From Promethearchaeia archaeon (GTDB lineage: Archaea; Asgardarchaeota; Lokiarchaeia; Sigyniarchaeales; SOKP01): a stretch of 64,000 nt of DNA. A program made the translations under genes and the position numbers. A model generated the notes under the pieces. It did no database searches. It worked only from the letters and a program-made list of their open reading frames with translations, and was not told where the DNA came from. Location of the stretch: contig JAHQWK010000016.1 in assembly GCA_029856145.1 (NCBI GenBank), positions 64,001 to 128,000 on the forward strand. Reading direction: 5' to 3'. This document shows positions 1-64,000 of this stretch, piece after piece (the first letter of the stretch is position 1; each line of letters starts with the position of its first letter).

Positions 1-740
1 CTGGAACTTTTATGAATAGTATTGGTCTTGGTAATCCTGGAATAAGTGAATTTATCTCAGAAATAAAAGAAATAAAAAAACATAACATTCCATTAATCGT
101 GAGTGTTTTTGGAGATACTAATGAGGTTTATCTAGATATAGCAATAAAAGCAGAAAATACAGGAGCCGATGCGATTGAGATTAATATCTCTTGCCCCCAT
201 GCGGAAGTATCCTCTATAGGAACTGATAAAGATCTAACGTATGAAATTGTAAAATTTCTAAAAGCAAAACTTTCAATCCCTCTTTTTGTAAAGTTAAATC
301 CTAATGTAACAGATATCGGTGAAATTGCTTTAGCTGCCCAGAAAGGTGGTGCTAACGGAGTTGTTGCAATAAATACTTTTTCAGCATTGAAAATCGATGT
401 GAATACCAAAAGACCAATCTTATCACATGGAAGTGGTGGGCTTTCCGGGAAAGCAATTCATCCTATAGCTGTAAAAAAAGTATTTGATTTATATAAAGTT
501 TTAAAAATTCCAATAATTGGATGTGGAGGTATAGATTCTTGGCAAGATGTAATAGAATTCTTTTTAGCTGGAGCTTCAGCAGTACAAATCGGGACAGCTC
601 TATATAAAGGAACCGAAATTATCAAAGAAATTAATGATGAAATAACTCAATATCTAAAAAATAATGAATACACATCTATTAATGACATAAAAGGATTAGC
701 CCATCAATTTAAGACTCAAGAGGTGCCTGATTTTAACTGA
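1..740 (+). CDS. pyrD: Dihydroorotate dehydrogenase, family 1B catalytic subunit (5' truncated by window edge)
   Basis: Motifs NSIGLGNPG, NISCPH, KLNPN, AINT, GGLSG, IIGCGGI, VQIGT; frame is open to the window start. Confidence 0.95.
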   Translation, partial: GTFMNSIGLGNPGISEFISEIKEIKKHNIPLIVSVFGDTNEVYLDIAIKAENTGADAIEINISCPHAEVSSIGTDKDLTYEIVKFLKAKLSIPLFVKLNPNVTDIGEIALAAQKGGANGVVAINTFSALKIDVNTKRPILSHGSGGLSGKAIHPIAVKKVFDLYKVLKIPIIGCGGIDSWQDVIEFFLAGASAVQIGTALYKGTEIIKEINDEITQYLKNNEYTSINDIKGLAHQFKTQEVPDFN

Positions 741-1587
741 AAATATAATACACACAGTAAAGGTTCAAAATATTATTGAGGAATGTAAAGATGTTAAAAC
801 CTTAGTTTTTAACATGAAAAATAGCAAAAATGAAAACTACATCACACCGAAACCGGGGCAATTTGTTATGATATGGGTACCTGGTATAGATGAAATTCCA
901 ATGTCCATATCTGGGTGTGATAATAATGGTAATTGGGCAATTACAGTAAAAAATGTTGGAGAATGCACAAATGCTATGTGTAAATTAAACATTGGAGATT
1001 ATATTGGGGTAAGAGGTCCTTTAGGTAATCACTTTAAACTTCCAACTAATAACTCAAAAAAAATTTTCATAATTGGTGGCGGTATTGGAATGGCTCCACT
1101 AAAATTCCTATCAACAAAACTCACAGAGATGAAAATAAAACATACACTCGTAGAAGGAGCTAAAGATAAAAACGATCTAATGTTTATGGAGTATTTTCAA
1201 ATATCTACATCAGATTATTCTGAAGTTGATTATTGTACAGATAATGGAAGTCATGGTACCAAGGGTGTTGCATCTTATGTTTTCAAAGAAATTGTAGAGA
1301 AATTAACTGAAAAAAATCTTCCAAATCTAATTGTTTATTCCTGTGGTCCAGAAATCATGTTGTATAAATTATTTCAAATATGTCAAGAGTACAACATTGA
1401 ATATTATGCTAGTCTTGAAAGAATCATGAGGTGTGGATGCGGATTATGTGGGCTATGCACATTAGATCCATTGGGATTACTCGTATGTAAAGATGGACCG
1501 ATTTTTAATTCAAAAACTCTAAAGAAAATCCAAGATTTTGGAAAATACCAAAGAGATTTCACTGGAAAAAAAATCGGTATTGAGTGA
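730..1587 (+). CDS. pyrK: Dihydroorotate dehydrogenase electron transfer subunit; probable ATT start at 730 (ORF track starts at 814)
   Basis: PGQFVMIW, RGPLGN, GGGIG, SCGP, and the 2Fe-2S motif CGCGLCGLC..VC; the in-frame upstream segment VKVQNIIEECKDVKT matches the FAD-domain start; follows pyrD. Confidence 0.93.
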   Translation: MLTENIIHTVKVQNIIEECKDVKTLVFNMKNSKNENYITPKPGQFVMIWVPGIDEIPMSISGCDNNGNWAITVKNVGECTNAMCKLNIGDYIGVRGPLGNHFKLPTNNSKKIFIIGGGIGMAPLKFLSTKLTEMKIKHTLVEGAKDKNDLMFMEYFQISTSDYSEVDYCTDNGSHGTKGVASYVFKEIVEKLTEKNLPNLIVYSCGPEIMLYKLFQICQEYNIEYYASLERIMRCGCGLCGLCTLDPLGLLVCKDGPIFNSKTLKKIQDFGKYQRDFTGKKIGIE

Positions 1588-1704
1588 ATTTGCATATGAG
1601 TTAAAGGGCTTAAATCAAAAAATATTAACTTAATGTCTATATATATTACTTGAGAAAAATAAGATCTTCACAGTAAAACAAATTATTTTCTAGCTTAAAA
1701 TATA

Positions 1705-3333
1705 ATGGGTTCTTTAGAATCTGATAATCCTGAAAAAATTAAAAGAATTTCAAGAGAAATAATAGCTTATTTAATAAATAATCCCGAAACACCCCGTGAA
1801 AAAATAACAAATATTAAAGGAAAAATAAGTAAAAAATATAAATATAATAAAGTAATAAAAAATGCTACTATCTTAGATTATGCATCATCAAAAGAAAAAA
1901 ATAAAATAACTCAGATTCTGAAAAGAAGAAAAACCAGAACTTTATCTGGAGTATCTGTCATAGCTATTATGACTGAACCTCTTCCATGTCCTGGAACATG
2001 TATATATTGTCCTGGACAAGATTCTCAACCAGGGGAAAAAGTTGCTCAATCTTATACTGGTCGAGAACCCGCTGCCATGAGATCTATTCATAATAATTAC
2101 AATCCTTACTTACAAGTCCAAAGCAGAATTAATGATTTAGAAGCAATAGGGCATACAATTGATAAAATTGAACTAATTATAATGGGGGGTACATTCTTAT
2201 CAACTGATCCAGAGTATCAAACAGAATTCATTAAAGGAGCTTTAGAGGGAATAATAGAACAGGAAACAAGCAGTTTAGAAGAAGCCAAGAAACTCGCTGA
2301 GTGCTCCAAAAGACGTGTTATAGGGATAACTATAGAAACAAGACCGGATTACTGTAAAGAAAAAGATGTAGATCGAATGTTAAATTATGGAACGACTCGC
2401 GTTGAAATTGGAATACAAACGGTCTATGATGATATATTTAAACTCGTAAAGAGAGGGCATACTACTTTAGATAGCATAGAGGCCATAAGAATTGCTAAGG
2501 ACGCTGGTTTAAAAATAAATGCCCATATTATGCCCAATCTCCCAGGTTCTGATTATTCAAAAGACATAGAACTTTTTGATGAGTTGTTTTCCAACTCAGA
2601 TTACCGCCCTGATATGCTAAAAATATATCCTACACTTGTAATCAACGGTACTGAATTATATAATTGGTGGAAGAAAGGGAAGTATTCCCCTTATTCAGAT
2701 GAGGAATTAATTGATTTAATCGCAACAGTTAAAAAGATGCTTCCGCCCTATGTACGAATTCAAAGAATAATGAGAGATATCCCTGCCAACCTAATCGAAG
2801 CGGGATGTAGAAATAGCAATTTAAGACAATTGGTTCAAGAAAAATTAAAAGAAATAAATGAAACTTGTAAATGCATTAGATGTAGAGAGTATGGGATCAG
2901 GAAAAGAAAAGAAATTATCGATGAAAACTCTTTCGATGATATTAAGTTGTATAGACTAAATTATGAAGCATCCTATGGTAATGAGGTTTTTCTATCTTTT
3001 GAGAATAAAGTAGAAGATTATTTAGCGGGATATCTTCGTTTAAGACAACCATCTGAATATGCTCATAGACCAGAATTAAATAATGGGAAAACAACGATAG
3101 TAAGAGAAATTAAAGTAGTTGGTGAACTTGTTCCAACAGATTCGAAACCTAACTATTACACTCAAATTCAACATCGAGGATTTGGAAAATTGTTGATGGA
3201 AAATGCTGAAAAGATATCGTCTGAAGATTTTAATGCAGAAAAATTAGCTGTTATCAGTGGTTTCGGAGCTAGAGATTTTTTCAGAAATTTGGGATATAAA
3301 CTAGATGGTGTTTATGTTTCTAAGTTTCTATAA
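1705..3333 (+). CDS. elp3: Elp3 tRNA U34 carboxymethyltransferase (radical SAM + GNAT)
   Basis: TRTLSGV, CPGTCIYCP, QSYTGREPAA, MGGTF, ETRPD, QHRGFGKLLM. Confidence 0.96.
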   Translation: MGSLESDNPEKIKRISREIIAYLINNPETPREKITNIKGKISKKYKYNKVIKNATILDYASSKEKNKITQILKRRKTRTLSGVSVIAIMTEPLPCPGTCIYCPGQDSQPGEKVAQSYTGREPAAMRSIHNNYNPYLQVQSRINDLEAIGHTIDKIELIIMGGTFLSTDPEYQTEFIKGALEGIIEQETSSLEEAKKLAECSKRRVIGITIETRPDYCKEKDVDRMLNYGTTRVEIGIQTVYDDIFKLVKRGHTTLDSIEAIRIAKDAGLKINAHIMPNLPGSDYSKDIELFDELFSNSDYRPDMLKIYPTLVINGTELYNWWKKGKYSPYSDEELIDLIATVKKMLPPYVRIQRIMRDIPANLIEAGCRNSNLRQLVQEKLKEINETCKCIRCREYGIRKRKEIIDENSFDDIKLYRLNYEASYGNEVFLSFENKVEDYLAGYLRLRQPSEYAHRPELNNGKTTIVREIKVVGELVPTDSKPNYYTQIQHRGFGKLLMENAEKISSEDFNAEKLAVISGFGARDFFRNLGYKLDGVYVSKFL

Positions 3334-3498
3334 CAAACTTTTTATTAATTATACAATCTTCTTGGCAGAATCGTATTTTCTTAAAATAAAAACAGTTAAT
3401 TCTCATAACTTATATTTGAAAAACTTTTTTTTTTAATAATTTTAAATAGATGAAATATTACTATATTTATGTCAAAAATGTGTGAGTAATGAATTAAA

Positions 3499-4587
3499 AT
3501 GGTTTCTGAAAAGCCTTTATCAAAAAAAAAAATAGCTCAACAAACAATTTCTCTTTCACCAGCACTTAAAGATAGAATCGAGAAATATGTAAAAGAAAAT
3601 AATGAAAAAAATCCTGAGGATGAAAGGTTTAGGAGTGTTTCCTCTTTTTATAATTATGTGATGACGCTTTCAATGGATAGTCTTGAAAAAGGAAAGAACC
3701 TTGATGACTTAAAATCTTTTGTAGATGCTGAAATTAAAGGCTTCTTCGATAAAATTACTTTTAACGCTTTAATTCCTTATTATGAAACTGCTATAAGAAC
3801 CAATCGTTATACACATCTTTTTTTTGAAAAAAATACCTTTTTTTACTTAACTCTAAGAAGACTTTATTTGGCTCGAATGGACCCTTACGATAATATTAGC
3901 ATTAAGACCATATTCAATAGAGTCAGAAACTTTTTATTTTCAAATAATCTTACTAGGGAAGTTAATTTGGACCTTTTTACTGGAAAGACTGGAAAAGATT
4001 TATCTGGAGTATTTGAATATGCTGGAATATACAAAAATTTAACTTTTGAAAATTGTAAATATAATGCTGCACTTTTCGGATTGTTAGGTGTGAAAATAAC
4101 TAACTTTTTGTATTCAGATAAAGATGATTACTTCAGGTTCGATTTAAAAACTACAGACTTATTTTATAGAAAAGATTTAGCAAAGAAAGAGAGAATAAAA
4201 CTAATCAACCATAATCTCTCTTATTTTATCAATTATCTTAGGATTATTGATGATAAAGCCTATTATTTTTGGATGAAATTAGCTGATGATAAACGGGTTA
4301 TTATCACATTCAATAATGAAGAAACTAAAAATGATTGGATAAATTTAATACAAAGCGAAATCGAAAAATTTGGAGATAAAGAGGATTATCCTCTTAATAT
4401 GTTAAAATTCTTTGAAAAATTACATTGGATTGAAATTGAAAGTGAAAAGGATCTAATCTTTCACTTTAGATTATCTAAAACCAAATACCAAAATGAAAGA
4501 GAATTTTTAATAGAGACTCTTTCAAAAAAATCTAAAATCTCACAAACAAATGGGAAATACCAAGTTAAAAAGCTTAATGATTATTGA
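3499..4587 (+). CDS. Putative regulator: N-terminal ribbon-helix-helix plus uncharacterised C-terminal domains (paralog A)
   Basis: QQTISLSPALKDRIEKYV...SVSSFYNYVM fits the RHH strand-helix-helix pattern; co-linear with the 4962 paralog. Confidence 0.6.
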   Translation: MVSEKPLSKKKIAQQTISLSPALKDRIEKYVKENNEKNPEDERFRSVSSFYNYVMTLSMDSLEKGKNLDDLKSFVDAEIKGFFDKITFNALIPYYETAIRTNRYTHLFFEKNTFFYLTLRRLYLARMDPYDNISIKTIFNRVRNFLFSNNLTREVNLDLFTGKTGKDLSGVFEYAGIYKNLTFENCKYNAALFGLLGVKITNFLYSDKDDYFRFDLKTTDLFYRKDLAKKERIKLINHNLSYFINYLRIIDDKAYYFWMKLADDKRVIITFNNEETKNDWINLIQSEIEKFGDKEDYPLNMLKFFEKLHWIEIESEKDLIFHFRLSKTKYQNEREFLIETLSKKSKISQTNGKYQVKKLNDY

Positions 4588-4603
4588 ATTTTAATATCGA
4601 ATT

Positions 4604-4712
4604 AAAAAAAAAAAAGAAAAGACCTCGTCCTCTTTACTCCCCAAATTTCCCCTTTTCTTGTCTTTATGGCGGGACCCCTGCAAATCCCCTTGATCTTTAT
4701 CGCTAATAATTG
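4604..4712 (-). ncRNA. Candidate ~100-nt small RNA / G-tract element
   Basis: Minus-strand TTTTTAAA box at 4744-4737, four GGGG runs, then a T12 tract at 4615-4604; ends approximate. Confidence 0.3.
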
Positions 4713-4961
4713 CCCAAATATAATTTTTCAAGAGCATTTAAAAACGTTACTAATAGGTGTTTGTTTCAATGATCATAATATTAGATAACTCCAATAAGAA
4801 AACATGAAAAGTAAAAGAATAAAAGCTTATAATTAGAAAGAAATGTATCTTAAAAAAAATTAATATACTTACAAATTTTCATTTAAAATATATAAAAACT
4901 TATTTAATATGACTTTTCATCTAATATAAATTTAAAAATTAGAGAATATATAAAACATATT

Positions 4962-6038
4962 ATGACCTCAAAAAAATATCTTTCAAACAAGAAAACTGCC
5001 CAACAAACAATTTCCATTTCTCCAGCTCTTAAAGATTGGATAAAAAGGTATGTAAATGTAAATCACAGAGAGAATCCTAATGATGAGAGATTTAAGAGTA
5101 TAAGTTCGTTCATTACTTATATTTTGGATAATATTATGAAACTTTTTAAAGAAGGCAAAACCATTGATGATTTTAAGAGAGTAGAAGATCAAGTTTATAA
5201 AGATTTTTTTGATAAATTTACGTTTAAAGCCACAATTCCCCTTTATGATATGGTAGCAGAGAGCAATAGATATGTTCCAATTTCTTTTGATTTCATTACA
5301 CGATTTATTATAGCTGTTTATCATTTTTATCGTAGTATTTATTTAAAGGAAAGAGGCCATGAAGGGTGGAAACTATTATTCGAACGCTTTAAAAATCGAG
5401 TATATCCTTCCAATATCGTAAAAGAATTGAGACTTGATATTTTTACTGATAAAAATAAAAAGTATGGAACAGCTACTTTGGAATTTGTTGGTAAGCAGAG
5501 AAATTTACATTTCGAAAATTGTAAATTTTTTGCTGCTATATGTGGCATTCTAGGGGTAAAGGTCACTGATTTTATTTATTCTCCTAAAGATTTTTACTGT
5601 AGACTTGATTTATTAGAAACTCCTCTCGTGTTCAGAGAAGAATTAGCTAAGAAAGAAAGAATAAAACTCTTAAAAGAAAACGTAGATTATATTATAAACT
5701 ATAATAGAATGCTCGATGATAAAGATAAGTATTTATGGATGAATTTAGCAGAAGATAATAATTTATTTATAAGTTTTAAGAATAAAATAGTTTTTAATAA
5801 ATGGATTAAAACCATCGAGGAAGATTTGCGAAAATTTGGTACACAAGAAGATTTTCTTAGTAAAATATTACAATTCTTTAATAAACTCCATTGGATTAGA
5901 ATTGAAAATATAAAAGATCTCTCCTTTCGAATTGAACAATCTCTCGAAAACAATGATGTACAAAAACATTTTTTAATAGAATATCTTTCACAGCATTCAG
6001 AAGTTTCTCAAAATAATGAGATATATCATTTAAAATAG
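4962..6038 (+). CDS. Putative regulator: N-terminal ribbon-helix-helix plus uncharacterised C-terminal domains (paralog B)
   Basis: QQTISISPALKDWIKRYV...SISSFITYIL; shares FENCK, LGVK.T.F.YS, LAKKERIKL and FF.KLHWI blocks with 3499. Confidence 0.6.
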   Translation: MTSKKYLSNKKTAQQTISISPALKDWIKRYVNVNHRENPNDERFKSISSFITYILDNIMKLFKEGKTIDDFKRVEDQVYKDFFDKFTFKATIPLYDMVAESNRYVPISFDFITRFIIAVYHFYRSIYLKERGHEGWKLLFERFKNRVYPSNIVKELRLDIFTDKNKKYGTATLEFVGKQRNLHFENCKFFAAICGILGVKVTDFIYSPKDFYCRLDLLETPLVFREELAKKERIKLLKENVDYIINYNRMLDDKDKYLWMNLAEDNNLFISFKNKIVFNKWIKTIEEDLRKFGTQEDFLSKILQFFNKLHWIRIENIKDLSFRIEQSLENNDVQKHFLIEYLSQHSEVSQNNEIYHLK

Positions 6039-6301
6039 TTTAATTTTATCCACCAATTAATTTTAATGGTTCGAGTTTCAGGATATAGTGCTAGATTTGT
6101 AGATCTCCCAAAAGCAGTTTAAGATGATATAATTTGAAGACATTGTTATTCAAAAGTATAAAACGAATTATAAATTACTAATTGCTGTTAACTATTTAAA
6201 ATAACCTAGATTAAATATCTCAAAGCTTTTTTGAAAATAACTATAAGATTTATTACTTAACTTATTATTGTATTTGACTAAAATTTAAAAAGAAGTCTCG
6301 A

Positions 6302-8227
6302 TTGAGTATGGAAGAATTTGATTATGAAAAACTAGGTCTTAAGTGTGGTTTAGAAATTCATCAACAATTAAATACGAAAAAAAAATTATTCTGTAGATGC
6401 CCTGCTAAACTTCAAGGAACTAGACAACCTGAATTTATTCTATCACGCAAAATGAGGCCTGTATTAGGTGAAATGGGTACTTATGATAAAGCAATGCTTA
6501 CTGAATATGAAAAAGGAATGGGAATTGTATATGAAGGTTATAACGATGTAGTATGTACTTATGAACTCGATGATACACCCCCATTTTCATGTAATATCGA
6601 AGCAAGAAAGGTTGCTCTCCAAATTGCTTTGCTTCTAAATGCAAATATTATTGAAGAAATGCATGTTTGCAGAAAGAATTACCTTGATGGAAGCGTGCCA
6701 AGTGGATTCCAAAGGACTATGATTTTGGGAACTGACGGCTATATAACTTTAGAAAGTGGTAAAAAAATCCGGATAGAAATTCTAAGTTTGGAAGAAGAAG
6801 CAGCGAGAAAAATTAAAACTGAAAATAAAACGAATTTTTTTCGATTAGATCGATTAGGAATTCCATTGGTAGAAGTAACAACCAAACCTGATATAAATAC
6901 TCCATATGAATGTCGAGAGTGTGCTGAAAGAATAGGATTGCTATTATGGTCAACAAATGTAAAGAAAGTTCTTGGATCAATTAGACAAGATGTTAATGTC
7001 AGTATTGAAGCAGGAACCAGAATTGAAATAAAAGGAGTTCAGAAATTAGGATGGATTCCTCTTTTAATCAATCATGAAATTTCACGACAATTAAAACTTC
7101 TTGAAATAAAAGAAGAACTTGAAAATAGAAAGTTAAAAGAAAATGATATTCCAAATAGCCCGATAGATTTAACTGGCACCCTGACTAAAACTAAATCCAG
7201 TTTTATAGCTAAGGGCATTAAATCGGGGAAACTATTATACGGGATTAATTTTAGTGGATTTAAAGGTATATTTGGTAAAGAGTTAATGGAAGATTATAGG
7301 TTTGGTACTGAAGTTAGTATTAAAGTAAAATTGATCTCTGGTTTAAGAGGAATAATTCATTCTGATGAAACCTTAAGCAAATATAATTTTTCAAATGAAG
7401 ACGTTAAGAAAATTAAAGAGAAATTAGGTTCTAAAGAAAATGATAGTTTTATTTTGCTATTAGGCTCTAAGAAAGAATTAAAAAAAGCAATTGATGTTAT
7501 CATCAATCGAGTAAAGTTTGCTTTTAATGGTGTTCCTCCTGAGACTAGAAAGGCTCTTGAAAATGGAAACACTGAATTTTTAAGAGAACTTCATGGGGGC
7601 GCAAGATTATATCCTGACACAGATACAGAAGCTATCTTCAATACTGAAGAAGAAATAAATGCAACAAGAAAAAATCTCCCAGAATATCCATGGATAATTA
7701 TAGAACAATATTCTAAAAAATATGAAGTTGAAGAAAGATTGATAAAAGACCTAATTTTTACAGGAAAACTCAAGTTGTTTGATGATCTAATAAAAATATA
7801 TCCTGATAATCCCTCATTAATCTTTACAACTCTATTAGAAACAACTATTGCCCTTAGAAGAGATGGGAAAACCATTGAAAATATTACTGACCTTGATTTT
7901 ATTAAAATTTTTACTCTTTTAAAGAAAAAAGAAATTAGTAAAGAAGCAATCGAAGAATTAATGAGCCTCAAAGCTAATACTCCAGAGCTTTCTATTGATA
8001 AGATTAAGAAGAAATTAAAAATTGAGAGTATTTCAATTGATGATCTCAAACAAATAATAGAGGAGATTATAAAAAATAACTTTAATCTAATAAAAGAAAA
8101 AGAATTGAGAGCAAAAGGGCCATTGATGGGAGAAGTTATGAAAAAAGTTAGAGGAAAAATTGATGGTGCCATTGTATCCAAAGAACTAGCTAATATTTTA
8201 AAAGAAAAAATAAAGGGGTTGAAATAA
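6302..8227 (+). CDS. gatE: Glu-tRNA(Gln) amidotransferase subunit E
   Basis: GLKCGLEIHQQL, KLFC.CP, LDRLGIPLVE, IRQDVNVSI, ARLYPDTD; abuts gatD. Confidence 0.97.
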   Translation: MSMEEFDYEKLGLKCGLEIHQQLNTKKKLFCRCPAKLQGTRQPEFILSRKMRPVLGEMGTYDKAMLTEYEKGMGIVYEGYNDVVCTYELDDTPPFSCNIEARKVALQIALLLNANIIEEMHVCRKNYLDGSVPSGFQRTMILGTDGYITLESGKKIRIEILSLEEEAARKIKTENKTNFFRLDRLGIPLVEVTTKPDINTPYECRECAERIGLLLWSTNVKKVLGSIRQDVNVSIEAGTRIEIKGVQKLGWIPLLINHEISRQLKLLEIKEELENRKLKENDIPNSPIDLTGTLTKTKSSFIAKGIKSGKLLYGINFSGFKGIFGKELMEDYRFGTEVSIKVKLISGLRGIIHSDETLSKYNFSNEDVKKIKEKLGSKENDSFILLLGSKKELKKAIDVIINRVKFAFNGVPPETRKALENGNTEFLRELHGGARLYPDTDTEAIFNTEEEINATRKNLPEYPWIIIEQYSKKYEVEERLIKDLIFTGKLKLFDDLIKIYPDNPSLIFTTLLETTIALRRDGKTIENITDLDFIKIFTLLKKKEISKEAIEELMSLKANTPELSIDKIKKKLKIESISIDDLKQIIEEIIKNNFNLIKEKELRAKGPLMGEVMKKVRGKIDGAIVSKELANILKEKIKGLK

Positions 8228-9586
8228 ATGAGTGAAAATTTAAAAGGCTATAAAGGAGAAGGAAAGAAGCTATTAGAAAAAAATAAGGTCGGAATTTGGG
8301 ATATTGTTCATATTAAAACAGGAAAAACTCAATATGAAGGAATTATTTTACCAAGAATTGAACACTCAGCTCCAAATTTCATAAACATAAAATTGGAAAA
8401 TAATTACAATATTGGAGTAAAGGTTTCTGAAATACAGGAAATTAAAAAGATTGGAAAACGAGAAGCTTCTTATAAAATACCTCAAAAAAAATTTCCATAC
8501 AATCAAGATCTCCCTAATATAAAGTTATTGGGAACTGGTGGAACTATTGCATCAAGATTGGATTATACTACAGGCGCAGTGATTCCTTCCTTCACTCCTG
8601 GAGAATTATATAGTGCTGTTCCAGAATTGGCAGAAATATGTAATCTTGATTGTGAAATTGTTTTTGAAATTCTTTCTGAAAATATGAAACCTGAATATTG
8701 GCAACAATTAGCAGAAAAAGTTAAAGAAGCAGCAAATTCAGGAATCAATGGGATTATGATTGGTCATGGAACTGATACAATGTCATTTACCAGTGCAGCT
8801 CTCTCATTCATGCTAAAGGATCTATCAATTCCTGTAGTCCTAGTTGGTAGTCAGAGGAGCTCCGATAGACCGTCTTCGGATGCAGCCTTAAACTTAATTA
8901 ATGCTGCGGTTGTAGCAAATTCAAATATCGCTGAGGTCTTAGTTTGTATGCTCGGATCTTCATCTCATGATTATGGATTAATCCACAGAGGTACGTTAGT
9001 AAGAAAAATGCATTCATCTGTTAGGAATACCTTTAGAACTATAAATAACATACCACTGGGCATGGTTCAAAATAGAAAAATTAAAATGTTCACTAAAGAC
9101 TATAAGAAAAAATCAAAATTAGAAACAAAAGCTCTAACTAAATTCGAAAAAAAAATTGCACTTGTATATTCTTACCCCGGAACTGATAATGAGCAAATTA
9201 ATTTTTACATTGATAATAGTTATAAGGGAATTGTATTTGCTGGAACTGGATTAGGACATGTGTCCACTACTATTTATGATTCAATAGAAAGAGCTATTCA
9301 AGAAGGATTAACCATTCTCATGACCACGCAAACACTCCATGGATATGTTGGGATGAATGTCTATTCAACTGGAAGAGAATTATTAAATAGGGGGATTATC
9401 CCTGGACAAAATCTATTGCCAGAAGTCGCCTATGTAAAACTTGGTTGGGTACTAGGACAAACTACGAATCCTGAAGAAATTAAAGCCTTATTATTAGAGA
9501 ATATTGCAGGTGAGTTTTTAGAACGAGAAATACCTATAGCTTTCAATTATAATATTGATGAATTACTAAAAAAGAACAAGCTCTAG
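8228..9586 (+). CDS. gatD: Glu-tRNA(Gln) amidotransferase subunit D
   Basis: GTGGTIASRLDY, HGTDT, GSQRSSDRPSSD, RKMHSS. Confidence 0.97.
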   Translation: MSENLKGYKGEGKKLLEKNKVGIWDIVHIKTGKTQYEGIILPRIEHSAPNFINIKLENNYNIGVKVSEIQEIKKIGKREASYKIPQKKFPYNQDLPNIKLLGTGGTIASRLDYTTGAVIPSFTPGELYSAVPELAEICNLDCEIVFEILSENMKPEYWQQLAEKVKEAANSGINGIMIGHGTDTMSFTSAALSFMLKDLSIPVVLVGSQRSSDRPSSDAALNLINAAVVANSNIAEVLVCMLGSSSHDYGLIHRGTLVRKMHSSVRNTFRTINNIPLGMVQNRKIKMFTKDYKKKSKLETKALTKFEKKIALVYSYPGTDNEQINFYIDNSYKGIVFAGTGLGHVSTTIYDSIERAIQEGLTILMTTQTLHGYVGMNVYSTGRELLNRGIIPGQNLLPEVAYVKLGWVLGQTTNPEEIKALLLENIAGEFLEREIPIAFNYNIDELLKKNKL

Positions 9587-9717
9587 ACTACTTAAATTGT
9601 ATCTTATTTTGGTAAGAAACTTTATTTTTCAATTAAACTTTAAATTTTCAGTGAAAATAATAAAAATTTTAAAGTTTGCATAATTAAAGTTCATATTCAG
9701 ACAATATCGTGAAGTAA

Positions 9718-10449
9718 ATGGGAAAACGAATTTTAGCTCAAAGAAAAGGTAGAGGCGTCCTTGGGTTTAGATCTCCCAGCCATCGGCATGCCGGTAGAGT
9801 AAAATATAGAAGTTTTAAGAAGAATGAGAAGCTATTTACGTTTAAAGTACTAGATCTCATCCATTCTCCCGGAAGAGGAGCCCCTGTTGCTCGCATACAA
9901 TATGAAGATACAAAAGAAAAAGCTTTATGGTTGCCTCCAGAAGGAATTTTTGTAGGACAAGAGTTTATACAATCTAAAACGGGTTACGGTCAATCAGTAG
10001 AGGTTGGAAATGTCTTACCGCTTAAAAAAATGCCGTTAGGGACATTAGTATTTAACATCGAGGCCACTCCGCAGGACGGAGGCAAATTCGCGAGAGCGTC
10101 TGGTGTTGCTGCAATTGTTAGAAACAGGTCTGGAAATAAAGTCGAAGTTCTCTTTCGTTCAAAGAAAACTAAATGGATACACGAGAAATGCCTAGCAACT
10201 ATTGGTGTAGTTGCCGGTGGAGGTCGTACAGATAAACCTTTTCTTAAAGCTGGAAATAAGTTCCATTATGTAAAATCTAAAGCTAAAAAATGGCCTGTGG
10301 TAAGAGGAGTCGCTATGAACGCGGTGTCTCATCCATACGGTGGCGGCGCAAAGCAATCTCCTCATAAATCTACGACAACAAGTAGAAATGCTCCTCCAGG
10401 TAGGAAAGTTGGGCAAATAGCTGCTCGTAGAACGGGACATCAAAATTAA
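9718..10449 (+). CDS. rpl2: 50S ribosomal protein uL2
   Basis: MGKRILAQRKG, HSPGRGAP, RGVAMNAVSHPYGGG, PPGRKVGQIAARRTG. Confidence 0.98.
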   Translation: MGKRILAQRKGRGVLGFRSPSHRHAGRVKYRSFKKNEKLFTFKVLDLIHSPGRGAPVARIQYEDTKEKALWLPPEGIFVGQEFIQSKTGYGQSVEVGNVLPLKKMPLGTLVFNIEATPQDGGKFARASGVAAIVRNRSGNKVEVLFRSKKTKWIHEKCLATIGVVAGGGRTDKPFLKAGNKFHYVKSKAKKWPVVRGVAMNAVSHPYGGGAKQSPHKSTTTSRNAPPGRKVGQIAARRTGHQN

Positions 10450-10644
10450 ATCTACAATACTTCAATTTCTTTTTTAAAAATAGATTAAAATAAAAAAAAG
10501 TTAGATTTAATTATTAAAACTTAATAAATCTTTTCAATGGCTCAAAAGAATAATTAATTGCTCTTCTTTATTTAAAGAGATTAAGAAATTGCGCCCCCTC
10601 AACCCTTAACTAGAAAAAAAAGAAATAGAAAAGAAAAATCTAGC

Positions 10645-11544
10645 TTAATGTAGATTAACGTTAAAATTAAATGTTATATTTTGTAAAAACTCCTTATACC
10701 GAGAACGAAGCGTCACTTCAGTGACTCCAATGACTTTTGAAATGTCTTTTTGGCTTACTTTATGATTCTTCAGCTTCGATACTAAATATATCGCTCCTGC
10801 ACATAACCCTTTTGGATCCTTACCGCAAATCGATGTTTTCTCAATGAAATTCTTTAATACTTTTATCGCCTCTTTCTCCACATTAATATCTAAACTTAAG
10901 TCAGCACAATAGCGTGGTATAAGGGATACAGGATCAATATGGGGTGATTTTAAATTCAATTCTCTTACTAAGATCTTATAGCATTTTTTTACAATATTAT
11001 CATTTATTGACGCTTCATCTAAGATTTCTTGAAGAGTAATAGGAACTCTCTCCTGCTTACATACATAATACGCACAAGCAGCAATCATACCATTTATAGA
11101 TCTGCCCCTTAAGAGATTTCTTTTAAAGACTTCTTTATAAAGCCGAACAGCTGATTTCTTTACTCTCTCTGGAAAATTTAAATTACCACCGATCCTCTTT
11201 AATTCCGTAATGGCAATTAACATATTTCTCTTTTCCCAGGATAAATGAGTATTCCATTTTGCTGCCCTCCTTAAATCGGGATTTTTAATTTTCGTCCTAT
11301 CAATAATAGTACTCAAACCTATATCAGGCATCAAAATTGAAATTGGACATCCGGTTTGTTCTTTTTTATCCTTCTCTTGCTTCGAATAAGCCCTTATACC
11401 ACTGTGAGTGATATCAACTGCCTTTTCAGATACAACTAAACCACAATGCTGACAAACAATCTCCCCTCTTTGATGGATATCGATAGTGGTTCCCCCACAT
11501 TCAGGACAGAAACCACCAGTTTGAAGTGTTATTTCAACAACCAT
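10645..11544 (-). CDS. tfb: Transcription initiation factor TFB (divergent paralog)
   Basis: Zn ribbon CPECG..CQHCG, cyclin repeats LLRGRS and GKDPKG, C-terminal VTEVTLRSRYKE. Confidence 0.93.
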   Translation of the reverse strand: MVVEITLQTGGFCPECGGTTIDIHQRGEIVCQHCGLVVSEKAVDITHSGIRAYSKQEKDKKEQTGCPISILMPDIGLSTIIDRTKIKNPDLRRAAKWNTHLSWEKRNMLIAITELKRIGGNLNFPERVKKSAVRLYKEVFKRNLLRGRSINGMIAACAYYVCKQERVPITLQEILDEASINDNIVKKCYKILVRELNLKSPHIDPVSLIPRYCADLSLDINVEKEAIKVLKNFIEKTSICGKDPKGLCAGAIYLVSKLKNHKVSQKDISKVIGVTEVTLRSRYKEFLQNITFNFNVNLH

Positions 11545-12232
11545 AAGTTTTAACCCTAATTATTAGTTTTTTTATCGATTTTTATGATAATTAGTATTTT
11601 TGAACACACAATAAATACAAAAAAACCTCTTTTTTACAACAAACCCTTTTTTTGTATATAATAACAGATCACTTTCAAGTATTTAAATGTTTTCGTTATA
11701 ACAAATCCTTTATATATGCATTGCTTATTTATACACAAAAAAATTTGTTAGTAAAAACTATTAATATGATATTATAAAATATGTATAATATCCACAATAT
11801 ACCTTTTTTGTTATAAAATCTATTAATGATTTCTATGGAATTACTAAATTTGTCGGAAAAATTGGTTATAATAAGTATAAATCAATTTCTTTTAGCATAA
11901 AAAAGGATTGAAATTAATTATAACTAATTGCATTTTTCATTAAACTATATCATTACTTATGTTTTCACATTATTCATAATTATCAATGCATAGGGTATTA
12001 TAAAATTCAATTTATCGTTTTGTACACACAAAATTCCGTTTTCATACAAGTAAAAAAAATAAAAAAAAAGTTAAATAATAGTTCTTTTATTATGTTTTCA
12101 AGCCAAAATTAGTTTGGAATTAGTGGTAAAAAAATAAGTAATCCTAATAAAACTGAGGAAAAACAGGATAAAAAAGATTCAGAGGAATCTTCTATAATCA
12201 ATAATGGTAATTCTATTAAAAAAACAGATGAA

Positions 12233-13066
12233 ATGAAGAAATACGAGGAAATCACCGGTAGATATGCAATTTGGCGGGGAGTCATAACCGAGGGTTTTAG
12301 AAAGTGGCAAAGAGGGGAGAAAGTCTATCACAGAGAAAAAGAACGAATTTCTTTGTATGTATCTGATGACACTAAATCAAAGTGGTTAAAATATACAAAG
12401 AATAATGGAGATCTTACCATCTCAAAGCTTATTCGAGAGGCAGTCTCATATTTTATAGAAAGTAAATCAATAGAAACTGGGTATAGCTTATCAAAATTAA
12501 ATCCTCAAACAATTTCAAATATCTCTCATACATTAAAGGAGCCTTTAACTTCAATAAAGGGTTATTCACAGCTACTTCTTGAGAACTATAGAGAAAAATT
12601 GAATGATCAGGTTTTAGAGACAGTCAAAAATATTTTTGAACAGTCTATCCTACTTGAGAAGAAAATAATTAATATTTTAGATAACATAAAAGTAGAATCA
12701 GACTACGATGTGTTATTAATTGAGGATGATCTTGCAACCATTCGATTGATAACAAGTTATTTCGACAGTAAGGGATATGAATGTAAAGGTGTTGTAAGTG
12801 GTTCAAAAGGCTTGGAAGAATTAGGGAATACAATTCCAAAACTGATCTTGTTAGATATTATTTTGCCGGACCTAAGTGGATATGACATCTGTAAAACAAT
12901 TAAGTCAGATAAAGAATGGTCACATATTCCTTTATTTTTCTTAACCGCCATAGCTGGGAGCGAGGTCGAAAAAAACTTACCAGATACGAAAGCAGATGGG
13001 TATATATTAAAACCGTTTAATTTTTCTGACTTTGAAGTAATTTTTGATATTTTAAAGAAAAGCTAA
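12233..13066 (+). CDS. RHH-HisKA-receiver fusion regulator (paralog 1); frame open back to 12113
   Basis: RISLYVSDDTKSKW..TISKLIREAV (RHH); ISHTLKEPLTSIKG (H-box); IEDD/LLDIILPD/LTA/KPF (REC). Confidence 0.85.
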   Translation: MKKYEEITGRYAIWRGVITEGFRKWQRGEKVYHREKERISLYVSDDTKSKWLKYTKNNGDLTISKLIREAVSYFIESKSIETGYSLSKLNPQTISNISHTLKEPLTSIKGYSQLLLENYREKLNDQVLETVKNIFEQSILLEKKIINILDNIKVESDYDVLLIEDDLATIRLITSYFDSKGYECKGVVSGSKGLEELGNTIPKLILLDIILPDLSGYDICKTIKSDKEWSHIPLFFLTAIAGSEVEKNLPDTKADGYILKPFNFSDFEVIFDILKKS

Positions 13067-13348
13067 GAGCACAATTTTATACTTTAACTATTTCTTAAAA
13101 ATTTGGACATAATCACAATAACACATTAGCTTTATAATAAAAAAGATTTATAAACGGATAAAAAATTACACAATATTGTATACTATCATTATTTGAAATC
13201 ATTATTGAAGATAAATTTTGTATAATTGGAGATCAATGTTTACAAAATATTAGATATCTGATAAAAAAAAAAGAGGGATCAAAAAATTTCAAATAAAAAC
13301 AATACAGCTAAAAAAAATAAGAAAGAAAAAGGAATTGAGAAGAGGAGC

Positions 13349-14239
13349 ATGACAGATGAGGAGATCGCTAACCTCGATCTGAACAGTAAAGAATTTAAGG
13401 AATTAACGAAAAAATATGAAGAGGGAACTGATAAATATGCAATTTGGCGTGGATCTATTACAGAAGGATTTAAAAAGTGGTTAAAAGGGGAAAAAATATA
13501 TGACAGAGATAAAGAAAGAATCTCATTATATGTTTCCGAAGAGACAAAACAGCAATGGCAAGATTTTAAAGAAAGAAAGGAATATTCGACTATCTCAGCT
13601 TTGATTCGAGAGAGTGTTGATTTTTATATTGAGCAAAAATCTGATCTACTTAGCGATAGATTACAAAGAATGGATGAAAAGACAATTTCTAATATTTCTC
13701 ATGCTTTAAAGGAACCACTCACCACAATAAAGGGATTTAGTCAACTCCTTCTGGAAAATTACGCAGATGAGTTGAATGAAGATGTATTGGTTACAATTAA
13801 AAATATCTTTGATCAAAGTTTACTTCTTGAAAATAAAATCATTAACATTTTAGATAATATCGCTACTGAAGAACCTCATCCTCAGTATGATATACTTCTG
13901 ATTGAAGACGATTTAGCAACTATACGTTTGCTTACGAGTTATTTCGAAAGTAAAGGCTATAAATGTAAGGGCGTCGTAAGTGGAACAAAAGGTATAGAAG
14001 AAATTAGGGGCGGGCTCCCTAAACTTATCCTATTAGATATCATCTTACCAGACATATCTGGCTATGAAATATGTAAAATGATTAAGGAGCATGAAAAATA
14101 TCAGGAAATTCCTGTCTACTTATTAACTGCAATACCTGGGAGTGAGGTGGAAAAAAAAATGGTTGATATTAAAGCCGATGGATATATCTTGAAACCTTTC
14201 GATTTTTCAGATTTTGAAGTAGTCTTCCGATATTTATAA
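13349..14239 (+). CDS. RHH-HisKA-receiver fusion regulator (paralog 2)
   Basis: RISLYVSEETKQQW..TISALIRESV; ISHALKEPLTTIKG; IEDD/LLDIILPD/LTA/KPF; GAGGAG SD directly upstream. Confidence 0.85.
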   Translation: MTDEEIANLDLNSKEFKELTKKYEEGTDKYAIWRGSITEGFKKWLKGEKIYDRDKERISLYVSEETKQQWQDFKERKEYSTISALIRESVDFYIEQKSDLLSDRLQRMDEKTISNISHALKEPLTTIKGFSQLLLENYADELNEDVLVTIKNIFDQSLLLENKIINILDNIATEEPHPQYDILLIEDDLATIRLLTSYFESKGYKCKGVVSGTKGIEEIRGGLPKLILLDIILPDISGYEICKMIKEHEKYQEIPVYLLTAIPGSEVEKKMVDIKADGYILKPFDFSDFEVVFRYL

Positions 14240-14292
14240 TTTATTTTAAGACAAATGTGGGATTGTCCCTAATTAATTTTTTTTAAAAATAG

Positions 14293-14396
14293 CGGGCTAT
14301 GAGGGAATCCCGTCAGCTGGGGTGTCTCCAGCTCATTTCGAACCCCCGACCCACCGGTTAAGAGCCGGTTGCGCTACCTGCCTGCGCCAATAGCCC
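14293..14396 (-). tRNA. tRNA-Lys(CUU) with 30-nt T-loop (59/60) intron at 14307-14336
   Basis: Acceptor GGGCTAT/ATAGCCC, anticodon arm ACCGG-CTCTTAA-CCGGT; removing the intron restores GGGGG-TTCGAAT-CCCTC and gives a 74-nt mature tRNA. Confidence 0.93.
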
Positions 14397-14430
14397 CTAA
14401 TTTAGTATTTTATATAATGTTTCTAAAAAG

Positions 14431-14565
14431 CGCAGACGGAGGGAATCCCGTCAGTTGAAGCATTTCCAACTGATCTCGAACCCCCGAGCGCTCGCGCGCA
14501 CCGGCTAACTTGTTTAAATATTAAAAATCTCAAGGCCGGCGTCTTACCAGCTAGGCTACGTCTGC
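14431..14565 (-). tRNA. tRNA-Ser(UGA) with two introns: 22 nt at 37/38 (14507-14528) and 30 nt at 59/60 (14445-14474)
   Basis: Acceptor GCAGACG/CGTCTGC, G73, variable arm GCGC-GCGA-GCGC, anticodon loop CTTGAGA after splicing; both introns form BHB motifs. Confidence 0.92.
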
Positions 14566-14711
14566 GTAATTAAAAATTTTATATTTTAATACTTATTTTA
14601 CTTTGATGCTATAAATAGTTTATAATAAAGAAAATAAATTTTTTATTATTTTACATTTGTCCTTCTTAAGCTCTACCTCAACAATAAGTAAAATATAAAT
14701 TTCATGCTACA

Positions 14712-15227
14712 TTGACCATTAAAAGAGATGGTGAAGATATGAGTGGGGCAAAGGATTTTCGTTATTTAATACCAGAAAGTTTATTTAAAGAGATTACTCA
14801 AAAGGCGTCAGAAGAATATCCAAACATCATTCATGGGTGGCTCTTTGCCGAGAGAAAAGAGAATTTCGGAATCTGTACTAAATTCATAAAGAATCCCGAT
14901 TTACGGAAAAATAAAGTTCATGTTAAACCACGAAGTTGGATGCGCTATAAAAAATCTAAAATCTATAATATGCGTAAATTCAAAGCTGAACTGGGGGTTG
15001 ATATTGTCTATATGTGGCACTCTCATCCGTCGGGGAACGAGAAGCTTCACGCTATTGACAAGAGAATCTTGAAGTATTTATCAAATGGAGTTATGATAAT
15101 CGTTATCCCTTCAGTTCCCAATAAAACACCAGAACAAAAAGCTCATCTAGTAGGCTGGTATTACGATAAAAGGTATACAAAGAAGCCAATCATCGAAAAA
15201 ATGGTTTTTGAGATAATCTCGGAATAA
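14712..15227 (+). CDS. JAB/MPN (Mov34)-domain protein, divergent
   Basis: WHSHPSG.....D motif, N-terminal YP....G and downstream IMIIV; alternative ATG at 14739. Confidence 0.7.
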   Translation: MTIKRDGEDMSGAKDFRYLIPESLFKEITQKASEEYPNIIHGWLFAERKENFGICTKFIKNPDLRKNKVHVKPRSWMRYKKSKIYNMRKFKAELGVDIVYMWHSHPSGNEKLHAIDKRILKYLSNGVMIIVIPSVPNKTPEQKAHLVGWYYDKRYTKKPIIEKMVFEIISE

Positions 15228-15351
15228 TTTATAATTATTTTCCTTTTTCTTCTTTTTTTTGAATTCTTTGAATTATACAATTAGTTCAAGTAAAATTTAT
15301 AACCATCCTTAGAATTTTTAAGATATCGTTTTATTTACTAAAAAGAATTTT

Positions 15352-16560
15352 ATGGAATTTAGGGACAAAAATATGAAAAAAGATGATTTTTCAACTCAAG
15401 AATTAGATAACCTGGAAAAAAGCAATCACCGTTATTTTCAAGTGGATCTTTTGAAAGCTGTGATGATTTTTTTGGTTATCTTTGATCATACTGTACCATG
15501 GGCTCTAAAAGATTACATGGGTGTTGCTTTATGGGAGAGAATCTCAATTCCCGTGTTTCTAGTAATTATGGGTTTTAATATGGGGCTTTCCTTTAAACAA
15601 ACTGGTGAAACATCATTAAAAAAACTGTATTCATGGAACTATTTTAAAAAGAAGTTTTGGCGTTATATCTTTCCTTTTTTTGTATTATATCTTTTGTCTA
15701 CGTTCATAGGATTAGCCATCAATGGTTTCGATCTTGATGCTCTTAATCAATACCAATACAGATTTGATTTTGCGCATCTCTTTATCGGCATATTACCATT
15801 CTACGGTCCAGGAAATTGGTTTTTGCCCGTTGTTTTCTGGTCGATTTTAATCGTGCCTTTATTATACAAAGGATTTTCTGGAAAACTAAAATGGAGAATT
15901 ATTACTTTAACCCTATGCTACATTGTAGAATTATCAGTTCATCTAGCCATCTTATTTATTCTTATTCCTAATGTTGCATCCTATCCTGAGTTTATGTTTT
16001 ATTTCCGATTTACCTATACTACACCCCTCTTCTTGTTATCTGCTATTGGATTAGGATTGTGGTTTTCAAAGAATCATAATATCTTCGCTAAAAAAAATAT
16101 ATTTATATGGATTCTCTTTCCTTTAAGCTTAGTATATCTCATCGCATTTCAGTTCTTTGATTTCTTTTTTGGCTTTGAGTTCGGGGATTACCATTTACTT
16201 GTTTTTCCCTATTCTGCGTTCTTAGTTTTAATCGCACTAAAATTAATTCCAAAAAAAGTCAATAATAATAATTTATTCATTAAGGGAATTAGAATAATTA
16301 GTAAATCGACATATCATATCCTATTGACACAGATATTATATTTCGCAATTGCGATAAGTATATGGGGGGATCATTATGGTGCAAGTATTTTTGGAATTGA
16401 TATTGGGTACGATCCACTTGTGGTTTTTCTTTATCTCTTAATAAATTGGGTGATATGCATTCCAATTGGCGCTATATGGTGGTACGGAGAAACTAGGGTG
16501 CGAGAATATCGACGCTTAAGGAAAATCTTAAAATCAAATAATAAAAAAAAAAGAATTTGA
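15352..16560 (+). CDS. Acyltransferase-3 (OafA-like) membrane O-acyltransferase
   Basis: DLLKAVMIFLVIFDH, IPVFLVIMGF, WFL, STYHILLTQ; about 10 hydrophobic segments. Confidence 0.85.
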   Translation: MEFRDKNMKKDDFSTQELDNLEKSNHRYFQVDLLKAVMIFLVIFDHTVPWALKDYMGVALWERISIPVFLVIMGFNMGLSFKQTGETSLKKLYSWNYFKKKFWRYIFPFFVLYLLSTFIGLAINGFDLDALNQYQYRFDFAHLFIGILPFYGPGNWFLPVVFWSILIVPLLYKGFSGKLKWRIITLTLCYIVELSVHLAILFILIPNVASYPEFMFYFRFTYTTPLFLLSAIGLGLWFSKNHNIFAKKNIFIWILFPLSLVYLIAFQFFDFFFGFEFGDYHLLVFPYSAFLVLIALKLIPKKVNNNNLFIKGIRIISKSTYHILLTQILYFAIAISIWGDHYGASIFGIDIGYDPLVVFLYLLINWVICIPIGAIWWYGETRVREYRRLRKILKSNNKKKRI

Positions 16561-16681
16561 AAATTTATAACCAAATTATTTTTCTATTTTTGCTTTCTAA
16601 TTTAAAAGCCTAGATTTTATAATAAAATATTAAAATTTTGAATTGTTATATTGAAATTGTATCATATCAAATCAAAGTTAA

Positions 16682-16764
16682 GCAATCGTTGCATAGCCTG
16701 GTAATGCGCCGGTCTGCTAAACCGGTGTCCAACGGACTCGTGGGTTCGAATCCCACCGATTGCG
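16682..16764 (+). tRNA. tRNA-Ser(GCU)
   Basis: GCAATCG/CGATTGC acceptor, CCGGT-CTGCTAA-ACCGG, variable arm GTCC-AAC-GGAC, GTGGG-TTCGAAT-CCCAC. Confidence 0.96.
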
Positions 16765-16773
16765 CTTAGTTTT

Positions 16774-16850
16774 GGGCCAGTGGTCTAGACTGGTATGACG
16801 TCTCGCTTACACCGAGAAAATCGGGAGTTCAAGTCTCTCCTGGCCCACCA
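16774..16850 (+). tRNA. tRNA-Val(UAC), CCA encoded
   Basis: GGGCCAG/CTGGCCC acceptor, TCTCG-CTTACAC-CGAGA, GGGAG-TTCAAGT-CTCTC, ACCA end. Confidence 0.96.
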
Positions 16851-16851
16851 T

Positions 16852-17646
16852 TTATTTTTTCTGAATAAACAATTTTTTTATTTTATCGGGTCTTACAGCG
16901 CTTAATTTGCAATTTCTAAGCTCATTACCAATATGAGCAATGATTCCAGGGGCATTAGATCCCTCTTTTAATAAAATAAGATTTTCTAAAAAACCAAATC
17001 TTTTTACCGTAATAATATCTCGAAAATGACCTTTCTTAGTAATTATTTTCTTAAATTGACCTTTAGTTTCTCCACTTAAAAATACTCCTTCGAGATTTTC
17101 TTTTAAGACTTTCATATAGAAATCTAAAGTTTTTGGTGCTAACTCTCCTAATAATTTATTGTTAACGGAATCTACTTCAGTGATTTTAACATATACTGGA
17201 AAATGATCAATAAAATCATAAGCTTCAACAATTTCTTTTAAAGATCTCTCATTTCCCTTACATAATTGCTCTCTTAATGTGTGTAAGTTTACAAGAACAT
17301 CTACACGTGGATTTAAAATCGCACAATCTACAAACAGACCGAATCCAACTTTCCCTACATCTACAAGGTTACCCCTGTGTACCTTCCCAACGGTTATATC
17401 TTTAAAATCTTGAATACTTCCAATCTCTTTTTTTAAAATGTTAAGTATGAATTGTTCTTCTGACCCACTTATAGTAATCTCAAATCTGTTATCAAATTTC
17501 CTTAGCTTTTTTATCTGGATAGAAGTATCAGTAAATCCTTTAACACGCTCCTTTAAATATTTAAGATATCTAAGGTAAATATCTTCTTTCTTTCCTCGAT
17601 CTGAAACATTATAGATTTTATCAAATAAAACTAAATTTTGTACCAT
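16852..17646 (-). CDS. DUF2110-like conserved archaeal protein (OB/S1-like region)
   Basis: GKVGFGLFVD, L...YDFIDHFPV, GHFRDII.VKRFGFLE, APGII recalled as DUF2110 pattern. Confidence 0.7.
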   Translation of the reverse strand: MVQNLVLFDKIYNVSDRGKKEDIYLRYLKYLKERVKGFTDTSIQIKKLRKFDNRFEITISGSEEQFILNILKKEIGSIQDFKDITVGKVHRGNLVDVGKVGFGLFVDCAILNPRVDVLVNLHTLREQLCKGNERSLKEIVEAYDFIDHFPVYVKITEVDSVNNKLLGELAPKTLDFYMKVLKENLEGVFLSGETKGQFKKIITKKGHFRDIITVKRFGFLENLILLKEGSNAPGIIAHIGNELRNCKLSAVRPDKIKKLFIQKK

Positions 17647-17824
17647 GAAATAAAACTCAAGTGCTATTATCGATAAGCTATTAAATATTTTAATCTCTTT
17701 AATGTAAAATACTTTCCTTAAATTTTGAAATGTAGAAACGATCCATCTAAAAAGATTTAAATTCTAAAATTTTTATCTTTCTCTCAATAAAATTAAAACA
17801 GATTTATGCGAAAGATGGAGAATT

Positions 17825-18196
17825 ATGGAAGAACAAAGATTTAATGATTTAGTTGAGGCACTAAATGAGTATGAAGGAGTGGAGGAAGTTTTTCTACTAA
17901 ATAATGAAGGAGATATCGTTTTTAAATCGGGGGATTTTCCTTTATCAAATGAAGAGGCTAAGGCAATACTAAATGCTTGGAAAACAAAAGAACCTGCTCT
18001 CACATATCAAAATTATCGATTTGCAATTTTAAAGAATGATGAAATACAATTGGCTGCTAAAAATATTGGCGCTGGGAAAGGTAATTTCATTGGATCGATC
18101 ACAAAAGAAGGAGATTACCTTGTTGCTCGTACTAGAGATGAGGGTATGATATTGTTAGAATGGTCTATTTTTATAAATAAAGTAGCATGGTCATAA
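17825..18196 (+). CDS. Profilin-like protein (Asgard type)
   Basis: 123 aa; helix, then VFLLNNEGDIVFKS, then LTYQNYRFAILKND..LAAKN..GKG, resembling Loki profilins. Confidence 0.65.
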   Translation: MEEQRFNDLVEALNEYEGVEEVFLLNNEGDIVFKSGDFPLSNEEAKAILNAWKTKEPALTYQNYRFAILKNDEIQLAAKNIGAGKGNFIGSITKEGDYLVARTRDEGMILLEWSIFINKVAWS

Positions 18197-18376
18197 AAAA
18201 CCATACCACAAAAAATATTCATATTAACCTTCTCTATTCTCTTTTTAACATTCTTTTTTTAAAATATTTAAAAAAAATATTTATTATAGTATTTATTACT
18301 ACTTTTTAACTATAGAAAAAAAAAATAAAAAATAATATAGATAGATAAATATTAAAAACTTTTAAGGTGAATCTAA

Positions 18377-19096
18377 ATGTTCCAGCAAGCAGGAAGAGGC
18401 TATGATATGGCAATAACCCAATTTTCACCCGAAGGTCGGCTTTTTCAAGTTGAATATGCTATTGAAGCCGTCCGAAGGGGTACCACGGCGATTGTATGTA
18501 GAAATAAAACTTCCGTGGTATTTGCTGTTGAAAAGAAAAGTACTGAACTTCAAGAGCAAACTAAGGGTTCAGAAAAAATATTTAAGATTGATGACCATAT
18601 AGGAGTGGCCATTGCGGGACTTACTGCGGATGCAAGAGTGCTTATTGACCGAGCTCGTGTTCAAGCTCAGGTTAATTTATTAAATTATGATGAAAGGATT
18701 TCTGTAAAAGATAGCACTTTAAATGTATGTGAATATAAACAAGTATTTACCCAAAACGCAGGAGTACGTCCCTTTGGTGTTTCATTTCTAATTGCTGGGA
18801 TTGATTCTAATAATCAACCTTCCTTATATTTAACAGACCCAAGTGGAGCAATGTGGGGTTATAAAGCTTTTGCTATTGGCTCTGGAGCCGCGGAAGCAAG
18901 AGTTTACCTTGAAGAACATTATAAAGAGGATATGAGTGATGAGGATTTAAAATTATTGCCTATAAAAGCATTGAAAGAATTGATGGGTGATAATTTAAAC
19001 AAAAATACTTATGATGTAGCTTATATATTAAAGGAAGATAAAAACTTTAAGCTACTAAGTTTGGAAGAAAAGGAAGAGTTATTAAATAAAATATAG
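18377..19096 (+). CDS. psmA: Proteasome subunit alpha
   Basis: YDMAITQFSPEGRLFQVEYAIEAV, GLTADAR, RPFGVS, TDPSG. Confidence 0.98.
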   Translation: MFQQAGRGYDMAITQFSPEGRLFQVEYAIEAVRRGTTAIVCRNKTSVVFAVEKKSTELQEQTKGSEKIFKIDDHIGVAIAGLTADARVLIDRARVQAQVNLLNYDERISVKDSTLNVCEYKQVFTQNAGVRPFGVSFLIAGIDSNNQPSLYLTDPSGAMWGYKAFAIGSGAAEARVYLEEHYKEDMSDEDLKLLPIKALKELMGDNLNKNTYDVAYILKEDKNFKLLSLEEKEELLNKI

Positions 19097-19198
19097 TCAA
19101 GGATACGCCCCTTTATATTTATCTCTTAACAGAAAGACAGAATATAGTAATATGAACAAATTGAGATTATTCAATCAGTTAAATTGTGAAACTGTAAC

Positions 19199-19990
19199 AT
19201 GATTGATCGAGCAAGGATTGATTTAGGCGGTTATATCATAGGGCGAATTGAGAATTCCGGAAGAGCTTTTGAAATGTTAATGGATCCTGAGAAAGCTTGG
19301 GATGCTAAAAAACTTATTCGAGAAGAAATCAATAAAAGATTAAAAGAGGGCAAAGATAAATCTCGTCTTACTGTAGAGGAGATATTAAATTATCAAAACA
19401 TTGATTTAGAACTTGTTTTTGAGAGTTTTATTGTATTTGAAGATTTTAGAAGAGGAAAAAAAGCGACAGATGGGGACATGGAAGTAGTATTTAATACAAC
19501 AGATGGAATGAGAATTGGGGCAAGTATCCTTTTAGATGGAGAAATTCATTGGACACAAGCCCAAAGAGAAGAAGAACGGCAAAAGAAATTAAAACAAATC
19601 ATAACAATTATTAGCAAAAATGCAATAAATCCGCAAAATAAAAAACCTCATCCATATCAGCGAATTGAAAAGGCGATTGAAGAAGCTAAAGTTAAAGTTG
19701 ATTTAATGAGGAGCGCGGAGGAACAAGTTGATGATATTGTTAAGAGTATTCGAGCTATTATTCCTATTAGAATTGAACAAGTTGAAATGGCAATTAAGAT
19801 TCCAACAGCTTTTACAGCGAAGGGTTATAATATTGTTGCCCAATATGTACAAATTAAGAAAGAAGAATGGCAATCTGATGGTTCTTGGGTTGCGGTAGTA
19901 AGTTTACCTGCGGGATTACAAATGGAATTGGTTGATAAATTAAACAAACTAACTCATGGAAGAGTTCAGACAAAAATCTTGAAAGCCTAG
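19199..19990 (+). CDS. sdo1: Ribosome maturation protein SBDS/Sdo1
   Basis: GEI.WTQ.QR, INPQNKKPHP..RIE.A, EEWQSDGSW; position in the exosome operon. Confidence 0.93.
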   Translation: MIDRARIDLGGYIIGRIENSGRAFEMLMDPEKAWDAKKLIREEINKRLKEGKDKSRLTVEEILNYQNIDLELVFESFIVFEDFRRGKKATDGDMEVVFNTTDGMRIGASILLDGEIHWTQAQREEERQKKLKQIITIISKNAINPQNKKPHPYQRIEKAIEEAKVKVDLMRSAEEQVDDIVKSIRAIIPIRIEQVEMAIKIPTAFTAKGYNIVAQYVQIKKEEWQSDGSWVAVVSLPAGLQMELVDKLNKLTHGRVQTKILKA

Positions 19991-20069
19991 CCTAAGAGTT
20001 TTTGTACATCTTTTATTTATATTATTTTTTTAGCATATGTTAGGAGAATAACAAAATTATAGAAAATAC

Positions 20070-20864
20070 GTGAGTACTATAATGGAAAATAATGAAGAAG
20101 AACCTATAGATGATGAATTCGAAGATTTTGAAGATGAAGAAGATTCAAGAGAAGTTGTTGTACCTGGAGAAGTTTTAACTGAAGATGTCACAAATTTTTT
20201 GCCAGGAAGGGGAACGATATTAAATAAGGAGAGAAATAAAATTATCTCTTTAAATATTGGATTAAAGCAAATAAAGAAGAATTATATTAATGTAATTCCT
20301 CTTAGAGGATTCTATACACCACGTCCTGGAGATAAGGTTATAGCTTTAGTAGTTGATAAAAATCCAGTTAAATACAAATGTGATATTAATGCTAAAGACT
20401 TTGGCCAACTTAAACCAAAAAACACAATTAAAAAGGGCAAGACAAGAGGGTTTAGAGGTGCTGGACCAATGCGTGAGGATTTAAACACTGAAAGATTTGA
20501 TATAGGGGACATTTTAATCGTAAAAGTTCTCTCTGCTGATCGTTTAAATAAACCTGAATTGACTACTGTTGGAAAATATTTAGGAAAAAGAACTGGTGGT
20601 ATTATAATTACCATAGATCCACCTAAAATTCCAAGAGTAATTGGTAGAAATGGATCAATGATAAAAATGTTAAAAAATTTAACTCAATGCAATATATTTG
20701 TAACACAGAATGGCCGAATTTGGCTGAAAGGGGAAGACATAGCACATGAGAGGTTATTAATTGAATCAATTCATAAAATTGCTTCTGAAGCCCATACTGT
20801 TGGTTTAACAGATAGAATGCAAGAATATATAATTAATGAAAAAAAGAAGAGAGGTATTGAATAA
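20070..20864 (+). CDS. rrp4: Exosome RNA-binding subunit Rrp4
   Basis: VVPGE, YTPRPGDKVI (S1), PRVIGRNGSMI (KH), NGRIW, AHTVGLT. Confidence 0.95.
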   Translation: MSTIMENNEEEPIDDEFEDFEDEEDSREVVVPGEVLTEDVTNFLPGRGTILNKERNKIISLNIGLKQIKKNYINVIPLRGFYTPRPGDKVIALVVDKNPVKYKCDINAKDFGQLKPKNTIKKGKTRGFRGAGPMREDLNTERFDIGDILIVKVLSADRLNKPELTTVGKYLGKRTGGIIITIDPPKIPRVIGRNGSMIKMLKNLTQCNIFVTQNGRIWLKGEDIAHERLLIESIHKIASEAHTVGLTDRMQEYIINEKKKRGIE

Positions 20865-21644
20865 ATGCCATTAATAATTAAAGATGAGTATCCTGAGACT
20901 CTGTTTCGTGAAGATGGAAAAAGACTTGATGGTCGAGATCTTAATGAATTAAGACCTATAAAGATGGAAGTTGGTATTGTACCAAATGCGGATGGATCAG
21001 CATATTTAGAATGGGGAAATAATAAAATTTATGCCGCGGTATATGGTCCCCGAGAAGTACATCCACACCATTTATCAAAGCCAGATAAAGGAATTTTGCG
21101 AGTATTTTACAGGATGGCTACATTTTCTGTTTTTGACAGAAAAAGACCTGCACCTGGACGTCGCGAAAAAGAGATATCGATGATTGTAGCAGATTGTATA
21201 GAACCTTTACTTTTTCTCGAACTTTATCCCGGTACAAGTTTTGAAGTCTTTATTGAAGTAATGGATGCAGATGGTGGAACTAGATGTGCAAGTACCACTG
21301 TAGCTGCATTAGCATTGGCTGATGCAGGAGTTCCTATGAAAAGTTTAGTATCATCAGTCGCTGTAGGAAAAATTGATGGAAAGAAAGTTGTTGATCTTTC
21401 TGGTATTGAAGATAAAGCAGGAGACGCGGATTTACCAATCGCTATCACATGGTATAATGAAGAAATTTCACTTTTACAATTTGATGGAGATATGAATTTG
21501 GATGAGATGAATGAATTTTTAGATCTTGCGAAAGATGCTTTAAAAGAGATTCACCAAATCCAGTTAAATACGCTAAAAAGCAAATACATAAAATTGCAGG
21601 AAGAGACATTAAAGCAAAAAGATAATAAGAAAGGTGAAAAATAA
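20865..21644 (+). CDS. rrp41: Exosome exonuclease Rrp41
   Basis: RLDGR..ELRP, ADGSAY, VYGPRE, ADGGTRCAS, ED..GDAD. Confidence 0.97.
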   Translation: MPLIIKDEYPETLFREDGKRLDGRDLNELRPIKMEVGIVPNADGSAYLEWGNNKIYAAVYGPREVHPHHLSKPDKGILRVFYRMATFSVFDRKRPAPGRREKEISMIVADCIEPLLFLELYPGTSFEVFIEVMDADGGTRCASTTVAALALADAGVPMKSLVSSVAVGKIDGKKVVDLSGIEDKAGDADLPIAITWYNEEISLLQFDGDMNLDEMNEFLDLAKDALKEIHQIQLNTLKSKYIKLQEETLKQKDNKKGEK

Positions 21645-21646
21645 AA

Positions 21647-22480
21647 ATGATGGATGTTAAACGAATTATTTCAAAAATTGAAAGAGATTATATTATCTCA
21701 AATCTTAAAAAAGAAGAAAGAATTGATGAAAGAGGGCTCTGGGAATATCGTAAATTTCAAATAAAAAGTGATGTAATTGCTTCAGCAGAAGGTTCAGCAG
21801 ATGTCTCATTAGGAGAAACAAGGATTATAACTGGATTAAAATACGAAGTAGGTACCCCTTTCCCGGATCTTCCAGATAAAGGTGTATGTACTGTTATGGC
21901 AGAGCTACTTCCAATAGCATCTCCTTTATTTGAAAGGGGGCCTCCAGATGAACAATCAATCGAATTAGCACGTGTAGTAGATCGTGGAATTAGACATGCA
22001 GATTGTGTTCAAACTCAAAAGCTTTGCATTAAAGAAAAAGTATCAGTCTATATTCTTTTTGTCGATATGTACGTGATTAATTACCAAGGAAATTTAATTG
22101 ATACTGGAGCGGTAAGTGCTTTAACTACATTATTATCAGCCCATATTCCTGAAGGAATTTGGAATGAAGAAAAAGGTGAAGCTGAATGGACTGGAAAGTA
22201 TTTCACAGGAAAGAATATCGTAAATGAATTACCTTTAGCGATTACGTATGGAAAAATCGATGATATAGTATTTTTAGATCCAAGTTTACCAGAAGAATTA
22301 GTGAGTGAAGGCAAAATATCTATTTCTGTTACTGAAGATAAAATAACTTCAATTCAAAAAAGTGGGGCTGCTACATTTTCAATTGATGAAATTAAAATGT
22401 TAGGCAAAAAATCTTTAGAAATCGGCAAAAAATTAAGAAAAGATTTAAATCTTTTACAATATCAAAGTAAAATCAAATAA
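21647..22480 (+). CDS. rrp42: Exosome subunit Rrp42
   Basis: RIDER, AEGSA, PFPDLP, GPPDE..IELARVVDRGIR, SIQKSG. Confidence 0.96.
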   Translation: MMDVKRIISKIERDYIISNLKKEERIDERGLWEYRKFQIKSDVIASAEGSADVSLGETRIITGLKYEVGTPFPDLPDKGVCTVMAELLPIASPLFERGPPDEQSIELARVVDRGIRHADCVQTQKLCIKEKVSVYILFVDMYVINYQGNLIDTGAVSALTTLLSAHIPEGIWNEEKGEAEWTGKYFTGKNIVNELPLAITYGKIDDIVFLDPSLPEELVSEGKISISVTEDKITSIQKSGAATFSIDEIKMLGKKSLEIGKKLRKDLNLLQYQSKIK

Positions 22481-22676
22481 TTTTTAAAAATTTTTTTCAA
22501 ACTTTATTTTATTTATTCTTTATTTTTTAATGAACATGATATTAACTTTTTAATTTTGATTAATTTAAATACTCCGAGAAAATGAATAAATGTAACATAT
22601 TCTTTTTTAGAAAAATTTATAGTTTATCCTATTTTTTAATGTAACATCAACTATTCAATACTAGTTTTGATATAAA

Positions 22677-22964
22677 ATGGGAAAATTAAAGAAAGTGGGC
22701 ATAACTGGTAAATACGGTGCGAGATATGGAAGTACATTAAGGAAAAGGACTCGTTTAGTATTAGAAAAAATGAAAGGAGATATAAAATGCCCCAGATGTA
22801 TAACTAAAGGTTCAGTTTATAGAATCTCAACTGGTATTTGGCATTGTAAAAAATGTGATGCTAGATTTACAGGAGGAGCATATTACATAGAAACACCGAG
22901 GGGCGCCGAGTCTTTCCGTGTTGCAAAGCGTAAACAAAGAGAATTAGAAGTCATTGAAGAATAA
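22677..22964 (+). CDS. rpl37ae: 50S ribosomal protein eL43 (L37Ae)
   Basis: KVGITGKYGARYG, CPRC..GIWHCKKC..FTGGAY. Confidence 0.97.
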   Translation: MGKLKKVGITGKYGARYGSTLRKRTRLVLEKMKGDIKCPRCITKGSVYRISTGIWHCKKCDARFTGGAYYIETPRGAESFRVAKRKQRELEVIEE

Positions 22965-23245
22965 TGAGTAAAAATATTTCCTTCTCAATAAAATCTACTA
23001 TAGAATTTCAATTTAATACTTCTCAAACACGGGATATTTCTTTCAACTCTTTTTTACCAGAGTTTAAACGATTACAAACTAAACGATCCAAAATTTCAAT
23101 AGAAAAAAAGAATAGCTTAAATATAGTTTTTGAGATAAAAAGTAGTGATATAACTGCCTTTCGCGCGTCGATTAATGAAATTATTAGTTTTGGGAAAGTA
23201 ATCACAGAATCGATGAAGATAGTTGATAATTCAAAAATTAAATAA
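22964..23245 (+). CDS. pcc1: KEOPS subunit Pcc1
   Basis: RS.I......I.SSDITAFRASIN motif; lies between eL43 and prefoldin. Confidence 0.85.
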   Translation: MSKNISFSIKSTIEFQFNTSQTRDISFNSFLPEFKRLQTKRSKISIEKKNSLNIVFEIKSSDITAFRASINEIISFGKVITESMKIVDNSKIK

Positions 23246-23293
23246 ATTATATATAATATAAAATAAATTATAGAAAATATATGGAGATAAAAA

Positions 23294-23650
23294 ATGTCAC
23301 AGATCAATCTAGACAATTTAACCGAAGAACAAAAGAAAAAACTTTTAAATCTGAATAATCTACAACAATCTTTTGAATTTTTAACTTCGCAAAGATTACA
23401 AATTGAGAGCACATTAAGAGAAACAGAATTAGCAATTGAGGAATTAGAAAAAATAAAACCAGAAGATGCGGTTTATAAGGCGATTGGAGGAATTTTAGTG
23501 AAAAGCGAAAAAAATAAGTTATTAGATGAGAAAAAAAGTCTAAAAGTCACTTTAGAGATGCGCTTAAAAACATTAAAACAAAAAGAAGAACGAGTAAAAA
23601 CCCAAATAGAAACAATGAGCAAATCTCTCCAAGCTGATTTTCAAAAATAA
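23294..23650 (+). CDS. pfdB: Prefoldin beta subunit
   Basis: Coiled coils flanking VYKAIGGILV. Confidence 0.92.
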   Translation: MSQINLDNLTEEQKKKLLNLNNLQQSFEFLTSQRLQIESTLRETELAIEELEKIKPEDAVYKAIGGILVKSEKNKLLDEKKSLKVTLEMRLKTLKQKEERVKTQIETMSKSLQADFQK

Positions 23651-23667
23651 AATTCGTAGAAATTTAT

Positions 23668-24675
23668 ATGTTGAAGTCTAAATTTGAAAATTTTTTAGCT
23701 TTCATAAAAAATAAAAATATCCTAATTACAACTCACGATTTAGTAGATATTGATGGTTTAGTCTCTTGTTTTACTTTAAAATTTTTTTTAAATCAATATT
23801 TTAAAAATCAAGAAACATCAATTTATTTTTCTGAACTTTCTAAATCAACTAAAAATTTCATTAAAAATTTCACCAAGAACTTTCCTGAATTTGATCTTTC
23901 CTATGAGGAAAGTTTTGATCTTCCTAATAATGATATCTTTTTAATAGTGGATACAAACAATTTAAATCAAATTAAATTTGATAATAATTTCGATCTAGCA
24001 CACTCAGATATTCCTTATATTTTTTTAGACCATCATTATACAGTAATGGATTCCGAAAACAGTAGTAGGAAATCATTAGATTTAATAAATGAGAATTATT
24101 CTTCTACTGCAGAAATAATTTTAGAATTATTTGAATTCTATAAAAAGCCCTTAACCATACCATTAAAAACTCTCATTATTTCAGCAATATTAACTGATTC
24201 AGGCTTCTTTAAACATGGTAATAATAAATCTATTCAAAATGTTAGCAAATTATTATGTGAAGAAATAAAAATCCAAGATATATTTCTTCTTCTTCAAAGG
24301 GAAATGGACATCTCAGTAAAAATTGCATATATAAAAGGTTTACAAAGAGTTGAGTTAATTCGAGAAGGGAAATTTTTAATTGGAATAACGAAAGTTAGTA
24401 GTTTTGGAGCAGGTGTAGCCTCAATGTTAACAAAAATGGGATTTGATATTGGAATTACCATCTCAAAAGAACCAAATCAGTATATAATTAATACTAGAGC
24501 TAAAAAAACAGTATGTATAAAAACGGGATTGAATTTAGGAAAAATTTTAAGAGAAATTTCTGAAAAATATGAGGGTAGTGGTGGTGGGCATGATGGGGCA
24601 GCATCTTTAACAATTAACATAGAACCTGATATTATTCTCCAAGAAATTATTGAACAAGTTAAACAATATTTATAA
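23668..24675 (+). CDS. DHH/DHHA1 family phosphoesterase
   Basis: HDLVDIDG, VDT, DHH, TDSG, GGGH. Confidence 0.9.
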   Translation: MLKSKFENFLAFIKNKNILITTHDLVDIDGLVSCFTLKFFLNQYFKNQETSIYFSELSKSTKNFIKNFTKNFPEFDLSYEESFDLPNNDIFLIVDTNNLNQIKFDNNFDLAHSDIPYIFLDHHYTVMDSENSSRKSLDLINENYSSTAEIILELFEFYKKPLTIPLKTLIISAILTDSGFFKHGNNKSIQNVSKLLCEEIKIQDIFLLLQREMDISVKIAYIKGLQRVELIREGKFLIGITKVSSFGAGVASMLTKMGFDIGITISKEPNQYIINTRAKKTVCIKTGLNLGKILREISEKYEGSGGGHDGAASLTINIEPDIILQEIIEQVKQYL

Positions 24676-24737
24676 TCTAAGTTTTAAATAATCAAAAATT
24701 ATCAAAGAACAAGAACTTTAATGGAATAAATCTTGCT

Positions 24738-25571
24738 ATGGATTTAATAAAATTTGAAAACTTTTATTATCGGTATAAAGGAAACGAGGAATATGCCTTA
24801 AATAATATCAATTTAAAAATTGAAGATAATAAATTTATATTATTATGTGGGGAAACTGGGAGTGGAAAAACTACACTCATTAGGTGTATGAATGGCCTAA
24901 TTCCTCAGTTCTATGCTGGTTTTTATAAAGGTAAAGTAGAATTTTGGAATGGAAAAAATACAGTAGAAACGCCAATAGCAGATTTATCCACTGAAATAGG
25001 AATTGTTTTTCAGAATCCAGAAAATCAATTAATAGCAATGAATGTAGAACATGAAATTGCTTTCGGTTTAGAAAATTTGGGTGTTCCTGTTAAAGAAATC
25101 TCAAAACGAATAAAGGAAAGTGCATCAATAACGGAAATCGAACATATATTGGACAAAGCACCATTTGAATTGAGCGGTGGAGAACAACAACGAGTAGCAA
25201 TCGCATCTATTTTGGTTTTAGAACCAAAAATCTTGATATTAGATGAGCCTACTGCTTTATTGGACCCTTATATGGCTAATAAAATAATCAATTTATTAAA
25301 TGAGATAAAAAGTGAGAAAAATATCTCAATTTTAATTAGTGAACATCGACTAGATCTCATTTTACCTTTCTCTCAACAAATAATTTTAATAAAAAATGGA
25401 AGTATAATTGAGCATGGATATAGTGAGCAAGTTATTAATGGTATTAATTTTCAAACTTTAAGATTAAATAAACCTGTTATTTATTCAATCTTTAGTACCT
25501 TAAAAAAAGAAAACTTATATAATAAGAATATTCCTGCCTCCATTCCTGAAGCAGTAAGATCTTTGAAATAA
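24738..25571 (+). CDS. ecfA1: ECF transporter ATPase (EcfA)
   Basis: GETGSGKT, FQNPENQ, LSGGEQQR, LDEP. Confidence 0.9.
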   Translation: MDLIKFENFYYRYKGNEEYALNNINLKIEDNKFILLCGETGSGKTTLIRCMNGLIPQFYAGFYKGKVEFWNGKNTVETPIADLSTEIGIVFQNPENQLIAMNVEHEIAFGLENLGVPVKEISKRIKESASITEIEHILDKAPFELSGGEQQRVAIASILVLEPKILILDEPTALLDPYMANKIINLLNEIKSEKNISILISEHRLDLILPFSQQIILIKNGSIIEHGYSEQVINGINFQTLRLNKPVIYSIFSTLKKENLYNKNIPASIPEAVRSLK

Positions 25572-25595
25572 TAAATAATTACAAAGGAGATACAA

Positions 25596-26450
25596 ATGGC
25601 TACAGAAATCCCAATTATTATGATTAGAGAAATCGCTTACACCTATCCTAATGGAACAGAGGCGTTAAAAAATATAAATTTAAACATTTTTAAAGGCGAA
25701 TTAGTTGCCATTATGGGCAAAAATGGGGCTGGTAAGACTAGTCTTATTAGAACTTTAAATGGATTAATTATACCAACACAAGGTAATATTTATATAGATA
25801 ATGAAAGTATTAGTTCCAAAAGCATTGCCACTTTATCTAAAAAGGTTGGAATAATATTTCAAAATCCTTTCCATCAATTATTTTCCAATTCAGTGGAGGA
25901 AGAAATTAAATTTTCGTTAAAGAGTTTTGTACTAGATAAAGAAGAAATTCAAATTAGAATAAATAAGATATTACATGAATTCAATCTTGAAAAATACAGA
26001 AAGCGATCACCTCTTAATTTATCTGGCGGAGAATCTAAAAAGCTTGCCATAGCATCAATAATTTGTAGAGATCCCGAAATTTTAGTTTTTGATGAACCGA
26101 CTTTAGGTCAAGATGCAAAAGAAATTGAGTTTTTTATTAACTTAATTAAAAACGAGAGAAAACGCGGGAAAACTATTATTATCATTACCCATAATATTGA
26201 GTTTGCCTATGAATACTTGCCTCGTACCATCTTAATGACAGATGGACAAATAATTGCGGATGGCCCAACAAAAGAAATATTGAATAATGAGATATTAATA
26301 CAACAAACCTCATTAATTCTACCACAAATTTGGCAATTTCGTTCAGCATTGAAAGAGAATAATTTTCCGAAAACAGGAGATATATTATCTAAAAATGCTC
26401 TAATAAGTTATATAAGGAATTATTTGAAAAATAAATCTTTAAAAATTTAG
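25596..26450 (+). CDS. ecfA2: ECF transporter ATPase (EcfA')
   Basis: GKNGAGKT, FQNP, LSGGE, FDEPT. Confidence 0.9.
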   Translation: MATEIPIIMIREIAYTYPNGTEALKNINLNIFKGELVAIMGKNGAGKTSLIRTLNGLIIPTQGNIYIDNESISSKSIATLSKKVGIIFQNPFHQLFSNSVEEEIKFSLKSFVLDKEEIQIRINKILHEFNLEKYRKRSPLNLSGGESKKLAIASIICRDPEILVFDEPTLGQDAKEIEFFINLIKNERKRGKTIIIITHNIEFAYEYLPRTILMTDGQIIADGPTKEILNNEILIQQTSLILPQIWQFRSALKENNFPKTGDILSKNALISYIRNYLKNKSLKI

Positions 26451-26465
26451 GAGGAATGCATAAAC

Positions 26466-27233
26466 ATGTCCTTAGAATTTCTAAATGCTTTTAAGTTTAT
26501 GAAAAAAAATTCTATTTTACATAATTTAGATCCAAGGGCAAAACTGGTTTTCTCGATTGTATATACTATATGTGCATTGTTGTTCACAGAAATTATTCCA
26601 TTGCTTTTTATTTTTTTGAGTTTAGTTCCTTTAATTCTAATAGGAAAATTGTTTAAACAATGGATTAAAAGTATTCGTGGTCTATCATTCTTAATTATCT
26701 TCATAATTATTCTAAATACATTATTTATTTCCTTATCATTTGCTATTGCGATGATATTAAGAATTTATATAATGATATCTGCTTTCTCTATCTTTTTTTT
26801 AACAGTAGATCCAAATGATTTAGCTCTTTCTTTGATTTCAATGAAAATACCTTATGAATTTGCATTTGCTTTTTCATTAGCCTTTAGATTTGTCCCTACT
26901 ATCGCAAATGAAGCTCAAAATATTTTAGATGCTCAACAGAGTAGAGGTTATGAAATGCAAAAGAAAGGGCTTATAAACCAAATAAAAAACCTTTTTCCAC
27001 TTTTAATTCCATTAATAATTTGTTCTATTAAGAGAGCTTTTAATGTTGCGGAAGCTCTTGAATCAAGAGCATTCGGTAGCAGAAAAGAACGTACTTATTA
27101 TTATAGCATTAAATATACTTTAAAAGATTGGATATTTACAATGTATTTATTATTATTCTTAACTTTTATAATTTTTATTAGAATTCAATTCAATTTGTTA
27201 CCAGAATTTTTAATGTGGAGTCTGCCGGTGTGA
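26466..27233 (+). CDS. ecfT: ECF transporter transmembrane T component
   Basis: LDPRAK, RFVP, AQQSRG, ALESRAF. Confidence 0.92.
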   Translation: MSLEFLNAFKFMKKNSILHNLDPRAKLVFSIVYTICALLFTEIIPLLFIFLSLVPLILIGKLFKQWIKSIRGLSFLIIFIIILNTLFISLSFAIAMILRIYIMISAFSIFFLTVDPNDLALSLISMKIPYEFAFAFSLAFRFVPTIANEAQNILDAQQSRGYEMQKKGLINQIKNLFPLLIPLIICSIKRAFNVAEALESRAFGSRKERTYYYSIKYTLKDWIFTMYLLLFLTFIIFIRIQFNLLPEFLMWSLPV

Positions 27234-27910
27234 TTGTAAAAGAATTTAATATTCAAGACTTAAATTTGCATTATTATGTTGGGATCTATCAAATCAAAAT
27301 AAATCTGGATAGGTTTATAGCTACTGATAAAATAGATAATAAAGAAAAGATTTTAAACCAGTTTTTCAATATAATTAAAGAGATACAAGATAAATATGAA
27401 AATTCAGTGGTACAGTTTATTAAAGATAAGTATATACTAAATCAGGACCACATTTTCACAGCATGCTATTATTTAGAGAAAGCATTTCTACAGAATAAAA
27501 ACATTTCCAATAAAAAGAATATTGAACTTTTACTGTATCTAGCCACTAATCGGCAAATTAATAAGAGTATTAAAGGCTTTGGGATTGATTATTCCGATTT
27601 AAATAAAGATAAACTAACTTATTGTATAATCTCACCGCAAAATAATTTAAATAATATTTATGTTAATTTATCGAGTGTTTTATTGGCTGAAGAAGAGGAA
27701 TTCACAATAAATGATCAATCAAATACTAAGATTAATTTAATACAAGAATATTTTGAAATTTCTGATAATCAGCTTAATTCTGTTCTTAAATCTTATGGAA
27801 TTATTACACATAATTCAGATCTTAGTTTAAGTTCAGTGGTTTCAGCATTATACGATTTAATTTGTGAAAAAATGGCTCTATTATATGTAGAGAAAGCAAA
27901 AAATGTATAA
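27215..27910 (+). CDS. cgi121: KEOPS subunit Cgi121 (start may be GTG 27230)
   Basis: H...A...AF...NIS....IELLLYLATNRQI..SI..FG, terminal EKMALL. Confidence 0.8.
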   Translation: MESAGVIVKEFNIQDLNLHYYVGIYQIKINLDRFIATDKIDNKEKILNQFFNIIKEIQDKYENSVVQFIKDKYILNQDHIFTACYYLEKAFLQNKNISNKKNIELLLYLATNRQINKSIKGFGIDYSDLNKDKLTYCIISPQNNLNNIYVNLSSVLLAEEEEFTINDQSNTKINLIQEYFEISDNQLNSVLKSYGIITHNSDLSLSSVVSALYDLICEKMALLYVEKAKNV

Positions 27911-27921
27911 ACTCTAGTATC

Positions 27922-28455
27922 TTACATCTTAAATCTAATAATTTCATTTTTTTTCAAAAATGATACTCCACTTATATTTCCTAGTATTTCAATTCTAACA
28001 ATTTTATCTGGATTTTCAAGATCGACTTTGTTATCTATAACATTTGCAATTGTTTCAATAAAATTATTTCTTTCGATTTTTTCGTGATGTCTACGCTTTA
28101 AAGTTATCTTAAAAGAATCTTTTTCATCAATAAACTCTTTATGGTTTTCTTGTATTATCTGTTCTATTGTTTTAGTATCAGTTTCACAAATGAAATCTAT
28201 AGGTATAATTTTTAATATAAATTGAAAAAAGTTAGGATTTCTTTCCTGGATTTTATTAATCTTAGAAATAACCTTTTTTGGGCTTAAATTAGTTAACGCC
28301 GTAATTAATCCTGGAAACTGAATTCCTGAAATGATGGGGTATGTGTCATCACACATTAGTAATGTAAACCATAATTCTGATTTTGCGTTTGTTTCATTAT
28401 ATCGTGAAGTTGATACTAAAAGATTAAAATTCTTCGTATATATCACTCCTGCCAT
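27922..28455 (-). CDS. THUMP-domain RNA-binding protein
   Basis: KIIPID, SFKITLKRR, KVDLENPDKIVRIEI. Confidence 0.88.
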   Translation of the reverse strand: MAGVIYTKNFNLLVSTSRYNETNAKSELWFTLLMCDDTYPIISGIQFPGLITALTNLSPKKVISKINKIQERNPNFFQFILKIIPIDFICETDTKTIEQIIQENHKEFIDEKDSFKITLKRRHHEKIERNNFIETIANVIDNKVDLENPDKIVRIEILGNISGVSFLKKNEIIRFKM

Positions 28456-29111
28456 TTTGATAAAAACTCTAATATTTCTTCATCAGAAATTTTTCCAATT
28501 CGTAAAAATTTTACCTCTCCAAAGGTACAATCTACAATTGTGGTTGGTAGTTTGGTTTTTGACTTACCACCATCAATGATTAAATCGATAGGACTTAGAA
28601 TTTTTTTCGTTACTTCTTCTCCACTTAAAGAAGGGGGTTCTCCAGAATAATTAGCTGAAGTACCAATAATCCCTCCAAAATAACCTCTTTCCTTTAAAAG
28701 TTTTAAAATGGTTAAAATTATTTCATTTTCAGGAATTCGTATCCCTATTGTATTTTGAAAAGCAGTGACTTCTGGCGGGATAATACACGGTTCTTTTCTT
28801 TTCAATATTAAAGTTAATTGACCTGGCCAATAGTGATCTGCCAATTTTCTAGCAGTGTCATTGAATTCTGCAATTTTATTAGCTTCTTCATAGTCCGAAA
28901 CTAATAATAATAATCCTTTTGATCTGTCACGAAATTTAATGTCATATATTCTGTTTATAACTTCCAGATTTTGAGGATCCCCTCCAATTCCATAAACAGA
29001 ATCTGTTGGGAAAGCAATAACTTTCCCTTCAATTATATTTTCAACTGCAATATCGAGATAAAACTTAATGTCTTTTAGTTCCTTCCCAGCTAACTTAATT
29101 AAAAAACCCAT
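28443..29111 (-). CDS. tsaC: Threonylcarbamoyl-AMP synthase, short TsaC/YrdC type
   Basis: FPTDSVYGI, K.R, WPGQLT, TSANYSG, PTTIVD; no C-terminal SUA5 domain; ATG at 29111 preferred. Confidence 0.92.
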   Translation of the reverse strand: MGFLIKLAGKELKDIKFYLDIAVENIIEGKVIAFPTDSVYGIGGDPQNLEVINRIYDIKFRDRSKGLLLLVSDYEEANKIAEFNDTARKLADHYWPGQLTLILKRKEPCIIPPEVTAFQNTIGIRIPENEIILTILKLLKERGYFGGIIGTSANYSGEPPSLSGEEVTKKILSPIDLIIDGGKSKTKLPTTIVDCTFGEVKFLRIGKISDEEILEFLSKWQE

Positions 29112-29171
29112 TTGAATACCATTCCAATTTAACACTAATAATAAAAAATAGAATATGCAAAAATATAAAGA

Positions 29172-30113
29172 TTATTTTGGATACTGTTCTTGGCAACTTA
29201 AATCAGCTTCTAGACGTTTCCAAGTATGATCTAAATAATCTTGGAGTTCAATTAAATCCTTTTCTGAAATATTAGCAAATCTTTTTTGTCTAGAAAGATA
29301 ATCCATCAGAGAAGCTCTCTTTGAAGGATCCAATAGCGGTTTGCTTGCTTTTGATAATGTCATGATTCCTTTTTCTACTTCATATAGAATCCATGAACCA
29401 GTTTTTACAGCTAATCGGGAGATTTCTATGGTATCTTCTGAATTAAATCCCCATCCTGTACAACAAGGAGCCATAATATGGATATATCTACAACCTTTAA
29501 TCGATTTGGCTTTTATAAATTTATCATATAAATCAAGTGGTTCACTGATAGAACAAGTAGCTACATAAGGTATATCATGAGCCGCCATAATTGCGGGAAG
29601 ATTCTTTTTAAAACGATCTTTTCCCTTTGTAGTTGTGCTTGTCCATGCTCCATGTGGCGTACTTGAAGATCTTTGAATACCTGTATTCATATATGCTTCA
29701 TTGTCGTAACATACATAAATTTGATCAGAATTTCTTTCTGCTGCTCCACTTAAACCTTGAATTCCTATGTCTGCAGTACCACCATCTCCAGCAAATGTAA
29801 TCGTAGTCATCTCGTCCCAACCCTTACCAGGAAATCTATATGCTTTCGCTTTGAAAGCAGCAGACATACCCGTCGCACCTGCTGCACCTGCTGCAAAAGC
29901 CATATTTGTGAATGGAAAATTTGGTGCTGTTTTAGGCCATAATCCTACTACAACATTTAGACAGGAAGCGGGCGTTACAAGAGCTGTGTTAGGTCCTAAC
30001 GCCTTTATTGCCCATCTAATGGCAATTTCTAGCCCACACCCCGCACAACAAGAATTTCCCGGAAGGAAATATTCTTCTTGACATGATTCTAAAGCTTCTT
30101 TTAATTTTACCAT
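29172..30113 (-). CDS. porB: 2-oxoacid (pyruvate-type):ferredoxin oxidoreductase beta subunit
   Basis: CAGCG, GDGGTADIG, YDNEAYMNTGIQRS, PCCTGW. Confidence 0.92.
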   Translation of the reverse strand: MVKLKEALESCQEEYFLPGNSCCAGCGLEIAIRWAIKALGPNTALVTPASCLNVVVGLWPKTAPNFPFTNMAFAAGAAGATGMSAAFKAKAYRFPGKGWDEMTTITFAGDGGTADIGIQGLSGAAERNSDQIYVCYDNEAYMNTGIQRSSSTPHGAWTSTTTKGKDRFKKNLPAIMAAHDIPYVATCSISEPLDLYDKFIKAKSIKGCRYIHIMAPCCTGWGFNSEDTIEISRLAVKTGSWILYEVEKGIMTLSKASKPLLDPSKRASLMDYLSRQKRFANISEKDLIELQDYLDHTWKRLEADLSCQEQYPK

Positions 30114-30117
30114 TATT

Positions 30118-31374
30118 TTATTCTACCTCCAATAATCCATCCCAGAGAGTTCCATGAATCATATCTTTTGGAAGTTCTCCAGTTTCGTTATATCTAACTA
30201 ACTTTAATAATTGATCTTTTTGTTGTTCAAGTGTAACTTCTCTTCCTCCCAATCCATTAATTATTGGTAAAACTGTTGCAGTTCCTTTTGTTTCATGTAG
30301 AGCTGCTTTAACTTCACAACTCACAGGTCCTCCAGTTTGAGAACCAAAGGCTGTAGCTCTATCTATAACTCCAAGTAATTTCACCTTTTTAGCAACTTCA
30401 ATAATATCTTCTGTTGGAAATGGTCTAAAATGGCGAAGCTTTACCATCCCAACTTTATACCCTTCATCTCTTAAATCTTCTACTGCTTGTTCCATTTGTA
30501 AAGCTAAATCTCCATAAATAATTACTCCCACATCTGCATCATCGATTTTGTACTCTTGAATTAATCCATTACCATAATTTCTACCAAAGGTTTGCTCAAA
30601 TTCCTTAGCAACCTTTTTAATTTTCTCTTTCGCTCTTATATTTGCATCATGAATTTTCAATCTAAATTCATAATAAAAACTAGAAGGCATAATAAGATTA
30701 CCAAACATCATCGGTCTTTTTGGATCCATCCAGATATGTGGCCAACCTTCCTCACTTGGTAAAGGCGGTAAAAATTTATCTACAAGATCTTGATCTTCTA
30801 GAACAACCGGTTTCGAAGTATGTGAAAGAATAAATCCCCCATAAGATACAAACTTAGGCAAAAGAATATCGTGATCTTCACAAACCTTATAAGACATAAG
30901 AATTTCATCATATATTTCTTGATGCTCTGATGAAAAGCAACTCAACCATCCTGTATCCCGCTGACTTATCACATCAGTAAAATCAGCCCAAATATTCCAT
31001 GGTGGTGCAGGTCCTCGTGAAGCAATCGCAACAACTATGGGAAGTCTAGCACCTGCAGCCCAATGAATCATTTCATGAGCATAAAATATTCCTTGACCTG
31101 ATGTAGCTGTAAATGTTCTAGTACCTGCTTTACTTGCTCCAACAACCGCCGCAAAAACACTATGTTCTGACTCCATTTTTATATATTCAGTCCCTGGCAT
31201 TAGTCCATTATCCACAAATTCAGACAATTTTTCAACCACAGTAGTTTGTGGAGTAATTGGATACGCACTAATAACTTGAACTCGTGCTGATTTTGCTGCA
31301 TAAGCTGCAGCTACATTACCTTTTATAATAATAGATTCTCTCTTTTGGATAAAATCTTCCTGGGTTTCAACCAT
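30118..31374 (-). CDS. porA: 2-oxoacid:ferredoxin oxidoreductase alpha subunit
   Basis: AYPITPQT, ESEHS, TATSGQG, FRPFP, GLGGRE. Confidence 0.93.
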   Translation of the reverse strand: MVETQEDFIQKRESIIIKGNVAAAYAAKSARVQVISAYPITPQTTVVEKLSEFVDNGLMPGTEYIKMESEHSVFAAVVGASKAGTRTFTATSGQGIFYAHEMIHWAAGARLPIVVAIASRGPAPPWNIWADFTDVISQRDTGWLSCFSSEHQEIYDEILMSYKVCEDHDILLPKFVSYGGFILSHTSKPVVLEDQDLVDKFLPPLPSEEGWPHIWMDPKRPMMFGNLIMPSSFYYEFRLKIHDANIRAKEKIKKVAKEFEQTFGRNYGNGLIQEYKIDDADVGVIIYGDLALQMEQAVEDLRDEGYKVGMVKLRHFRPFPTEDIIEVAKKVKLLGVIDRATAFGSQTGGPVSCEVKAALHETKGTATVLPIINGLGGREVTLEQQKDQLLKLVRYNETGELPKDMIHGTLWDGLLEVE

Positions 31375-31714
31375 CTTTTATGTCACTCTCTCTTACCATT
31401 TCTATATTATTTGTTGGACATTCTTTAGCACATATCCCACAACCTTTACAATATATCAAGTTAATTTCGAATGAACCATCTTCTTTTCTTTTGATTACAC
31501 CCTCTGGACAATACATCCAGCATATTCCGCATTTATTACATCCTTCTTTAATGACGGGTCTAAAAGTTCTCCAATCACCCGTTGTTCCTATATTTCCATC
31601 AATTGGTAATGAAATTGGAATTGGGGATAATTCTTTCCAATTTTTATATTCTTGAACCTTAGGACGTTCTTTTACTGATTTATTAATTTTTTTCCATTTT
31701 TCTGATTCTGACAT
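31367..31714 (-). CDS. porD: 2-oxoacid:ferredoxin oxidoreductase delta subunit (2x4Fe-4S)
   Basis: TGDWRTFRP, CNKCGICWMYCP, CKGCGICAKECP. Confidence 0.93.
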   Translation of the reverse strand: MSESEKWKKINKSVKERPKVQEYKNWKELSPIPISLPIDGNIGTTGDWRTFRPVIKEGCNKCGICWMYCPEGVIKRKEDGSFEINLIYCKGCGICAKECPTNNIEMVRESDIKDG

Positions 31715-31716
31715 GA

Positions 31717-32304
31717 CTACATCTCTCTTACTGATTCATAAGCGTCTTTTGCAACGCTCATATTTTTTTCTAATCTACTTTCACCAAATTGCTTTTTAAT
31801 TACTTTTTCCATTGTTTCAAGATTATAATACCCAGTAATCTTTCCAAAAGCCCCTAACATAGGAATATTTAGAATTGGACCACTAGCATGCATAAAATTT
31901 TTCTTAATGCAAATTCCTGTTGCATCAATAAGAAAGATCTTTATGTTATTAGGGAAATCGCTTGTATATATAGGATCTGGGCTATTAACTATCAGCGTTA
32001 CTCCTTCCTTTATTGAGTTTTTTATCCTTGGAATGTCTAATAATGAAGTATCAAATATAAATATATAATCTGGATTCACTACACTGTCATATGTTTTAAT
32101 TTGCCTACTTTTAGAAACTTTTGTAAATGCCTGTATTGGAGCACCCCTACGTTCAGCACCTATAATTGGAATTGCGATTGTGTCCTTGAAATCTTCCTCA
32201 AATGCCATTTCAGCTAACAATTGACTTGCAGTGATACATGTTTGACCACCTCTACAATGCATTGATATTTCTACAACCTTTTCATTATCTGACAATTTAT
32301 TCAA
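31717..32304 (-). CDS. porG: 2-oxoacid:ferredoxin oxidoreductase gamma subunit
   Basis: RGGQ, GAERRGAP, DATGI, NIPMLGA. Confidence 0.9.
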   Translation of the reverse strand: MNKLSDNEKVVEISMHCRGGQTCITASQLLAEMAFEEDFKDTIAIPIIGAERRGAPIQAFTKVSKSRQIKTYDSVVNPDYIFIFDTSLLDIPRIKNSIKEGVTLIVNSPDPIYTSDFPNNIKIFLIDATGICIKKNFMHASGPILNIPMLGAFGKITGYYNLETMEKVIKKQFGESRLEKNMSVAKDAYESVREM

Positions 32305-32536
32305 CTAATTTTTCTTAATTCTATTGAATGCAATATGACCAATAAAGGCACAATGAATAAAAGTTCTATTAATTTTACTTATATATCAACAATATGAAAC
32401 AATAATATAGAATTTTTAATAATAATTGTTATAATAATTAACCTAATTTCAAAACGGTATCGTATTAAATCAAATTTAAGAAATAATGAATTCTAATCGT
32501 TTAGACTTAACTTAATTTAAACTAGGAAAAAATTAT

Positions 32537-33106
32537 ATGCCTAATAAGAAAAGAAATAATGAATTAGTTTATTCCTTTAAATGTCCTTCATGTCAAGAAG
32601 GAATGATCCACATTGTTAAGAGTATATATGATCTTCCTGATGGAGACAAAATGCTCATATTAAAATTTGAATGTAATACATGCAATTTTCATAAAAATGA
32701 TGTAATTCCTTTAACTACAAATATGGAACCGGGAATTATGACTTTACATATAGTAGACGACGATGACCTTAAATCTAAAATTTACCGTTCACCAGTGGGT
32801 AAATTAGAAATTCCAGAATTAGAATTAATAGTAGAACCAGGTCCGAGAGCAGATTTCTATTATACAAACGTACAAGGTATATTATTCAGATTTGAAAATG
32901 CTGTTTCAATTTATAGCAAAAATCTTGAAGAAGATGATCCAGAAAAAAGCGAAATAGACGAGCTTATGTTTAATTTAAAGCAAGCAATCGATGGGAAATT
33001 TAAGTTTACCTTAAAAATAACCGACCACGAAGGAGGAAGTTATATTATTCCCCAAGATGAATCAAAATACACATTTGAAAAAATTAAGAAAAAAGAATTA
33101 GAATAA
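32537..33106 (+). CDS. ZPR1-related zinc finger protein
   Basis: CPSC..CNTC, IPELELIVEPG, TNVQG, ITDHEGGS. Confidence 0.88.
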   Translation: MPNKKRNNELVYSFKCPSCQEGMIHIVKSIYDLPDGDKMLILKFECNTCNFHKNDVIPLTTNMEPGIMTLHIVDDDDLKSKIYRSPVGKLEIPELELIVEPGPRADFYYTNVQGILFRFENAVSIYSKNLEEDDPEKSEIDELMFNLKQAIDGKFKFTLKITDHEGGSYIIPQDESKYTFEKIKKKELE

Positions 33107-33186
33107 ATATAAAATATTATCTCATCATAATTCTTTATTATAAACTATTTAGTTATAATCTAATTAAATTTATCATGTGAAGAGAT

Positions 33187-34341
33187 ATGGGAAGTCAAAT
33201 AAAAAAAGTGGGAATCTTAACGGGAGGAGGAGATTGTCCTGGATTAAATTCTGTCCTCTATGGAATTATGCTTAAAGCTTATGATGCCGGTATAGAATGT
33301 ATTGGAATCCTCAAAGGCTGGAAAGGATTTTTGGAAAATCAAACAATTCCCCTTTATATTGCAGAACACGATGACTTACATACTGTTGGTGGAACTATTC
33401 TATATACAAGTAGAACTAACCCATTTAAAAGTGTAAGTTCAAAAGAAGAAAAGGCAAAGGAATTAACCAAAAAATTTGAAGAATTGGGAATCGATGCTTT
33501 AATTGCTATTGGGGGAGATGATACCTTAGGAGTAGCGGATAATATGTATAAATTAGCTGATGCTAAAGTTGTAGGCTGCCCTAAAACGATAGATAATGAT
33601 TTAGCAGGAACACATTATACGTTTGGATTCTGGAGTGCCGTACAATTAGCCTCTAACGCAATGGATAATCTTACAACTACAGCTCGTTCACATCAGAGAG
33701 TATTTGTTGTCGAAGTTATGGGGAGAGATGCTGGTTTTTTAACAATGTATAGTGGAATTTCTGCTGGAGCCGATATAATATTAATTCCTGAGACTCCGTT
33801 TGATTTAGAAAAGGACATCATTGATATCTTGAAAAAAAGAGCTAATGCGGGCTATAAATATCATATAATTGCTACATCAGAAGGAGCTTACCCAAATTCA
33901 GAATCTTTAAACCGAGATTTTAAAACCATATCGAAAGAAACAATTGATAAATTACCTAAAGATTCATACGGTAACCCATTACTCGTAAAATTGAATATCT
34001 CTCAAATTATTGTGGATGAACTAAACTTAAGGGAAGATCTAAAACAGGAATTTCAGAAAAACGAAGTAGATTTTGAATGTAGAAGTGTTGTTCTTGGCCA
34101 TACTATGCGAGCTGGAACACCCAATTCATTTGATAGAATATTGGGATTAAGGTTTGGATTAGCAGCAATGAAACTTGTCATAGAAGGCAAATTTGGAAAT
34201 ATGGTATCACTCCAAGGGAATAAAATAAAAACAGTCCCATTATCCGAAGGTGTCAGAAAGAAATACATTACACTTGAAAACGATAAAATGGAATTACGAG
34301 ACCTATTAGTGAAAATTAGATATTTATCGAAACAAAATTAA
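33187..34341 (+). CDS. 6-phosphofructokinase, PfkA family (likely PPi-dependent)
   Basis: TGGGDCPGLN, GGTIL.TSR, GGDDT, PKTIDND, EVMGR, LGH..RAG. Confidence 0.93.
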   Translation: MGSQIKKVGILTGGGDCPGLNSVLYGIMLKAYDAGIECIGILKGWKGFLENQTIPLYIAEHDDLHTVGGTILYTSRTNPFKSVSSKEEKAKELTKKFEELGIDALIAIGGDDTLGVADNMYKLADAKVVGCPKTIDNDLAGTHYTFGFWSAVQLASNAMDNLTTTARSHQRVFVVEVMGRDAGFLTMYSGISAGADIILIPETPFDLEKDIIDILKKRANAGYKYHIIATSEGAYPNSESLNRDFKTISKETIDKLPKDSYGNPLLVKLNISQIIVDELNLREDLKQEFQKNEVDFECRSVVLGHTMRAGTPNSFDRILGLRFGLAAMKLVIEGKFGNMVSLQGNKIKTVPLSEGVRKKYITLENDKMELRDLLVKIRYLSKQN

Positions 34342-34390
34342 TTTCAACGTTTTTATTTAATTTTATTGTATTTAAAAAAAGAAATATAAA

Positions 34391-35629
34391 TTAACCATAG
34401 TGTTTTTCAATTTCAGTATCAGCGTCAATCGCATCTTGCTCTACATCACGACCAATCCACTTTTCGCTCATGATCTCCTTGTAATATTCATGTTGTATAA
34501 TTAAATTCATTATTTCTGTTGTTCCGGTCCAAATCTCTCCTATACGAGCGTCTCTCAAAAGGCGTTCTATTGGATATACGGTTGTATACCCGATACCACC
34601 CATTATCTGCATTGATTTGTTAATAACTTTCCAGCATGCTTTAGTTGAAAATTTTTTGGATTCAGAAACTAATCTTCTTTGAAGAGCGGGTGGCGCTCCT
34701 GCATCTATAGATTTCGCAGTATTAAACACAATTGCTCTTGTTGCATCTAAATAAGTAATGCAATCCGCTATCATGAAGTTAACAGCCTGAAAATTCTTTA
34801 TAATCTGTCCAAATGCTTTTCTTTTGGTGCTATATTTGGTTGCTATTTGAAGACAAGCACGTGCCAATCCGAGAAACCCAGAAGCTGTAGTTAATCGTTC
34901 TGGAACCATCATATGGTAAAATATTTTACCCCCATCTCCTTCTCCCAGAATTAAATTCTCCTTAGGAACTTCTACGTCTTTAAAAACTATCCTACCTGCT
35001 CCACCGCCTCTAGTACCTAACAAACCGTAAATATATGCTGCGTCTACTGCATCGCTTTTATCAACAATAAATAAGCTTAAAGAATCGCGAGGAGGGGCTT
35101 TAGGATTTGTTTTAGCGTAAACCAAAAAGAAATCTGCACCCTCTGCACCTACTACAAAACGTTTTTCTCCATTCAAGATATAATGATCACCTTCCTTAAC
35201 CGCAGTAGATGTAGCTCCAAAGAAATCAGAACCCCCTCTTGGTTCAGTTAAGGCTTCAGCAGTAAATTTTTGTCCTTCACACATAGGTTTAAGATATTTT
35301 TGCTTTTGCTCTTCAGTACCGAACATATTTAAAGCTTCCCCACAAATACTCGGTAAGGAAAATAAACACGCAAGTGAGCTTCCCAACACACCTATTTCTT
35401 CTTGAGCAATGATTTCACTTTCCCAATTTAGCCCTCTTCCACCATATTCCTGGGGGAATCGTATTCCTATTAAATTTTGCTTTGCTAATGCATGTAACCA
35501 TTCGCTCGGATATTGTATCTCATCTTTATCCATTTTTTTTAATAATGAGGGAGGAACAGCTTCTTTTACGAATTGCTGAACTTCTTCTCTAAACTTTTTA
35601 TTTGCTTCACTTAGTAAATAATCGTACAT
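34391..35629 (-). CDS. Acyl-CoA dehydrogenase
   Basis: ALTEPRGGSD, LNGEKRF, RKAFGQ, QIMGGIGY, IWTGTTEI. Confidence 0.93.
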   Translation of the reverse strand: MYDYLLSEANKKFREEVQQFVKEAVPPSLLKKMDKDEIQYPSEWLHALAKQNLIGIRFPQEYGGRGLNWESEIIAQEEIGVLGSSLACLFSLPSICGEALNMFGTEEQKQKYLKPMCEGQKFTAEALTEPRGGSDFFGATSTAVKEGDHYILNGEKRFVVGAEGADFFLVYAKTNPKAPPRDSLSLFIVDKSDAVDAAYIYGLLGTRGGGAGRIVFKDVEVPKENLILGEGDGGKIFYHMMVPERLTTASGFLGLARACLQIATKYSTKRKAFGQIIKNFQAVNFMIADCITYLDATRAIVFNTAKSIDAGAPPALQRRLVSESKKFSTKACWKVINKSMQIMGGIGYTTVYPIERLLRDARIGEIWTGTTEIMNLIIQHEYYKEIMSEKWIGRDVEQDAIDADTEIEKHYG

Positions 35630-35848
35630 TTTTTATTCTACCAAAATCATTAATATTGCCATTAAATAATGATAGGTTCAATAAAAATAATGTTCAGATC
35701 CAAATTTATTGGTTTATAATAAATACCCATATTCGAAGTTCCATTGTAGTTCAACTTTTAAAACTATAAAAAACTAAAATTGCTTTTTTAACATACGATA
35801 CAACAATTTTAATGTTCAATTTCAAAAATTTATAAACTAAAAATCAAT

Positions 35849-37117
35849 ATGTTTACGAAAATTAAAAAAGGTTATAATGAATACCCCAATGCGTTTAAAG
35901 TGCTGACTTTAGCCACTTTCATTGATATGCTAGGAACCTTCTTATTGTTTCCTTTTTTTTCACGATATATAATTAACCATTTTGGAGTTGGGATGATTGA
36001 AGTAGGGTATTTATTTTCAATCTTCGCGGTAGGTAATATATTTGGTAGTACTATCGGTGGGGCTTTAGCTGATAAGTATGGACGCCGTAGGATGATTCTG
36101 ATTGGTTTAATTGTAAGCGGGATAAGTAGCATTTTAATGGGTTTAGTTAACGATTTAAATGTTTTTTATCTCCTTGCGGGATTTTTAGGTTTGATAGGCA
36201 ATTTTGGAGGCCCTGCAAGACAAGCAATGGTAGCGGATTTGCTTCCACAAGAAAAACAAGCAGAAGGATTTGGAATTCTACGAGTGTCATTTAATCTTTC
36301 AGCAGTAATAGGTCCTATACTTGGAGGATTTTTAGCTAGCCAATCCTATATGTTTTTGTTTATTATGGATGCTGTGAGTAGCATTATTACTGCTATTATA
36401 GTATATAGTGTCATTCCAGAGACTAAACCACAAGTACTAAAGGATAAACCAGAAGAATCAGTAATGAAAACTATGATAGGATACAAAGAGGTGCTAAAAG
36501 ACTGGAAATTTATGTTATTTTTAGCTGTGTCTGCTATAACAGTTTTAGTGTATATGCAAATGAATAGTACACTTTCTGTGTTTTTATGGAAAGTTTATAT
36601 GTTCCCTGATGCAAGTTTTGGCTTGTTATTAAGTATGAACGCAATAATAGTGGTAATTTTTCAATTCTGGATTACTAGGAAGGTTTCAAAATATGCTCCG
36701 ATGAAAATAATGGCATTTGGAACTATTTTCCTTATGATTGGTTTTAGCATGTATGGTTTTATTTCTGAACCATACTTATTTTTTGTTGCTATGGCAATTA
36801 TTACAATAGGTGAAATGATTGTATATCCTACTGGACAAAGTGCAGCTGCAACTTTTGCTCCTGGAGATAAACGGGGGCGTTATATGGCTGTGCTTGGTTT
36901 TCAATGGGCGATCCCGAATCTATTTGGAGCTTTAGGTGCCGGATTAATTATGCGATATATAGGACCCAATTGGGTATGGTATATAGCGGGGATTCTATCT
37001 CTTAGTGCGATAATAGGTTATTGGTTACTACATGGGATCACTAAGGAACTTTTTTCAAAAGAAAAAGAACAAATAAAAGAACCATTAATTGAATATACTG
37101 TTTCTTCAATAGAATAA
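35849..37117 (+). CDS. MFS transporter
   Basis: GALADKYGRR motif A, GPILGG, about 12 TM segments. Confidence 0.92.
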   Translation: MFTKIKKGYNEYPNAFKVLTLATFIDMLGTFLLFPFFSRYIINHFGVGMIEVGYLFSIFAVGNIFGSTIGGALADKYGRRRMILIGLIVSGISSILMGLVNDLNVFYLLAGFLGLIGNFGGPARQAMVADLLPQEKQAEGFGILRVSFNLSAVIGPILGGFLASQSYMFLFIMDAVSSIITAIIVYSVIPETKPQVLKDKPEESVMKTMIGYKEVLKDWKFMLFLAVSAITVLVYMQMNSTLSVFLWKVYMFPDASFGLLLSMNAIIVVIFQFWITRKVSKYAPMKIMAFGTIFLMIGFSMYGFISEPYLFFVAMAIITIGEMIVYPTGQSAAATFAPGDKRGRYMAVLGFQWAIPNLFGALGAGLIMRYIGPNWVWYIAGILSLSAIIGYWLLHGITKELFSKEKEQIKEPLIEYTVSSIE

Positions 37118-37216
37118 GGGATTTCAATATTTTTTCTTAAAATTAAGTATTCAATACAAGATCAATAATTCAATATTAATGATCGTGAAACACCTCTTTC
37201 ACGAAGATTATTCATT

Positions 37217-38368
37217 TCAATTCTCTATCTCAAATATAATCTTAAGATATTCATACTTAAAATTAAGCAATTTAAGTATTTTTTTAACAAATAATCTTAA
37301 ATTTTTTACTTGGATGGGCTTTTCATTTTTTTGTTTGAGTAAAAACTCGTGTATCATATTTCTGGTTGCATCTGGACCTTCTTTTTCGAGATACTCCATC
37401 CAATGGATTGAAGCTCTACAAATTCGCTTTAGCGCTTCATCCGGGTACTCCTTTTTATTAAAAATTTTGTCATAGTATTTATCTAAAGCAATACTTACCC
37501 TTTCTAAGTGATCGACAATTCCCAATGAATATCGACATAGACTAATTAGATTTGAAGTAATTCTTTTGTTTCTCGTATTAGTTGCGGCCTCAAAAGATTC
37601 GCATACATCGTTCCACTCATCTTTATTTGGTCCTTCTAAACCATCATTAAATAAAGCGACATTAATTATATCGCTTAAATCTACATCGTGTCCTCTCTTT
37701 AATTTCTTATTAAAAATCTCTTTTAAATTAGTCCCTTCTAAATAGCTTCCAGCACCAAAATCAAGTAATTGATTCAGATTATTTGCAGCACAAAGTGCTT
37801 CATGTCTTACTTCTCCTGTATCTGGATTAACCCAATCCACTTTTTTTTCCCATTCACCAGTTTCTTTAATCTTTATCCAGCCACATTCTTTTAAAGCATG
37901 GTCTAAAACGCTTATTTGAAAACACCAAAAATCAATATCATCAGTAAAGCGTTTTCTTCTCCAATCTCTTGTAGTATATTTCCCCAAGTATAACTTCAAA
38001 GTGCCTCGCAACATTGCTTTTTTTCCATCTTTTAATGCCAATTTAGCATTATCACAGTAAAGATTGCTTGAATCTTCCGAACAGGAAACAATATGATTTA
38101 AAACTTTTCTAGCTTCTGTTACAACAATATCACACGGAATTCTCCCATCAGAAGGATATTCTCTTGATCCACCGTCTAAAAACTTTTTAAATAATTCCAA
38201 TTCATTATCAGGTATATTGTACCAGGGATTATTAAACATAAGTTTACTGAATACGTAGTGGGTAAAACCATTTTCATCCACTTTAGTTTTATCACGCAAA
38301 GGAGAAACATCTCTTAGTTTATCTTCTTTTTGGACAGCATCGGCTTTAATATCCCAAATTGTACTCAT
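37217..38368 (-). CDS. Hypothetical protein with AbiEii/DUF6036-like nucleotidyltransferase motifs
   Basis: LRGT..LY....RKRFTDDIDF and KKLKRGHDVDLSDI. Confidence 0.5.
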   Translation of the reverse strand: MSTIWDIKADAVQKEDKLRDVSPLRDKTKVDENGFTHYVFSKLMFNNPWYNIPDNELELFKKFLDGGSREYPSDGRIPCDIVVTEARKVLNHIVSCSEDSSNLYCDNAKLALKDGKKAMLRGTLKLYLGKYTTRDWRRKRFTDDIDFWCFQISVLDHALKECGWIKIKETGEWEKKVDWVNPDTGEVRHEALCAANNLNQLLDFGAGSYLEGTNLKEIFNKKLKRGHDVDLSDIINVALFNDGLEGPNKDEWNDVCESFEAATNTRNKRITSNLISLCRYSLGIVDHLERVSIALDKYYDKIFNKKEYPDEALKRICRASIHWMEYLEKEGPDATRNMIHEFLLKQKNEKPIQVKNLRLFVKKILKLLNFKYEYLKIIFEIEN

Positions 38369-38456
38369 ACAAAATATTATATTGAATGTGATTTTTAAAA
38401 ATTACCAATTTAAAATATAAAATCAATTTTTTATTTATACACCATTTAGATATTAT

Positions 38457-39128
38457 ATGAGCAATTTTTTTAAAATCTATACTTTAACCCCCTGGGATTC
38501 ACTAAATTCAAAAATATTAACAGAAGTGAAATTACATTCATTGAAAAATATATTTAAGACATTTCCCGTAATTGAACCAGAGTTTTTTGATGATATACTC
38601 ACAAACCTATATAATTTCAAACATTATTCATGGGTTGAAAGCATTAAAAGAGTAGTTGGTCCTAACGCTGAGGATTATGATATAAAGCCATGGAATTTTC
38701 TGTGGGGGATGGATAATGATAGAAGAATCTACCAGCTACTTATACAAAAAATAGAAGAAAAAGCAATTTTAGTTGCTCTGGCTCCTCCAGAATTAGGGAA
38801 ATTGTTTACACAATATAAAAAAGAAGCTATATTACGCACTTTATCCTTATTAAATAGTCCAAATAAAATGAAATTTTTAATGGTTTTAGCACCTAAAGGA
38901 AAATCCATCGCTGAAGAACAACAATTACTCCAAGTAAATAAAAAAGATTTAGAAAAATTGAAATTTAATAATATGCTTAAACAGATGCCGAATATTAAAG
39001 GACAATGGTTTCCCGAGCATTCCCCACGTTGTCCAAACTGCAACAAGCTGATTACAGAGATAAAGGGTTTTAATGTGGGATTTGCTAAATTCATATGTCC
39101 TTATTGTGGATATCAAAAAAATAAGTAA
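38457..39128 (+). CDS. Hypothetical protein with C-terminal Zn ribbon
   Basis: CPNC-x15-CPYC at C-terminus. Confidence 0.7.
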   Translation: MSNFFKIYTLTPWDSLNSKILTEVKLHSLKNIFKTFPVIEPEFFDDILTNLYNFKHYSWVESIKRVVGPNAEDYDIKPWNFLWGMDNDRRIYQLLIQKIEEKAILVALAPPELGKLFTQYKKEAILRTLSLLNSPNKMKFLMVLAPKGKSIAEEQQLLQVNKKDLEKLKFNNMLKQMPNIKGQWFPEHSPRCPNCNKLITEIKGFNVGFAKFICPYCGYQKNK

Positions 39129-39227
39129 AACAGACATTTTTATTAAAATCCTTTATAATGATTTTTATTAGATAATTTGATATATATCTTATTAATAAAA
39201 CTTATATTAATAGAATATATCTCAATC

Positions 39228-40763
39228 ATGTTTGTTGCAGCGTTGGATTTAGGAACAACAGGATGCAGAACATATATTTTTGATTTATCGGGTACGATAA
39301 TCGCTAGTGATTATCAAGAGTGGCAAAGTTTTTACCCTTCTCCATCATTTGTAGAGCAAGATGCCAATATTTGGTGGGAATCTATTAAAATAACTATAGA
39401 AAATGCAATTAAAAAGAGTGGTATTGATAAAACAGATATTGTGAGTCTTTCTGTAACAAATCAAAGAGAAACAATTGTACCTGTTGATAAAGATGGAAAT
39501 CCACTTCATAATGCATTAGTCTGGCAAGATAGGCGGACAATAGATCAAGTAGAATATATTAAAACCAAAGTTGGTATTGATAAAATTTATGAAACGACAG
39601 GATTGACAATAGATCCTTATTTCTCTGCAACAAAAATATTGTGGTTTAAAGTGGAGAAACCAGAGATATATCAAAAAACTCATAAGTTTTTGCTTGTTTC
39701 AGATTTCATTATACACAAGTTAACAGGTAAATTCTGTACAGATTTTTCAAATGCTTCACGGACAATGTTATTTGATATCAATGAATTAAAATATTCTGAT
39801 AAAATTGCATCTGAATTGGAAATAGATTTAGATAAAATGCCAGATGCATTAGAGAGTGGTGTTGATATCGGAGAAATTGAAACAGAGGAAACGTTATTTG
39901 ATAAAAAAACTTTAGTTATAACAGGTGCGGGAGATCAGCAATCAGCAGCTCTAGGTGTTGGAGTTGTAACTCCTGGGAAAATTAAGTGCACAACAGGAAC
40001 AGGAAGTTTTATTTTAGCTTATTTATCCCAACCAAAATATGACCCTATGAAGCGAGTATTATGTAGTTGTCATGCAGTTCCAGGTACATGGGTGCAAGAA
40101 GCAAGTATTTTTACAAGTGGAGCGGTATTAAGATGGGTTAGAGATCAATTAGGATATGCAGAATGCGTTGCAGTTCAAGAAGGTCAAGATCCATACGAAT
40201 CGATTACTGCTGAAGCAAAGAAATCATCTATTGGAGCAAATGGTTTGCTTTTAATTCCCCACTTTGTTGGTTCTGGAGCACCGCATTGGAATCCGCATGC
40301 AAAAGGTATTATTTTTGGATTAGCTTTAGGACATGAACGAAAAGATCTATATAGAGCAGTACTTGAGGGTGTAGCTTACGAGATACGAAAAAACATTGAA
40401 GTCTTCAAAGAATTAGGAATTACGCCAAAAGAATTAATGCTAACAGGTGGAGGCTCTCGTTCTGATTTTTGGAATCAGATTTATGCTGATGTATTAGGAA
40501 TAACTTGTGTTAGAAATGTTATTGAAGAATCAACATCATTAGGTGCTGCGATATTAGCTGCTTCGGGAGCAGGAATCTTTCCAGATATAGCTAAAGCAGC
40601 CGAGAATTTATGTAAAATCGATAAAAAGTGGCTTCCTAACGATGAACGGCATAAATTATATGAAAAATTTTATAATTTCTCTTATGAAATGTATGAATTG
40701 ATAAATAGCAGAAATATGTACAAGAAATTCGATGAGATAATTCAAAATAAAGAATTTGCGTAA
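39228..40763 (+). CDS. FGGY-family carbohydrate kinase (glycerol kinase-like)
   Basis: DLGTT, TNQRET, WQDRRT, DPYFSATK, SNASRTML, GDQQ, GTGSF; ATG at 39228 preferred. Confidence 0.9.
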   Translation: MFVAALDLGTTGCRTYIFDLSGTIIASDYQEWQSFYPSPSFVEQDANIWWESIKITIENAIKKSGIDKTDIVSLSVTNQRETIVPVDKDGNPLHNALVWQDRRTIDQVEYIKTKVGIDKIYETTGLTIDPYFSATKILWFKVEKPEIYQKTHKFLLVSDFIIHKLTGKFCTDFSNASRTMLFDINELKYSDKIASELEIDLDKMPDALESGVDIGEIETEETLFDKKTLVITGAGDQQSAALGVGVVTPGKIKCTTGTGSFILAYLSQPKYDPMKRVLCSCHAVPGTWVQEASIFTSGAVLRWVRDQLGYAECVAVQEGQDPYESITAEAKKSSIGANGLLLIPHFVGSGAPHWNPHAKGIIFGLALGHERKDLYRAVLEGVAYEIRKNIEVFKELGITPKELMLTGGGSRSDFWNQIYADVLGITCVRNVIEESTSLGAAILAASGAGIFPDIAKAAENLCKIDKKWLPNDERHKLYEKFYNFSYEMYELINSRNMYKKFDEIIQNKEFA

Positions 40764-40856
40764 AAACTGAAATTAATTCATAATAAACAATTTTATATAC
40801 TTAAAATGTTATTTTTTCTATAATTAAAACTACTTGCAGAGAAGAAAAAGAAAAAA

Positions 40857-41474
40857 GTGAACGAAATGGAGCATGAATCTTCAAGTTTAACTAAAGAATA
40901 TAGGAAAGGCCAGAAAGTTATATCAATGATATTTTTCATTTTAATAGTTATTGCCAGTATAATTACTCTGGGGGGCATTGTTTGGACCTTTGCGGATATC
41001 TTTATCGGCACAACAGGAAAATGGGAAGCATTTTTAACACTAAATTTGGGATATCAGATAGCTATCATTGGGGGACTTTTAGCGGGTATGTTTTTTTTGC
41101 TAATCTTCTTTTTTGGATTATTCAAAAAAACTTCACGTTCGTTGATTCATTTTATTTATAAAAAGAGGGAGCTTGAAGAAAAATATAAAAATCGTACAGA
41201 CGTTAAAATTGCAGCATGGGGATTATTAATCAGCTTAATTGGTATTATTATTGGAATGATTTTTGCAATTATTGTAGATATTTTTGCTAGTGGTTCAGGA
41301 GACCCATCAACAATTTTAACTCTATTAGGAAGTACAGGCCCCCGAGTGCTATTTATAGGAATTGGACTCTTTATGCTTGTTGGTATTGCCCTTTTCATGA
41401 TTTACTTTTGGAAGAACGGGTACTACCTTATTCTCCGCATTATGGGTAAGTTGGAAAGGAGTAATAATACTTAA
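40857..41474 (+). CDS. Four-TM membrane protein with internal duplication
   Basis: Four hydrophobic segments; the two halves are similar. Confidence 0.7.
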   Translation: MNEMEHESSSLTKEYRKGQKVISMIFFILIVIASIITLGGIVWTFADIFIGTTGKWEAFLTLNLGYQIAIIGGLLAGMFFLLIFFFGLFKKTSRSLIHFIYKKRELEEKYKNRTDVKIAAWGLLISLIGIIIGMIFAIIVDIFASGSGDPSTILTLLGSTGPRVLFIGIGLFMLVGIALFMIYFWKNGYYLILRIMGKLERSNNT

Positions 41475-41614
41475 CAGTCTTTATTCATCCAATCAATCCT
41501 ATTTTTTTTAATTAAATTAGAAATCTTTTACTCTTTTATTTTTTTTATATAAATTTATTCTCTAATAAATTCAAATCAGTATTTTAATCGATCTAATAAC
41601 GCCAATTTGATAAT

Positions 41615-43138
41615 ATGGCTATTAAAGTTGGAACTGTTTTTAATTATTTACAATTGCCTAATGTATCTAAGTTCCCTTTTGTTATCAATAAAAGACAAGA
41701 CAATATTTTTGTTCAAAAAGGATTATTTGTATATACAAAATCAAATGAGGGATTTTTAATTGGTGTTATCGAAGAAATTATCTTGTTAAATGAATACTTT
41801 ACTGATGCATTAACAATTAAAGCTTATAATAATAACAATAATCCAAACATTTTAAAAGGACTTTTTCCAAGTGAAGATTTTGAATTTGCGATTGCTATTG
41901 TGAAATGCTTAGGATTAATTAAATTCAAAGACAACAATTTAAAAGAAATTGAGAAAGTTCAACGAATGACTTACCCTGCAAGCCCCGGAAAGGGTGTTTA
42001 TATCGTGGAGGAAGATATCCTTTTTAAATTTCTTGGATTTGATACTGATTATGGGTTAGATCTTGGACAAGTAAAAGTAACAAATTCCAAAGCGAAAATT
42101 AATATGAACAGGTTGCTAAACAAGCATTTTGCTATTCTTTCAATCTCAGGAGGAGGAAAGAGTTATCTTACTTCAGTTCTTATTGAAGAGCTTTTATCTA
42201 GAAATGAGGATTATGGTACTCCAGCTATCATATTGTTTGATGTTCATGGAGAGTATATTTATTTAAAGGATATCCCTGAATTAAAAAATAAAATAAAAAT
42301 ACAGGATATTTCCTATTTTCAAATTGGAATCCCTAAATTATCAGTTTATTCTTTTAAGAAATATCAAGAACAAATTTCATATGTTCAAATAAGAGAACTT
42401 TCAAAATATATAAAGAAATTGAAAAGAGATAAAAATAGAAAGAACCAATATACTCTAAATGACATAATTGGACAGATCGAAAATGAAACTGAAGGAAATC
42501 GAAGTACAAAACAAGCTTTAGTTGGTTGGTTATCAGAATTAAAACGACTTACTCTATTTGGCTCTCAAGAAAATCCATTATTAAATAACGTTGTAAACAA
42601 ACAACAATTAACTATTTTTAACTTTCAAAAAGAAATAAGCATTAGAAAAAAACAAATAATTGTTGATTATATCTGCAATCGACTATTTGAACTTCGAAGA
42701 ACAAATAACATTCCTCCATTTTTACTAATTGTAGAGGAAGCACATCAATTTTGTCCTGAAGCGGCCCATGCTAAAGCAATTTCAAAACCCATAATTGAGA
42801 TGATAGCTAGAGAAGGAAGGAAATTTATGGCTTGTTTATGCTTAATTAGTCAGAGACCAAAGAAATTAAGTACTACTGCGTTGTCACAATGCAATTCTAA
42901 ACTAGTTTTAAACATAAAAAATCCGTATGATTTAAAACATTTAATGGATAGTTCAGAAGCAATTACTAAAGAATATACTAGTATGATCTCTAGTTTAGGA
43001 GTAGGAGAAATGTTAATAATGGGAAATGCTGTAAATTATCCAGTATTCATCGATGTTAGAGAAAGAAATTTCAAATCAAAAAGCGAAGAGACATCATTAG
43101 CCCAATTTTGCTTAAATTGGCAAAGTAAAGAATTATAG
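41615..43138 (+). CDS. HerA/FtsK-family ATPase
   Basis: N-terminal HAS-like barrel, KHFAILSISGGGKS, FDVHGEY, VEEAH, AREGRKF, SQRP. Confidence 0.9.
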   Translation: MAIKVGTVFNYLQLPNVSKFPFVINKRQDNIFVQKGLFVYTKSNEGFLIGVIEEIILLNEYFTDALTIKAYNNNNNPNILKGLFPSEDFEFAIAIVKCLGLIKFKDNNLKEIEKVQRMTYPASPGKGVYIVEEDILFKFLGFDTDYGLDLGQVKVTNSKAKINMNRLLNKHFAILSISGGGKSYLTSVLIEELLSRNEDYGTPAIILFDVHGEYIYLKDIPELKNKIKIQDISYFQIGIPKLSVYSFKKYQEQISYVQIRELSKYIKKLKRDKNRKNQYTLNDIIGQIENETEGNRSTKQALVGWLSELKRLTLFGSQENPLLNNVVNKQQLTIFNFQKEISIRKKQIIVDYICNRLFELRRTNNIPPFLLIVEEAHQFCPEAAHAKAISKPIIEMIAREGRKFMACLCLISQRPKKLSTTALSQCNSKLVLNIKNPYDLKHLMDSSEAITKEYTSMISSLGVGEMLIMGNAVNYPVFIDVRERNFKSKSEETSLAQFCLNWQSKEL

Positions 43139-43327
43139 TAGTTCAGAAGTTAACCCTTCTCTTAATGCAGAATTATTTTTTTTAAGAACTATCATTTTTT
43201 TGTTTTTTGAAACTCGGAAAACATTAATTATCCCCATGCTTTCTAGTTTCATAAAGAGTTCTTCTAATAACAATGAATTTACGAATGGAAATTCTTTTCT
43301 AAGAAGTTCTTCGAGCCTTTTATCCAA
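43133..43327 (-). CDS. Small hypothetical protein, possibly winged-helix-like
   Basis: TTG start after AAGGGG; pattern L.KLE.MGII.V.R....K.I.L. Confidence 0.5.
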   Translation of the reverse strand: MDKRLEELLRKEFPFVNSLLLEELFMKLESMGIINVFRVSKNKKMIVLKKNNSALREGLTSELL

Positions 43328-43471
43328 AATTTCCCCTTTATTTTTTATTAATATATCAATTACAGAATTTAAGATTGGCTTTTGATTCCATCTATGAGAT
43401 TCGATTTTGCTTCACCAAAAAATAGAAATTTAATATTTAGAATGTCTTATTTCTAATTAATTTTATGAATT

Positions 43472-45703
43472 TTAAACAAACAACCTGTCTTCCTTAGATT
43501 CTTCAATTCTTCTGGTTTTTAACTTGTCACCAAATTTTACGTACCATTCGATTATTTCGGGTGTTAATGTAGGGTTAACTATCTTTCTTGCTTCTTTAAA
43601 ATGCTCTAATGATACTTTTCGCGCTCTAATATTTTCTCTCAAAGCAATCATAGCCGCTTCACGGCACCAAGTCTCGATATCAGCTCCAGAAAAACCTTCA
43701 GTCATATTATTTAAATTCTCCAAAATTATATTACTCGTTAAAGGCATATCTTTAGTAAAAATTTTTAAAATTTCGAGTCTTCCCTTTTCATCTGGTTTGG
43801 AAACAAACAATATGCGATCAATCCTCCCAGGTCGTATTAATGCTGGATCTAAGATATCAGGACGGTTAGTGGCCGCAATCACGACTATATCTTTCATAAC
43901 TTCTAGTCCATCTAATTCCGTTAAAAATTGAGATAACACTTTTTCGGTTACACCAGAGTCTGATGTATGTCTACCTCTACTTGGTGCAATTGAATCAAAT
44001 TCATCAAAAAAAATAATGCAAGGAGATGCCATTTTAGCTTTGCGGAAAATTTCTCTAATCGCTTTCTCTGATTCTCCTACCCATTTAGATAAGAGTTCCG
44101 GACCTTTTATTGATATGAAATTTGCTTGACTTTCAGTTGCTACAGCTCTCGCTAATAAAGTTTTACCGCAACCAGGTGGACCATAAAGTAGGATTCCTTT
44201 TGGGGGTGTTATTCCCATACGAGTAAATATAGTAGGATTTGATATTGGCCATTCTACAGCTTCATTTAATTGTTGCTTTAAATCATCCAAACCACCTACT
44301 TGATCCCACGGTACATTTGGAACCTCTACAAATACTTCTCTTATTCCAGAAGGTAAGATTTCTTTTAATGCGTCCTCAAAATCTTCTTTAGTAACTTCGA
44401 TTTGTTCTAATAATTCTGGATCAATTATTTCTGATTCTAAGTCAATTTTAGGTAAATATCTCCTTAAAGCTGACATTGCAGCTTCTCGACAAACTGCTGA
44501 AATATCCGCTCCTACAAATCCATGAGTTATTTGGGAAAATTCTTTCAATGAAATCTTCTTATCAAGAGGCATATTTCGCGTATGTATTTGAAATACTTCT
44601 CTCCTACCTTTTTCATTTGGAACTTTTATCTCAATTTCACGATCAAACCTCCCTGGGCGTCTTAATGCGGGATCCAGACTATTTGGTCTATTAGTCGCTC
44701 CTATCACAATTACTTTTCCCCTGCCATGTAAGCCATCCATTAATGCTAATAACTGTGCAACAACTCTACGTTCTACTTCCCCTGTAACAGTCTCTCTCTT
44801 TGGGGCAATAGCATCAATTTCATCTATAAAAATAATAGCAGGACTCTTTTCTTCTGCTTCAATAAATATCTTCCTCAATTTCTTTTCAGATTCCCCGTAA
44901 AATTTACTCATAATTTCTGGACCATTTATCGAAATGAAATGTGCCTCACTTTCGTTAGCTACCGCCTTAGCTAATAATGTTTTTCCACAACCAGGTGGTC
45001 CTCTTAGAAGAACTCCTTTTGGTGGATCAATCCCTAAATGCTTGAACAACGATGGATGTCGTAAAGGTAATTCCACCATTTCTCTCACTCGTTGAATTTC
45101 TTTATCCAATCCACCAACATCTTCATATGTTATATAATTAAGCCCTCTTTCTTCCTCTTCAATGATTCTTTCGCTTAAATTAAGTATTGTATCTTGCTTA
45201 ATAACACAAACTCCTTTTGGTCTCATACTTATAACTTTGAAAGTGATCTCTCTGCTAATGCCAATAGAAATAAAAATATAATCGTCCAATGTAATCGGAT
45301 AATTATTTAATTTCCTTTTTACAAAACTTTCAAGTCGAGGATCAATTTTTATCGAAAAGTTTGATGGAGCTAAAACAACATGTTGGGCAACCTCAGTTTT
45401 CACTTTTCGAATTTCAATAGTATCGTCGATTCTAGATCCTGTATTTTTCTGAAGTCTAGAATCAACACGTACAATTCCTAATCCATTATCTTGAGGATAA
45501 CTTGGCCATGCGATTCCAGCACTCTCTTTCTTACCATTAACAGAGATGACATCACCAGTTTGAATATTTAGCTTTTCCATTGTTTTTGGATCAATTCTTA
45601 TAATATTGCGTCCAATATCCCTTTTTTTAGCCTTTTGAACACGTAAGGTTACACTAAGTATATCATCATCTTTCTCCTTACTATTATTACCTTTTGATGG
45701 CAT
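43472..45703 (-). CDS. cdc48: CDC48/VCP AAA+ ATPase
   Basis: N-domain plus two AAA modules (GPPGCGKT twice, [18 protein letters not shown]). Confidence 0.97.
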
Positions 45704-45802
45704 GATATATTGATTTTTCCATAATTTTATTATTCTAATATTGAGAATTATTAATTTCGTAAAAGTTTTTGCTTTTTTTTGATTAAGGTTTTTTCTACAT
45801 TT

Positions 45803-46849
45803 TTAAAAAAAATCATCCAGTGAAACTTGAACTTTTGAAGAATCTAATTTCCTCAATCTATCTAAAGCATTTTCTACCCTTTGCCGCGAAAAATTGTGTT
45901 GTTCTATTAATAATTCTTCCAGTTTATCAAAGTCGATTTTCTTTGGTTTTGATATCTTATAATCCTTTTTTACATCAGGATTTAAAAATATATCTTTAAT
46001 TTGGGTGACTAGTTCTAAGTTTAAAATGATCTCCTTTCCCCCAATTTTAACTTGATTTTTCAATATATTTTCTATTGTATCATATTTCCTAATTAAGTCT
46101 AGTGCTGTTTTTTGACCAATCCCCTTAATACCTTGAAAAAAATCAGTCCCAATCATTATTCCCATCTCAATTAGTTGCTCTCTATTTATTCCAAGATTAT
46201 TTAAGAATTTGTTTAATGACACATATTCTATATCTAATGTAACAGTTGTATCTCTTACCTTCCTACTTCGACTTATGGCAAAATTTCTAAGCAATCTTTC
46301 TCCTCCAAATAATAAAGTATCGTAATCTTGGGAAGCACACGCCCAAGCATCTCCTTTTTCAACTAAATATGCTGATTGAGCTTCTCCTTCAGAGTTAGCT
46401 TGAATTATCGGCATTCCCATAAACTCAATCAATTTTTTACTTTCTTCAATCATTCCTGCATCTAATGTAGATGTTAATTGGGCAAACTTTTTAGCTTCCT
46501 TAAAATCCTCATCGTCTTGAGCTTTAATCATTTTCTTCTTAGCTTCAGTTTTTATTTTTTTCCGTTCTTTTATTGTATCCAGTTTCAATTCAGAAGGGAT
46601 TCCATCAAAAACATAAATTGGTTTGATAGTGTGCTCCAAAAAATTGATTGATCTATAGAAAAGTCCAGAAAGATGCGATGTTACATTTCCTTGATAATCC
46701 TTTAAAGGAGTTCCATCTCTCTGTCTTATTATTGCTAAAAATTGATAAATTGTGTTAAATGCATCAATAGCAATGTTTTTTTTAAAGAGATTTTCAAATG
46801 TGATAGTTCTTTTGACTTCGTTTACTAACTCATTTATTTTAACGCCCAT
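45803..46849 (-). CDS. fen: Flap endonuclease 1
   Basis: MGV, IDAFN..YQFL, TSHLSG, EGEAQ, SQDYD, GTDF, C-terminal PIP box QVSLDDFF. Confidence 0.97.
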   Translation of the reverse strand: MGVKINELVNEVKRTITFENLFKKNIAIDAFNTIYQFLAIIRQRDGTPLKDYQGNVTSHLSGLFYRSINFLEHTIKPIYVFDGIPSELKLDTIKERKKIKTEAKKKMIKAQDDEDFKEAKKFAQLTSTLDAGMIEESKKLIEFMGMPIIQANSEGEAQSAYLVEKGDAWACASQDYDTLLFGGERLLRNFAISRSRKVRDTTVTLDIEYVSLNKFLNNLGINREQLIEMGIMIGTDFFQGIKGIGQKTALDLIRKYDTIENILKNQVKIGGKEIILNLELVTQIKDIFLNPDVKKDYKISKPKKIDFDKLEELLIEQHNFSRQRVENALDRLRKLDSSKVQVSLDDFF

Positions 46850-46919
46850 TTCTTTCTTATTCCCTATTTTCTATATGTATTTGTGATACAACTTATATAA
46901 TTACCACTAATATATTATA

Positions 46920-47456
46920 TTATTTCTTTGGTCGTCTTCTTAGTTTTAATCCACAAATTTCACAATTTTTATTCAAATCTTCAGCTCTATGAATTTTTTT
47001 GCAATAAGGGCAATAAATTTCCCAGATTATTTTAGCTTCAATACCATCTTTATATAAAGAAGAATAAGGTATGTTTAGCTCAGAGCAAACATTTTCAATA
47101 GTATAATCATTACTATAAATCCTTAGATTTTCTCCTTGCTCTTCTATTAACTCTAAACTTATTGCTAAAAGCCCCTTATCCGCATCTGATAATGCATTAA
47201 AATCCCCTGTATCTTTAGATATTTCACTTATCTTAGTGATATATTCGTTTTTAGGAACTTTTATTTTTAATGTTCTGGCTTCAATTGCGGCGTAGATTTT
47301 ATTTAAAATATTTCTATTCTTTTCTTTATATCTACTATCATTTACTTCCTCAATTATAGAAGGCGTTGTATAAATGACTCCTTCGATTACATTAAAATCA
47401 ATTCCAGTTAGGAAAATATTAGTATCAAAAATATAAATTGAAGCTTTTTCTTTCAT
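46920..47456 (-). CDS. nob1: Endoribonuclease Nob1 (PIN + Zn ribbon)
   Basis: FDTN, TGD..ALSDAD, SNDY..ENV, CPYC..CEICG. Confidence 0.9.
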   Translation of the reverse strand: MKEKASIYIFDTNIFLTGIDFNVIEGVIYTTPSIIEEVNDSRYKEKNRNILNKIYAAIEARTLKIKVPKNEYITKISEISKDTGDFNALSDADKGLLAISLELIEEQGENLRIYSNDYTIENVCSELNIPYSSLYKDGIEAKIIWEIYCPYCKKIHRAEDLNKNCEICGLKLRRRPKK

Positions 47457-47508
47457 ATTACTATTCTTCGGTTATGCATTATCAGATATTTTATATTCTC
47501 CTCAAATA

Positions 47509-48408
47509 TTATTCTTCAGGAGAATCATCAATAGGAACTCTTCTTACAGTACCAATAATTTTCTTTCTCAATCGTGTATAATAACTTCTACTAAACCGAA
47601 TAAATTTATTTTGAGAATTTGCTTTACGAATTCTGATTTTAGTATTAGGGGCAATTCTCCTAATGATTTGTTGGCCATCTATTACAATTTTCGCATCTAA
47701 TCGTGGTCTTAATAGCTGAATCTCAATTTCAGAATCAACGGGGACTATTATTGGTTTCAAACCAGATCCTGCAAAACTATTTAGTGGAGTTATTTGCATA
47801 GTTTCCATATTAGGGTTCACAATTGCTCCACCTGCACTTAAATTATAAGCTGTAGATCCCGTAGGTGTTGAAATTATTACTCCATCTAAATAACTTCGAT
47901 TTAGAAATACGCCATCAATTCTGATTGACACTTGTAAAACTTTTGAACTTTTAGAAGATACAATTAAAACTTCATTCAAGGCATTACTCAATTTAATTTC
48001 ACCAGAATTTTTAGCTATATAAGCTGTAATTTTAGAACATTTTTCTAACCTAAATTCATCGTTTAAAACCCTCATTAAATCTTTAAATATCGTTCTTGCA
48101 TTAGATTCATCTAGAAACCCAATAGAACCAACATTTACTCCCAAAATAGGAGGAGGATTTTGTTGAGATAAACTACTAGCAACTCTTAATATTGATCCAT
48201 CTCCACCAACAATCACAATGAATTTAATGTTCTCAGCATTCATTTCACCTAAATCCATACCATTATGTGGAAAAATTTTTGGAGCTATTCTCGTTTCCAA
48301 ATAAACAATTTCACCTTTTTGAACTAAGTATTCAAAAACCCTCCTTGTTAGTTTAATTGCTCTTTCTGAATCCAATCTACAAGCTAAAGCTATTGGCTTT
48401 TTCTCCAT
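47509..48408 (-). CDS. nadK: NAD+ kinase
   Basis: GGDGS, ALNE, DGVIISTPTGSTAYNLSAGG. Confidence 0.95.
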   Translation of the reverse strand: MEKKPIALACRLDSERAIKLTRRVFEYLVQKGEIVYLETRIAPKIFPHNGMDLGEMNAENIKFIVIVGGDGSILRVASSLSQQNPPPILGVNVGSIGFLDESNARTIFKDLMRVLNDEFRLEKCSKITAYIAKNSGEIKLSNALNEVLIVSSKSSKVLQVSIRIDGVFLNRSYLDGVIISTPTGSTAYNLSAGGAIVNPNMETMQITPLNSFAGSGLKPIIVPVDSEIEIQLLRPRLDAKIVIDGQQIIRRIAPNTKIRIRKANSQNKFIRFSRSYYTRLRKKIIGTVRRVPIDDSPEE

Positions 48409-48505
48409 AACCCTAGGTTTTTCTATTAAGAATTATAATTTAATCTTGATATAATCTAAAAAAATAATGGATAATTAAATTAATAATTGATCTGAACTAC
48501 TTATA

Positions 48506-48934
48506 TTAATTACTGAAAACTCTACTTATAAGTGTTTTTCCCGCCAATTGCCAATATTCTACTTGAGTTGTTGAGATGTTATCAGGATTAGCTTGAAGAT
48601 CCTTTAATTTTTCTTTTAAGTTTTCGTCTTGAGGCCAATCTACATCCAACGATTCATATGACTCTAAATTCATAATATTAATCGAAGTATCCTCAATGAA
48701 GTTTATTTGAGCGTTTCCTTTCATAATTTCTGGCACTTCGACCATATGGCCACTCGGTATTGTGAGTGACCGTTTGTTATTATCAAATAAGCCTACACAA
48801 ACAACACGGACCTTCGCGTGTCCGTGTTTTCCAGATTTCGACCTTTCAGTAGCTTTAATAATACATGGTTCTTCATCAACCATGATATATTGTCCAGTTT
48901 TTAATTTTTGTATCTCTGTTCTTCTAATAGACAA
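48506..48934 (-). CDS. eif5a: Translation factor aIF-5A
   Basis: Hypusine loop SKSGKHGHAK. Confidence 0.96.
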   Translation of the reverse strand: MSIRRTEIQKLKTGQYIMVDEEPCIIKATERSKSGKHGHAKVRVVCVGLFDNNKRSLTIPSGHMVEVPEIMKGNAQINFIEDTSINIMNLESYESLDVDWPQDENLKEKLKDLQANPDNISTTQVEYWQLAGKTLISRVFSN

Positions 48935-49087
48935 TTACATTTACACCTTAGTTTATATATTTTTATCCAAATATTTTTAATTTTGACATTTCTTTTAATT
49001 TATGATATATTATATTTTTTCAAAAAAAAATATTAGTTTTTACTCACTATTTCAAATACCTAAAAAAAATTAATCACTGTTATAATA

Positions 49088-50461
49088 ATGGTTTTAGAAA
49101 AACTAGGAAGGTCATTGGATAACGCCATTAGAACTATCAGACGTTTGCCAAAAGTGGATAAAGATGCAATTGACGCGTTGATCCAACAAATTCAGCGTGC
49201 ATTGCTAGGATCCGATGTAAAAGTCGAATTAGTGTTTGAAATGACCGAAAATATCAGAAAAGAAGCAATGAATACTAAGCTTCAGAAAGTGAGAAGGAAA
49301 GATTTTGTGATTAAATTAATACACGATGAGCTTATAAAACTACTTGGAGGAAAACCCGCACCTATAAGAATAAAGACAGGGAAAAAAAATGTAATTTTAC
49401 TTGTGGGTATCCAAGGTTCGGGTAAAACTACAACAATTGCAAAATTAGCAAAATATTATAAAAGTAAAGGTTATAAAATCGCTGCGTTAACCACTGATAC
49501 TTGGCGACCTGGAGCCTATGAGCAATTAGAACAATTGTCAGAACAAATAGGTGTCAAATGTTATGGAAATCCTAATGAGAAAAATGCTATTAAGATAGCA
49601 ATTCAAGAAACTAAAAAGGCGATAAATGATGGAAATGATATTATAATCGTCGATACTGCTGGAAGACATAAAGAAGAAAAAGAACTAATGAAAGAAATGG
49701 CAATTATAGAACAAAAACTAAAGCCAAATGAAATAATTTTAGTAATAGATGGTACTCTCGGTCAACAAGCATTCAACCAAGCCGAAGCGTTTGCTCAAAC
49801 CACTAATTTAGGTTCAATTATAGTCACTAAATTAGATGGAACTGCGAAAGGAGGTGGTGCTTTATCTGCATGTGCAGCTTCTAATGTGGGTATTAGATTC
49901 ATAGGTATGGGTGAGAAAGTTGATGATTTTGAAGAATTTGAATCCTCAAAATTCGTAGGAACACTACTAGGAATTCCTGATATTGAATCATTAGTTCAGA
50001 AGGTGCAAGAAGCTGAAGTAGATATAGAACCAGAGATGGTTAAAAGAATGATGCACGGGAAATTTACTCTTGATGATTTATATCTGCAGTTGAAGAGCAT
50101 TAAAAAAGTGGGAAAATTTAAACAAATTTTATCTATGATGGGTGGCGGAAATATCCCAGATGCATTAAAGGAGGATGCTGAAGCTAATCTAGCGAAATGG
50201 GAAGTTGTTCTTAATTCTATGACACAACAAGAAAAAGATAATCCAAAAATCATTAAAAAGACTCGAAAAAGACGAATTGCAATTGGAAGCGGAACTCAAT
50301 ACTCTGTTATAAATAAAATGCTCGACCAATACAATGCTATGAAGAAATTTATGAAAAGATTTCTCCAAATGCAGAAGAAAGGGAAAGGGATGCCTGGGAT
50401 GCCTGGACTTCCTGGTGGAAAAGGCGCAGCTGATTTTATGAAAAAGTTAGGTAAGTTTTAA
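49088..50461 (+). CDS. srp54: Signal recognition particle protein SRP54
   Basis: GIQGSGKTTT, DTAGRH, TKLDGTAKGGG, M-domain SMT..E, RIAIGSG. Confidence 0.97.
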   Translation: MVLEKLGRSLDNAIRTIRRLPKVDKDAIDALIQQIQRALLGSDVKVELVFEMTENIRKEAMNTKLQKVRRKDFVIKLIHDELIKLLGGKPAPIRIKTGKKNVILLVGIQGSGKTTTIAKLAKYYKSKGYKIAALTTDTWRPGAYEQLEQLSEQIGVKCYGNPNEKNAIKIAIQETKKAINDGNDIIIVDTAGRHKEEKELMKEMAIIEQKLKPNEIILVIDGTLGQQAFNQAEAFAQTTNLGSIIVTKLDGTAKGGGALSACAASNVGIRFIGMGEKVDDFEEFESSKFVGTLLGIPDIESLVQKVQEAEVDIEPEMVKRMMHGKFTLDDLYLQLKSIKKVGKFKQILSMMGGGNIPDALKEDAEANLAKWEVVLNSMTQQEKDNPKIIKKTRKRRIAIGSGTQYSVINKMLDQYNAMKKFMKRFLQMQKKGKGMPGMPGLPGGKGAADFMKKLGKF

Positions 50462-50485
50462 ATTTATTTCCTATAACAACTAAAA

Positions 50486-51142
50486 TTGAGTATTTTGGTC
50501 AATTTCTTATTATTATTTGAAAAAATTATCAATTACTCTAAAAAGGATATTGATAAGGGAAAAACTCCTCTTAATGTTTATAAGATTTGCTCTTGTATTA
50601 GAGAAACATTTTGTCTATCTTATGCTATAAGAAAAGACAATGTTTTATATCTTTATTTTCAAAAAGAGCATGTTTTAATTAAATTTGAAGGGCAAACATT
50701 ACGATTTTTAGGCCCTGATGAGAGGTCTCAAGCAATATTAATAAAAAAGGCTTTAAATAAAATCTACGAAAAATTCGATAATGAGAATAATAAATGGGTA
50801 AAATCAACTCCAGGAATTTTTGGTAAAAGGTTTTCTAATAATCTCGAATTTATTGAATTTTTTACTTCAATATCCAATAGAAAAAATAATCTTATAATAG
50901 ACGCTTATCAAAGTTTAGGGGAAAAAATAAATTTAGTGAATTTAGATAAATTTTTCTGCCCAATCAATGAATTGGACTTCTTTATCATTCCAACTTATAA
51001 CAACCTAAATAATAATACGAATATAATAGAGATGTTCAAAGAATTAAAAACCATTAATATTATTTCTCTTTCAATGATAAAATCTATAGAAGATAAAATT
51101 TTATATATTAATTTTCGAAAAGATCAACAAAGCACTTTATAG
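50486..51142 (+). CDS. TrmY-like SPOUT protein, degenerate
   Basis: F.LSY.IRKD and LRFLGPDERS...PG match TrmY; follows srp54. Confidence 0.6.
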   Translation: MSILVNFLLLFEKIINYSKKDIDKGKTPLNVYKICSCIRETFCLSYAIRKDNVLYLYFQKEHVLIKFEGQTLRFLGPDERSQAILIKKALNKIYEKFDNENNKWVKSTPGIFGKRFSNNLEFIEFFTSISNRKNNLIIDAYQSLGEKINLVNLDKFFCPINELDFFIIPTYNNLNNNTNIIEMFKELKTINIISLSMIKSIEDKILYINFRKDQQSTL

Positions 51143-51146
51143 AAAT

Positions 51147-52550
51147 TTGGACATTATGATTTTAAAAAACGCTAAAATTTATTCTGAAGGATTAATACGT
51201 AAAGGAATTCTACTTATTAACAACGGTGTTATAGCTGAAATTAAATTCAAACAAAAAGATAAAGATTTAGAAACGGTTGTGAAAAAAAATCAAGATGGAA
51301 AAGAAATCGACTGTGAAAATAAATTAATTTTACCTGGAATAATAGATATTCATTCTCATTTGCGAGATATGGGTCAAAGCGAAAAGGAAACATTTTTAAC
51401 GGGAACTAAGGCAGCTGCTTTTTCAGGAATTACAACAGTTTTCAATATGCCTAATACAATACCTCCAGCGATTACATCAGATCAAATTAAATTATGGATG
51501 GAAAAAGCCGAGAGTAATATTTATGTGGATGTTGGATTCATTGCAGGAGTTCCTAAAGAAATTAATGAAGATGAGGTTAAACTTATTATTGATTTAGGAA
51601 TTATTGGATTTAAAATTTACTCTCTTGATTCTATTAATGATATTGATTGGAAAGATCCAAAAAATCTTCACAATCTTTTTGATATTTCATCTAAATTCCA
51701 AATTCCTATTTTTATACATGCATCTTATCCATTATCTGAAGAACAAAAAGAACAAAACAAACAAGAATTTAATTTAAAGCAGGGAAGTATTTTAGAATAT
51801 CACAATAGGTTTGATCCAGTTATAACAGAAGAGAAGTATGTTAAATTTGTTATCGAAAATTACAAAGAATATATTGATGTCAATCATTTAAATCCCAGAT
51901 TTTATCCAAAAATCCATTTTTGTCATGTGAGTTGTATTGAAAGTTATTTAGCAATTAAAAGAACACAGACTTCAAATAAAAATCTAAAAATAAGTTTTGA
52001 AGTTACTCCGCATCATCTACTTTTATCGAATAAAATCAAATTAAATAATGAGAATTTTGGTAAAGTCTTACCTCCTTTAAGAAAAGAAGAACATCATAAA
52101 TTTCTTTTCAATGAGTTAAGGAAAGGCAATATCAAGTTAATAGGAACTGATCATGCGCCACATACATTAGAAGAAAAAGCTCAAAAATATTTCGATGCTC
52201 CTTCTGGATTCCCGGGTTTTGAAACCTATCCATTATTGATGCTCAATAGAGTATTTAATTTCCAACTTTCTTTAGAAAGATTCGTTGAAGTAGCCTCAGA
52301 AAATCCTGCAAAAATTTTCAATCTAAGGAATAAAGGTTTTATTAAAGAAGGATTTGATGCGGATTTAGTTATTGTTGATAAAGTGTCTGATTATATGATT
52401 GATCCTCAGAATTTTAAAACTAAAGCAAAATTTTCTCCTTATGAAAAATTTAGAACAAATGTTCAAATCTGGAAAGTATTTCTAAGAGGAATTGAAATTA
52501 ATATTGAAGATTCTATACCAACTGGAAAAATTATCAAAAAGGAGTTATAA
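51147..52550 (+). CDS. pyrC: Dihydroorotase
   Basis: DIHSHLRD, MPNT.P, EVTPHHL, PPLR, GTDHAPH, NPAK. Confidence 0.88.
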   Translation: MDIMILKNAKIYSEGLIRKGILLINNGVIAEIKFKQKDKDLETVVKKNQDGKEIDCENKLILPGIIDIHSHLRDMGQSEKETFLTGTKAAAFSGITTVFNMPNTIPPAITSDQIKLWMEKAESNIYVDVGFIAGVPKEINEDEVKLIIDLGIIGFKIYSLDSINDIDWKDPKNLHNLFDISSKFQIPIFIHASYPLSEEQKEQNKQEFNLKQGSILEYHNRFDPVITEEKYVKFVIENYKEYIDVNHLNPRFYPKIHFCHVSCIESYLAIKRTQTSNKNLKISFEVTPHHLLLSNKIKLNNENFGKVLPPLRKEEHHKFLFNELRKGNIKLIGTDHAPHTLEEKAQKYFDAPSGFPGFETYPLLMLNRVFNFQLSLERFVEVASENPAKIFNLRNKGFIKEGFDADLVIVDKVSDYMIDPQNFKTKAKFSPYEKFRTNVQIWKVFLRGIEINIEDSIPTGKIIKKEL

Positions 52551-52609
52551 AGTATATATGTCTAAACGTTATAATAATACATAAAATAGTTGATTATTGG
52601 GACATTAAA

Positions 52610-53242
52610 ATGCCTAGTGAAGAAGAATTTAGCTTAGAAGAGGGTATAACCTTATTAAATTTCACTCGAGAAAATATCGAATTCTATTTAAAAAATAATA
52701 GACGTATCCTCATTCCGGATAAAATAAAAGAAAAATTTTCGAATAAATATGGGGCTTTTGTTACATTAAACAGATATAACGTTTCAGGCAACCCATTAAG
52801 AGGTTGTATTGGTTATATAGAACCTACTTATTCTTTATATGACGTGATTCATAAGGTTTCAATTAGTTCTGCTACAGAAGATCCACGATTTCCTTCAGTA
52901 TCGCTTGATGAAATGGATAATATAGTAATTGAACTTTCAATTTTAACTCCTCCTAAATTGCTTGAAGTGGATGATCCAAAGGAATATATTGGTAAAATAG
53001 TAATTGGAAGAGATGGGCTTATAGCTGAAAAGGGAATGAGAAGAGGCCTACTTCTTCCTCAAGTTCCTGTAGATCATGGAAGAAATTGGGATGTCGAGAC
53101 TTTTCTTTCTCAAACTTGTTCAAAAGCTTGGCTAGATAGCAATGCATGGAAAGAAAAAAGTACGAAAATATATTCTTTTCAAGCTATTCTTTTCGAGGAA
53201 AAAGAACCACGCGGTGAAGTAGTAAGAAAGTATCTCAACTAA
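52610..53242 (+). CDS. AMMECR1-domain protein
   Basis: GAFVTL, LRGCIG, DPRF, GLLLPQV. Confidence 0.93.
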   Translation: MPSEEEFSLEEGITLLNFTRENIEFYLKNNRRILIPDKIKEKFSNKYGAFVTLNRYNVSGNPLRGCIGYIEPTYSLYDVIHKVSISSATEDPRFPSVSLDEMDNIVIELSILTPPKLLEVDDPKEYIGKIVIGRDGLIAEKGMRRGLLLPQVPVDHGRNWDVETFLSQTCSKAWLDSNAWKEKSTKIYSFQAILFEEKEPRGEVVRKYLN

Positions 53243-53341
53243 ATAAATAATGCCCTTCTTATAAAATAGAAAACTTTTAGAATATTTTGTATAAGTAAAA
53301 GATAATCTATTAAAAAAAAAAAACCCAAGATTTAAAGATAA

Positions 53342-54082
53342 TTAATGAAGATGTTGATGGATTTGTCTATTATTTAATGATTTTAATGCAATTTTGGTTG
53401 ATTCCTCTGCTTGTTGCTTTGTAACCATTCCAATTGTCACAGCACAAATATTATGATTGGCAATATATTGAAACGCTATATCCGGTTTAATTTCTCCTGC
53501 TGCTAGAGTTTTCATTCCTACATAATAAAAATCATTTGTATTATCAACAATTTCTTCTAATTCTTTCGCGTTTCCCATTAAAAATCCATTTGCATTAAAG
53601 GGTATTAAAAATACTCTTACATTTAAAGAATTTTGAATACAATATTTAATTGTTGGAATTGGATCATGAGTTGCGATTCCTGAAATTATTCCATAACCCG
53701 ATATTTCATCTAAGAGTCTCAACAAATCTGTTCCTTTATTATCAGAAATCATACCATGAACGAATATTATTTTTGCTCCCTTTTCGATTAAGATTTCAAT
53801 TTTAGGATCTACACCTGGATAGGTAGATCCCGTTATCACATAATCACTATAAATTTCACTCATTATTTGGGCCGCTTCCATAATTTTTCCACTAGGTATT
53901 ACCTCAATCCCACGAGCACCTTTCGCATAGCTAGTTTCTAAAATCTCCAACATTGCCTTTGGGTTATTTAAAAATTTTCTACGCCATTCAAATGTGTTAT
54001 ACCCAAATTGTCCGGCTCCAATAAAGGGAGACGTTCCCACAGAAACTAGTGGGATATCAATATCATCAATTTTACAAAAAAT
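53342..54082 (-). CDS. Hypothetical TIM-barrel protein, aldo/keto-reductase-like; probable ATT start at 54082
   Basis: GTSPF, GIATH, PFN..G, GMKTLAAG, TIGM; frame open upstream of GTG 54040. Confidence 0.55.
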   Translation of the reverse strand: MFCKIDDIDIPLVSVGTSPFIGAGQFGYNTFEWRRKFLNNPKAMLEILETSYAKGARGIEVIPSGKIMEAAQIMSEIYSDYVITGSTYPGVDPKIEILIEKGAKIIFVHGMISDNKGTDLLRLLDEISGYGIISGIATHDPIPTIKYCIQNSLNVRVFLIPFNANGFLMGNAKELEEIVDNTNDFYYVGMKTLAAGEIKPDIAFQYIANHNICAVTIGMVTKQQAEESTKIALKSLNNRQIHQHLH

Positions 54083-54253
54083 TTTGACCCCTTCTTTAAA
54101 TATTAGTTAATTTAATTTAAATTTGATAAGTGATTATTATAAAGCGAATTATAAAATTTTTAGTCAAGAATCATATAAATACATAAACAATATTATTCAT
54201 AAAATATAATAGAAAATCAATTTAGATTCTTATTTTTTGAAGAGGAGATAAGA

Positions 54254-56332
54254 ATACCACAAATTAATGGCGTTATTTGTAATACTTTAACCTTCTATAA
54301 TCAAGATTTTGAAATCATCACAAGCCTTAATTCACTTCTTATACGCCATATTCTTACAAATGAAGCAAATTGTCTTCTTCTTTTTGGTAGGATGGGTGAA
54401 GGAAATCTATTTTCTGCGACAGAAAAAATAAAACTAATAGAATTAGTATTAGAAATTACAGAGAAGAAAATTCCTATTCTTATGGGTTTTTATAGTGATA
54501 AGGTCGATGATTTAATACAACAGATTGAAAATTTGGGTAAAAAATTTGAATCTCTAAGTTTTATGATTACTCCTCCAATATCTGGAAAAACCTCTCAAGA
54601 TGAAATAAAAGCTTATTTCGAAAATATTTTGGGTTCTATTACTTCTAAAAATCAGATCTATTTGATTAATAATCCACTACTATTCAGTGGAAATGAACTT
54701 GAACCAAGTTTACTAAAAAATATGATGGAATTCCCTAATTTGAAAGGAATAATTGATTCTTTTTATAATATTAAAAACTCTAAAGCCTATATTCAAAATT
54801 TGAATAGCGAGTTCTCTGTTATTTGTGGGATGGAGGAAAAATTTCAAACATTTCTGCAACTTATTCCATTAAACATGAGAAAATACTGTGGAATTCTCTC
54901 TAGTCTTAGTAATTTAGTTAATATGTACTCAAAGTTATATAGTTATGCTATAGAAGATAACCTTTTAGAAATTCTACAATTACAAGAACAGATAAACGAT
55001 ATTGGAAATAAAATATATGAAGTTAGAACTAATGAAGTTAAAAAGAAAATTGGGTTGGAATATGCGTTCCTACACCTATATAAAGACTCAATATCAAGAA
55101 CTAATGCTGATATAAATCATTTTTATGAAGAATTGGAAACTCAAATTGATCCAATAAGTAAAGGAAGAATCGAGGCTACTATGAATTCTTTACTAAATAG
55201 TAAACAGATTTATCAACTCTATTTTCTCGGTAAAAAAGATCTTTACCAATTTGATGAAATCATTAATACTTTTTCAAATATCGATGTTTTAGTTGAACAA
55301 GGTAAAGTAAAAAAAATTAAAGGTCCTTACATTGCTGATTCCAATACTCTGTATAGAGTGAATTTTGAAAATAGTCAATTAGTCTTCAGATTTCGTACAA
55401 GTCAATTTTTCAAAAGTGAAAATTTAATCAAAGAAAAACTTTTATATCCATTTTTAGATAAAACTTTAAGTTCTAATGATATTGATTTGAGGCAGAAAGT
55501 AAAAGAAATCATTAGTACTAAAACAGGGTCATATCTCTTCAATAAGGAAAAACTTCCGATCATTCCTGTATGTGATTTAATTTACTATGATGAGACTAAG
55601 GAAATAGTTCCTTATGCTTTCTCAGTAAATGAATATATTCGAGGGAAGCCTTTATTTCAACTTATTAATCAATATATCAGTGAAGGAAAAAATTTGTATG
55701 CAAAGAAATTTTTAGATTTATTCAGTAATTTAGGTGAACATTTAGGATGTTTACACATGATAAAATTTGATTCATTTTATAAGAATATTAGCAATATTGG
55801 TAAAACACCTAAAAATTCTTATTCAGATTATTTTGAAAGTGAATTTGAGCAAAGACTCCAAGAAGCGAAAAAAAATAAAATAGATTTCTGCGATGAAATT
55901 AGGGCTTTCTATCGAGATAATAATTCATTAATCGAAGAAGAAAATGATTACGTTCTTTTACATAATGATTTTAAAAGTCAAAATATTATCGTTAAAGAGG
56001 AGTTAGGTGTCATAAAAATTAACGGTATTGTGGATTTTGATAATTGGTGTGTTGGTAGCCGAGCTCAAGACTTCATTAAAATTGATTATTTGATTTTAAA
56101 ACCTTTAAATAATCCCTCATTTTATAGCTCTTTTTATAATTCATATTCGAAATTTTACACAATAGATAAAGATTTTAAGAAAAAAATTGAATTGTATAAG
56201 TTACTCTGGCTTTTAAATGAATATAATTTTGAATCAAAATTAATAAGAAAGTCAGATCAGATGGATCTTATTAGTACACCGTCGTTATTATTAGAAAATT
56301 ATTTATTTGAAATAAAAGCAATAATTCGATAA
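54254..56332 (+). CDS. Fusion of inactive DHDPS-like barrel and APH/choline-kinase-like phosphotransferase; probable ATA start at 54254
   Basis: GVICNTLTFY..GRMGE..PP..YF..NNP..GIIDS (DapA-like) plus LLHNDFKSQNI and GIVDFD. Confidence 0.8.
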   Translation: MPQINGVICNTLTFYNQDFEIITSLNSLLIRHILTNEANCLLLFGRMGEGNLFSATEKIKLIELVLEITEKKIPILMGFYSDKVDDLIQQIENLGKKFESLSFMITPPISGKTSQDEIKAYFENILGSITSKNQIYLINNPLLFSGNELEPSLLKNMMEFPNLKGIIDSFYNIKNSKAYIQNLNSEFSVICGMEEKFQTFLQLIPLNMRKYCGILSSLSNLVNMYSKLYSYAIEDNLLEILQLQEQINDIGNKIYEVRTNEVKKKIGLEYAFLHLYKDSISRTNADINHFYEELETQIDPISKGRIEATMNSLLNSKQIYQLYFLGKKDLYQFDEIINTFSNIDVLVEQGKVKKIKGPYIADSNTLYRVNFENSQLVFRFRTSQFFKSENLIKEKLLYPFLDKTLSSNDIDLRQKVKEIISTKTGSYLFNKEKLPIIPVCDLIYYDETKEIVPYAFSVNEYIRGKPLFQLINQYISEGKNLYAKKFLDLFSNLGEHLGCLHMIKFDSFYKNISNIGKTPKNSYSDYFESEFEQRLQEAKKNKIDFCDEIRAFYRDNNSLIEEENDYVLLHNDFKSQNIIVKEELGVIKINGIVDFDNWCVGSRAQDFIKIDYLILKPLNNPSFYSSFYNSYSKFYTIDKDFKKKIELYKLLWLLNEYNFESKLIRKSDQMDLISTPSLLLENYLFEIKAIIR

Positions 56333-56447
56333 CTTAATTCTTAACAAAAGACTAATTAGAAATTTTGAATTTCACTAAATGAATCTATTATTTAGAAAAT
56401 GATATTTATTATCTCAATTTTGCTTCTTAAAAAGAATAAAGTTAAAC

Positions 56448-57365
56448 ATGCCTAGATTTAAAAAAGAATTAGAATTAGCAATCGAATTAGTCCGTAAAGC
56501 AACACAGATTGCAGAATGGTTTAGTAAAAAAGGATTCGAATCCTTTTTAAAGTTAGATCAATCGCCAGTTACATTAGCAGATTTTGCATCTCAAATATAT
56601 ATAGTATCCCAGTTAAAGGAATACTTCCCGGATGATGAAATAATAGCAGAAGAAGAAAATATTGATTTAATAAATATTAAAGCAGAAGATCTGATAAAAC
56701 AATGCTTCAATGAATTAAATTTAAAAAAATTAAAAAACGTAAAAGAAAATATTAGATTTCGAGGTAAATCTTCTGAGCGTCAATGGACAGTAGATCCCAT
56801 TGATGGTACGATTGGATACCAAAAGGGACTGTCTTATGCGGTAGGTATTGGATTTATGATAAAATCAAACCCTAAAGTATGTGCTATTGCAGTGCCAAAC
56901 TATAATGAAAAACTATTAGCTATTTTCACTGCGGAGGAAGGTCAAGGATCTCAAGTTTCCTATAATAATAAGAATTTTAATCCAATTAGAGTCAGTCAAA
57001 ATGAAAATTTACATATGATTCGTTTATGCCATTCTTTACATTATGATCAACCTTGGGTTCTTAATTTTGCAAAAAAAATTGGTATAAGGAAATTTATTCA
57101 AATTGACAGCATGGCAAAATTTTGCAAGGTAGCTGAAGGAACTGCTGACCTTTATATTAAACCTTTAGATGCGGTACATTCATTTACATGGGATTTTATG
57201 CCAGGAGATTTGATTGTAAAGGAAGCAGGAGGAAATGTCACAGACATTAATGGTGAACACTTAAAGTTTAAAAAAGAAAAATGTTTATGGACTGCACCTG
57301 GTATTGTTGCTTCAAATGGTATCCTTCATAAAAAAATTTTAGAATTATATCAAAGTAATCACTAA
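56448..57365 (+). CDS. Inositol monophosphatase family, 3'(2'),5'-bisphosphate nucleotidase (HAL2-like)
   Basis: SPVTLADFASQ, IAEE, VDPIDGT, IDSMAK, WD..PG..IVKEAGG. Confidence 0.88.
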   Translation: MPRFKKELELAIELVRKATQIAEWFSKKGFESFLKLDQSPVTLADFASQIYIVSQLKEYFPDDEIIAEEENIDLINIKAEDLIKQCFNELNLKKLKNVKENIRFRGKSSERQWTVDPIDGTIGYQKGLSYAVGIGFMIKSNPKVCAIAVPNYNEKLLAIFTAEEGQGSQVSYNNKNFNPIRVSQNENLHMIRLCHSLHYDQPWVLNFAKKIGIRKFIQIDSMAKFCKVAEGTADLYIKPLDAVHSFTWDFMPGDLIVKEAGGNVTDINGEHLKFKKEKCLWTAPGIVASNGILHKKILELYQSNH

Positions 57366-57379
57366 AATAATAATTTAAA

Positions 57380-58468
57380 TCAAATGAGCGCATAATTTAA
57401 CAAATTTGTTTGTCGAGCTTTTTGATTTCTTTCTAAACTTGACAATTTAACTCCTACAAGCCTAACCTTTTTTTTATTATTTGAAAATTCTCTAAATAAA
57501 TGCAAAATAATACTTAATACATATTTTTCATCTTGAATATGAAAAGGAAGAGTTTTTGAACGAGTATAAGTCTGAAAACCTTCAAATCTTATCTTTAAAG
57601 TGACGGTTTTGTAAGTGATCTGGTGCTTTATTATTGATTTATGTATTTTTTTATTAATTTCTTCAAATTTTGATAATAATTCATTAAAATTATCAGTATC
57701 CGTATAAAAGGTTCTTTCTGCGCTGATAGATTTTCTTTCTTCATGAAATTCTTTTACTTTACGATTATCTAAGCCATTTGCGACATTCCAGATCCATCTC
57801 CCATGCTTTCCAAATAACTCTATCATTTTATGTAAAGGTGTATTTATGATATCTCCAATTTTTTTTATTCCGTTTTTATAGAAATATACTTTAGTTTTCT
57901 TACCGATGCCCGGAATGCGAGTAATATCCATATCTTTTAAAAAATTAGAAGTATTCTCAGGTTTTACAACAGTGACACCATTAGGTTTATTTTCATCAGA
58001 AGCAATTTTAGCTAAGGATTTTGTAGGTGCGATACCTATTGAGATTGTAATACCAACCTTTTCTAAGACTTCTTTCTGAATATCTTTGGCAATTCTTTCA
58101 GCTTCCTCATAATTTTTAGCTTTTTCTGTTAATTCTAAATATGCTTCATCTGCTCCTACTCTCTGGAATTCATTACTATAATTCTCAAGAATCTCCATTA
58201 CTTCTTTAGACACTTTTAAATATTTTTTACCATTTGGTTTTAGATAAATCCCATGAGGACATCTTCTATAAGCTTGAGATATAGGCATAGCTGAATGCAG
58301 TCCATATTTCCTAGCCTCATAATTACAAGTTGCTATTACCCCTCTTCCTTTACCTTCTTTTGGATCTGCTCCTATTATAACTGGTTTATCTTTATATTGT
58401 GGGTTATCCCTTATTTCTACAGCCGCAAAAAAACAATCAAGATCACAATGTACAATAAGACGATTCAT
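57380..58468 (-). CDS. dinB: Y-family DNA polymerase IV
   Basis: HCDLDCFFAAVE, CNYEARKYG, ADEAY, AKIASDENKPNG, PIP-like QTNLLNY. Confidence 0.96.
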   Translation of the reverse strand: MNRLIVHCDLDCFFAAVEIRDNPQYKDKPVIIGADPKEGKGRGVIATCNYEARKYGLHSAMPISQAYRRCPHGIYLKPNGKKYLKVSKEVMEILENYSNEFQRVGADEAYLELTEKAKNYEEAERIAKDIQKEVLEKVGITISIGIAPTKSLAKIASDENKPNGVTVVKPENTSNFLKDMDITRIPGIGKKTKVYFYKNGIKKIGDIINTPLHKMIELFGKHGRWIWNVANGLDNRKVKEFHEERKSISAERTFYTDTDNFNELLSKFEEINKKIHKSIIKHQITYKTVTLKIRFEGFQTYTRSKTLPFHIQDEKYVLSIILHLFREFSNNKKKVRLVGVKLSSLERNQKARQTNLLNYALI

Positions 58469-58650
58469 TTTTTAACTAAGGAGAGTCAATTGATTTTAAA
58501 TTGTATTTAACAAATGTGATATTTAAGTTTACTATTTAAAAAAATAGACTTTTAAGAATTAATGTAAATAGTAAATATCTATAATTTAAAGGAAAATCAA
58601 GGAATATAATTTTCAAAATATATATTAATTGAATTTTAATTATTAAATTT

Positions 58651-59331
58651 ATGGCATTAAATAAAGAAGATCAAGTTCGGATTGAAGTTGTAAGGGGAGC
58701 AAAAGCAATTTTCTCAAAGGGGTTAGTGGAAGCTGGAGAAGGTAATGTTAGCGTGAGAAATGGTAAGAAAGAGGAATTTTTTATCACGCCTTCATTCAAT
58801 CAATATGATACCCTTAAAAAAGACGAAATTGTTCATATAAATTTTGATGGAACTCCTTTAAGTGCTGGAAAATTACCTTCAACCGAAGCAAAAATGCATA
58901 TTGCTATTTATAAATCAAGACCAAAAGTGCAAGCAATAATTCACACACACTCGCCTTTTGCAACAATGCTATCAATCGTAGGGAAAGGCATTCCAATTAT
59001 AATGGAAGAGATGCATGCATTTTTGGGCGGATCAGTTGATGTATCCGAATTTGGAAAAGCGCAAACTGGAGAAATTGGAGAAGTAGCTCTTAAGGCTTTA
59101 GGTATAAAGAATGCTGCTTTATTAGCTAATCATGGTGTTATAGTTTGTGGAAAATCATTAGATCATGCTGTTAAATTCGCTGAACTAGTAGAAAAACTTG
59201 CAAAAATGTATTGGGGTGCTTTACAAATTGGAAAACCAAATATAATATCTGAAGAACATCTTGAGCGATTTCAAAAAATTTTTAATAGCCTCTTTGCAAA
59301 CTACCCTCGAAGTATGCGGACAAAGAAATGA
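58651..59331 (+). CDS. Class II aldolase (FucA-like)
   Basis: GNVS, ITPS, PSTE..MH, HTHS, LANHG. Confidence 0.9.
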   Translation: MALNKEDQVRIEVVRGAKAIFSKGLVEAGEGNVSVRNGKKEEFFITPSFNQYDTLKKDEIVHINFDGTPLSAGKLPSTEAKMHIAIYKSRPKVQAIIHTHSPFATMLSIVGKGIPIIMEEMHAFLGGSVDVSEFGKAQTGEIGEVALKALGIKNAALLANHGVIVCGKSLDHAVKFAELVEKLAKMYWGALQIGKPNIISEEHLERFQKIFNSLFANYPRSMRTKK

Positions 59332-59349
59332 ACAATTAATAATGATGAT

Positions 59350-60189
59350 GTGAAATTTATGGAATTGGGTATTAGTAGCTTGGGACATATTATTGATATT
59401 GCTCGTATTAGCAAATTTAAAAACCTAATAGAGTTACAACTTAACGCAACAGAGCAATGTCTCAATTTCGCCGAAAAAAATAGAATTGAAATTGTAGAAT
59501 TAGTGATCGATCCACCTCAAGCATTTAATAATGAATACAAACAAAAATTCATTAATCTAGTAAATTCTTATTCAATAAAAAAACAAGTTCATGGTCCCTA
59601 TATTGATTTAAACCTTTGTTCTCATAATACACGCATATCTAAGGCATCAATAGAATCATACATTGATGCAATCAAAATTTGCTATCAAATTGATGCTAAA
59701 ATTATGACAATCCATCCAGGATTAGCTAACTTTATGTTAAGTTCAATTAGAGAATTGAATAAAGAACAATTAAAAATGGCTATTCATAAATTGTTGGATT
59801 TTACGAATAACCAGAAATTATTAATTTGTTTAGAAAATATGCCTCAAAATGCCTATATTATGACTGATAATTTAAATATTGATGAAGTATATAGCACTAT
59901 TGGTCGAGAAGATCTCTTTTTAACTTTTGATACCAGTCATTTTTATACATGTGATGGAAATGTGAAAAATTTATGGGTAAAATTTCATCATATTATAAAA
60001 AATGTTCATATAGTGGATAATTTCTGTAAAATTTCTGATACACATCCTCCTATTGGCTCAGGAAAGATAGATTTTAAAGAAATTTTTGAGGTACTTAAAA
60101 GTTATAGTTATAAAGGACCAATAATTATTGAATTATCTTCTACGAATTCATTAAATCAAAGTATTAATTTTATAAAGAAATTCTTATAA
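59350..60189 (+). CDS. Sugar phosphate isomerase/epimerase (AP endonuclease 2 TIM barrel)
   Basis: VHGP..DLN, IHPG, LENMP, FDTSH, HIVDN..DTH, IIE. Confidence 0.85.
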   Translation: MKFMELGISSLGHIIDIARISKFKNLIELQLNATEQCLNFAEKNRIEIVELVIDPPQAFNNEYKQKFINLVNSYSIKKQVHGPYIDLNLCSHNTRISKASIESYIDAIKICYQIDAKIMTIHPGLANFMLSSIRELNKEQLKMAIHKLLDFTNNQKLLICLENMPQNAYIMTDNLNIDEVYSTIGREDLFLTFDTSHFYTCDGNVKNLWVKFHHIIKNVHIVDNFCKISDTHPPIGSGKIDFKEIFEVLKSYSYKGPIIIELSSTNSLNQSINFIKKFL

Positions 60190-60233
60190 TATATTCTTAA
60201 TATTTAATAGAAATCATAGTTTGATGAGTAAAA

Positions 60234-60632
60234 ATGCCCCCAATAATTTCTCTCCAAGTTAGTAACGATCTATTAGAAAGATTCGAAAAAGTTAGAAAAC
60301 TGAGTGGTTTTACGTCTAAAAGTGAAGCTTTAAGGGATTCAATATTTAGTTTTATCGAAAAAAATGAAAAGTATGAAAATTTGGAAAATGACATTTTGAT
60401 AATGACAGTGAGTTTAGTGTATCCCTTCAAAGAGTTAATAATTGATCAAATAACTGAATTATATTCACGATTCCATCAAATTATAAAAACTATAACAGAT
60501 TGGCGTATAGCAGAAAAAAAAATTGAATTACTCCTATTAATAGGAGAATTTTATACTATTAAAGATCTTTATAAAGAATTAGCTAAGATAAAAGATGTAA
60601 TTTGTTCAATCCGTGAAATAATTATTGATTAA
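60234..60632 (+). CDS. CopG/NikR-like RHH regulator with ACT-like domain
   Basis: IISLQVSNDLLERFE..GFTSKSEALRDSI; NikR-like length. Confidence 0.8.
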   Translation: MPPIISLQVSNDLLERFEKVRKLSGFTSKSEALRDSIFSFIEKNEKYENLENDILIMTVSLVYPFKELIIDQITELYSRFHQIIKTITDWRIAEKKIELLLLIGEFYTIKDLYKELAKIKDVICSIREIIID

Positions 60633-60641
60633 AAGATAAGA

Positions 60642-61505
60642 CTAATCAAATCGTAGTGAAAAATCCACTTGTTTAGAAGGAAATTGAGTAATTAAACTCA
60701 AGCTTATAACATCAGGTTCTGATAATAAATAATCTATAATATTATCTTGAGTTATTCCACCAGAAACCTCCACTATAATTTTATCCCTAAGATTATTTTC
60801 TTTCAATGAATTAATAGCATCTTCAACTTGATCTGGTCCCATATTATCTAACATCACAATATCTGCTCCATTCTTAGCAGCAGTTAAAATATCTTCCACT
60901 TTTTCGATTTCTATCTCAATTTTTTTTGAAAAACTATTCCTTTTTTTTATATCACTTAATAACTTTTCAATCTCTCCATTATAATATTTTAAATGAGTAT
61001 CCTTCAAGAGAACCATATCATCGAGCGAAAATCTATGAGTATCCGCGTATCCTAATTCAGCAGCTTTCTTCTCAAATATTCGAATTCCTGGTGTCGTTTT
61101 ACGAGTGCAAGCAATTTTAACATTTTTACCAGAATCTTTAATAATTTTAAAATATTTTCTGGCGGTTGTTGTTATAGCACTCATATGAGTAATTAGATTT
61201 AATCCTGTTCTTTCTCCCAATAGAATGTCTCTTGTATTTCCTCTTAATTCTACAATGACATCTCCATTGTTAACTTCTTCTCCATCTTTTTTTTTAAATA
61301 TTGTAGAGACATTCAAAATATTATATAATATTTTTAATTCTTCTAATCCTGAAACATATCCTACGCTTTTAGTGAAGATTTTTGCTGAAGATTTTGCATT
61401 CTCAGGTATTATTTTAGAACTCACATCAATAAACATACAATCTTCTTGCAAAAACTCTCTAATTTTCTGTTCAATGACAATCTTATTGTAGCTCATATTT
61501 CGCAC
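60642..61505 (-). CDS. nadC: Nicotinate-nucleotide pyrophosphorylase (carboxylating)
   Basis: ERTGLN, CTRKTTPG, HRFSLDD.VLLKDTH, MLDN, VSGGI. Confidence 0.95.
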   Translation of the reverse strand: MRNMSYNKIVIEQKIREFLQEDCMFIDVSSKIIPENAKSSAKIFTKSVGYVSGLEELKILYNILNVSTIFKKKDGEEVNNGDVIVELRGNTRDILLGERTGLNLITHMSAITTTARKYFKIIKDSGKNVKIACTRKTTPGIRIFEKKAAELGYADTHRFSLDDMVLLKDTHLKYYNGEIEKLLSDIKKRNSFSKKIEIEIEKVEDILTAAKNGADIVMLDNMGPDQVEDAINSLKENNLRDKIIVEVSGGITQDNIIDYLLSEPDVISLSLITQFPSKQVDFSLRFD

Positions 61506-61551
61506 AAACTTGTATAGTATTATTATTATAGTTTAAAAATTAATTAAAATT

Positions 61552-62190
61552 ATGGTAGAAAAAGAAAAATTATTCGTTAAAAATAATGAGATAAATCTTG
61601 AAGCGGAATACTTTCTATCAAAAAGTAATATTAAAAATCCAGTAGTTTTAATTTGTCATCCTCATCCGCAATATGGTGGGAATATGTATAACAATGTTGT
61701 GTCTGGAGTGTTTAATAAACTAATTGAAAATGACATTTCTTGTTTAAGGTTTAATTTTAGAGGTGTTGGAAGATCAAGTGGAACTCATTCGAATGGAACT
61801 GGAGAATTAAATGACGTGCAAACATGTATCGATTTTTTAGCAAAAAAGAAGAATTTTGAGAGAATTATTATTTGTGGTTATTCCTATGGTGCTGCAATAG
61901 GGTGTTCGGCAATAAATTACTCAAATAAAATTGTCAGCTACATATCCATATCTTTTCCTTGGGATTTTATGGGGGTAAAATATAAAAATTTATCTCAATC
62001 TAACAAACCAAAATTATTCATTCAAGGCAATCAAGACACAATTGCTCATTATGATAAATTTGAAGAAAACTTTAATTACTACTCAGAACCCAAAGTGAGT
62101 AGAATTATAGATGGTGCAGATCACTTCTATTGGGGTTATGAAGAACGAATAAGCAATGAAGTTATAGATTTTTATAAATCTATAGTTTAA
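61552..62190 (+). CDS. Alpha/beta fold hydrolase
   Basis: HPHPQYGG, RFNFRGVG, GYSYG, D and ADHF triad positions. Confidence 0.92.
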   Translation: MVEKEKLFVKNNEINLEAEYFLSKSNIKNPVVLICHPHPQYGGNMYNNVVSGVFNKLIENDISCLRFNFRGVGRSSGTHSNGTGELNDVQTCIDFLAKKKNFERIIICGYSYGAAIGCSAINYSNKIVSYISISFPWDFMGVKYKNLSQSNKPKLFIQGNQDTIAHYDKFEENFNYYSEPKVSRIIDGADHFYWGYEERISNEVIDFYKSIV

Positions 62191-62280
62191 CTGGTATATT
62201 ATGTCGTAACTCTTCTTTTACTTAATAAATTTTAGGCATACTTTACTTCATGAAAAAGTGTAAAAATAAAAGAATAAGGA

Positions 62281-62679
62281 TTATAAACTTGAAAGCTTTT
62301 CTAAATCCGCCTGTGAATTGTCAACTGCCCAATTAAGGAGTTGGTCAAAGTATCGTTCCACATCTTCACTTTCAGGAGCTTTTGATAAAATTGCTAATAG
62401 GAATTGATTCTTATTATCAGGCATAATTATATTCCTCATCATAATGAAATCTTCTTTATACATAAGTTTCATACTTTGGATTTCAGAAAGGCCTAATTCT
62501 TCTGCAGCTTTGTAAGCTGAATCACTCAATAAGGATCCCATAGCGGCTACTACGCGTTCATCTATATCTTCTTCTTTTTGAGAAGCGAGCACGAGACCCG
62601 TTGAAGTTGCAAAAAGCGATGCTCGAAAATTCCCATTTTCATTAAGTTCTTTAAGTACTAATTCAAGTCTACTTACCAA
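62281..62679 (-). CDS. Roadblock/LC7-domain protein
   Basis: AT.TGLVLAS...DERVVAAMGS.L..A....ELG. Confidence 0.85.
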   Translation of the reverse strand: MVSRLELVLKELNENGNFRASLFATSTGLVLASQKEEDIDERVVAAMGSLLSDSAYKAAEELGLSEIQSMKLMYKEDFIMMRNIIMPDNKNQFLLAILSKAPESEDVERYFDQLLNWAVDNSQADLEKLSSL

Positions 62680-62946
62680 ATCTACACACTCTCAATATAG
62701 ATATTTTAAATATTATCTTAAATAAAGGTTTTATATTTTTTATATAAATATTATTTTATTCTAATAAGCTTACATAAAATTTCCTTGTATAAATAATATG
62801 AGTTCTTTAATATTTAAAATTATTCAGTGTGGATTTTATATTACTTATTAAATTTGTCTATTGAAGTAAAATGATATTCTCTTCATTTATACTTGGAGTA
62901 ATATATGAAAATTGTATTTTAATGTAATAGTAAGTCAAAAGAATAC

Positions 62947-63465
62947 TTAGATTTTAAGATTAATAATAAATGTTGATAAAATATCATTTTCATCAATGTT
63001 TAATGTTATTACAGTTGGTCTTGCTATTGGCTTCATAAATCCAGGTCGTTCCTGAGGAGCTTTTGGTTGAGTAGGAGATCCTGGATTTAAAAGAAGTAAA
63101 TTATAACCAGTTCCTTTAATAAGAGGTTGATGTGTATGTCCAAAAATAAGAATGCGTAAATCGTGTTTTTTGGCAAATTCCTCAACGTTATCTGGTAATA
63201 AATGAATCACTCCAATATTATATCGCCCTATAGAAAATTTGGTAAAAATTTCTAAATTATTAATATTGTCAAGATTTCCTTTTACACATCTCGTTGGTGC
63301 GATCTTTTTCATCTCATCTAAAAAGAATTTTTCACATACATCTCCAACATGAACAATCTCATCGACATCCTTAAACGCTTGTTTAAGTTGGTTTACTAAA
63401 CTAGAGACTTTATCTTTTCCATAATCATTTGTAATATGTGTATCGGAGATTATCCCCAACTTCAT
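62947..63465 (-). CDS. YfcE/MJ0936/Vps29-type metallophosphoesterase
   Basis: ISDTH, HVGD, GNLD, GHTH, NPGS. Confidence 0.9.
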   Translation of the reverse strand: MKLGIISDTHITNDYGKDKVSSLVNQLKQAFKDVDEIVHVGDVCEKFFLDEMKKIAPTRCVKGNLDNINNLEIFTKFSIGRYNIGVIHLLPDNVEEFAKKHDLRILIFGHTHQPLIKGTGYNLLLLNPGSPTQPKAPQERPGFMKPIARPTVITLNIDENDILSTFIINLKI

Positions 63466-63480
63466 TGATTCAACACTCCT

Positions 63481-64000
63481 CTATATCATAATCATAAATC
63501 CCATTATAAAAATTAACAATCCCATGAGAATATCAAAAAAAACACGAAAAATTGTATCTCCTTTTGTCCCTTCAATTGTATTATCACGTTTAAAATAATT
63601 TTTAAGCATATTTAATCCAATTGAAAGCCCTTCTTTTATTTGAGAGTAATACCATACAAACAATATACATCCAATAATAAGCAAAGGATAGTATTGAAAA
63701 AGACCTACTATTGTAAAATTATTACCTTGAAACATACTCCAAATAGCATGAGCGGAGAAAATATTGTTTAGGGCATGAGCAATTATCGCAGGAATTAACC
63801 ATTTTCTTCTTATTACCAATAAAGAAAGAATAATTCCAATAAAGAATGCTTGTATAAACCAAACGATTGGATACCAGAAGGGATATAGGATACTCACTGG
63901 ATCTAGGAAATAAGCAAAATGACCCAATCCAAAAGAAAGAGCTGATATTATTACTGCTGAGTATTTAAAAAAATATGCACTTCCTCTTTTTGTAATTACA
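63481..64000 (-). CDS. CPBP (CAAX/Abi) intramembrane protease, 5' truncated by window edge
   Basis: In-frame upstream SAVIISALSFGLGHF and AHALNN motifs; multiple TM segments. Confidence 0.8.
   Translation of the reverse strand, partial: VITKRGSAYFFKYSAVIISALSFGLGHFAYFLDPVSILYPFWYPIVWFIQAFFIGIILSLLVIRRKWLIPAIIAHALNNIFSAHAIWSMFQGNNFTIVGLFQYYPLLIIGCILFVWYYSQIKEGLSIGLNMLKNYFKRDNTIEGTKGDTIFRVFFDILMGLLIFIMGFMIMI

Follow-up and report, generated by a model that had tools for sequence, protein, structure and literature searches.

Context and predicted function of a tandem of RHH-HisKA-REC proteins in a Lokiarchaeia genome

Organization of the locus

The window (the whole analyzed stretch of 64,000 nucleotides, taken from contig JAHQWK010000016.1 of assembly GCA_029856145.1) harbored two same-strand paralogues, A and B, which shared 66% identity across their full length (Table 1). 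Each displayed the module structure N-module–ribbon-helix-helix (RHH) domain–flexible linker–HisKA-type DHp hairpin–short linker–receiver (REC); this tandem of four-module ORFs, as an earlier note had read it from the sequence, was borne out by the ORFs, Pfam, and structural neighbors. The span given in that note, 12113 to 14239, was right at its far limit, the end of B, but not at its near one: 12113 was a mere stop-to-stop frame start, and the earliest ATG/GTG/TTG in the frame of A lay at 12233. No RNA gene was detected by ARAGORN or Rfam at 14240 to 14711, 3′ of B.

Table 1. Coordinates of the features at the A/B locus
Feature	Position	Strand	Basis and remarks
TFB paralogue, divergent from A	10645..11544	-	Pfam TFIIB and Zn ribbon; one of seven TFB loci in the genome
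TTGT-n-ACAA inverted repeat upstream of A (weak lead)	12020..12031	+	15 of 41 loci vs 3.8 expected, almost all in one genus
Conserved element TTAGTGGTAAAAAAATAAG, candidate promoter/operator of A	12120..12138	+	Cross-genus upstream comparison
Gene A, RHH-DHp-REC protein (predicted regulator), 277 aa	12233..13066	+	ORF; Pfam HisKA residues 93-150, Response_reg residues 160-267
A, N-terminal mini-domain (YAIWRG..TEGF.KW)	12233..12331	+	70% identical to B residues 20-52 in the alignment
A, RHH domain (KERISLYVS strand and two helices)	12332..12466	+	Alignment with B RHH; strand residues invariant in 90/90 A/B-clade members
A, DHp/HisKA hairpin	12503..12682	+	Pfam; His99 codon 12527-12529
A, receiver domain	12710..13063	+	Pfam, alignment; Asp208 codon 12854-12856, Lys260 codon at 13010
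ACAATATTGT palindrome upstream of B (weak lead)	13170..13179	+	13 of 41 loci vs 2.7 expected, mostly in one genus
Gene B, RHH-DHp-REC protein (predicted regulator), 296 aa	13349..14239	+	ORF; Pfam; AlphaFold pLDDT 88
B, N-terminal mini-domain (helix 14-27, hairpin 32-36, helix 39-45)	13388..13504	+	AlphaFold models
B, RHH domain, residues 53-97	13505..13639	+	Foldseek and VIA-align neighbors almost all RHH
B, DHp/HisKA hairpin, helices 110-137 and 144-169	13676..13855	+	Pfam, AlphaFold; His118 codon 13700-13702
B, receiver domain	13892..14236	+	Pfam, Foldseek, alignment; Asp230 codon 14036-14038, Lys282 codon at 14192

The differences between A and B lay chiefly in the linker and in the helices of the RHH; the residues of the DNA-reading strand were identical, DHp α1 and receiver α1 were near-identical, and the two DHp helices shared 85% and 73% identity. 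Judged from these common strand, DHp α1, and receiver α1 residues, A and B probably bind the same sites and heed the same kinase(s). DHp α1 was the best-conserved segment (entropy of 0.43 bits versus 0.71 in the receiver and 1.06 in the RHH). Full-length B was modeled by AlphaFold as a monomer with clear domain limits (pLDDT 88; pTM 0.46, the domain arrangement not being fixed by the model). The RHH-DHp linker displayed the lowest conservation and the lowest model confidence of any segment, which argued against a DHp that rigidly gates the RHH and weakened the gating role suggested earlier.

The family was limited to one Asgard order (130 of the 400 genomes searched), being present in 124 of 134 genomes of one Lokiarchaeia family. 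Close homologues of B had 78–99% identity; the proteins P0107 and P0120, with LCGC14_ names, showed 78–79% identity to B and came from a marine sediment metagenome that we take to be the source of Lokiarchaeum GC14_75. The present genome carried four RHH-HisKA-REC copies: A, B, and two that stood alone. Paralogue 3 was flanked on both sides by RagA/Arf-like GTPase genes, and the short paralogue had no close orthologue group by identity, its best matches (49–53% identity) being no closer to it than A and B were.

The gene order TFB(-)/A/B/JAB was preserved across seven genera, with the TFB gene adjacent at 18 of the 20 loci compared (seven genera) and the A-B tandem present at almost every locus in seven or more genera. 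This retention, together with the likeness of the A and B DHp helices, is what would be expected if the tandem existed because only a mixed DHp bundle works. Such an obligate A:B heterodimer is nevertheless very improbable: in one genome (L054), A was gone without remnant between TFB and B on a contiguous 2.27-Mb contig that kept B; one pair member lacked the DHp His in one genus (L058); and the two further paralogues of the present genome are solitary. Heterodimers had been put forward earlier; in an obligate form, they are made unlikely by the A-less genome.

As to candidate operators, GTGGTAAA was found in 11 of 31 A/B upstream regions, from at least five genera, versus 3 of 148 control upstream regions. 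The GTGGTAAAA element upstream of A was kept across genera and showed no genome-wide enrichment (16 matches versus 15 for the reversed control). The ACAATATTGT palindrome was retained in L054 despite the missing A. The expected palindrome counts in Table 1 derived from Markov shuffles, and the observed counts were not independent, since they were almost confined to one genus. The intergenic regions were too diverged across genera for an operator search by alignment, and no regulon could be defined.

Output, receiver, and N-terminal modules

The RHH was below the cut-off of Pfam RHH_1 (residues 57–96 of B, E 0.08, 13.3 bits versus 20.5), reached E<1 in 7 of 42 aligned members, and gave weak matches in a profile search of PDB sequences (CopG, E 0.56; ORF56, E 0.65). 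The structure search, which used an AlphaFold model of B residues 1–108 (pLDDT 87), placed RHH DNA-binding domains at the top at least 30 positions (Z 4.3–6.9, rmsd 1.0–2.5 Å over 43–56 residues), and the best matches to model residues 52–108 were TacA, NikR, PutA, ParD, CopG, and Arc, all in keeping with a strand-helix-helix fold; the superposition had 1.0 Å over 44/44 residues with PutA and 1.3 Å over 46 residues with NikR. The segment thus folded as an RHH in the model, as had been anticipated. The strand R-D-K-E-R-I-S-L-Y was unchanged in 90/90 A/B members, and the N-terminus of helix 2 was also invariant. The output of A and B is most likely this N-terminal RHH, a DNA-binding domain as predicted from the model.

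The receiver exceeded the cut-off of Pfam Response_reg (PF00072; 63.8 bits in A and 71.3 in B versus 30.2) and had the (beta/alpha)5 fold, with RR468, PmrA, PhoB, and CheY as best Foldseek matches (1.5–1.9 Å, 113–119 residues). Site residues E/D186, D187, D230, T/S260, and K282 were retained in 128–130 of 130 family sequences, and the aromatic switch residue was present in 88 of 90 A/B members. By its sequence, the receiver, already described as complete in the earlier note, has every residue for Asp phosphorylation plus the Thr/aromatic allosteric switch.

The N-module (ETGKxAIWRGxITEGFKKW) was conserved in A and B. It matched no Pfam family, an ESM Atlas search with it gave no usable match, and two structure searches with the model of B 1–108 aligned mainly on residues 52–108 rather than on the N-module. 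In other proteins it occurred as a fusion partner of Arf/Ras GTPases and of an ABC ATPase, the fusions including Arf-Nmodule-REC, Ras-Nmodule, and a Ras fragment-gelsolin-Nmodule protein. The N-module might accordingly be imagined as an adaptor tying two-component phosphorylation to Asgard small-GTPase signaling, in which case A and B would be His-active DNA-binding phosphorelay nodes with the added tasks of reading the state of GTPases and regulating a dedicated TFB paralogue; we regard this extended scheme as unlikely.

A DHp without an ATPase

Pfam HisKA was above the cut-off in both proteins (36.1 bits in A and 32.9 in B versus 26.9), and the hairpin was reproduced by AlphaFold, while HATPase_c was found by Pfam neither in A and B nor in the 42 aligned family members; the reading of a real HisKA-type DHp lacking a catalytic domain was hence upheld. 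Among the best 150 of 189 matches in a search of 1.84 billion representatives, no relative had an ATP-binding domain, and a fused RHH+HisKA+HATPase kinase was likewise not found. The eight longer matches that were scanned included ordinary PAS/HAMP kinases, which aligned on the DHp only. The window was said to encode no histidine kinase, and the whole of the contig bearing it (C18) indeed accounted for none of the 27 HATPase_c matches of the genome. A short HATPase_c frame on C25 was rejected as a free CA domain complementing the DHp, because it belonged to a kinase split over two overlapping frames, the upstream one having PAS and an H-box.

There was no kinase gene next to A/B, none of the ORFs of at least 90 aa at the C12 locus had a kinase domain, and about 20 PAS-type histidine kinases were encoded elsewhere in the genome. 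In GC14_75, a 2023 table (PMC10343646) has KKK46010.1 (HisKA; REC) directly preceding KKK46009.1, a PAS/HATPase protein, and the consecutive accessions suggest adjoining genes. The short paralogue was convergent with a neighboring PAS histidine kinase in five genera, and the DHps nearest to that of A/B were those of same-genome PAS kinases, with 36–41% identity across about 70 residues. Both observations would suit proteins that act on kinases, the DHp pairing with true kinase DHps in the style of RetS-GacS or docking receivers in the style of DivL, so that output is titrated or redirected and DNA binding is secondary; the Tyr in place of His in some paralogues recalls DivL. We hold this to be improbable, as a simple decoy needs no complete receiver, and the invariant RHH strand and helix-2 N-terminus are hard to explain without DNA binding.

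The H-boxes were NISHTLKEPLT in A and NISHALKEPLT in B, so that H+1 was T/A and H+4 was E, just as first noted. Among 90 A/B-clade sequences, H+1 was A in 61, T in 26, S in 2, and D in 1, and H+4 was E in 89 and Q in 1; the kinase signature (acidic H+1 with T/N at H+4) was not found in these clades. Mutational studies of HisKA proteins have indicated that changes at H+1 and H+4 remove the autokinase and phosphatase residues and spare the phosphotransfer site. The His itself was kept in 120/120 close homologues and in 90/90 A/B-clade members from at least seven genera. The exposed DHp residues S117, H118, K121, E122, T125, K128, and Q132 were invariant; a passive dimerization coil would not need them, which suggests that the A/B DHp surface does more than hold a dimer. 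Conservation of the His did not extend to the wider family: of 40 representatives outside the A/B clades, 13 had Y, F, L, V, N, Q, K, or R at this position with the receiver Asp and Lys intact, and the losses were spread over several separate tree branches. The family amounts to a natural experiment on the role of a DHp without an ATPase, the His being frozen in two clades and repeatedly lost in others.

These patterns bear on the ChpT/Spo0B-like His relay that had been suggested for the pair. A and B would then resemble a fused Spo0F-Spo0B: the receiver would take the phosphoryl group from a kinase and give it to its own His118, the His would pass it to or from stand-alone receivers, and the RHH would report the state. 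The invariant His, the top conservation of DHp α1 with its exposed residues, and the H+1 A/T and H+4 E of A/B all fit such a node; DHp-REC pairs of hybrid kinases transfer both ways (PMC9981736), and the same option has been raised for kinase-less HisKA proteins (Galperin et al., PMC5847659). Against it, no acceptor gene lay nearby, the receiver has its aromatic switch residue but not the FATGUY-type motif known from some shuttle receivers (PMC9981736), and the repeated losses of the His with the receiver site kept mean that a His relay cannot be the core mechanism of the family. For A and B themselves, we consider such a relay a minor possibility, though one to be taken seriously.

The interpretation to which we give slightly better than even credence is that A and B are lineage-specific Lokiarchaeia RHH response regulators, held as dimers by the DHp bundle and carrying an Asp that separate kinases phosphorylate. 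In its favor are the receiver site that is kept where the His is lost and the PAS-kinase genes that adjoin the short paralogue and, judging by its accession, KKK46010.1. Its proposed steps are as follows: (i) the DHp would form the usual four-helix bundle and join two chains; (ii) the two RHH strands of the joined chains would pair into a DNA-reading two-stranded sheet; (iii) the receiver would be phosphorylated in trans by at least one of the PAS-type kinases encoded elsewhere; (iv) phosphorylation would shift the seating of the receiver on the strongly conserved surface of the DHp, in the manner of kinase:regulator complexes; and (v) the shifted receiver would alter the oligomeric state or the operator affinity of the RHH pair. 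The likely targets would be the promoters of A and B themselves, along with the divergent TFB paralogue. In the A/B clades, the His may in addition swap the phosphoryl group with its own Asp as a buffer or relay, like the DHp-REC part of hybrid kinases, and this would be a clade extra rather than the family core.

Comparison with known systems

NikR and PutA likewise carry an RHH N-terminally, and a C-terminal dimerizing or tetramerizing, signal-sensing domain governs its binding to DNA; this sensing part is an enzyme or binds metal in NikR/PutA but is a two-component module in A and B. Spo0B and ChpT are dimeric DHp-like four-helix bundles that carry a phosphorylatable His and lack kinase activity, and the predicted bundle of A and B would resemble them; a third of the wider RHH-DHp-REC family dispenses with the His. 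Spo0B keeps a degenerate CA-like domain and lacks both a receiver and a DNA-binding domain. ChpT (PMC3433190), unlike A and B, also keeps a degenerate CA-like domain and has no receiver and no DNA-binding domain. Hybrid histidine kinases (DHp-CA-REC, such as CckA and ShkA) also join a receiver to a HisKA DHp within a single chain, and the receiver can dock onto the DHp of its own chain (PMC9981736); A and B differ in having no CA or sensor domains, in H+1 (A/T) and H+4 (E), and in the added RHH.

Kinase-less HisKA proteins and HisKA+REC regulators have been discussed as an unstudied archaeal class (PMC5847659). Of these, the "HisKA, no HATPase" proteins and the REC-(PAS/GAF)-HisKA regulators (such as AF_1472), some with a receiver, are predicted to dimerize, and none has been studied; in AF_1472-type regulators, the receiver is N-terminal, PAS/GAF domains are present, and a DNA-binding domain is lacking, in contrast to the RHH-DHp-REC order of A and B.

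The architecture, which the earlier note had not recognized, is not new: Galperin, Makarova, Wolf, and Koonin (2018; PMC5847659) listed four "Arc-type RHH-HisKA-REC" proteins in Lokiarchaeum GC14_75, in one sentence and without a function. These have the same domain order and copy number (four per genome) as the proteins described here, with no difference in kind; the layout has thus been catalogued, and no member of the family has been characterized so far, so that the case of an already characterized family, which the earlier note had named as refuting its reading, does not apply. That entry does not cover the N-module, the tandem pair, the TFB neighbor, or the His-loss pattern, and the context new here comprises the one-order range, the TFB/A/B/JAB order, the His-loss pattern, the PAS-kinase neighbor, the genome without A, and the N-module-GTPase fusions. 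Since the architecture was already catalogued, the gain lies in context and testable hypotheses rather than in a new kind of system. Archaeal response regulators seldom have a recognizable DNA-binding output (PMC5847659), in agreement with the earlier note, which leaves the two-component route to genes largely open; a direct route in archaea has a clear candidate in the RHH-DHp-REC family.

Genes A and B: domains and predicted fold

The tandem ORFs A and B (Table) shared 66% identity over their full length, and Pfam assigned to both a HisKA domain, i.e., the dimerisation hairpin (DHp) of histidine kinases (36.1 and 32.9 bits in A and B, respectively; cut-off 26.9), and Response_reg (63.8 and 71.3 bits, respectively; cut-off 30.2), with no HATPase_c match in either; in NCBIfam, the receiver or DHp-receiver parts of known regulators and hybrid kinases were hit only partially and far below threshold. 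Across the 32 contigs of the genome (3.55 Mb), HATPase_c was matched 27 times, never on the contig holding the window. These results confirmed the earlier note in its observation of two RHH (ribbon-helix-helix)-HisKA-receiver ORFs lacking an ATPase domain, in a window encoding no histidine kinase; its left coordinate 12113 was the start of the stop-to-stop frame, with no in-frame ATG, GTG, or TTG before 12233.

The AlphaFold model of B (mean pLDDT 88, pTM 0.46; 42-sequence alignment) is confident for the single domains but not for their mutual arrangement, and its receiver matched RR468, PmrA, PhoB, CheY, and similar proteins at 1.5-1.9 A. By sequence, RHH was only hinted at (RHH_1 E 0.08 in B, E<1 in 7/42 members; profile of the region against PDB sequences, CopG E 0.56 and ORF56 E 0.65). 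A separate model of B residues 1-108 (pLDDT 87; 62-sequence alignment) retrieved almost purely RHH proteins in Foldseek (NikR, YiiF, ParD, PrpA, CopA, ORF56, CopG, PutA, and AmrZ; probabilities up to 0.97), and VIA-align, a Foldseek-independent structure search of 48,161 chains, placed RHH domains in essentially all of its top 30+ places with Z of 4.3-6.9, middling in absolute terms (PutA, 1.0 A over 44/44 residues; NikR, 1.3 A over 46). Given this uniform neighbour list and the coverage of whole target domains, the 1-108 model settles the predicted RHH fold of the region that follows the N-terminal module, bearing out the reading made from sequence.

Table. Features of the window, parts of protein B, and related loci
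Feature	Position or identifier	Strand	Remark
TFB paralogue	10645..11544	-	divergent, adjoins A/B pair
TTGT-n-ACAA, upstream of A	12020-12031		15/41 vs 3.8 expected (Markov), counts not independent; lead only
[T/A]GTGGTA[A/C]AAAA, upstream of A	12120-12138		kept across genera; lead only
Gene A	12233..13066	+	ORF, 277 aa
ACAA-n-TTGT, upstream of B	13170-13179		13/41 vs 2.7 expected (Markov), counts not independent; lead only
Gene B	13349..14239	+	ORF, 296 aa
N-module in B	13388-13504	+	residues 14-52
G+C-rich stretch downstream of B	14293-14565		no ARAGORN or Rfam call
JAB/MPN-like protein, conserved downstream neighbour	14712..15227	+	Prok-JAB, E 6e-5, just below cut-off
Profilin-like protein, conserved downstream neighbour	17825..18196	+	E 0.003, below cut-off
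B N-terminal module	helix 14-27, hairpin 32-36, helix 39-45		AlphaFold
B RHH region	extended segment 55-62, helices 64-76 and 82-97		AlphaFold
B RHH-DHp linker	residues 98-109		AlphaFold, low confidence
B DHp hairpin	two long helices, 110-137 and 144-169		AlphaFold
B DHp-receiver linker			AlphaFold, short, low confidence
B receiver	residues 182-295		AlphaFold, (beta/alpha)5
Short paralogue with PAS histidine kinase	L071 (own genome, C19), L081, L083, L086, L089
N-module-bearing proteins	P0192, P0220, P0232, P0254
N-module-bearing locus	L067 1973..3151
N-module-bearing loci	L095 1483..2742, L096 1030..2100	-

DHp His, receiver Asp, and probable kinase input

The motif SH[A/S]LKEPLT was present in 120/120 close homologues of B. 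Across 130 family sequences, aligned and placed in a tree, the DHp His (H118 of B) was kept in 90/90 A- and B-clade members but replaced by Y, F, L, V, N, Q, K, or R in 13/40 representatives outside these clades; the His-less representatives were spread over several separate branches, and one such protein belonged to a tandem pair. Receiver residues E/D186, D187, D230, T/S260, and K282 were each present in 128-130 of the 130 sequences, and the aromatic switch residue in 88/90 A/B members. Since the receiver site is near-constant while the His is replaceable, what is indispensable family-wide would be Asp and not His phosphorylation.

In A- and B-clade proteins, conservation peaked in DHp alpha-1 (mean entropy 0.43 bits; receiver, 0.71; RHH, 1.06), with exposed residues S117, H118, K121, E122, T125, K128, and Q132 invariant. 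A dimerisation coil needs less constraint than this, and the pattern suggests a surface conserved for a partner, of which the receiver is the simplest choice; His-Asp exchange may also occur in A/B. A His relay in this clade, as main rival or add-on, is considered rather improbable. Working HisKA kinases have an acidic residue at H+1 and T/N at H+4; A/B had A/T and E, respectively, which fits the absent catalytic domain.

The short paralogue was convergent with a PAS histidine kinase gene, ~100 nt or less away, in its own genome and four other genera. A table in PMC10343646 (2023) lists KKK46010.1 ("HisKA; REC") immediately before KKK46009.1, a large PAS/HATPase protein, and this unbroken numbering suggests that the two genes adjoin in GC14_75. 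Both pairings support ordinary trans-phosphorylation by a classical kinase, at least for the short-paralogue branch. On C19, a methyl-accepting chemotaxis protein gene lay on the paralogue's other side. No free ATP-binding (CA) domain turned up in the loci examined. A short HATPase_c frame on contig C25 was rejected as one, being part of a PAS histidine kinase in two overlapping frames (L068 1565..2161 and 2095..2520, both on the reverse strand); one frame carries the H-box and the other HATPase, reflecting either a frameshift or an mRNA mini-intron.

The most likely mechanism, favoured at slightly better than even confidence, is that A and B would act as RHH-type response regulators in which a kinase-less DHp holds the dimer together and separate kinases operate the switch by phosphorylating the receiver Asp.

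Divergence of A and B and gene neighbourhood

The RHH strand R53-D-K-E-R-I-S-L-Y61 was invariant in 90/90 A/B sequences, and identity between A and B was 85% in DHp alpha-1, 71% in the receiver, 53% in the RHH helices, and 15% in the linker; because divergence was thus concentrated in the RHH helices and linker, A and B probably have their DNA target and their input in common, the difference lying in RHH dimer packing. A was missing without remnant between TFB and B in one single 2.27-Mb contig, which makes an obligate form of the A:B heterodimer proposed earlier unlikely.

The A-B tandem was present in nearly every fetched locus, and the order GatD, uL2, TFB(-), A, B, and JAB-like gene was conserved in seven genera. 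TFB, one of seven TFB paralogues in the genome, adjoined A/B in 18/20 loci from seven genera; this adjacency suggests a link but cannot prove it, because the wider neighbourhood was also syntenic. As for candidate cis elements, the TTGT/ACAA repeats were almost confined to one genus. In at least five genera, [T/A]GTGGTA[A/C]AAAA preceded the A-type ATG by 44-223 nt; GTGGTAAA was found in 11/31 A/B vs 3/148 control upstream regions, and genome-wide the motif showed no enrichment (16 hits vs 15 for the reversed control).

N-module, distribution, and relation to catalogued regulators

The N-module (core ETGKxAIWRGxITEGFKKW, ~35 residues) had no Pfam family, was as conserved as RHH, and is mobile. 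Outside the RHH-DHp-receiver family, it was found (i) after Arf or Ras GTPase domains, once leading straight into a receiver (Arf-Nmodule-REC), (ii) after a Ras fragment and a gelsolin repeat, and (iii) in the own genome at the start of an ABC ATPase, at the end of a 419-aa protein, and twice in a Lys-rich 356-aa protein.

The genome held four family copies, as many as the Arc-type RHH-HisKA-REC proteins that Galperin et al. 2018 recorded in Lokiarchaeum GC14_75: A and B, a third on contig C3 flanked on both sides by RagA/Arf-like GTPase genes (locus L003, 105..1286 and 2892..3470), and the shorter fourth on C19, lacking the N-module. With B residues 1-180 as query (E<=1e-10), matches were found in 130/400 Asgard genomes, namely 124/134 in the window's own family and 4/4 and 1/14 in two others of the same order, with none in the ~250 genomes of the remaining families; when 1.84 billion representatives were searched exhaustively with HMMER, 72 clusters reached E<1e-10. 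LCGC14_... proteins from marine sediment metagenome had 78-79% identity to B. One relative, P0179 (367 aa), carried two tandem RHH-DHp units and no receiver, and Pfam found nothing in it.

No paper characterising any family member was found in the literature. Of the earlier interpretation, the RHH fold, the kinase-less DHp, and the His kept in A/B stand, the His relay is reduced to a rival or add-on, and the novelty falls; what is new and testable is the conserved TFB neighbour, the His-loss pattern, the pairing of the short paralogue with a kinase gene, and the fusion of the N-module to GTPases. Galperin et al. 2018 (PMC5847659) described "HisKA, no HATPase" proteins and regulators combining HisKA with REC as a class of archaeal proteins still awaiting study, proposing that their His might act as a phospho-acceptor, in phosphotransfer, or in phosphatase activity, and the architecture that the earlier note did not recognise is an uncharacterised variant already catalogued there, not a new kind of system.

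Follow-up and report, generated by a model that had tools for sequence, protein, structure and literature searches.

Related T-loop introns in adjacent tRNA-Ser(UGA) and tRNA-Lys(CUU) genes of an Asgard archaeon suggest copying between neighbours

The DNA analysed here, a stretch of 64,000 nucleotides referred to as the window, belongs to an Asgard MAG of 3.55 Mb (32 contigs, 29.9% GC, 97%-complete) that we designate G000; all other G and L numbers denote genomes and records of its relatives. The minus strand of the window holds two interrupted tRNA genes in tandem, tRNA-Ser(UGA) and tRNA-Lys(CUU), an order that is kept in 24/24 sampled genomes of the genus (Table 1). In both genes the T-loop is split between positions 59 and 60, so that it reads TTCGAA, 30 nt, T in Lys and TTCGAG, 30 nt, T in Ser. 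The acceptor, D and anticodon stems of Lys are perfect, and its T-stem is GGGGG/CCCTC. The D-stem of Ser contains a C11·A24 mismatch, which recurs in all Ser-UGA and Ser-CGA orthologs seen in the genus and is therefore regarded as a conserved oddity, not damage. An A/T box, whose role can only be conjectured, lies in the spacer ahead of Lys, and T-runs follow the Ser gene in orthologs as well. A scan for sigma-70 promoters was set aside as irrelevant, the host being archaeal.

The tRNA pair faces two convergent tandem paralogues with HisKA and response-regulator receiver domains, the downstream one of which stays adjacent to tRNA-Lys in relatives. The local genes encode these HisKA/receiver proteins, a JAB-domain protein, an acyltransferase and TFB, and no integrase was found among them. 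A second pair of genes in the window, tRNA-Ser(GCU) and tRNA-Val(UAC), represents the only two tRNAs there that standard tools picked up.

Table 1. Features of the tRNA-Ser(UGA)/tRNA-Lys(CUU) locus and further tRNA loci or calls in G000. Positions without a C label are those of the window.
Feature	Position	Strand	Remarks
tRNA-Ser(UGA) gene	14565..14431	minus	135 nt, two introns, no encoded CCA; parsed by hand
Ser exon 1, positions 1-37	14529..14565	minus	
Ser D-stem mismatch C11·A24	14542 and 14555	minus	D-stem GCCT/AGAC
Ser canonical 37/38 intron	14528..14507	minus	22 nt, AT-rich
Ser exon 2, positions 38-59	14475..14506	minus	includes long variable arm and 5' T-stem
Ser T-loop intron, 59/60	14474..14445	minus	30 nt, ATCAGTTGGAAATGCTTCAACTGACGGGAT; family A
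Ser exon 3, positions 60-73	14431..14444	minus	
Ser-Lys spacer	14397..14430	minus	34 nt, AT-rich; T5 run at its start
T5 run in spacer	14425-14429	minus	likely archaeal terminator of Ser, judged from sequence
tRNA-Lys(CUU) gene	14396..14293	minus	104 nt, one intron, no encoded CCA
Lys exon 1, positions 1-59	14337..14396	minus	
Lys T-loop intron, 59/60	14336..14307	minus	30 nt, ATGAGCTGGAGACACCCCAGCTGACGGGAT; family A
Lys exon 2, positions 60-73	14293..14306	minus	
T5 run directly 3' of Lys	14285..14289	minus	likely terminator, judged from sequence
Tandem HisKA/receiver paralogues	12233-13066 and 13349-14239	plus	converge on the tRNA pair
tRNA-Ser(GCU), tRNA-Val(UAC)	16682-16850	plus	9 nt apart, intron-less
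tRNA-Ser(GGA)	C8:2037-2166	minus	T-loop intron
tRNA-Trp(CCA)	C9:633878-634042	plus	T-loop intron
tRNA-Gly(GCC)	C22:60528-60628	minus	T-loop intron
Probable tRNA-Tyr(GUA)	C31:18937-19086	minus	T-loop intron
Long-intron ARAGORN -i call	C2:49762-50674		AT-rich, clearly false
Long-intron ARAGORN -i call	C11:16642-18441		probably false
Long-intron ARAGORN -i call	C30:3657-5215		probably false

All three introns of the pair present the strict 3-4-3 geometry of a bulge-helix-bulge (BHB) motif, hBHBh'. At both T-loop introns the outer helix h is the 5-bp T-stem GGGGG/CCCTC and the central helix H pairs TTCG (positions 54-57) with CGGG (intron nt 25-28) at 4/4 positions. The bulges are A58-N59-I1 (AAA in Lys, AGA in Ser) and I29-I30-T60 (ATT), and the inner helix h' has 7-8 pairs closing a 7-nt loop (7/8 pairs with one G·G mismatch in Lys, 8 bp in Ser). 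Hand checking and motif scoring thus reproduced the T-arms, helices and bulges described in an earlier note on this DNA, along with the common length and position of the two introns and the identity of their last 10 nt. The Ser 37/38 intron, which that note did not list, also forms a perfect strict BHB on hand checking (H = CTTG/CAAG, bulges AGA and TTA); it is present in every ortholog with variable sequence, and ARAGORN -i detected it once the T-loop intron had been removed. In RNAfold predictions for the isolated T-arm, a register-shifted 8-bp helix was favoured over the BHB by 4-6 kcal/mol. Since minimum-free-energy folding returns this shifted helix and not the BHB, the motif was scored directly.

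Following removal of the introns in silico, ARAGORN returned a 74-nt tRNA-Lys(ctt) and an 83-nt tRNA-Ser(tga) with regular cloverleaves, whose T-arms are those of natural intron-less orthologs (TTCGAAT/CCCTC in Lys). The unspliced genes gave no match with default ARAGORN, ARAGORN -i or Rfam at the gathering threshold; at a lax E-value, unspliced Lys scored 19 bits with the Rfam tRNA model. The earlier suspicion that scanners may miss these genes therefore proved correct for ARAGORN and Rfam/Infernal, and the loss of essential tRNAs by both tools in these genomes matters for annotation and for completeness estimates. It is very probable that both T-loop introns are real, spliced introns. The host encodes two EndA paralogues with a tRNA_int_endo domain (PF01974, open frames of ~205 aa) and has one match to the RtcB ligase (PF01139). 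Gene number and length, on which the assignment is based, fit an (alpha-beta)2 type of EndA, the enzyme reported for most Asgard genomes (bioRxiv 10.64898/2026.10.13.758758). The pre-tRNAs are predicted to be cut by this two-paralogue EndA and joined by RtcB, whereby the Lys precursor would lose its 30-nt T-loop intron and the Ser precursor both its T-loop and its 37/38 intron.

Some tRNA introns have a function of their own, a known example being the box C/D guide intron of Haloferax tRNA-Trp, and a similar role was considered for the T-loop introns. This candidate was rejected: there is no C box (RUGAUGA), and 30 nt is too short. The sequence CTGA, which could stand for a D box (CUGA), occurs only in the introns of G000 and in the Ser intron of G083, and CTAA occurs in the remaining members of their family (family A, below).

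To place the two introns among their relatives, we drew on a scan of 185,579 species genomes, which yielded 49 records with a Lys-CUU T-arm split by 15-45 nt, the inserts being nearly all 30 nt long. Within the class, 96 of 161 genomes contained the Lys T-arm pattern, with an intron in 45 and none in 51. By sequence, these Lys T-loop introns form several families whose hairpins differ considerably. A BHB criterion (H 4/4, h ≥3, h' ≥5/8) was passed by 39 of the 47 unique introns (32 at 59/60 and 7 at 58/59), versus 99 of 9400 interior shuffles (~1%). This difference is strong evidence, drawn from sequence comparison, that the class is likely spliced and under selection for the motif, as the earlier note had proposed with regard to structure. 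The exons are nearly invariant (90-100% identical to orthologs), and the introns and spacers diverge. In the best explanation, the T-loop intron of Lys-CUU is of old standing in these archaea and turns over fast. Introns also occur at other sites: in the variable region of Lys in G001, after position 38 of Lys in G024, and in the D-arm of Ser in G015, which is without the 37/38 intron. The Lys gene of record L052 has three introns.

The Ser-UGA T-loop intron was present in only 6 of the 161 class genomes: four of the genus (G000, G083, G001 and G092) and two of a second genus (G113 and G148). T-loop introns in Lys are roughly eightfold more common. The Ser and Lys introns of G000 are identical at 22/30 positions (73%). 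The hairpin changes quoted in the earlier note are present in the sequence: pair 6-20 changes from C-G in Lys to T-A in Ser, which is compensatory, pair 9-17 from G-C to G-T, and pair 3-23 from G·G to C-G. Chance matches between introns are common at 70% identity (bioRxiv 10.64898/2026.10.13.758758). The G000 pair alone is therefore unconvincing, and the case rests on the wider family.

That family was defined over the 23 free positions of the intron (nt 2-24), which lie outside the pairing with the exons. Across these, the G000 Ser intron matched five family-A Lys introns at 15-18 positions (15 for its own neighbour), and the best Lys intron outside family A at 10/23, the median over 42 Lys 30-mers being 4. 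Family A occurs in Lys in G000, G083, G096, G105, G109 and record L040, and in Ser in G000 and G083 only. A degenerate family-A pattern run across 135 genomes found five Lys and two Ser T-loops, all at 59/60, and nothing elsewhere, so that spread to many tRNAs and positions on the scale described for Thermoproteales was not seen; blastn-short, used for the genome-wide search that the earlier note had suggested, returned no more copies within G000. In the family alignment 94.9% of cells are paired, versus at most 62% when the alignment is slid, and two pairs are doubly changed; covariation is weak in this set of eight sequences, 33 of 500 shuffles reaching the same value. The G000 and G083 introns also have the loop motif GAAATGCT in common. 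The host tRNA bodies are not duplicates, the Ser gene being class II and the Lys gene class I, with the T-arm alone in common. With good confidence, then, we regard the Ser intron as a copy of a Lys-family intron. The wider occurrence of family A in Lys, together with the greater frequency of Lys T-loop introns, makes Lys-to-Ser the likely direction.

The pairing of related introns in these two neighbours recurs in other genomes. G083 (Loki_b32) has the same Ser/Lys pair, so that the copy is not private to G000; its Ser intron is identical to that of G000 at 26/30 positions and to its own Lys intron at 25/30, and the Lys introns of the two genomes agree at 23/30. In 4 of the 6 genomes with a Ser intron, that intron resembles the adjoining Lys intron. 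The Ser and Lys introns of G148 have an identity of 0.84 (rank 1 of 47) and those of G113 tie for rank 1; the family that these two genomes share is distinct from family A. The Ser intron of G092, where Lys is intron-less, matches family-B Lys introns of congeners at 14-16/23 positions, and no relative was identified for that of G001. The earlier claim of homologous introns spread between neighbouring, unrelated tRNAs is thus upheld at its core: the intron is widespread in Lys but rare in Ser, the Ser intron falls inside a Lys family, that family is limited to these two genes, and the neighbour pairing appears again with other families.

Two of these genomes retain possible traces of how copying took place. 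The Ser intron of G148 (L089) is chimeric: nt 1-18 resemble the Ser intron of G113 (L088) at 16/18 positions, and nt 10-31 are identical at 21/22 to the Lys intron of G148 itself. Six of the seven mismatches between the Ser and Lys introns of G148 fall inside a 7-nt window (P ~0.004, computed post hoc). In G092, the Ser gene has A57, a base found in only 1 of ~45 intron-less Ser-UGA genes of the genus and in all hosts of family-B Lys introns. Both arguments were formed after the fact and draw on relatives rather than on the window.

Considered as a whole, the probable reading is that both genes are functional and single-copy, and that the Ser intron arose by the copying of a Lys-family intron through short-patch ectopic gene conversion. 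An intron of the family would have been copied from Lys into the adjoining Ser gene by DNA-level recombination, conversion using the T-arm common to both genes, in which TCGGGGGTTCGA precedes the insertion point and TCCCTC follows it; this homology (12 and 6-7 nt) is short, a point against the proposal. Since both genes supply the same exon half of the BHB, the copy would have been spliceable from the start and could have persisted, its hairpin pairing being kept since then through compensatory change. The copying would predate the divergence of the G000 and G083 Ser introns, and did not necessarily occur in the direct line of G000. Similar sharing between Lys and Ser would have arisen with other intron families in other genomes. 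For the route by itself, our preference for gene conversion is slight, standing just above even odds, and it is scarcely firmer once copying is granted.

Other readings of the same data were weighed against this one. That the two genes are decaying pseudogenes with insertions, as their invisibility to standard scanners might suggest, is scarcely credible. The intact Lys-CUU and Ser-UGA copies elsewhere that the earlier note had associated with pseudogenes were not found in G000 (ARAGORN -i, Rfam and blastn-short were among the searches), and single-copy status for the anticodon combined with exons conserved beside diverging introns makes the pseudogene reading unlikely. The BHB is, moreover, kept across families, and splicing in silico gives perfect cloverleaves. 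Convergence, in which the likeness of the introns stems only from pairing with the same T-loop and from a 30-nt hairpin form, could draw on the fact that the last 6 nt are forced by TTCG pairing and the bulge, that 30 nt is typical of nearly all T-loop introns here, and that the background global identity among Lys introns reaches 0.73 at the 90th percentile. The same BHB is nevertheless satisfied by at least 7 other hairpin families, and the free-position matches of 15-18/23 were obtained with family A only, all other families reaching 10 or fewer; with GAAATGCT also shared with the G083 introns, this already disfavoured explanation is very improbable. The earlier note had offered reverse splicing next to gene conversion. 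In such an RNA-level route an excised, probably circularised Lys intron would be re-inserted into the Ser transcript by reversal of the endonuclease and ligase steps, reverse-transcribed and recombined into the gene. Circularisation is known for archaeal tRNA introns (PMC3326292), and the Ser target presents an exon half of the BHB identical to that of Lys. In G000 the insertion is also splice-site-precise: Ser keeps G59 next to A59 in Lys, so that no exon base was co-converted, which counts against conversion and is likewise expected from a splice-site-precise RNA route. Against it stand the lack of an RVT_1 reverse transcriptase gene among those found in the 97%-complete G000, the limitation of the family to two neighbours though other tRNAs share the T-arm, and the G148 chimera and the A57 of G092, which require breakpoints inside the intron or in an exon; a reverse-transcription signature is likewise lacking for Asgard intron gains (bioRxiv 10.64898/2026.10.13.758758). 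The RNA-level route is accordingly judged improbable, and of the two mechanisms in the earlier note it is DNA-level conversion that is favoured, on the strength of neighbour-only sharing, the chimera, A57 and the missing reverse transcriptase.

Where the copying took place is a separate matter. We built an rpoB DNA tree of 48 congeners, a single-gene tree chosen because protein identities of TFB and RpoB varied too little to resolve the order of the species. G000 grouped with G016, G100, G006, G010 and G097, and G083 fell in another clade with G096, G001, G092 and G093; forcing G000 and G083 together was worse by 159 lnL units (AU p 2e-40, for a pair named after the tree had been seen). The T-loop introns of G000 are identical to those of G083 at 26/30 (Ser) and 23/30 (Lys) positions, versus 15/30 for those of G006. 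The 37/38 intron and the spacer of G000 are closer to G006/G016 (18/22 and 26/34) than to G083 (14/22 and 25/39). On the same tree the Lys intron families required 17 changes (42 genomes) and the Ser intron 4, close relatives holding different Lys families or none, a scatter pointing to very rapid turnover or to passage from one species to another. With G000 and G083 apart on this tree, many losses would be needed to explain the pair by vertical descent, and lateral exchange is the alternative. Either loss and replacement have been very frequent, as conversion from intron-less paralogues would bring about, or T-arm patches have crossed species.

It follows that the pair may have been made elsewhere, with G000 receiving both T-arm and intron patches from a G083-like lineage through recombination with foreign DNA or the sorting of old alleles. 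The close match of the T-loop introns despite the rejected sisterhood, the G006- and G016-like spacer and 37/38 intron, and the 17 tree changes speak for this history, which we nonetheless consider unlikely, if a good deal less so than the RNA-level route. The stretch between the two introns (spacer and Lys anticodon stem) is not G083-like, so that two separate short patches would be needed; the tree comes from a single gene; and many losses by conversion from intron-less paralogues offer an alternative. In any case it concerns the place of the event and not its nature. Returning to gene conversion, a more general proposal can be made tentatively, at somewhat less than even odds: in this archaeal family, T-loop BHB introns would be gained, swapped and erased by short-patch conversion among tRNA genes with a T-arm in common, neighbours being the easiest partners, and the patches would perhaps pass between species.

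Introns of this type are known. The pre-tRNA-Cys of ARMAN-2 is cut at 59/60 in vitro, and the tRNA-Pro of ARMAN-2 has a strict BHB there (PMC3239211). With these and with the 59/60 introns of Thermoproteales, the introns described here share the T-loop position, and with ARMAN-2 tRNA-Pro the strict hBHBh' form. They differ from those of ARMAN-2 in their Asgard (Lokiarchaeia-type) lineage, in a two-paralogue EndA in place of the epsilon2 type, in a uniform 30-nt hairpin, and in that splicing is predicted here from sequence. The statement of the earlier note that non-canonical positions are described mainly in Thermoproteales did not hold, such positions being documented well beyond that group, in ARMAN-2 (PMC3239211) and in Asgard archaea (bioRxiv 10.64898/2026.10.13.758758).

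In PMC4090602 and PMC4033280, a 2010 study of 'intron transposition' in Thermoproteales is described as having found look-alike introns in different tRNAs and proposed a DNA-level process, with the mechanism stated to be unknown. In both cases a single genome has similar introns in tRNAs that differ in identity, and the target is BHB-compatible. The present case differs in being strictly local (adjacent genes, same position and T-arm), in its lower identity (73-84%), and in its indications of partial conversion tracts, from which a concrete mechanism can be suggested. A 2026 Asgard census reports heavily interrupted tRNA genes with many non-canonical introns, T-arm introns that are frequent and lie mostly at canonical BHBs, two EndA paralogues and repeated gains, with 'no general route of arrival'; it gives no general support to copying between tRNA genes (1.5% vs 0.6% shuffled at 80% identity), is centred on Atabeyarchaeia and Jordiarchaeia, and makes no mention of Lokiarchaeia, neighbours or gene conversion (bioRxiv 10.64898/2026.10.13.758758). 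Asgard hosts, T-arm introns, two EndA paralogues and repeated gains are features common to that census and our work, which adds a specific positive case of copying in another class. Protection of att sites by tRNA introns was hypothesised by Randau and Soll 2008, as cited in PMC4090602, and is the idea that the earlier note raised for T-arm introns. The introns described here do split the T-arm, which archaeal integrases make use of in tRNA genes; no integrase was found near the locus, and synteny of the downstream gene is kept in relatives.

What is new is a donor-recipient pair that is local and recurrent and gives hints of the mechanism. The entry of BHB introns into tRNA genes is an open question, for which the locus provides a small, clean natural experiment: donor and recipient lie 138 bp apart with identical T-arms, the rare recipient state has come about in at least three intron families, and a chimeric copy and a co-transferred exon base were each seen once. 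Together these features make gene conversion testable. If the general proposal above is true, archaeal tRNA introns would have a first concrete route of arrival at the DNA level, where reviews and the 2026 Asgard census see no known mechanism.

Beyond the Ser/Lys pair, a T-arm-specific scan identified at least 4 further tRNAs in G000 with T-loop introns of 29-32 nt (Ser-GGA, Trp-CCA, Gly-GCC and a probable Tyr-GUA; Table 1). These introns are unrelated to one another and to those of the pair. The T-arms of Ser-GGA and Trp-CCA are near-identical (GGGGGTTCAA...TCCCTC), and these genes, located elsewhere in G000, contain unrelated introns. The scan replaced a genome-wide tRNA census (GC-rich islands, strict BHB removal, ARAGORN) that gave ~14 tRNA regions and was too strict. 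For the whole of G000, ARAGORN -i returned 27 tRNA candidates and Rfam 34; several of the ARAGORN -i tRNAs with introns of 500-1700 nt are false, one of them having been checked, and the three such calls in Table 1 have introns of 800-1700 nt. MAGs with the same genus-level Lys gene have been labelled Promethearchaeota, Hermod-, Thor-, Hod- and Odinarchaeota, and two even Nanopelagicaceae bacterium and Methanosarcinales, which suggests that these labels are unreliable or that contigs have been mis-binned.

What the first reader, a model, noticed from the sequence alone, without database searches (positions are those of the whole stretch)
54254..56332. Dead DHDPS-type aldolase barrel fused to an intact APH-like kinase
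Seen: the N-terminal half follows the DapA/NAL pattern, but GTTGE is GRMGE, the catalytic Tyr of LYN is replaced (LINNP) and the Schiff-base Lys of GIKDS is replaced (GIIDS). The C-terminal half retains HxDxxxxN (HNDFKSQN) and DFD. Known: those residues are essential in DHDPS-family catalysis. Inference: a pseudo-enzyme ligand-sensing or oligomerisation module that regulates a small-molecule or protein kinase; I do not recognise the fusion.
Basis: partly seen in the sequence, partly recalled or inferred. Interest (0 to 1): 0.7.

Follow-up and report, generated by a model that had tools for sequence, protein, structure and literature searches.

The report
Dead aldolase barrel fused to kinase
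This Lokiarchaeial gene encodes a 692-residue protein in which a DapA/NanA-type aldolase barrel that has lost its catalytic lysine is joined to an apparently working small-molecule-type kinase; relatives show it arose by fusing two neighbouring genes, after which the aldolase site was lost several separate times, but what the protein does is still unknown.

Summary
Window 54254-56332 (+) encodes a 692-aa protein. Its N-terminal half is a DHDPS/NAL-family TIM barrel in which the Schiff-base Lys, the catalytic Tyr and the Thr-Thr pair are replaced. Its C-terminal half is an APH-fold kinase that keeps HxDxxxxN and DFD.

It is not an assembly artefact. More than 100 full-length fused orthologs exist, and all those located in GTDB genomes lie in one family of Lokiarchaeia.

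- In two sister families the halves are adjacent, tightly coupled, separate genes, and there the barrel keeps Lys, Tyr and Thr.
- Basal fused lineages also keep them, so the fusion came first.
- The lysine was then lost at least three to four times. An AU test rejects a single Lys-less clade (p 1e-67).
- The dead barrel stays under purifying selection (dN/dS about 0.15-0.25).
- One subclade has also lost the kinase catalytic Asp.

Neither the substrate nor the role of the dead barrel could be determined.

The gene starts at ATA. ATA or ATT occupies this start position in many species of the genus, so public gene calls often drop 46 residues.

I found no literature, and databases call it only "dihydrodipicolinate synthase family protein". 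First readers of this scan noted the same family in other genomes.

The parts
54241..54246 (+). Shine-Dalgarno-like GAGGAG, 7 nt upstream of the start
   Evidence: Read directly from the sequence. GAGGAG lies the same distance upstream of the start position in most genus-g1 orthologs.
54254..54256 (+). Non-canonical ATA start codon
   Evidence: No ATG, GTG or TTG lies between the upstream stop and 54392. Orthologs begin M/L/V-P-Q-I-N-G at this exact position. Among 34 loci, the codon here is ATA in 14, ATT in 4, ATG in 8, TTG in 3 and GTG in 1.
54254..56332 (+). Whole coding sequence, 692 aa plus TAA stop
   Evidence: Full-length orthologs are 680-701 aa and 50-83% identical.
54254..55213 (+). 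DHDPS/NAL-family TIM barrel with its C-terminal helices (aa 1-320), catalytically dead
   Evidence: Pfam DHDPS E 5.4e-21. In the AF2 model, residues 1-310 average pLDDT of roughly 85-95 per 10-residue block, with dips to 73-84 at 251-300 and 76 at 311-320. Foldseek matches NAL and DHDPS structures with target-normalised TM 0.83.
54386..54400 (+). GRMGE in place of GTTGE (the Thr44/Thr45 equivalents are Arg and Met)
   Evidence: These positions vary among orthologs.
54569..54583 (+). TPPIS in place of TPYY (the Tyr107 equivalent is lost)
   Evidence: It is lost in the whole clade, including the Lys-intact split forms.
54662..54676 (+). LINNP in place of LYNxP (the catalytic Tyr133 equivalent is Ile138)
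   Evidence: Among orthologs this position is I in 34, Y in 31 and H in 11 of 100.
54746..54760 (+). GIIDS in place of GIKDS (the Schiff-base Lys equivalent is Ile167, codon ATT)
   Evidence: Among orthologs this position is N in 72, I in 21, V in 2 and K in 2 of 100.
55214..55306 (+). Junction (aa 321-351): helices that correspond to the N-terminal lead-in of the stand-alone kinases
   Evidence: Alignment with the split kinases. This stretch has low pLDDT in the full-length model but is helical in the kinase-only model.
55307..56329 (+). APH-fold (protein-kinase-like) phosphotransferase domain, aa 352-692
   Evidence: Pfam APH E 4.4e-9 and Fructosamin_kin E 1.2e-6. The kinase-only AF2 model has pLDDT 89.2 and pTM 0.87. 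VIA-align gives Z 20.4 to APH(2'')-IIIa and Z 16-20 to many small-molecule kinases.
55379..55399 (+). Predicted beta3 strand LVFRFRT, with Arg379 where kinases usually have the ATP-binding Lys
   Evidence: R379 is nearly invariant, with K in a few orthologs. The assignment to beta3 is inferred from strand order in the model.
55427..55456 (+). Predicted alphaC helix with invariant Glu394-Lys395
   Evidence: These residues are invariant in fused and split kinases. Their role is inferred.
55961..55984 (+). Catalytic loop HNDFKSQN (HxDxxxxN)
   Evidence: It aligns with HRDFHAQN of 3csv and HGDLHGTN of the hygromycin kinase 6iy9. Among orthologs, H is kept in 94, D in 93 and N in 99 of 100.
56030..56044 (+). 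VDFDN, equivalent to the metal-binding IDF(G) motif
   Evidence: It aligns with IDFQD of 3csv. The first Asp is conserved in 80 of 100 (G 15, N 5) and the second in 98 of 100.

Best explanation
The gene encodes a member of an unnamed protein family confined, as far as searched, to one order of Lokiarchaeia. The ancestor was a two-gene cassette. It comprised a divergent but catalytically complete DHDPS/NAL-type class I aldolase followed directly by an APH-fold kinase, with overlapping or nearly touching reading frames. That arrangement suggests the two proteins worked together, probably on consecutive steps with one sugar-like or 2-oxo-acid-derived metabolite (inferred). In the window's family the two genes fused. 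After the fusion, the Schiff-base lysine was lost independently in several lineages, and the Tyr and Thr-Thr residues then eroded. The window's protein is at the far end of that path: Lys to Ile, Tyr to Ile, and Thr-Thr to Arg-Met. Its barrel therefore cannot make the enamine/Schiff-base intermediate. It is nevertheless kept under purifying selection, so it most likely serves the kinase as a non-catalytic partner, for example as a structural or oligomerisation platform or as a pocket that still binds the old ligand (inferred). The kinase half keeps the catalytic loop, the metal-binding motif, a basic beta3 residue and the alphaC Glu. It is most likely an active ATP-dependent phosphotransferase acting on a small molecule of unknown identity (inferred from motifs and fold only).
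For: - Domain assignment and motif replacements.
- Folds: the barrel matches NAL/DHDPS at TM 0.83. The kinase matches APH(2''), APH(4), fructosamine-3-kinase, homoserine kinase, MTR kinase, maltokinase and N-acetylhexosamine kinase at Z 17-20.
- The fusion is real and conserved. There are 157 hits, with more than 100 full-length proteins from different assemblies. It was found in 52 of 53 genomes of the genus and in five further genera of the same family.
- Split, adjacent, same-strand genes occur in sister families f3 and f4. Their barrels carry GSTGE, LYNNP and GIKDS.
- Fused forms with an intact Lys, Tyr and Thr-Thr are basal on the tree: P0113, P0119, P0140, P0143, and the G170, G155 and G153 proteins.
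- Lys loss needs 4 changes on the tree, and well-supported branches force at least 3. Holding all Lys-less rows in one clade costs 365 lnL units (p-AU 1e-67).
- Purifying selection: dN/dS is 0.15-0.25 for the dead barrel and 0.09-0.26 for the kinase in pairs with dS 0.2-0.9. The one closer pair, L013/L015 (dS about 0.05), gave 0.42 for the barrel. Dead barrels diverge only 1.1-1.26 times as fast as their kinase domains, against 0.87-1.0 in Lys-intact pairs.
- The genome has no other DHDPS-family gene that could supply the lost activity, apart from a DapA-Fae fusion.
- The kinase is a distinct small family. Only 21 representatives out of 1.84 billion reach E<=1e-30, after which the score drops from 377 to 118 bits.
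Against: - No substrate, ligand or partner is identified.
- Gene neighbourhoods carry little information. The window's region is broadly syntenic housekeeping DNA, and the split pairs sit beside proteasome and other unrelated genes.
- The kinase sites are not universally kept. A subclade has HNN instead of HND, and one member also lacks the loop Asn. The first Asp of DFD is Gly or Asn in 20% of orthologs. The conserved role may therefore not need catalysis at all.
- The beta3 position holds Arg rather than the canonical Lys.
- The full-length model gives no confident domain arrangement (pTM 0.53; residues 324-391 below pLDDT 50).
- The gene is missing, or only a remnant, in some close relatives (G189, G229, G227), so it is dispensable.
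Confidence: 0.6

Rival explanations
1. The whole protein is non-catalytic. Both halves are pseudo-enzyme modules kept as a metabolite or nucleotide sensor, or as a scaffold. The intact kinase motifs in the window's copy would then be a not-yet-eroded leftover.
For: One subclade of the same genus (P0020, P0029, P0030, P0077, P0086/G206, and also P0049) has the catalytic Asp replaced by Asn. G206 also lacks the loop Asn (HNNFQSQS). Their 690-aa frames are nevertheless intact. The first Asp of DFD is Gly or Asn in 20% of orthologs. Earlier first-reader notes on other genomes saw the same thing.
Against: Across 100 orthologs, 93 keep HxD, 99 keep the loop Asn and 98 keep the second Asp of DFD. The kinase domain has the lower dN/dS of the two halves in most pairs. 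The branches leading to the HNN forms are longer than the median (0.22 against 0.09), which suggests relaxed constraint there rather than the norm.
Confidence: 0.17
2. The C-terminal domain is a protein kinase of the YihE/RdoA (SrkA) type, not a small-molecule kinase, and the barrel recruits or mimics its target.
For: E. coli YihE (1zyl) is among the structural matches at Z 16.5. Some source annotations call fragments 'Ser/Thr protein kinase RdoA'.
Against: About thirty small-molecule kinases score as well or better (Z 16.5-20.4). The NCBIfam and Pfam hits are to APH, fructosamine kinase, choline kinase and EcKL models. The ancestral pairing with a live aldolase points to metabolism.
Confidence: 0.1
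3. The barrel is still an enzyme but uses chemistry that does not need the Schiff-base lysine.
For: The barrel is under purifying selection. Several fold-typical pocket residues stay invariant: N139, D168, C191, G192 and E194.
Against: The residue replacing the Lys is not conserved. It is N, I, V, T, S or D, as expected for loss rather than a new catalytic residue. No new invariant Lys appears in the barrel core. The Tyr and Thr-Thr residues erode progressively after the Lys is lost.
Confidence: 0.05
4. The fusion is an artefact: an assembly error, a frameshift error or a gene-calling error.
For: The halves are separate genes in some relatives.
Against: The same continuous frame of about 692 aa occurs in more than 100 proteins from NCBI, JGI, ENA and Logan assemblies and in about 80 GTDB genomes with no internal stops.
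Confidence: 0.01

Closest known systems
DHDPS/N-acetylneuraminate-lyase superfamily of class I aldolases (DapA, NanA, archaeal KD(P)G aldolase, YagE/YjhH)
   Same: It shares the (beta/alpha)8 barrel with C-terminal helices (TM 0.83), passes the Pfam PF00701 cut-off and has the same order of motifs.
   Different: It lacks the Schiff-base Lys, the catalytic Tyr and the Thr-Thr carboxylate-binding pair. Even the Lys-intact relatives lack the PYY tyrosine. None of them reaches any NCBIfam equivalog cut-off (dapA 74-108 bits against 206). They form a separate, uncharacterised branch.
APH / choline-kinase / fructosamine-3-kinase group of protein-kinase-like small-molecule kinases (PF01636, PF03881)
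   Same: It has the same fold (Z 17-20), the HxDxxxxN catalytic loop and the IDF-type metal-binding motif.
   Different: It is not close to any characterised member; the best PDB sequence match has E 1e-4. It has Arg at the beta3 position, an N-terminal helical lead-in, and an insertion around residues 442-462.
Fusions and complexes of an APH-fold kinase with the enzyme of the neighbouring metabolic step: TreS-maltokinase (Pep2), ACAD10/11 (kinase + acyl-CoA dehydrogenase domain), AAC(6')-APH(2'')
   Same: An APH-fold kinase is physically joined to a second enzyme module, which in TreS is a TIM barrel. 5jy7, 8v3v and 4ork all appear among the matches. The Lys-intact fused and split forms here look like this kind of arrangement.
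   Different: As far as I know, both modules are active in those systems. Here the partner module has lost its catalytic residues in most lineages. The partner is a DHDPS-type barrel, a combination I did not find described.

Membership tests
DHDPS/NAL family (Pfam PF00701) | Sequence profile match above the curated cut-off | tested here: met
   75 bits against a cut-off of 22.1, residues 4-262.
DHDPS/NAL family (Pfam PF00701) | (beta/alpha)8 barrel with the family's C-terminal helical domain | tested here: met
   In the AF2 model, residues 1-310 are confident (10-residue block means of pLDDT 73-95). Foldseek gives target-normalised TM 0.82-0.86 to NAL, DHDPS and KDG aldolase.
DHDPS/NAL family as an active class I aldolase | Schiff-base lysine on strand 6 (E. 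coli DHDPS K161) | tested here: not met
   Ile167 in GIIDS. The position is N, I or V in 95 of 100 orthologs.
DHDPS/NAL family as an active class I aldolase | Catalytic tyrosine of the YNxP motif (Y133) and the GxT/S-TGE carboxylate-binding pair | tested here: not met
   Ile138 in LINNP, and Arg46-Met47 in GRMGE.
DapA (4-hydroxy-tetrahydrodipicolinate synthase, TIGR00674 equivalog) | Score above the equivalog cut-off | tested here: not met
   74.5 bits against 206.15. The genome's real DapA-like gene scores 235.7.
APH phosphotransferase family (Pfam PF01636) | Sequence profile match above the curated cut-off | tested here: met
   36.9 bits against 23.2, residues 435-608.
APH phosphotransferase family (Pfam PF01636) | Bilobal protein-kinase-like fold | tested here: met
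   The kinase-only model has pLDDT 89.2. It gives Z 20.4, rmsd 3.8 over 292 residues to 3tdv, and Foldseek E 5e-11 to 4n57.
APH phosphotransferase family (Pfam PF01636) | Catalytic loop HxDxxxxN and metal-binding Asp (IDF/DFG equivalent) | tested here: met
   HNDFKSQN at 570-577 and VDFDN at 593-597, aligned to 3csv and 6iy9.
APH phosphotransferase family (Pfam PF01636) | ATP-anchoring beta3 Lys paired with the alphaC Glu | tested here: inconclusive
   The basic residue is Arg379, with Lys in a few orthologs. Glu394 is invariant. The assignment rests on the model's strand order, not on a ligand complex.
Fructosamine-3-kinase (Pfam PF03881) | Specific family membership rather than the general APH clan | tested here: inconclusive
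   28.4 bits against a cut-off of 22.4, but the match overlaps the stronger APH match. The FN3K structures score Z 17-17.8, no better than many other kinases.

The most novel reading that the evidence does not exclude
The family records, step by step, how an allosteric pseudo-enzyme domain is born. A bifunctional aldolase-kinase was converted several separate times into a kinase whose dead barrel still binds the former aldolase substrate or product. The barrel would now gate the kinase, or, in the doubly dead subclade, act purely as a metabolite sensor.
Probability: 0.25. Interest if true: 0.65.

Novelty: new variant of a known kind. Interest (0 to 1): 0.55.

Why it matters
Both domains belong to well-known families. 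The combination, and the state of the barrel, are not described in the searched literature, and databases label these proteins simply as dihydrodipicolinate synthase family members. That label is misleading for metabolic reconstruction of Asgard archaea, because these proteins cannot be DapA. The family preserves all stages side by side in living lineages: separate coupled genes, a fused protein with both sites intact, a fused protein with only the lysine gone, fully eroded barrels, and forms in which the kinase site is gone too. This makes it a rare natural series for asking why dead enzyme domains are kept. It also adds a well-supported case of ATA/ATT translation starts in Lokiarchaeia, which causes systematic N-terminal truncation in automatic gene calls.

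Tried and rejected
- **Assembly or frameshift artefact.** Rejected by the number of independent full-length copies.
- **Real DapA, NanA or KDG aldolase.** Rejected: all equivalog scores are far below their cut-offs and the catalytic residues are missing.
- **Function from gene neighbourhood.** The window's flanks (SRP54, an RNA methyltransferase, dihydroorotase, AMMECR1, a HAL2/CysQ-like phosphatase, DinB, a class II aldolase, a xylose-isomerase-like barrel) are conserved across the family as a block. This looks like general synteny, not a pathway. The split pairs have unrelated neighbours.
- **Naming the kinase through relatives.** The search among shorter proteins returned only fragments of the fused family. 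The nearest outside proteins hit only generic APH, homoserine-kinase and Bud32 models, far below their cut-offs. Cluster look-ups gave no names beyond 'APT family kinase'. The ESM Atlas gave only generic APH clusters.
- **Literature.** Four full-text searches found nothing.
I took contexts from the genome search and the fetch from genomes instead.
With a single split kinase it found only that kinase's own contig.
- **The divergent upstream gene** gave no Pfam, NCBIfam or PDB match. The Atlas placed it only among unnamed archaeal clusters.
- **Domain arrangement.** I could not examine the interface between the domains.
Full report
**1. What is in the window**

The standard ORF list gives 54392-56332 (+), 646 aa from the first ATG. 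The frame is open from about 54206, however. The stretch upstream of that ATG encodes the first strand and helix of a DHDPS-type barrel. Orthologs begin M/L/V-P-Q-I-N-G exactly where the window has ATA at 54254, 7 nt after GAGGAG.

In 34 related loci the codon at this position is ATA in 14, ATT in 4, ATG in 8, TTG in 3 and GTG in 1. The GAGGAG box is kept throughout the genus. The 46 residues that would otherwise be lost are about 70-80% identical between species. An earlier first-reader note on this window (e1-5527156) had proposed the same start.

**2. Domains and catalytic residues**

Pfam finds DHDPS on residues 4-262 (E 5.4e-21) and APH on residues 435-608 (E 4.4e-9), plus an overlapping fructosamine-kinase match. 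The NCBIfam dapA score is 74.5 bits against a cut-off of 206.

I aligned the protein to solved DHDPS and YagE chains and to the genome's own intact DapA-like protein. The replacements are as follows.

| Canonical motif | Here | Residue change |
|---|---|---|
| GTTGE | GRMGE | Thr-Thr to Arg-Met |
| TPYY | TPPIS | Tyr107 equivalent lost |
| LYNxP | LINNP | catalytic Tyr to Ile138 |
| GIKDS | GIIDS | Schiff-base Lys to Ile167 |

The kinase half has HNDFKSQN (570-577) and VDFDN (593-597). These align with the catalytic loop and metal-binding motif of the APH-like structure 3csv and of the hygromycin kinase 6iy9.

An AlphaFold model of the whole protein, built from 66 aligned sequences, is confident for the barrel and for the kinase C-lobe. 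It is not confident for the junction (pTM 0.53). The barrel matches NAL and DHDPS structures at target-normalised TM 0.83. A model of residues 330-692 alone has pLDDT 89.2 and pTM 0.87. It matches many small-molecule kinases about equally well (Foldseek E around 1e-10; VIA-align Z 16-20). These include APH(2''), APH(4), fructosamine-3-kinase, homoserine kinase, MTR kinase, maltokinase, glucosamine kinase and N-acetylhexosamine kinase. The fold is secure, but the substrate is not indicated.

**3. The fusion is real, conserved and taxonomically narrow**

A search of 5.8 billion proteins returned 157 hits. More than 100 are full-length (about 680-701 aa, 50-83% identical) and come from NCBI, JGI, ENA and Logan assemblies. 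Where named, they are called only 'dihydrodipicolinate synthase family protein' of Asgard MAGs.

In 400 GTDB genomes of the phylum, strong full-length matches occur only in the window's family. They were found in genus g1 (52 of 53 genomes), g11 (10 of 10), about half of g12, and g5, g10 and g3. A second search with a stand-alone kinase as query found the kinase only in this family and in families f3 and f4 of the same order.

A profile of the kinase domain, run against 1.84 billion cluster representatives, found only 21 with E<=1e-30. These are fused proteins of 680-728 aa, stand-alone proteins of 385-419 aa, and fragments. Below them the score falls from 377 to 118 bits, into generic APH-like proteins. 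A few members of the genus lack the gene or keep only a remnant with stop codons (G189, G229, G227).

**4. Split forms and the order of events**

In families f3 and f4 the two halves are separate ORFs on the same strand that overlap or nearly touch (G133, G134, G281, G282, G280). Their barrels carry GSTGE, LYNNP and GIKDS, so Lys, Tyr and Thr are all present. Stand-alone barrel paralogs in genus g11 also carry them.

Some fused proteins keep all three features as well: P0113, P0119, P0140, P0143 and the proteins of G170, G155 and G153. The G166 protein has lost only the Lys (GTTGE, LYNNP, GIIDS).

I built a tree of 122 sequences rooted on the split forms. The Lys-intact fused lineages are basal. 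The Lys/no-Lys character needs four changes, of which well-supported branches force at least three. A 29-taxon IQ-TREE analysis gives the same picture. Constraining all Lys-less sequences into one clade costs 365 log-likelihood units (p-AU 1e-67).

The sequence of events is therefore:

1. A coupled gene pair.
2. Fusion with both sites intact.
3. Repeated loss of the lysine.
4. Gradual erosion of the Tyr and Thr-Thr residues.

The window's subclade (Arg-Met, Ile, Ile/Val) is among the most eroded. Its Ile167 codon, ATT, is one step from the AAT (Asn) codon, and Asn is the residue in its sister lineages.

**5. The dead barrel is maintained, not decaying**

Among species pairs of the genus with dS of 0.2-0.9, dN/dS is 0.15-0.25 for the barrel and 0.09-0.26 for the kinase. 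The one closer pair (L013/L015, dS about 0.05) gave 0.42 for the barrel and 0.15 for the kinase.

At matched kinase divergence, dead barrels have diverged 1.1-1.26 times as much as their kinase domains. In Lys-intact pairs the ratio is 0.87-1.0. The relaxation is mild.

The residue now occupying the lysine position varies (N, I, V, T, S or D). No new invariant lysine appears in the barrel. This argues against a replacement catalytic mechanism. The genome's only other DHDPS-family gene is a DapA-like protein fused to a formaldehyde-activating-enzyme domain. The lost aldolase activity is thus not supplied by a paralog.

**6. The kinase is mostly, but not always, intact**

Across 100 orthologs the catalytic-loop His, Asp and Asn are kept in 94, 93 and 99. 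The second Asp of DFD is kept in 98, but the first in only 80 (Gly in 15, Asn in 5).

One subclade of the genus has HNN in place of HND, and the G206 protein also lacks the loop Asn. First-reader notes on other genomes of this scan describe these 'double pseudo-enzyme' copies and the VGFD variants independently. My alignment confirms them. This keeps open the possibility that the conserved role of the protein does not depend on catalysis. The window's own copy has all the kinase motifs.

**7. Function**

Nothing I could run identifies the substrate.

- The Lys-intact barrels belong to no characterised equivalog.
- The kinase's nearest outside relatives are unnamed.
- The neighbourhoods are uninformative.

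The most economical reading has three parts. The ancestral pair acted on consecutive steps of one small-molecule pathway. This is the pattern of TreS-maltokinase and ACAD10/11, whose structures appear among the kinase matches. In most lineages, including this one, only the kinase step is still catalysed. The barrel is kept because the kinase depends on it for structure, for assembly or for ligand binding. All three points are inference.

**8. Verdict**

I found no literature on the fusion. I rate it a new variant of known kinds, of moderate interest.

Noticed in passing
window 54241-54256; loci L001-L020 and L044-L047: The gene starts at ATA, 7 nt after GAGGAG. At the same position in 34 related loci the codon is ATA in 14, ATT in 4, ATG in 8, TTG in 3 and GTG in 1. 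Public gene calls for several orthologs are therefore truncated to 646 aa (P0001, P0015, P0031, P0032, P0053).
   Followed up: yes
own genome, outside the window: G000:C13:171709-172557 (-), ORF L030:883-2391 (-): This 503-aa protein joins a catalytically complete DapA-like barrel (GTTGE, PYY, LYNIP, AIKDS; dapA 235.7 bits, above the cut-off of 206) to a C-terminal formaldehyde-activating-enzyme domain (TIGR03126, 193 bits, cut-off 118). Frames of about 495-504 aa with the same weak match recur in other genomes of the family.
   Followed up: partly
window 53342-54040 (-), perhaps extending to an ATT at 54082: This gene is divergently transcribed from the fusion gene. It has no Pfam, NCBIfam or PDB match, and the Atlas places it in unnamed clusters found across Archaea. 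It sits next to the fusion gene in 5 of 14 other loci examined, including a Lys-intact one (G155).
   Followed up: partly
window 56448-57365 (+): This is a HAL2/CysQ-like member of the inositol-monophosphatase family (TIGR01330 E 2.3e-44, below its cut-off). It lies 115 nt downstream on the same strand and follows the fusion gene in 8 of 14 other loci. No functional link is shown.
   Followed up: partly
P0145 (728 aa, ENA metagenome): This is a fused protein that groups with the split-form clade next to the G133 pair. It may be a second, independent fusion or a read-through gene call.
   Followed up: no
L026 (G170:C9), ORFs 1040-2344 (+), 2368-3399 (-), 3386-4441 (-): A stand-alone, Lys-intact paralog of the barrel (38% identical to the window's barrel) sits beside a Zn-dependent sugar-alcohol-type dehydrogenase and an MFS/GPH-type transporter. 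This looks like sugar or sugar-acid catabolism. The same genome also has a Lys-intact fused copy.
   Followed up: partly
G227:C1:373607-374026 (-): In one 99%-complete genome of the same genus, only the last 140 or so codons of the gene remain, with two stop codons. This shows the gene can be lost.
   Followed up: no
L029 (G279:C1), ORF 2605-5019 (-): An 805-aa ORF with a hydrophobic N-terminus matches only the last 130 or so residues of the kinase domain (38% identity). This is a different architecture.
   Followed up: no
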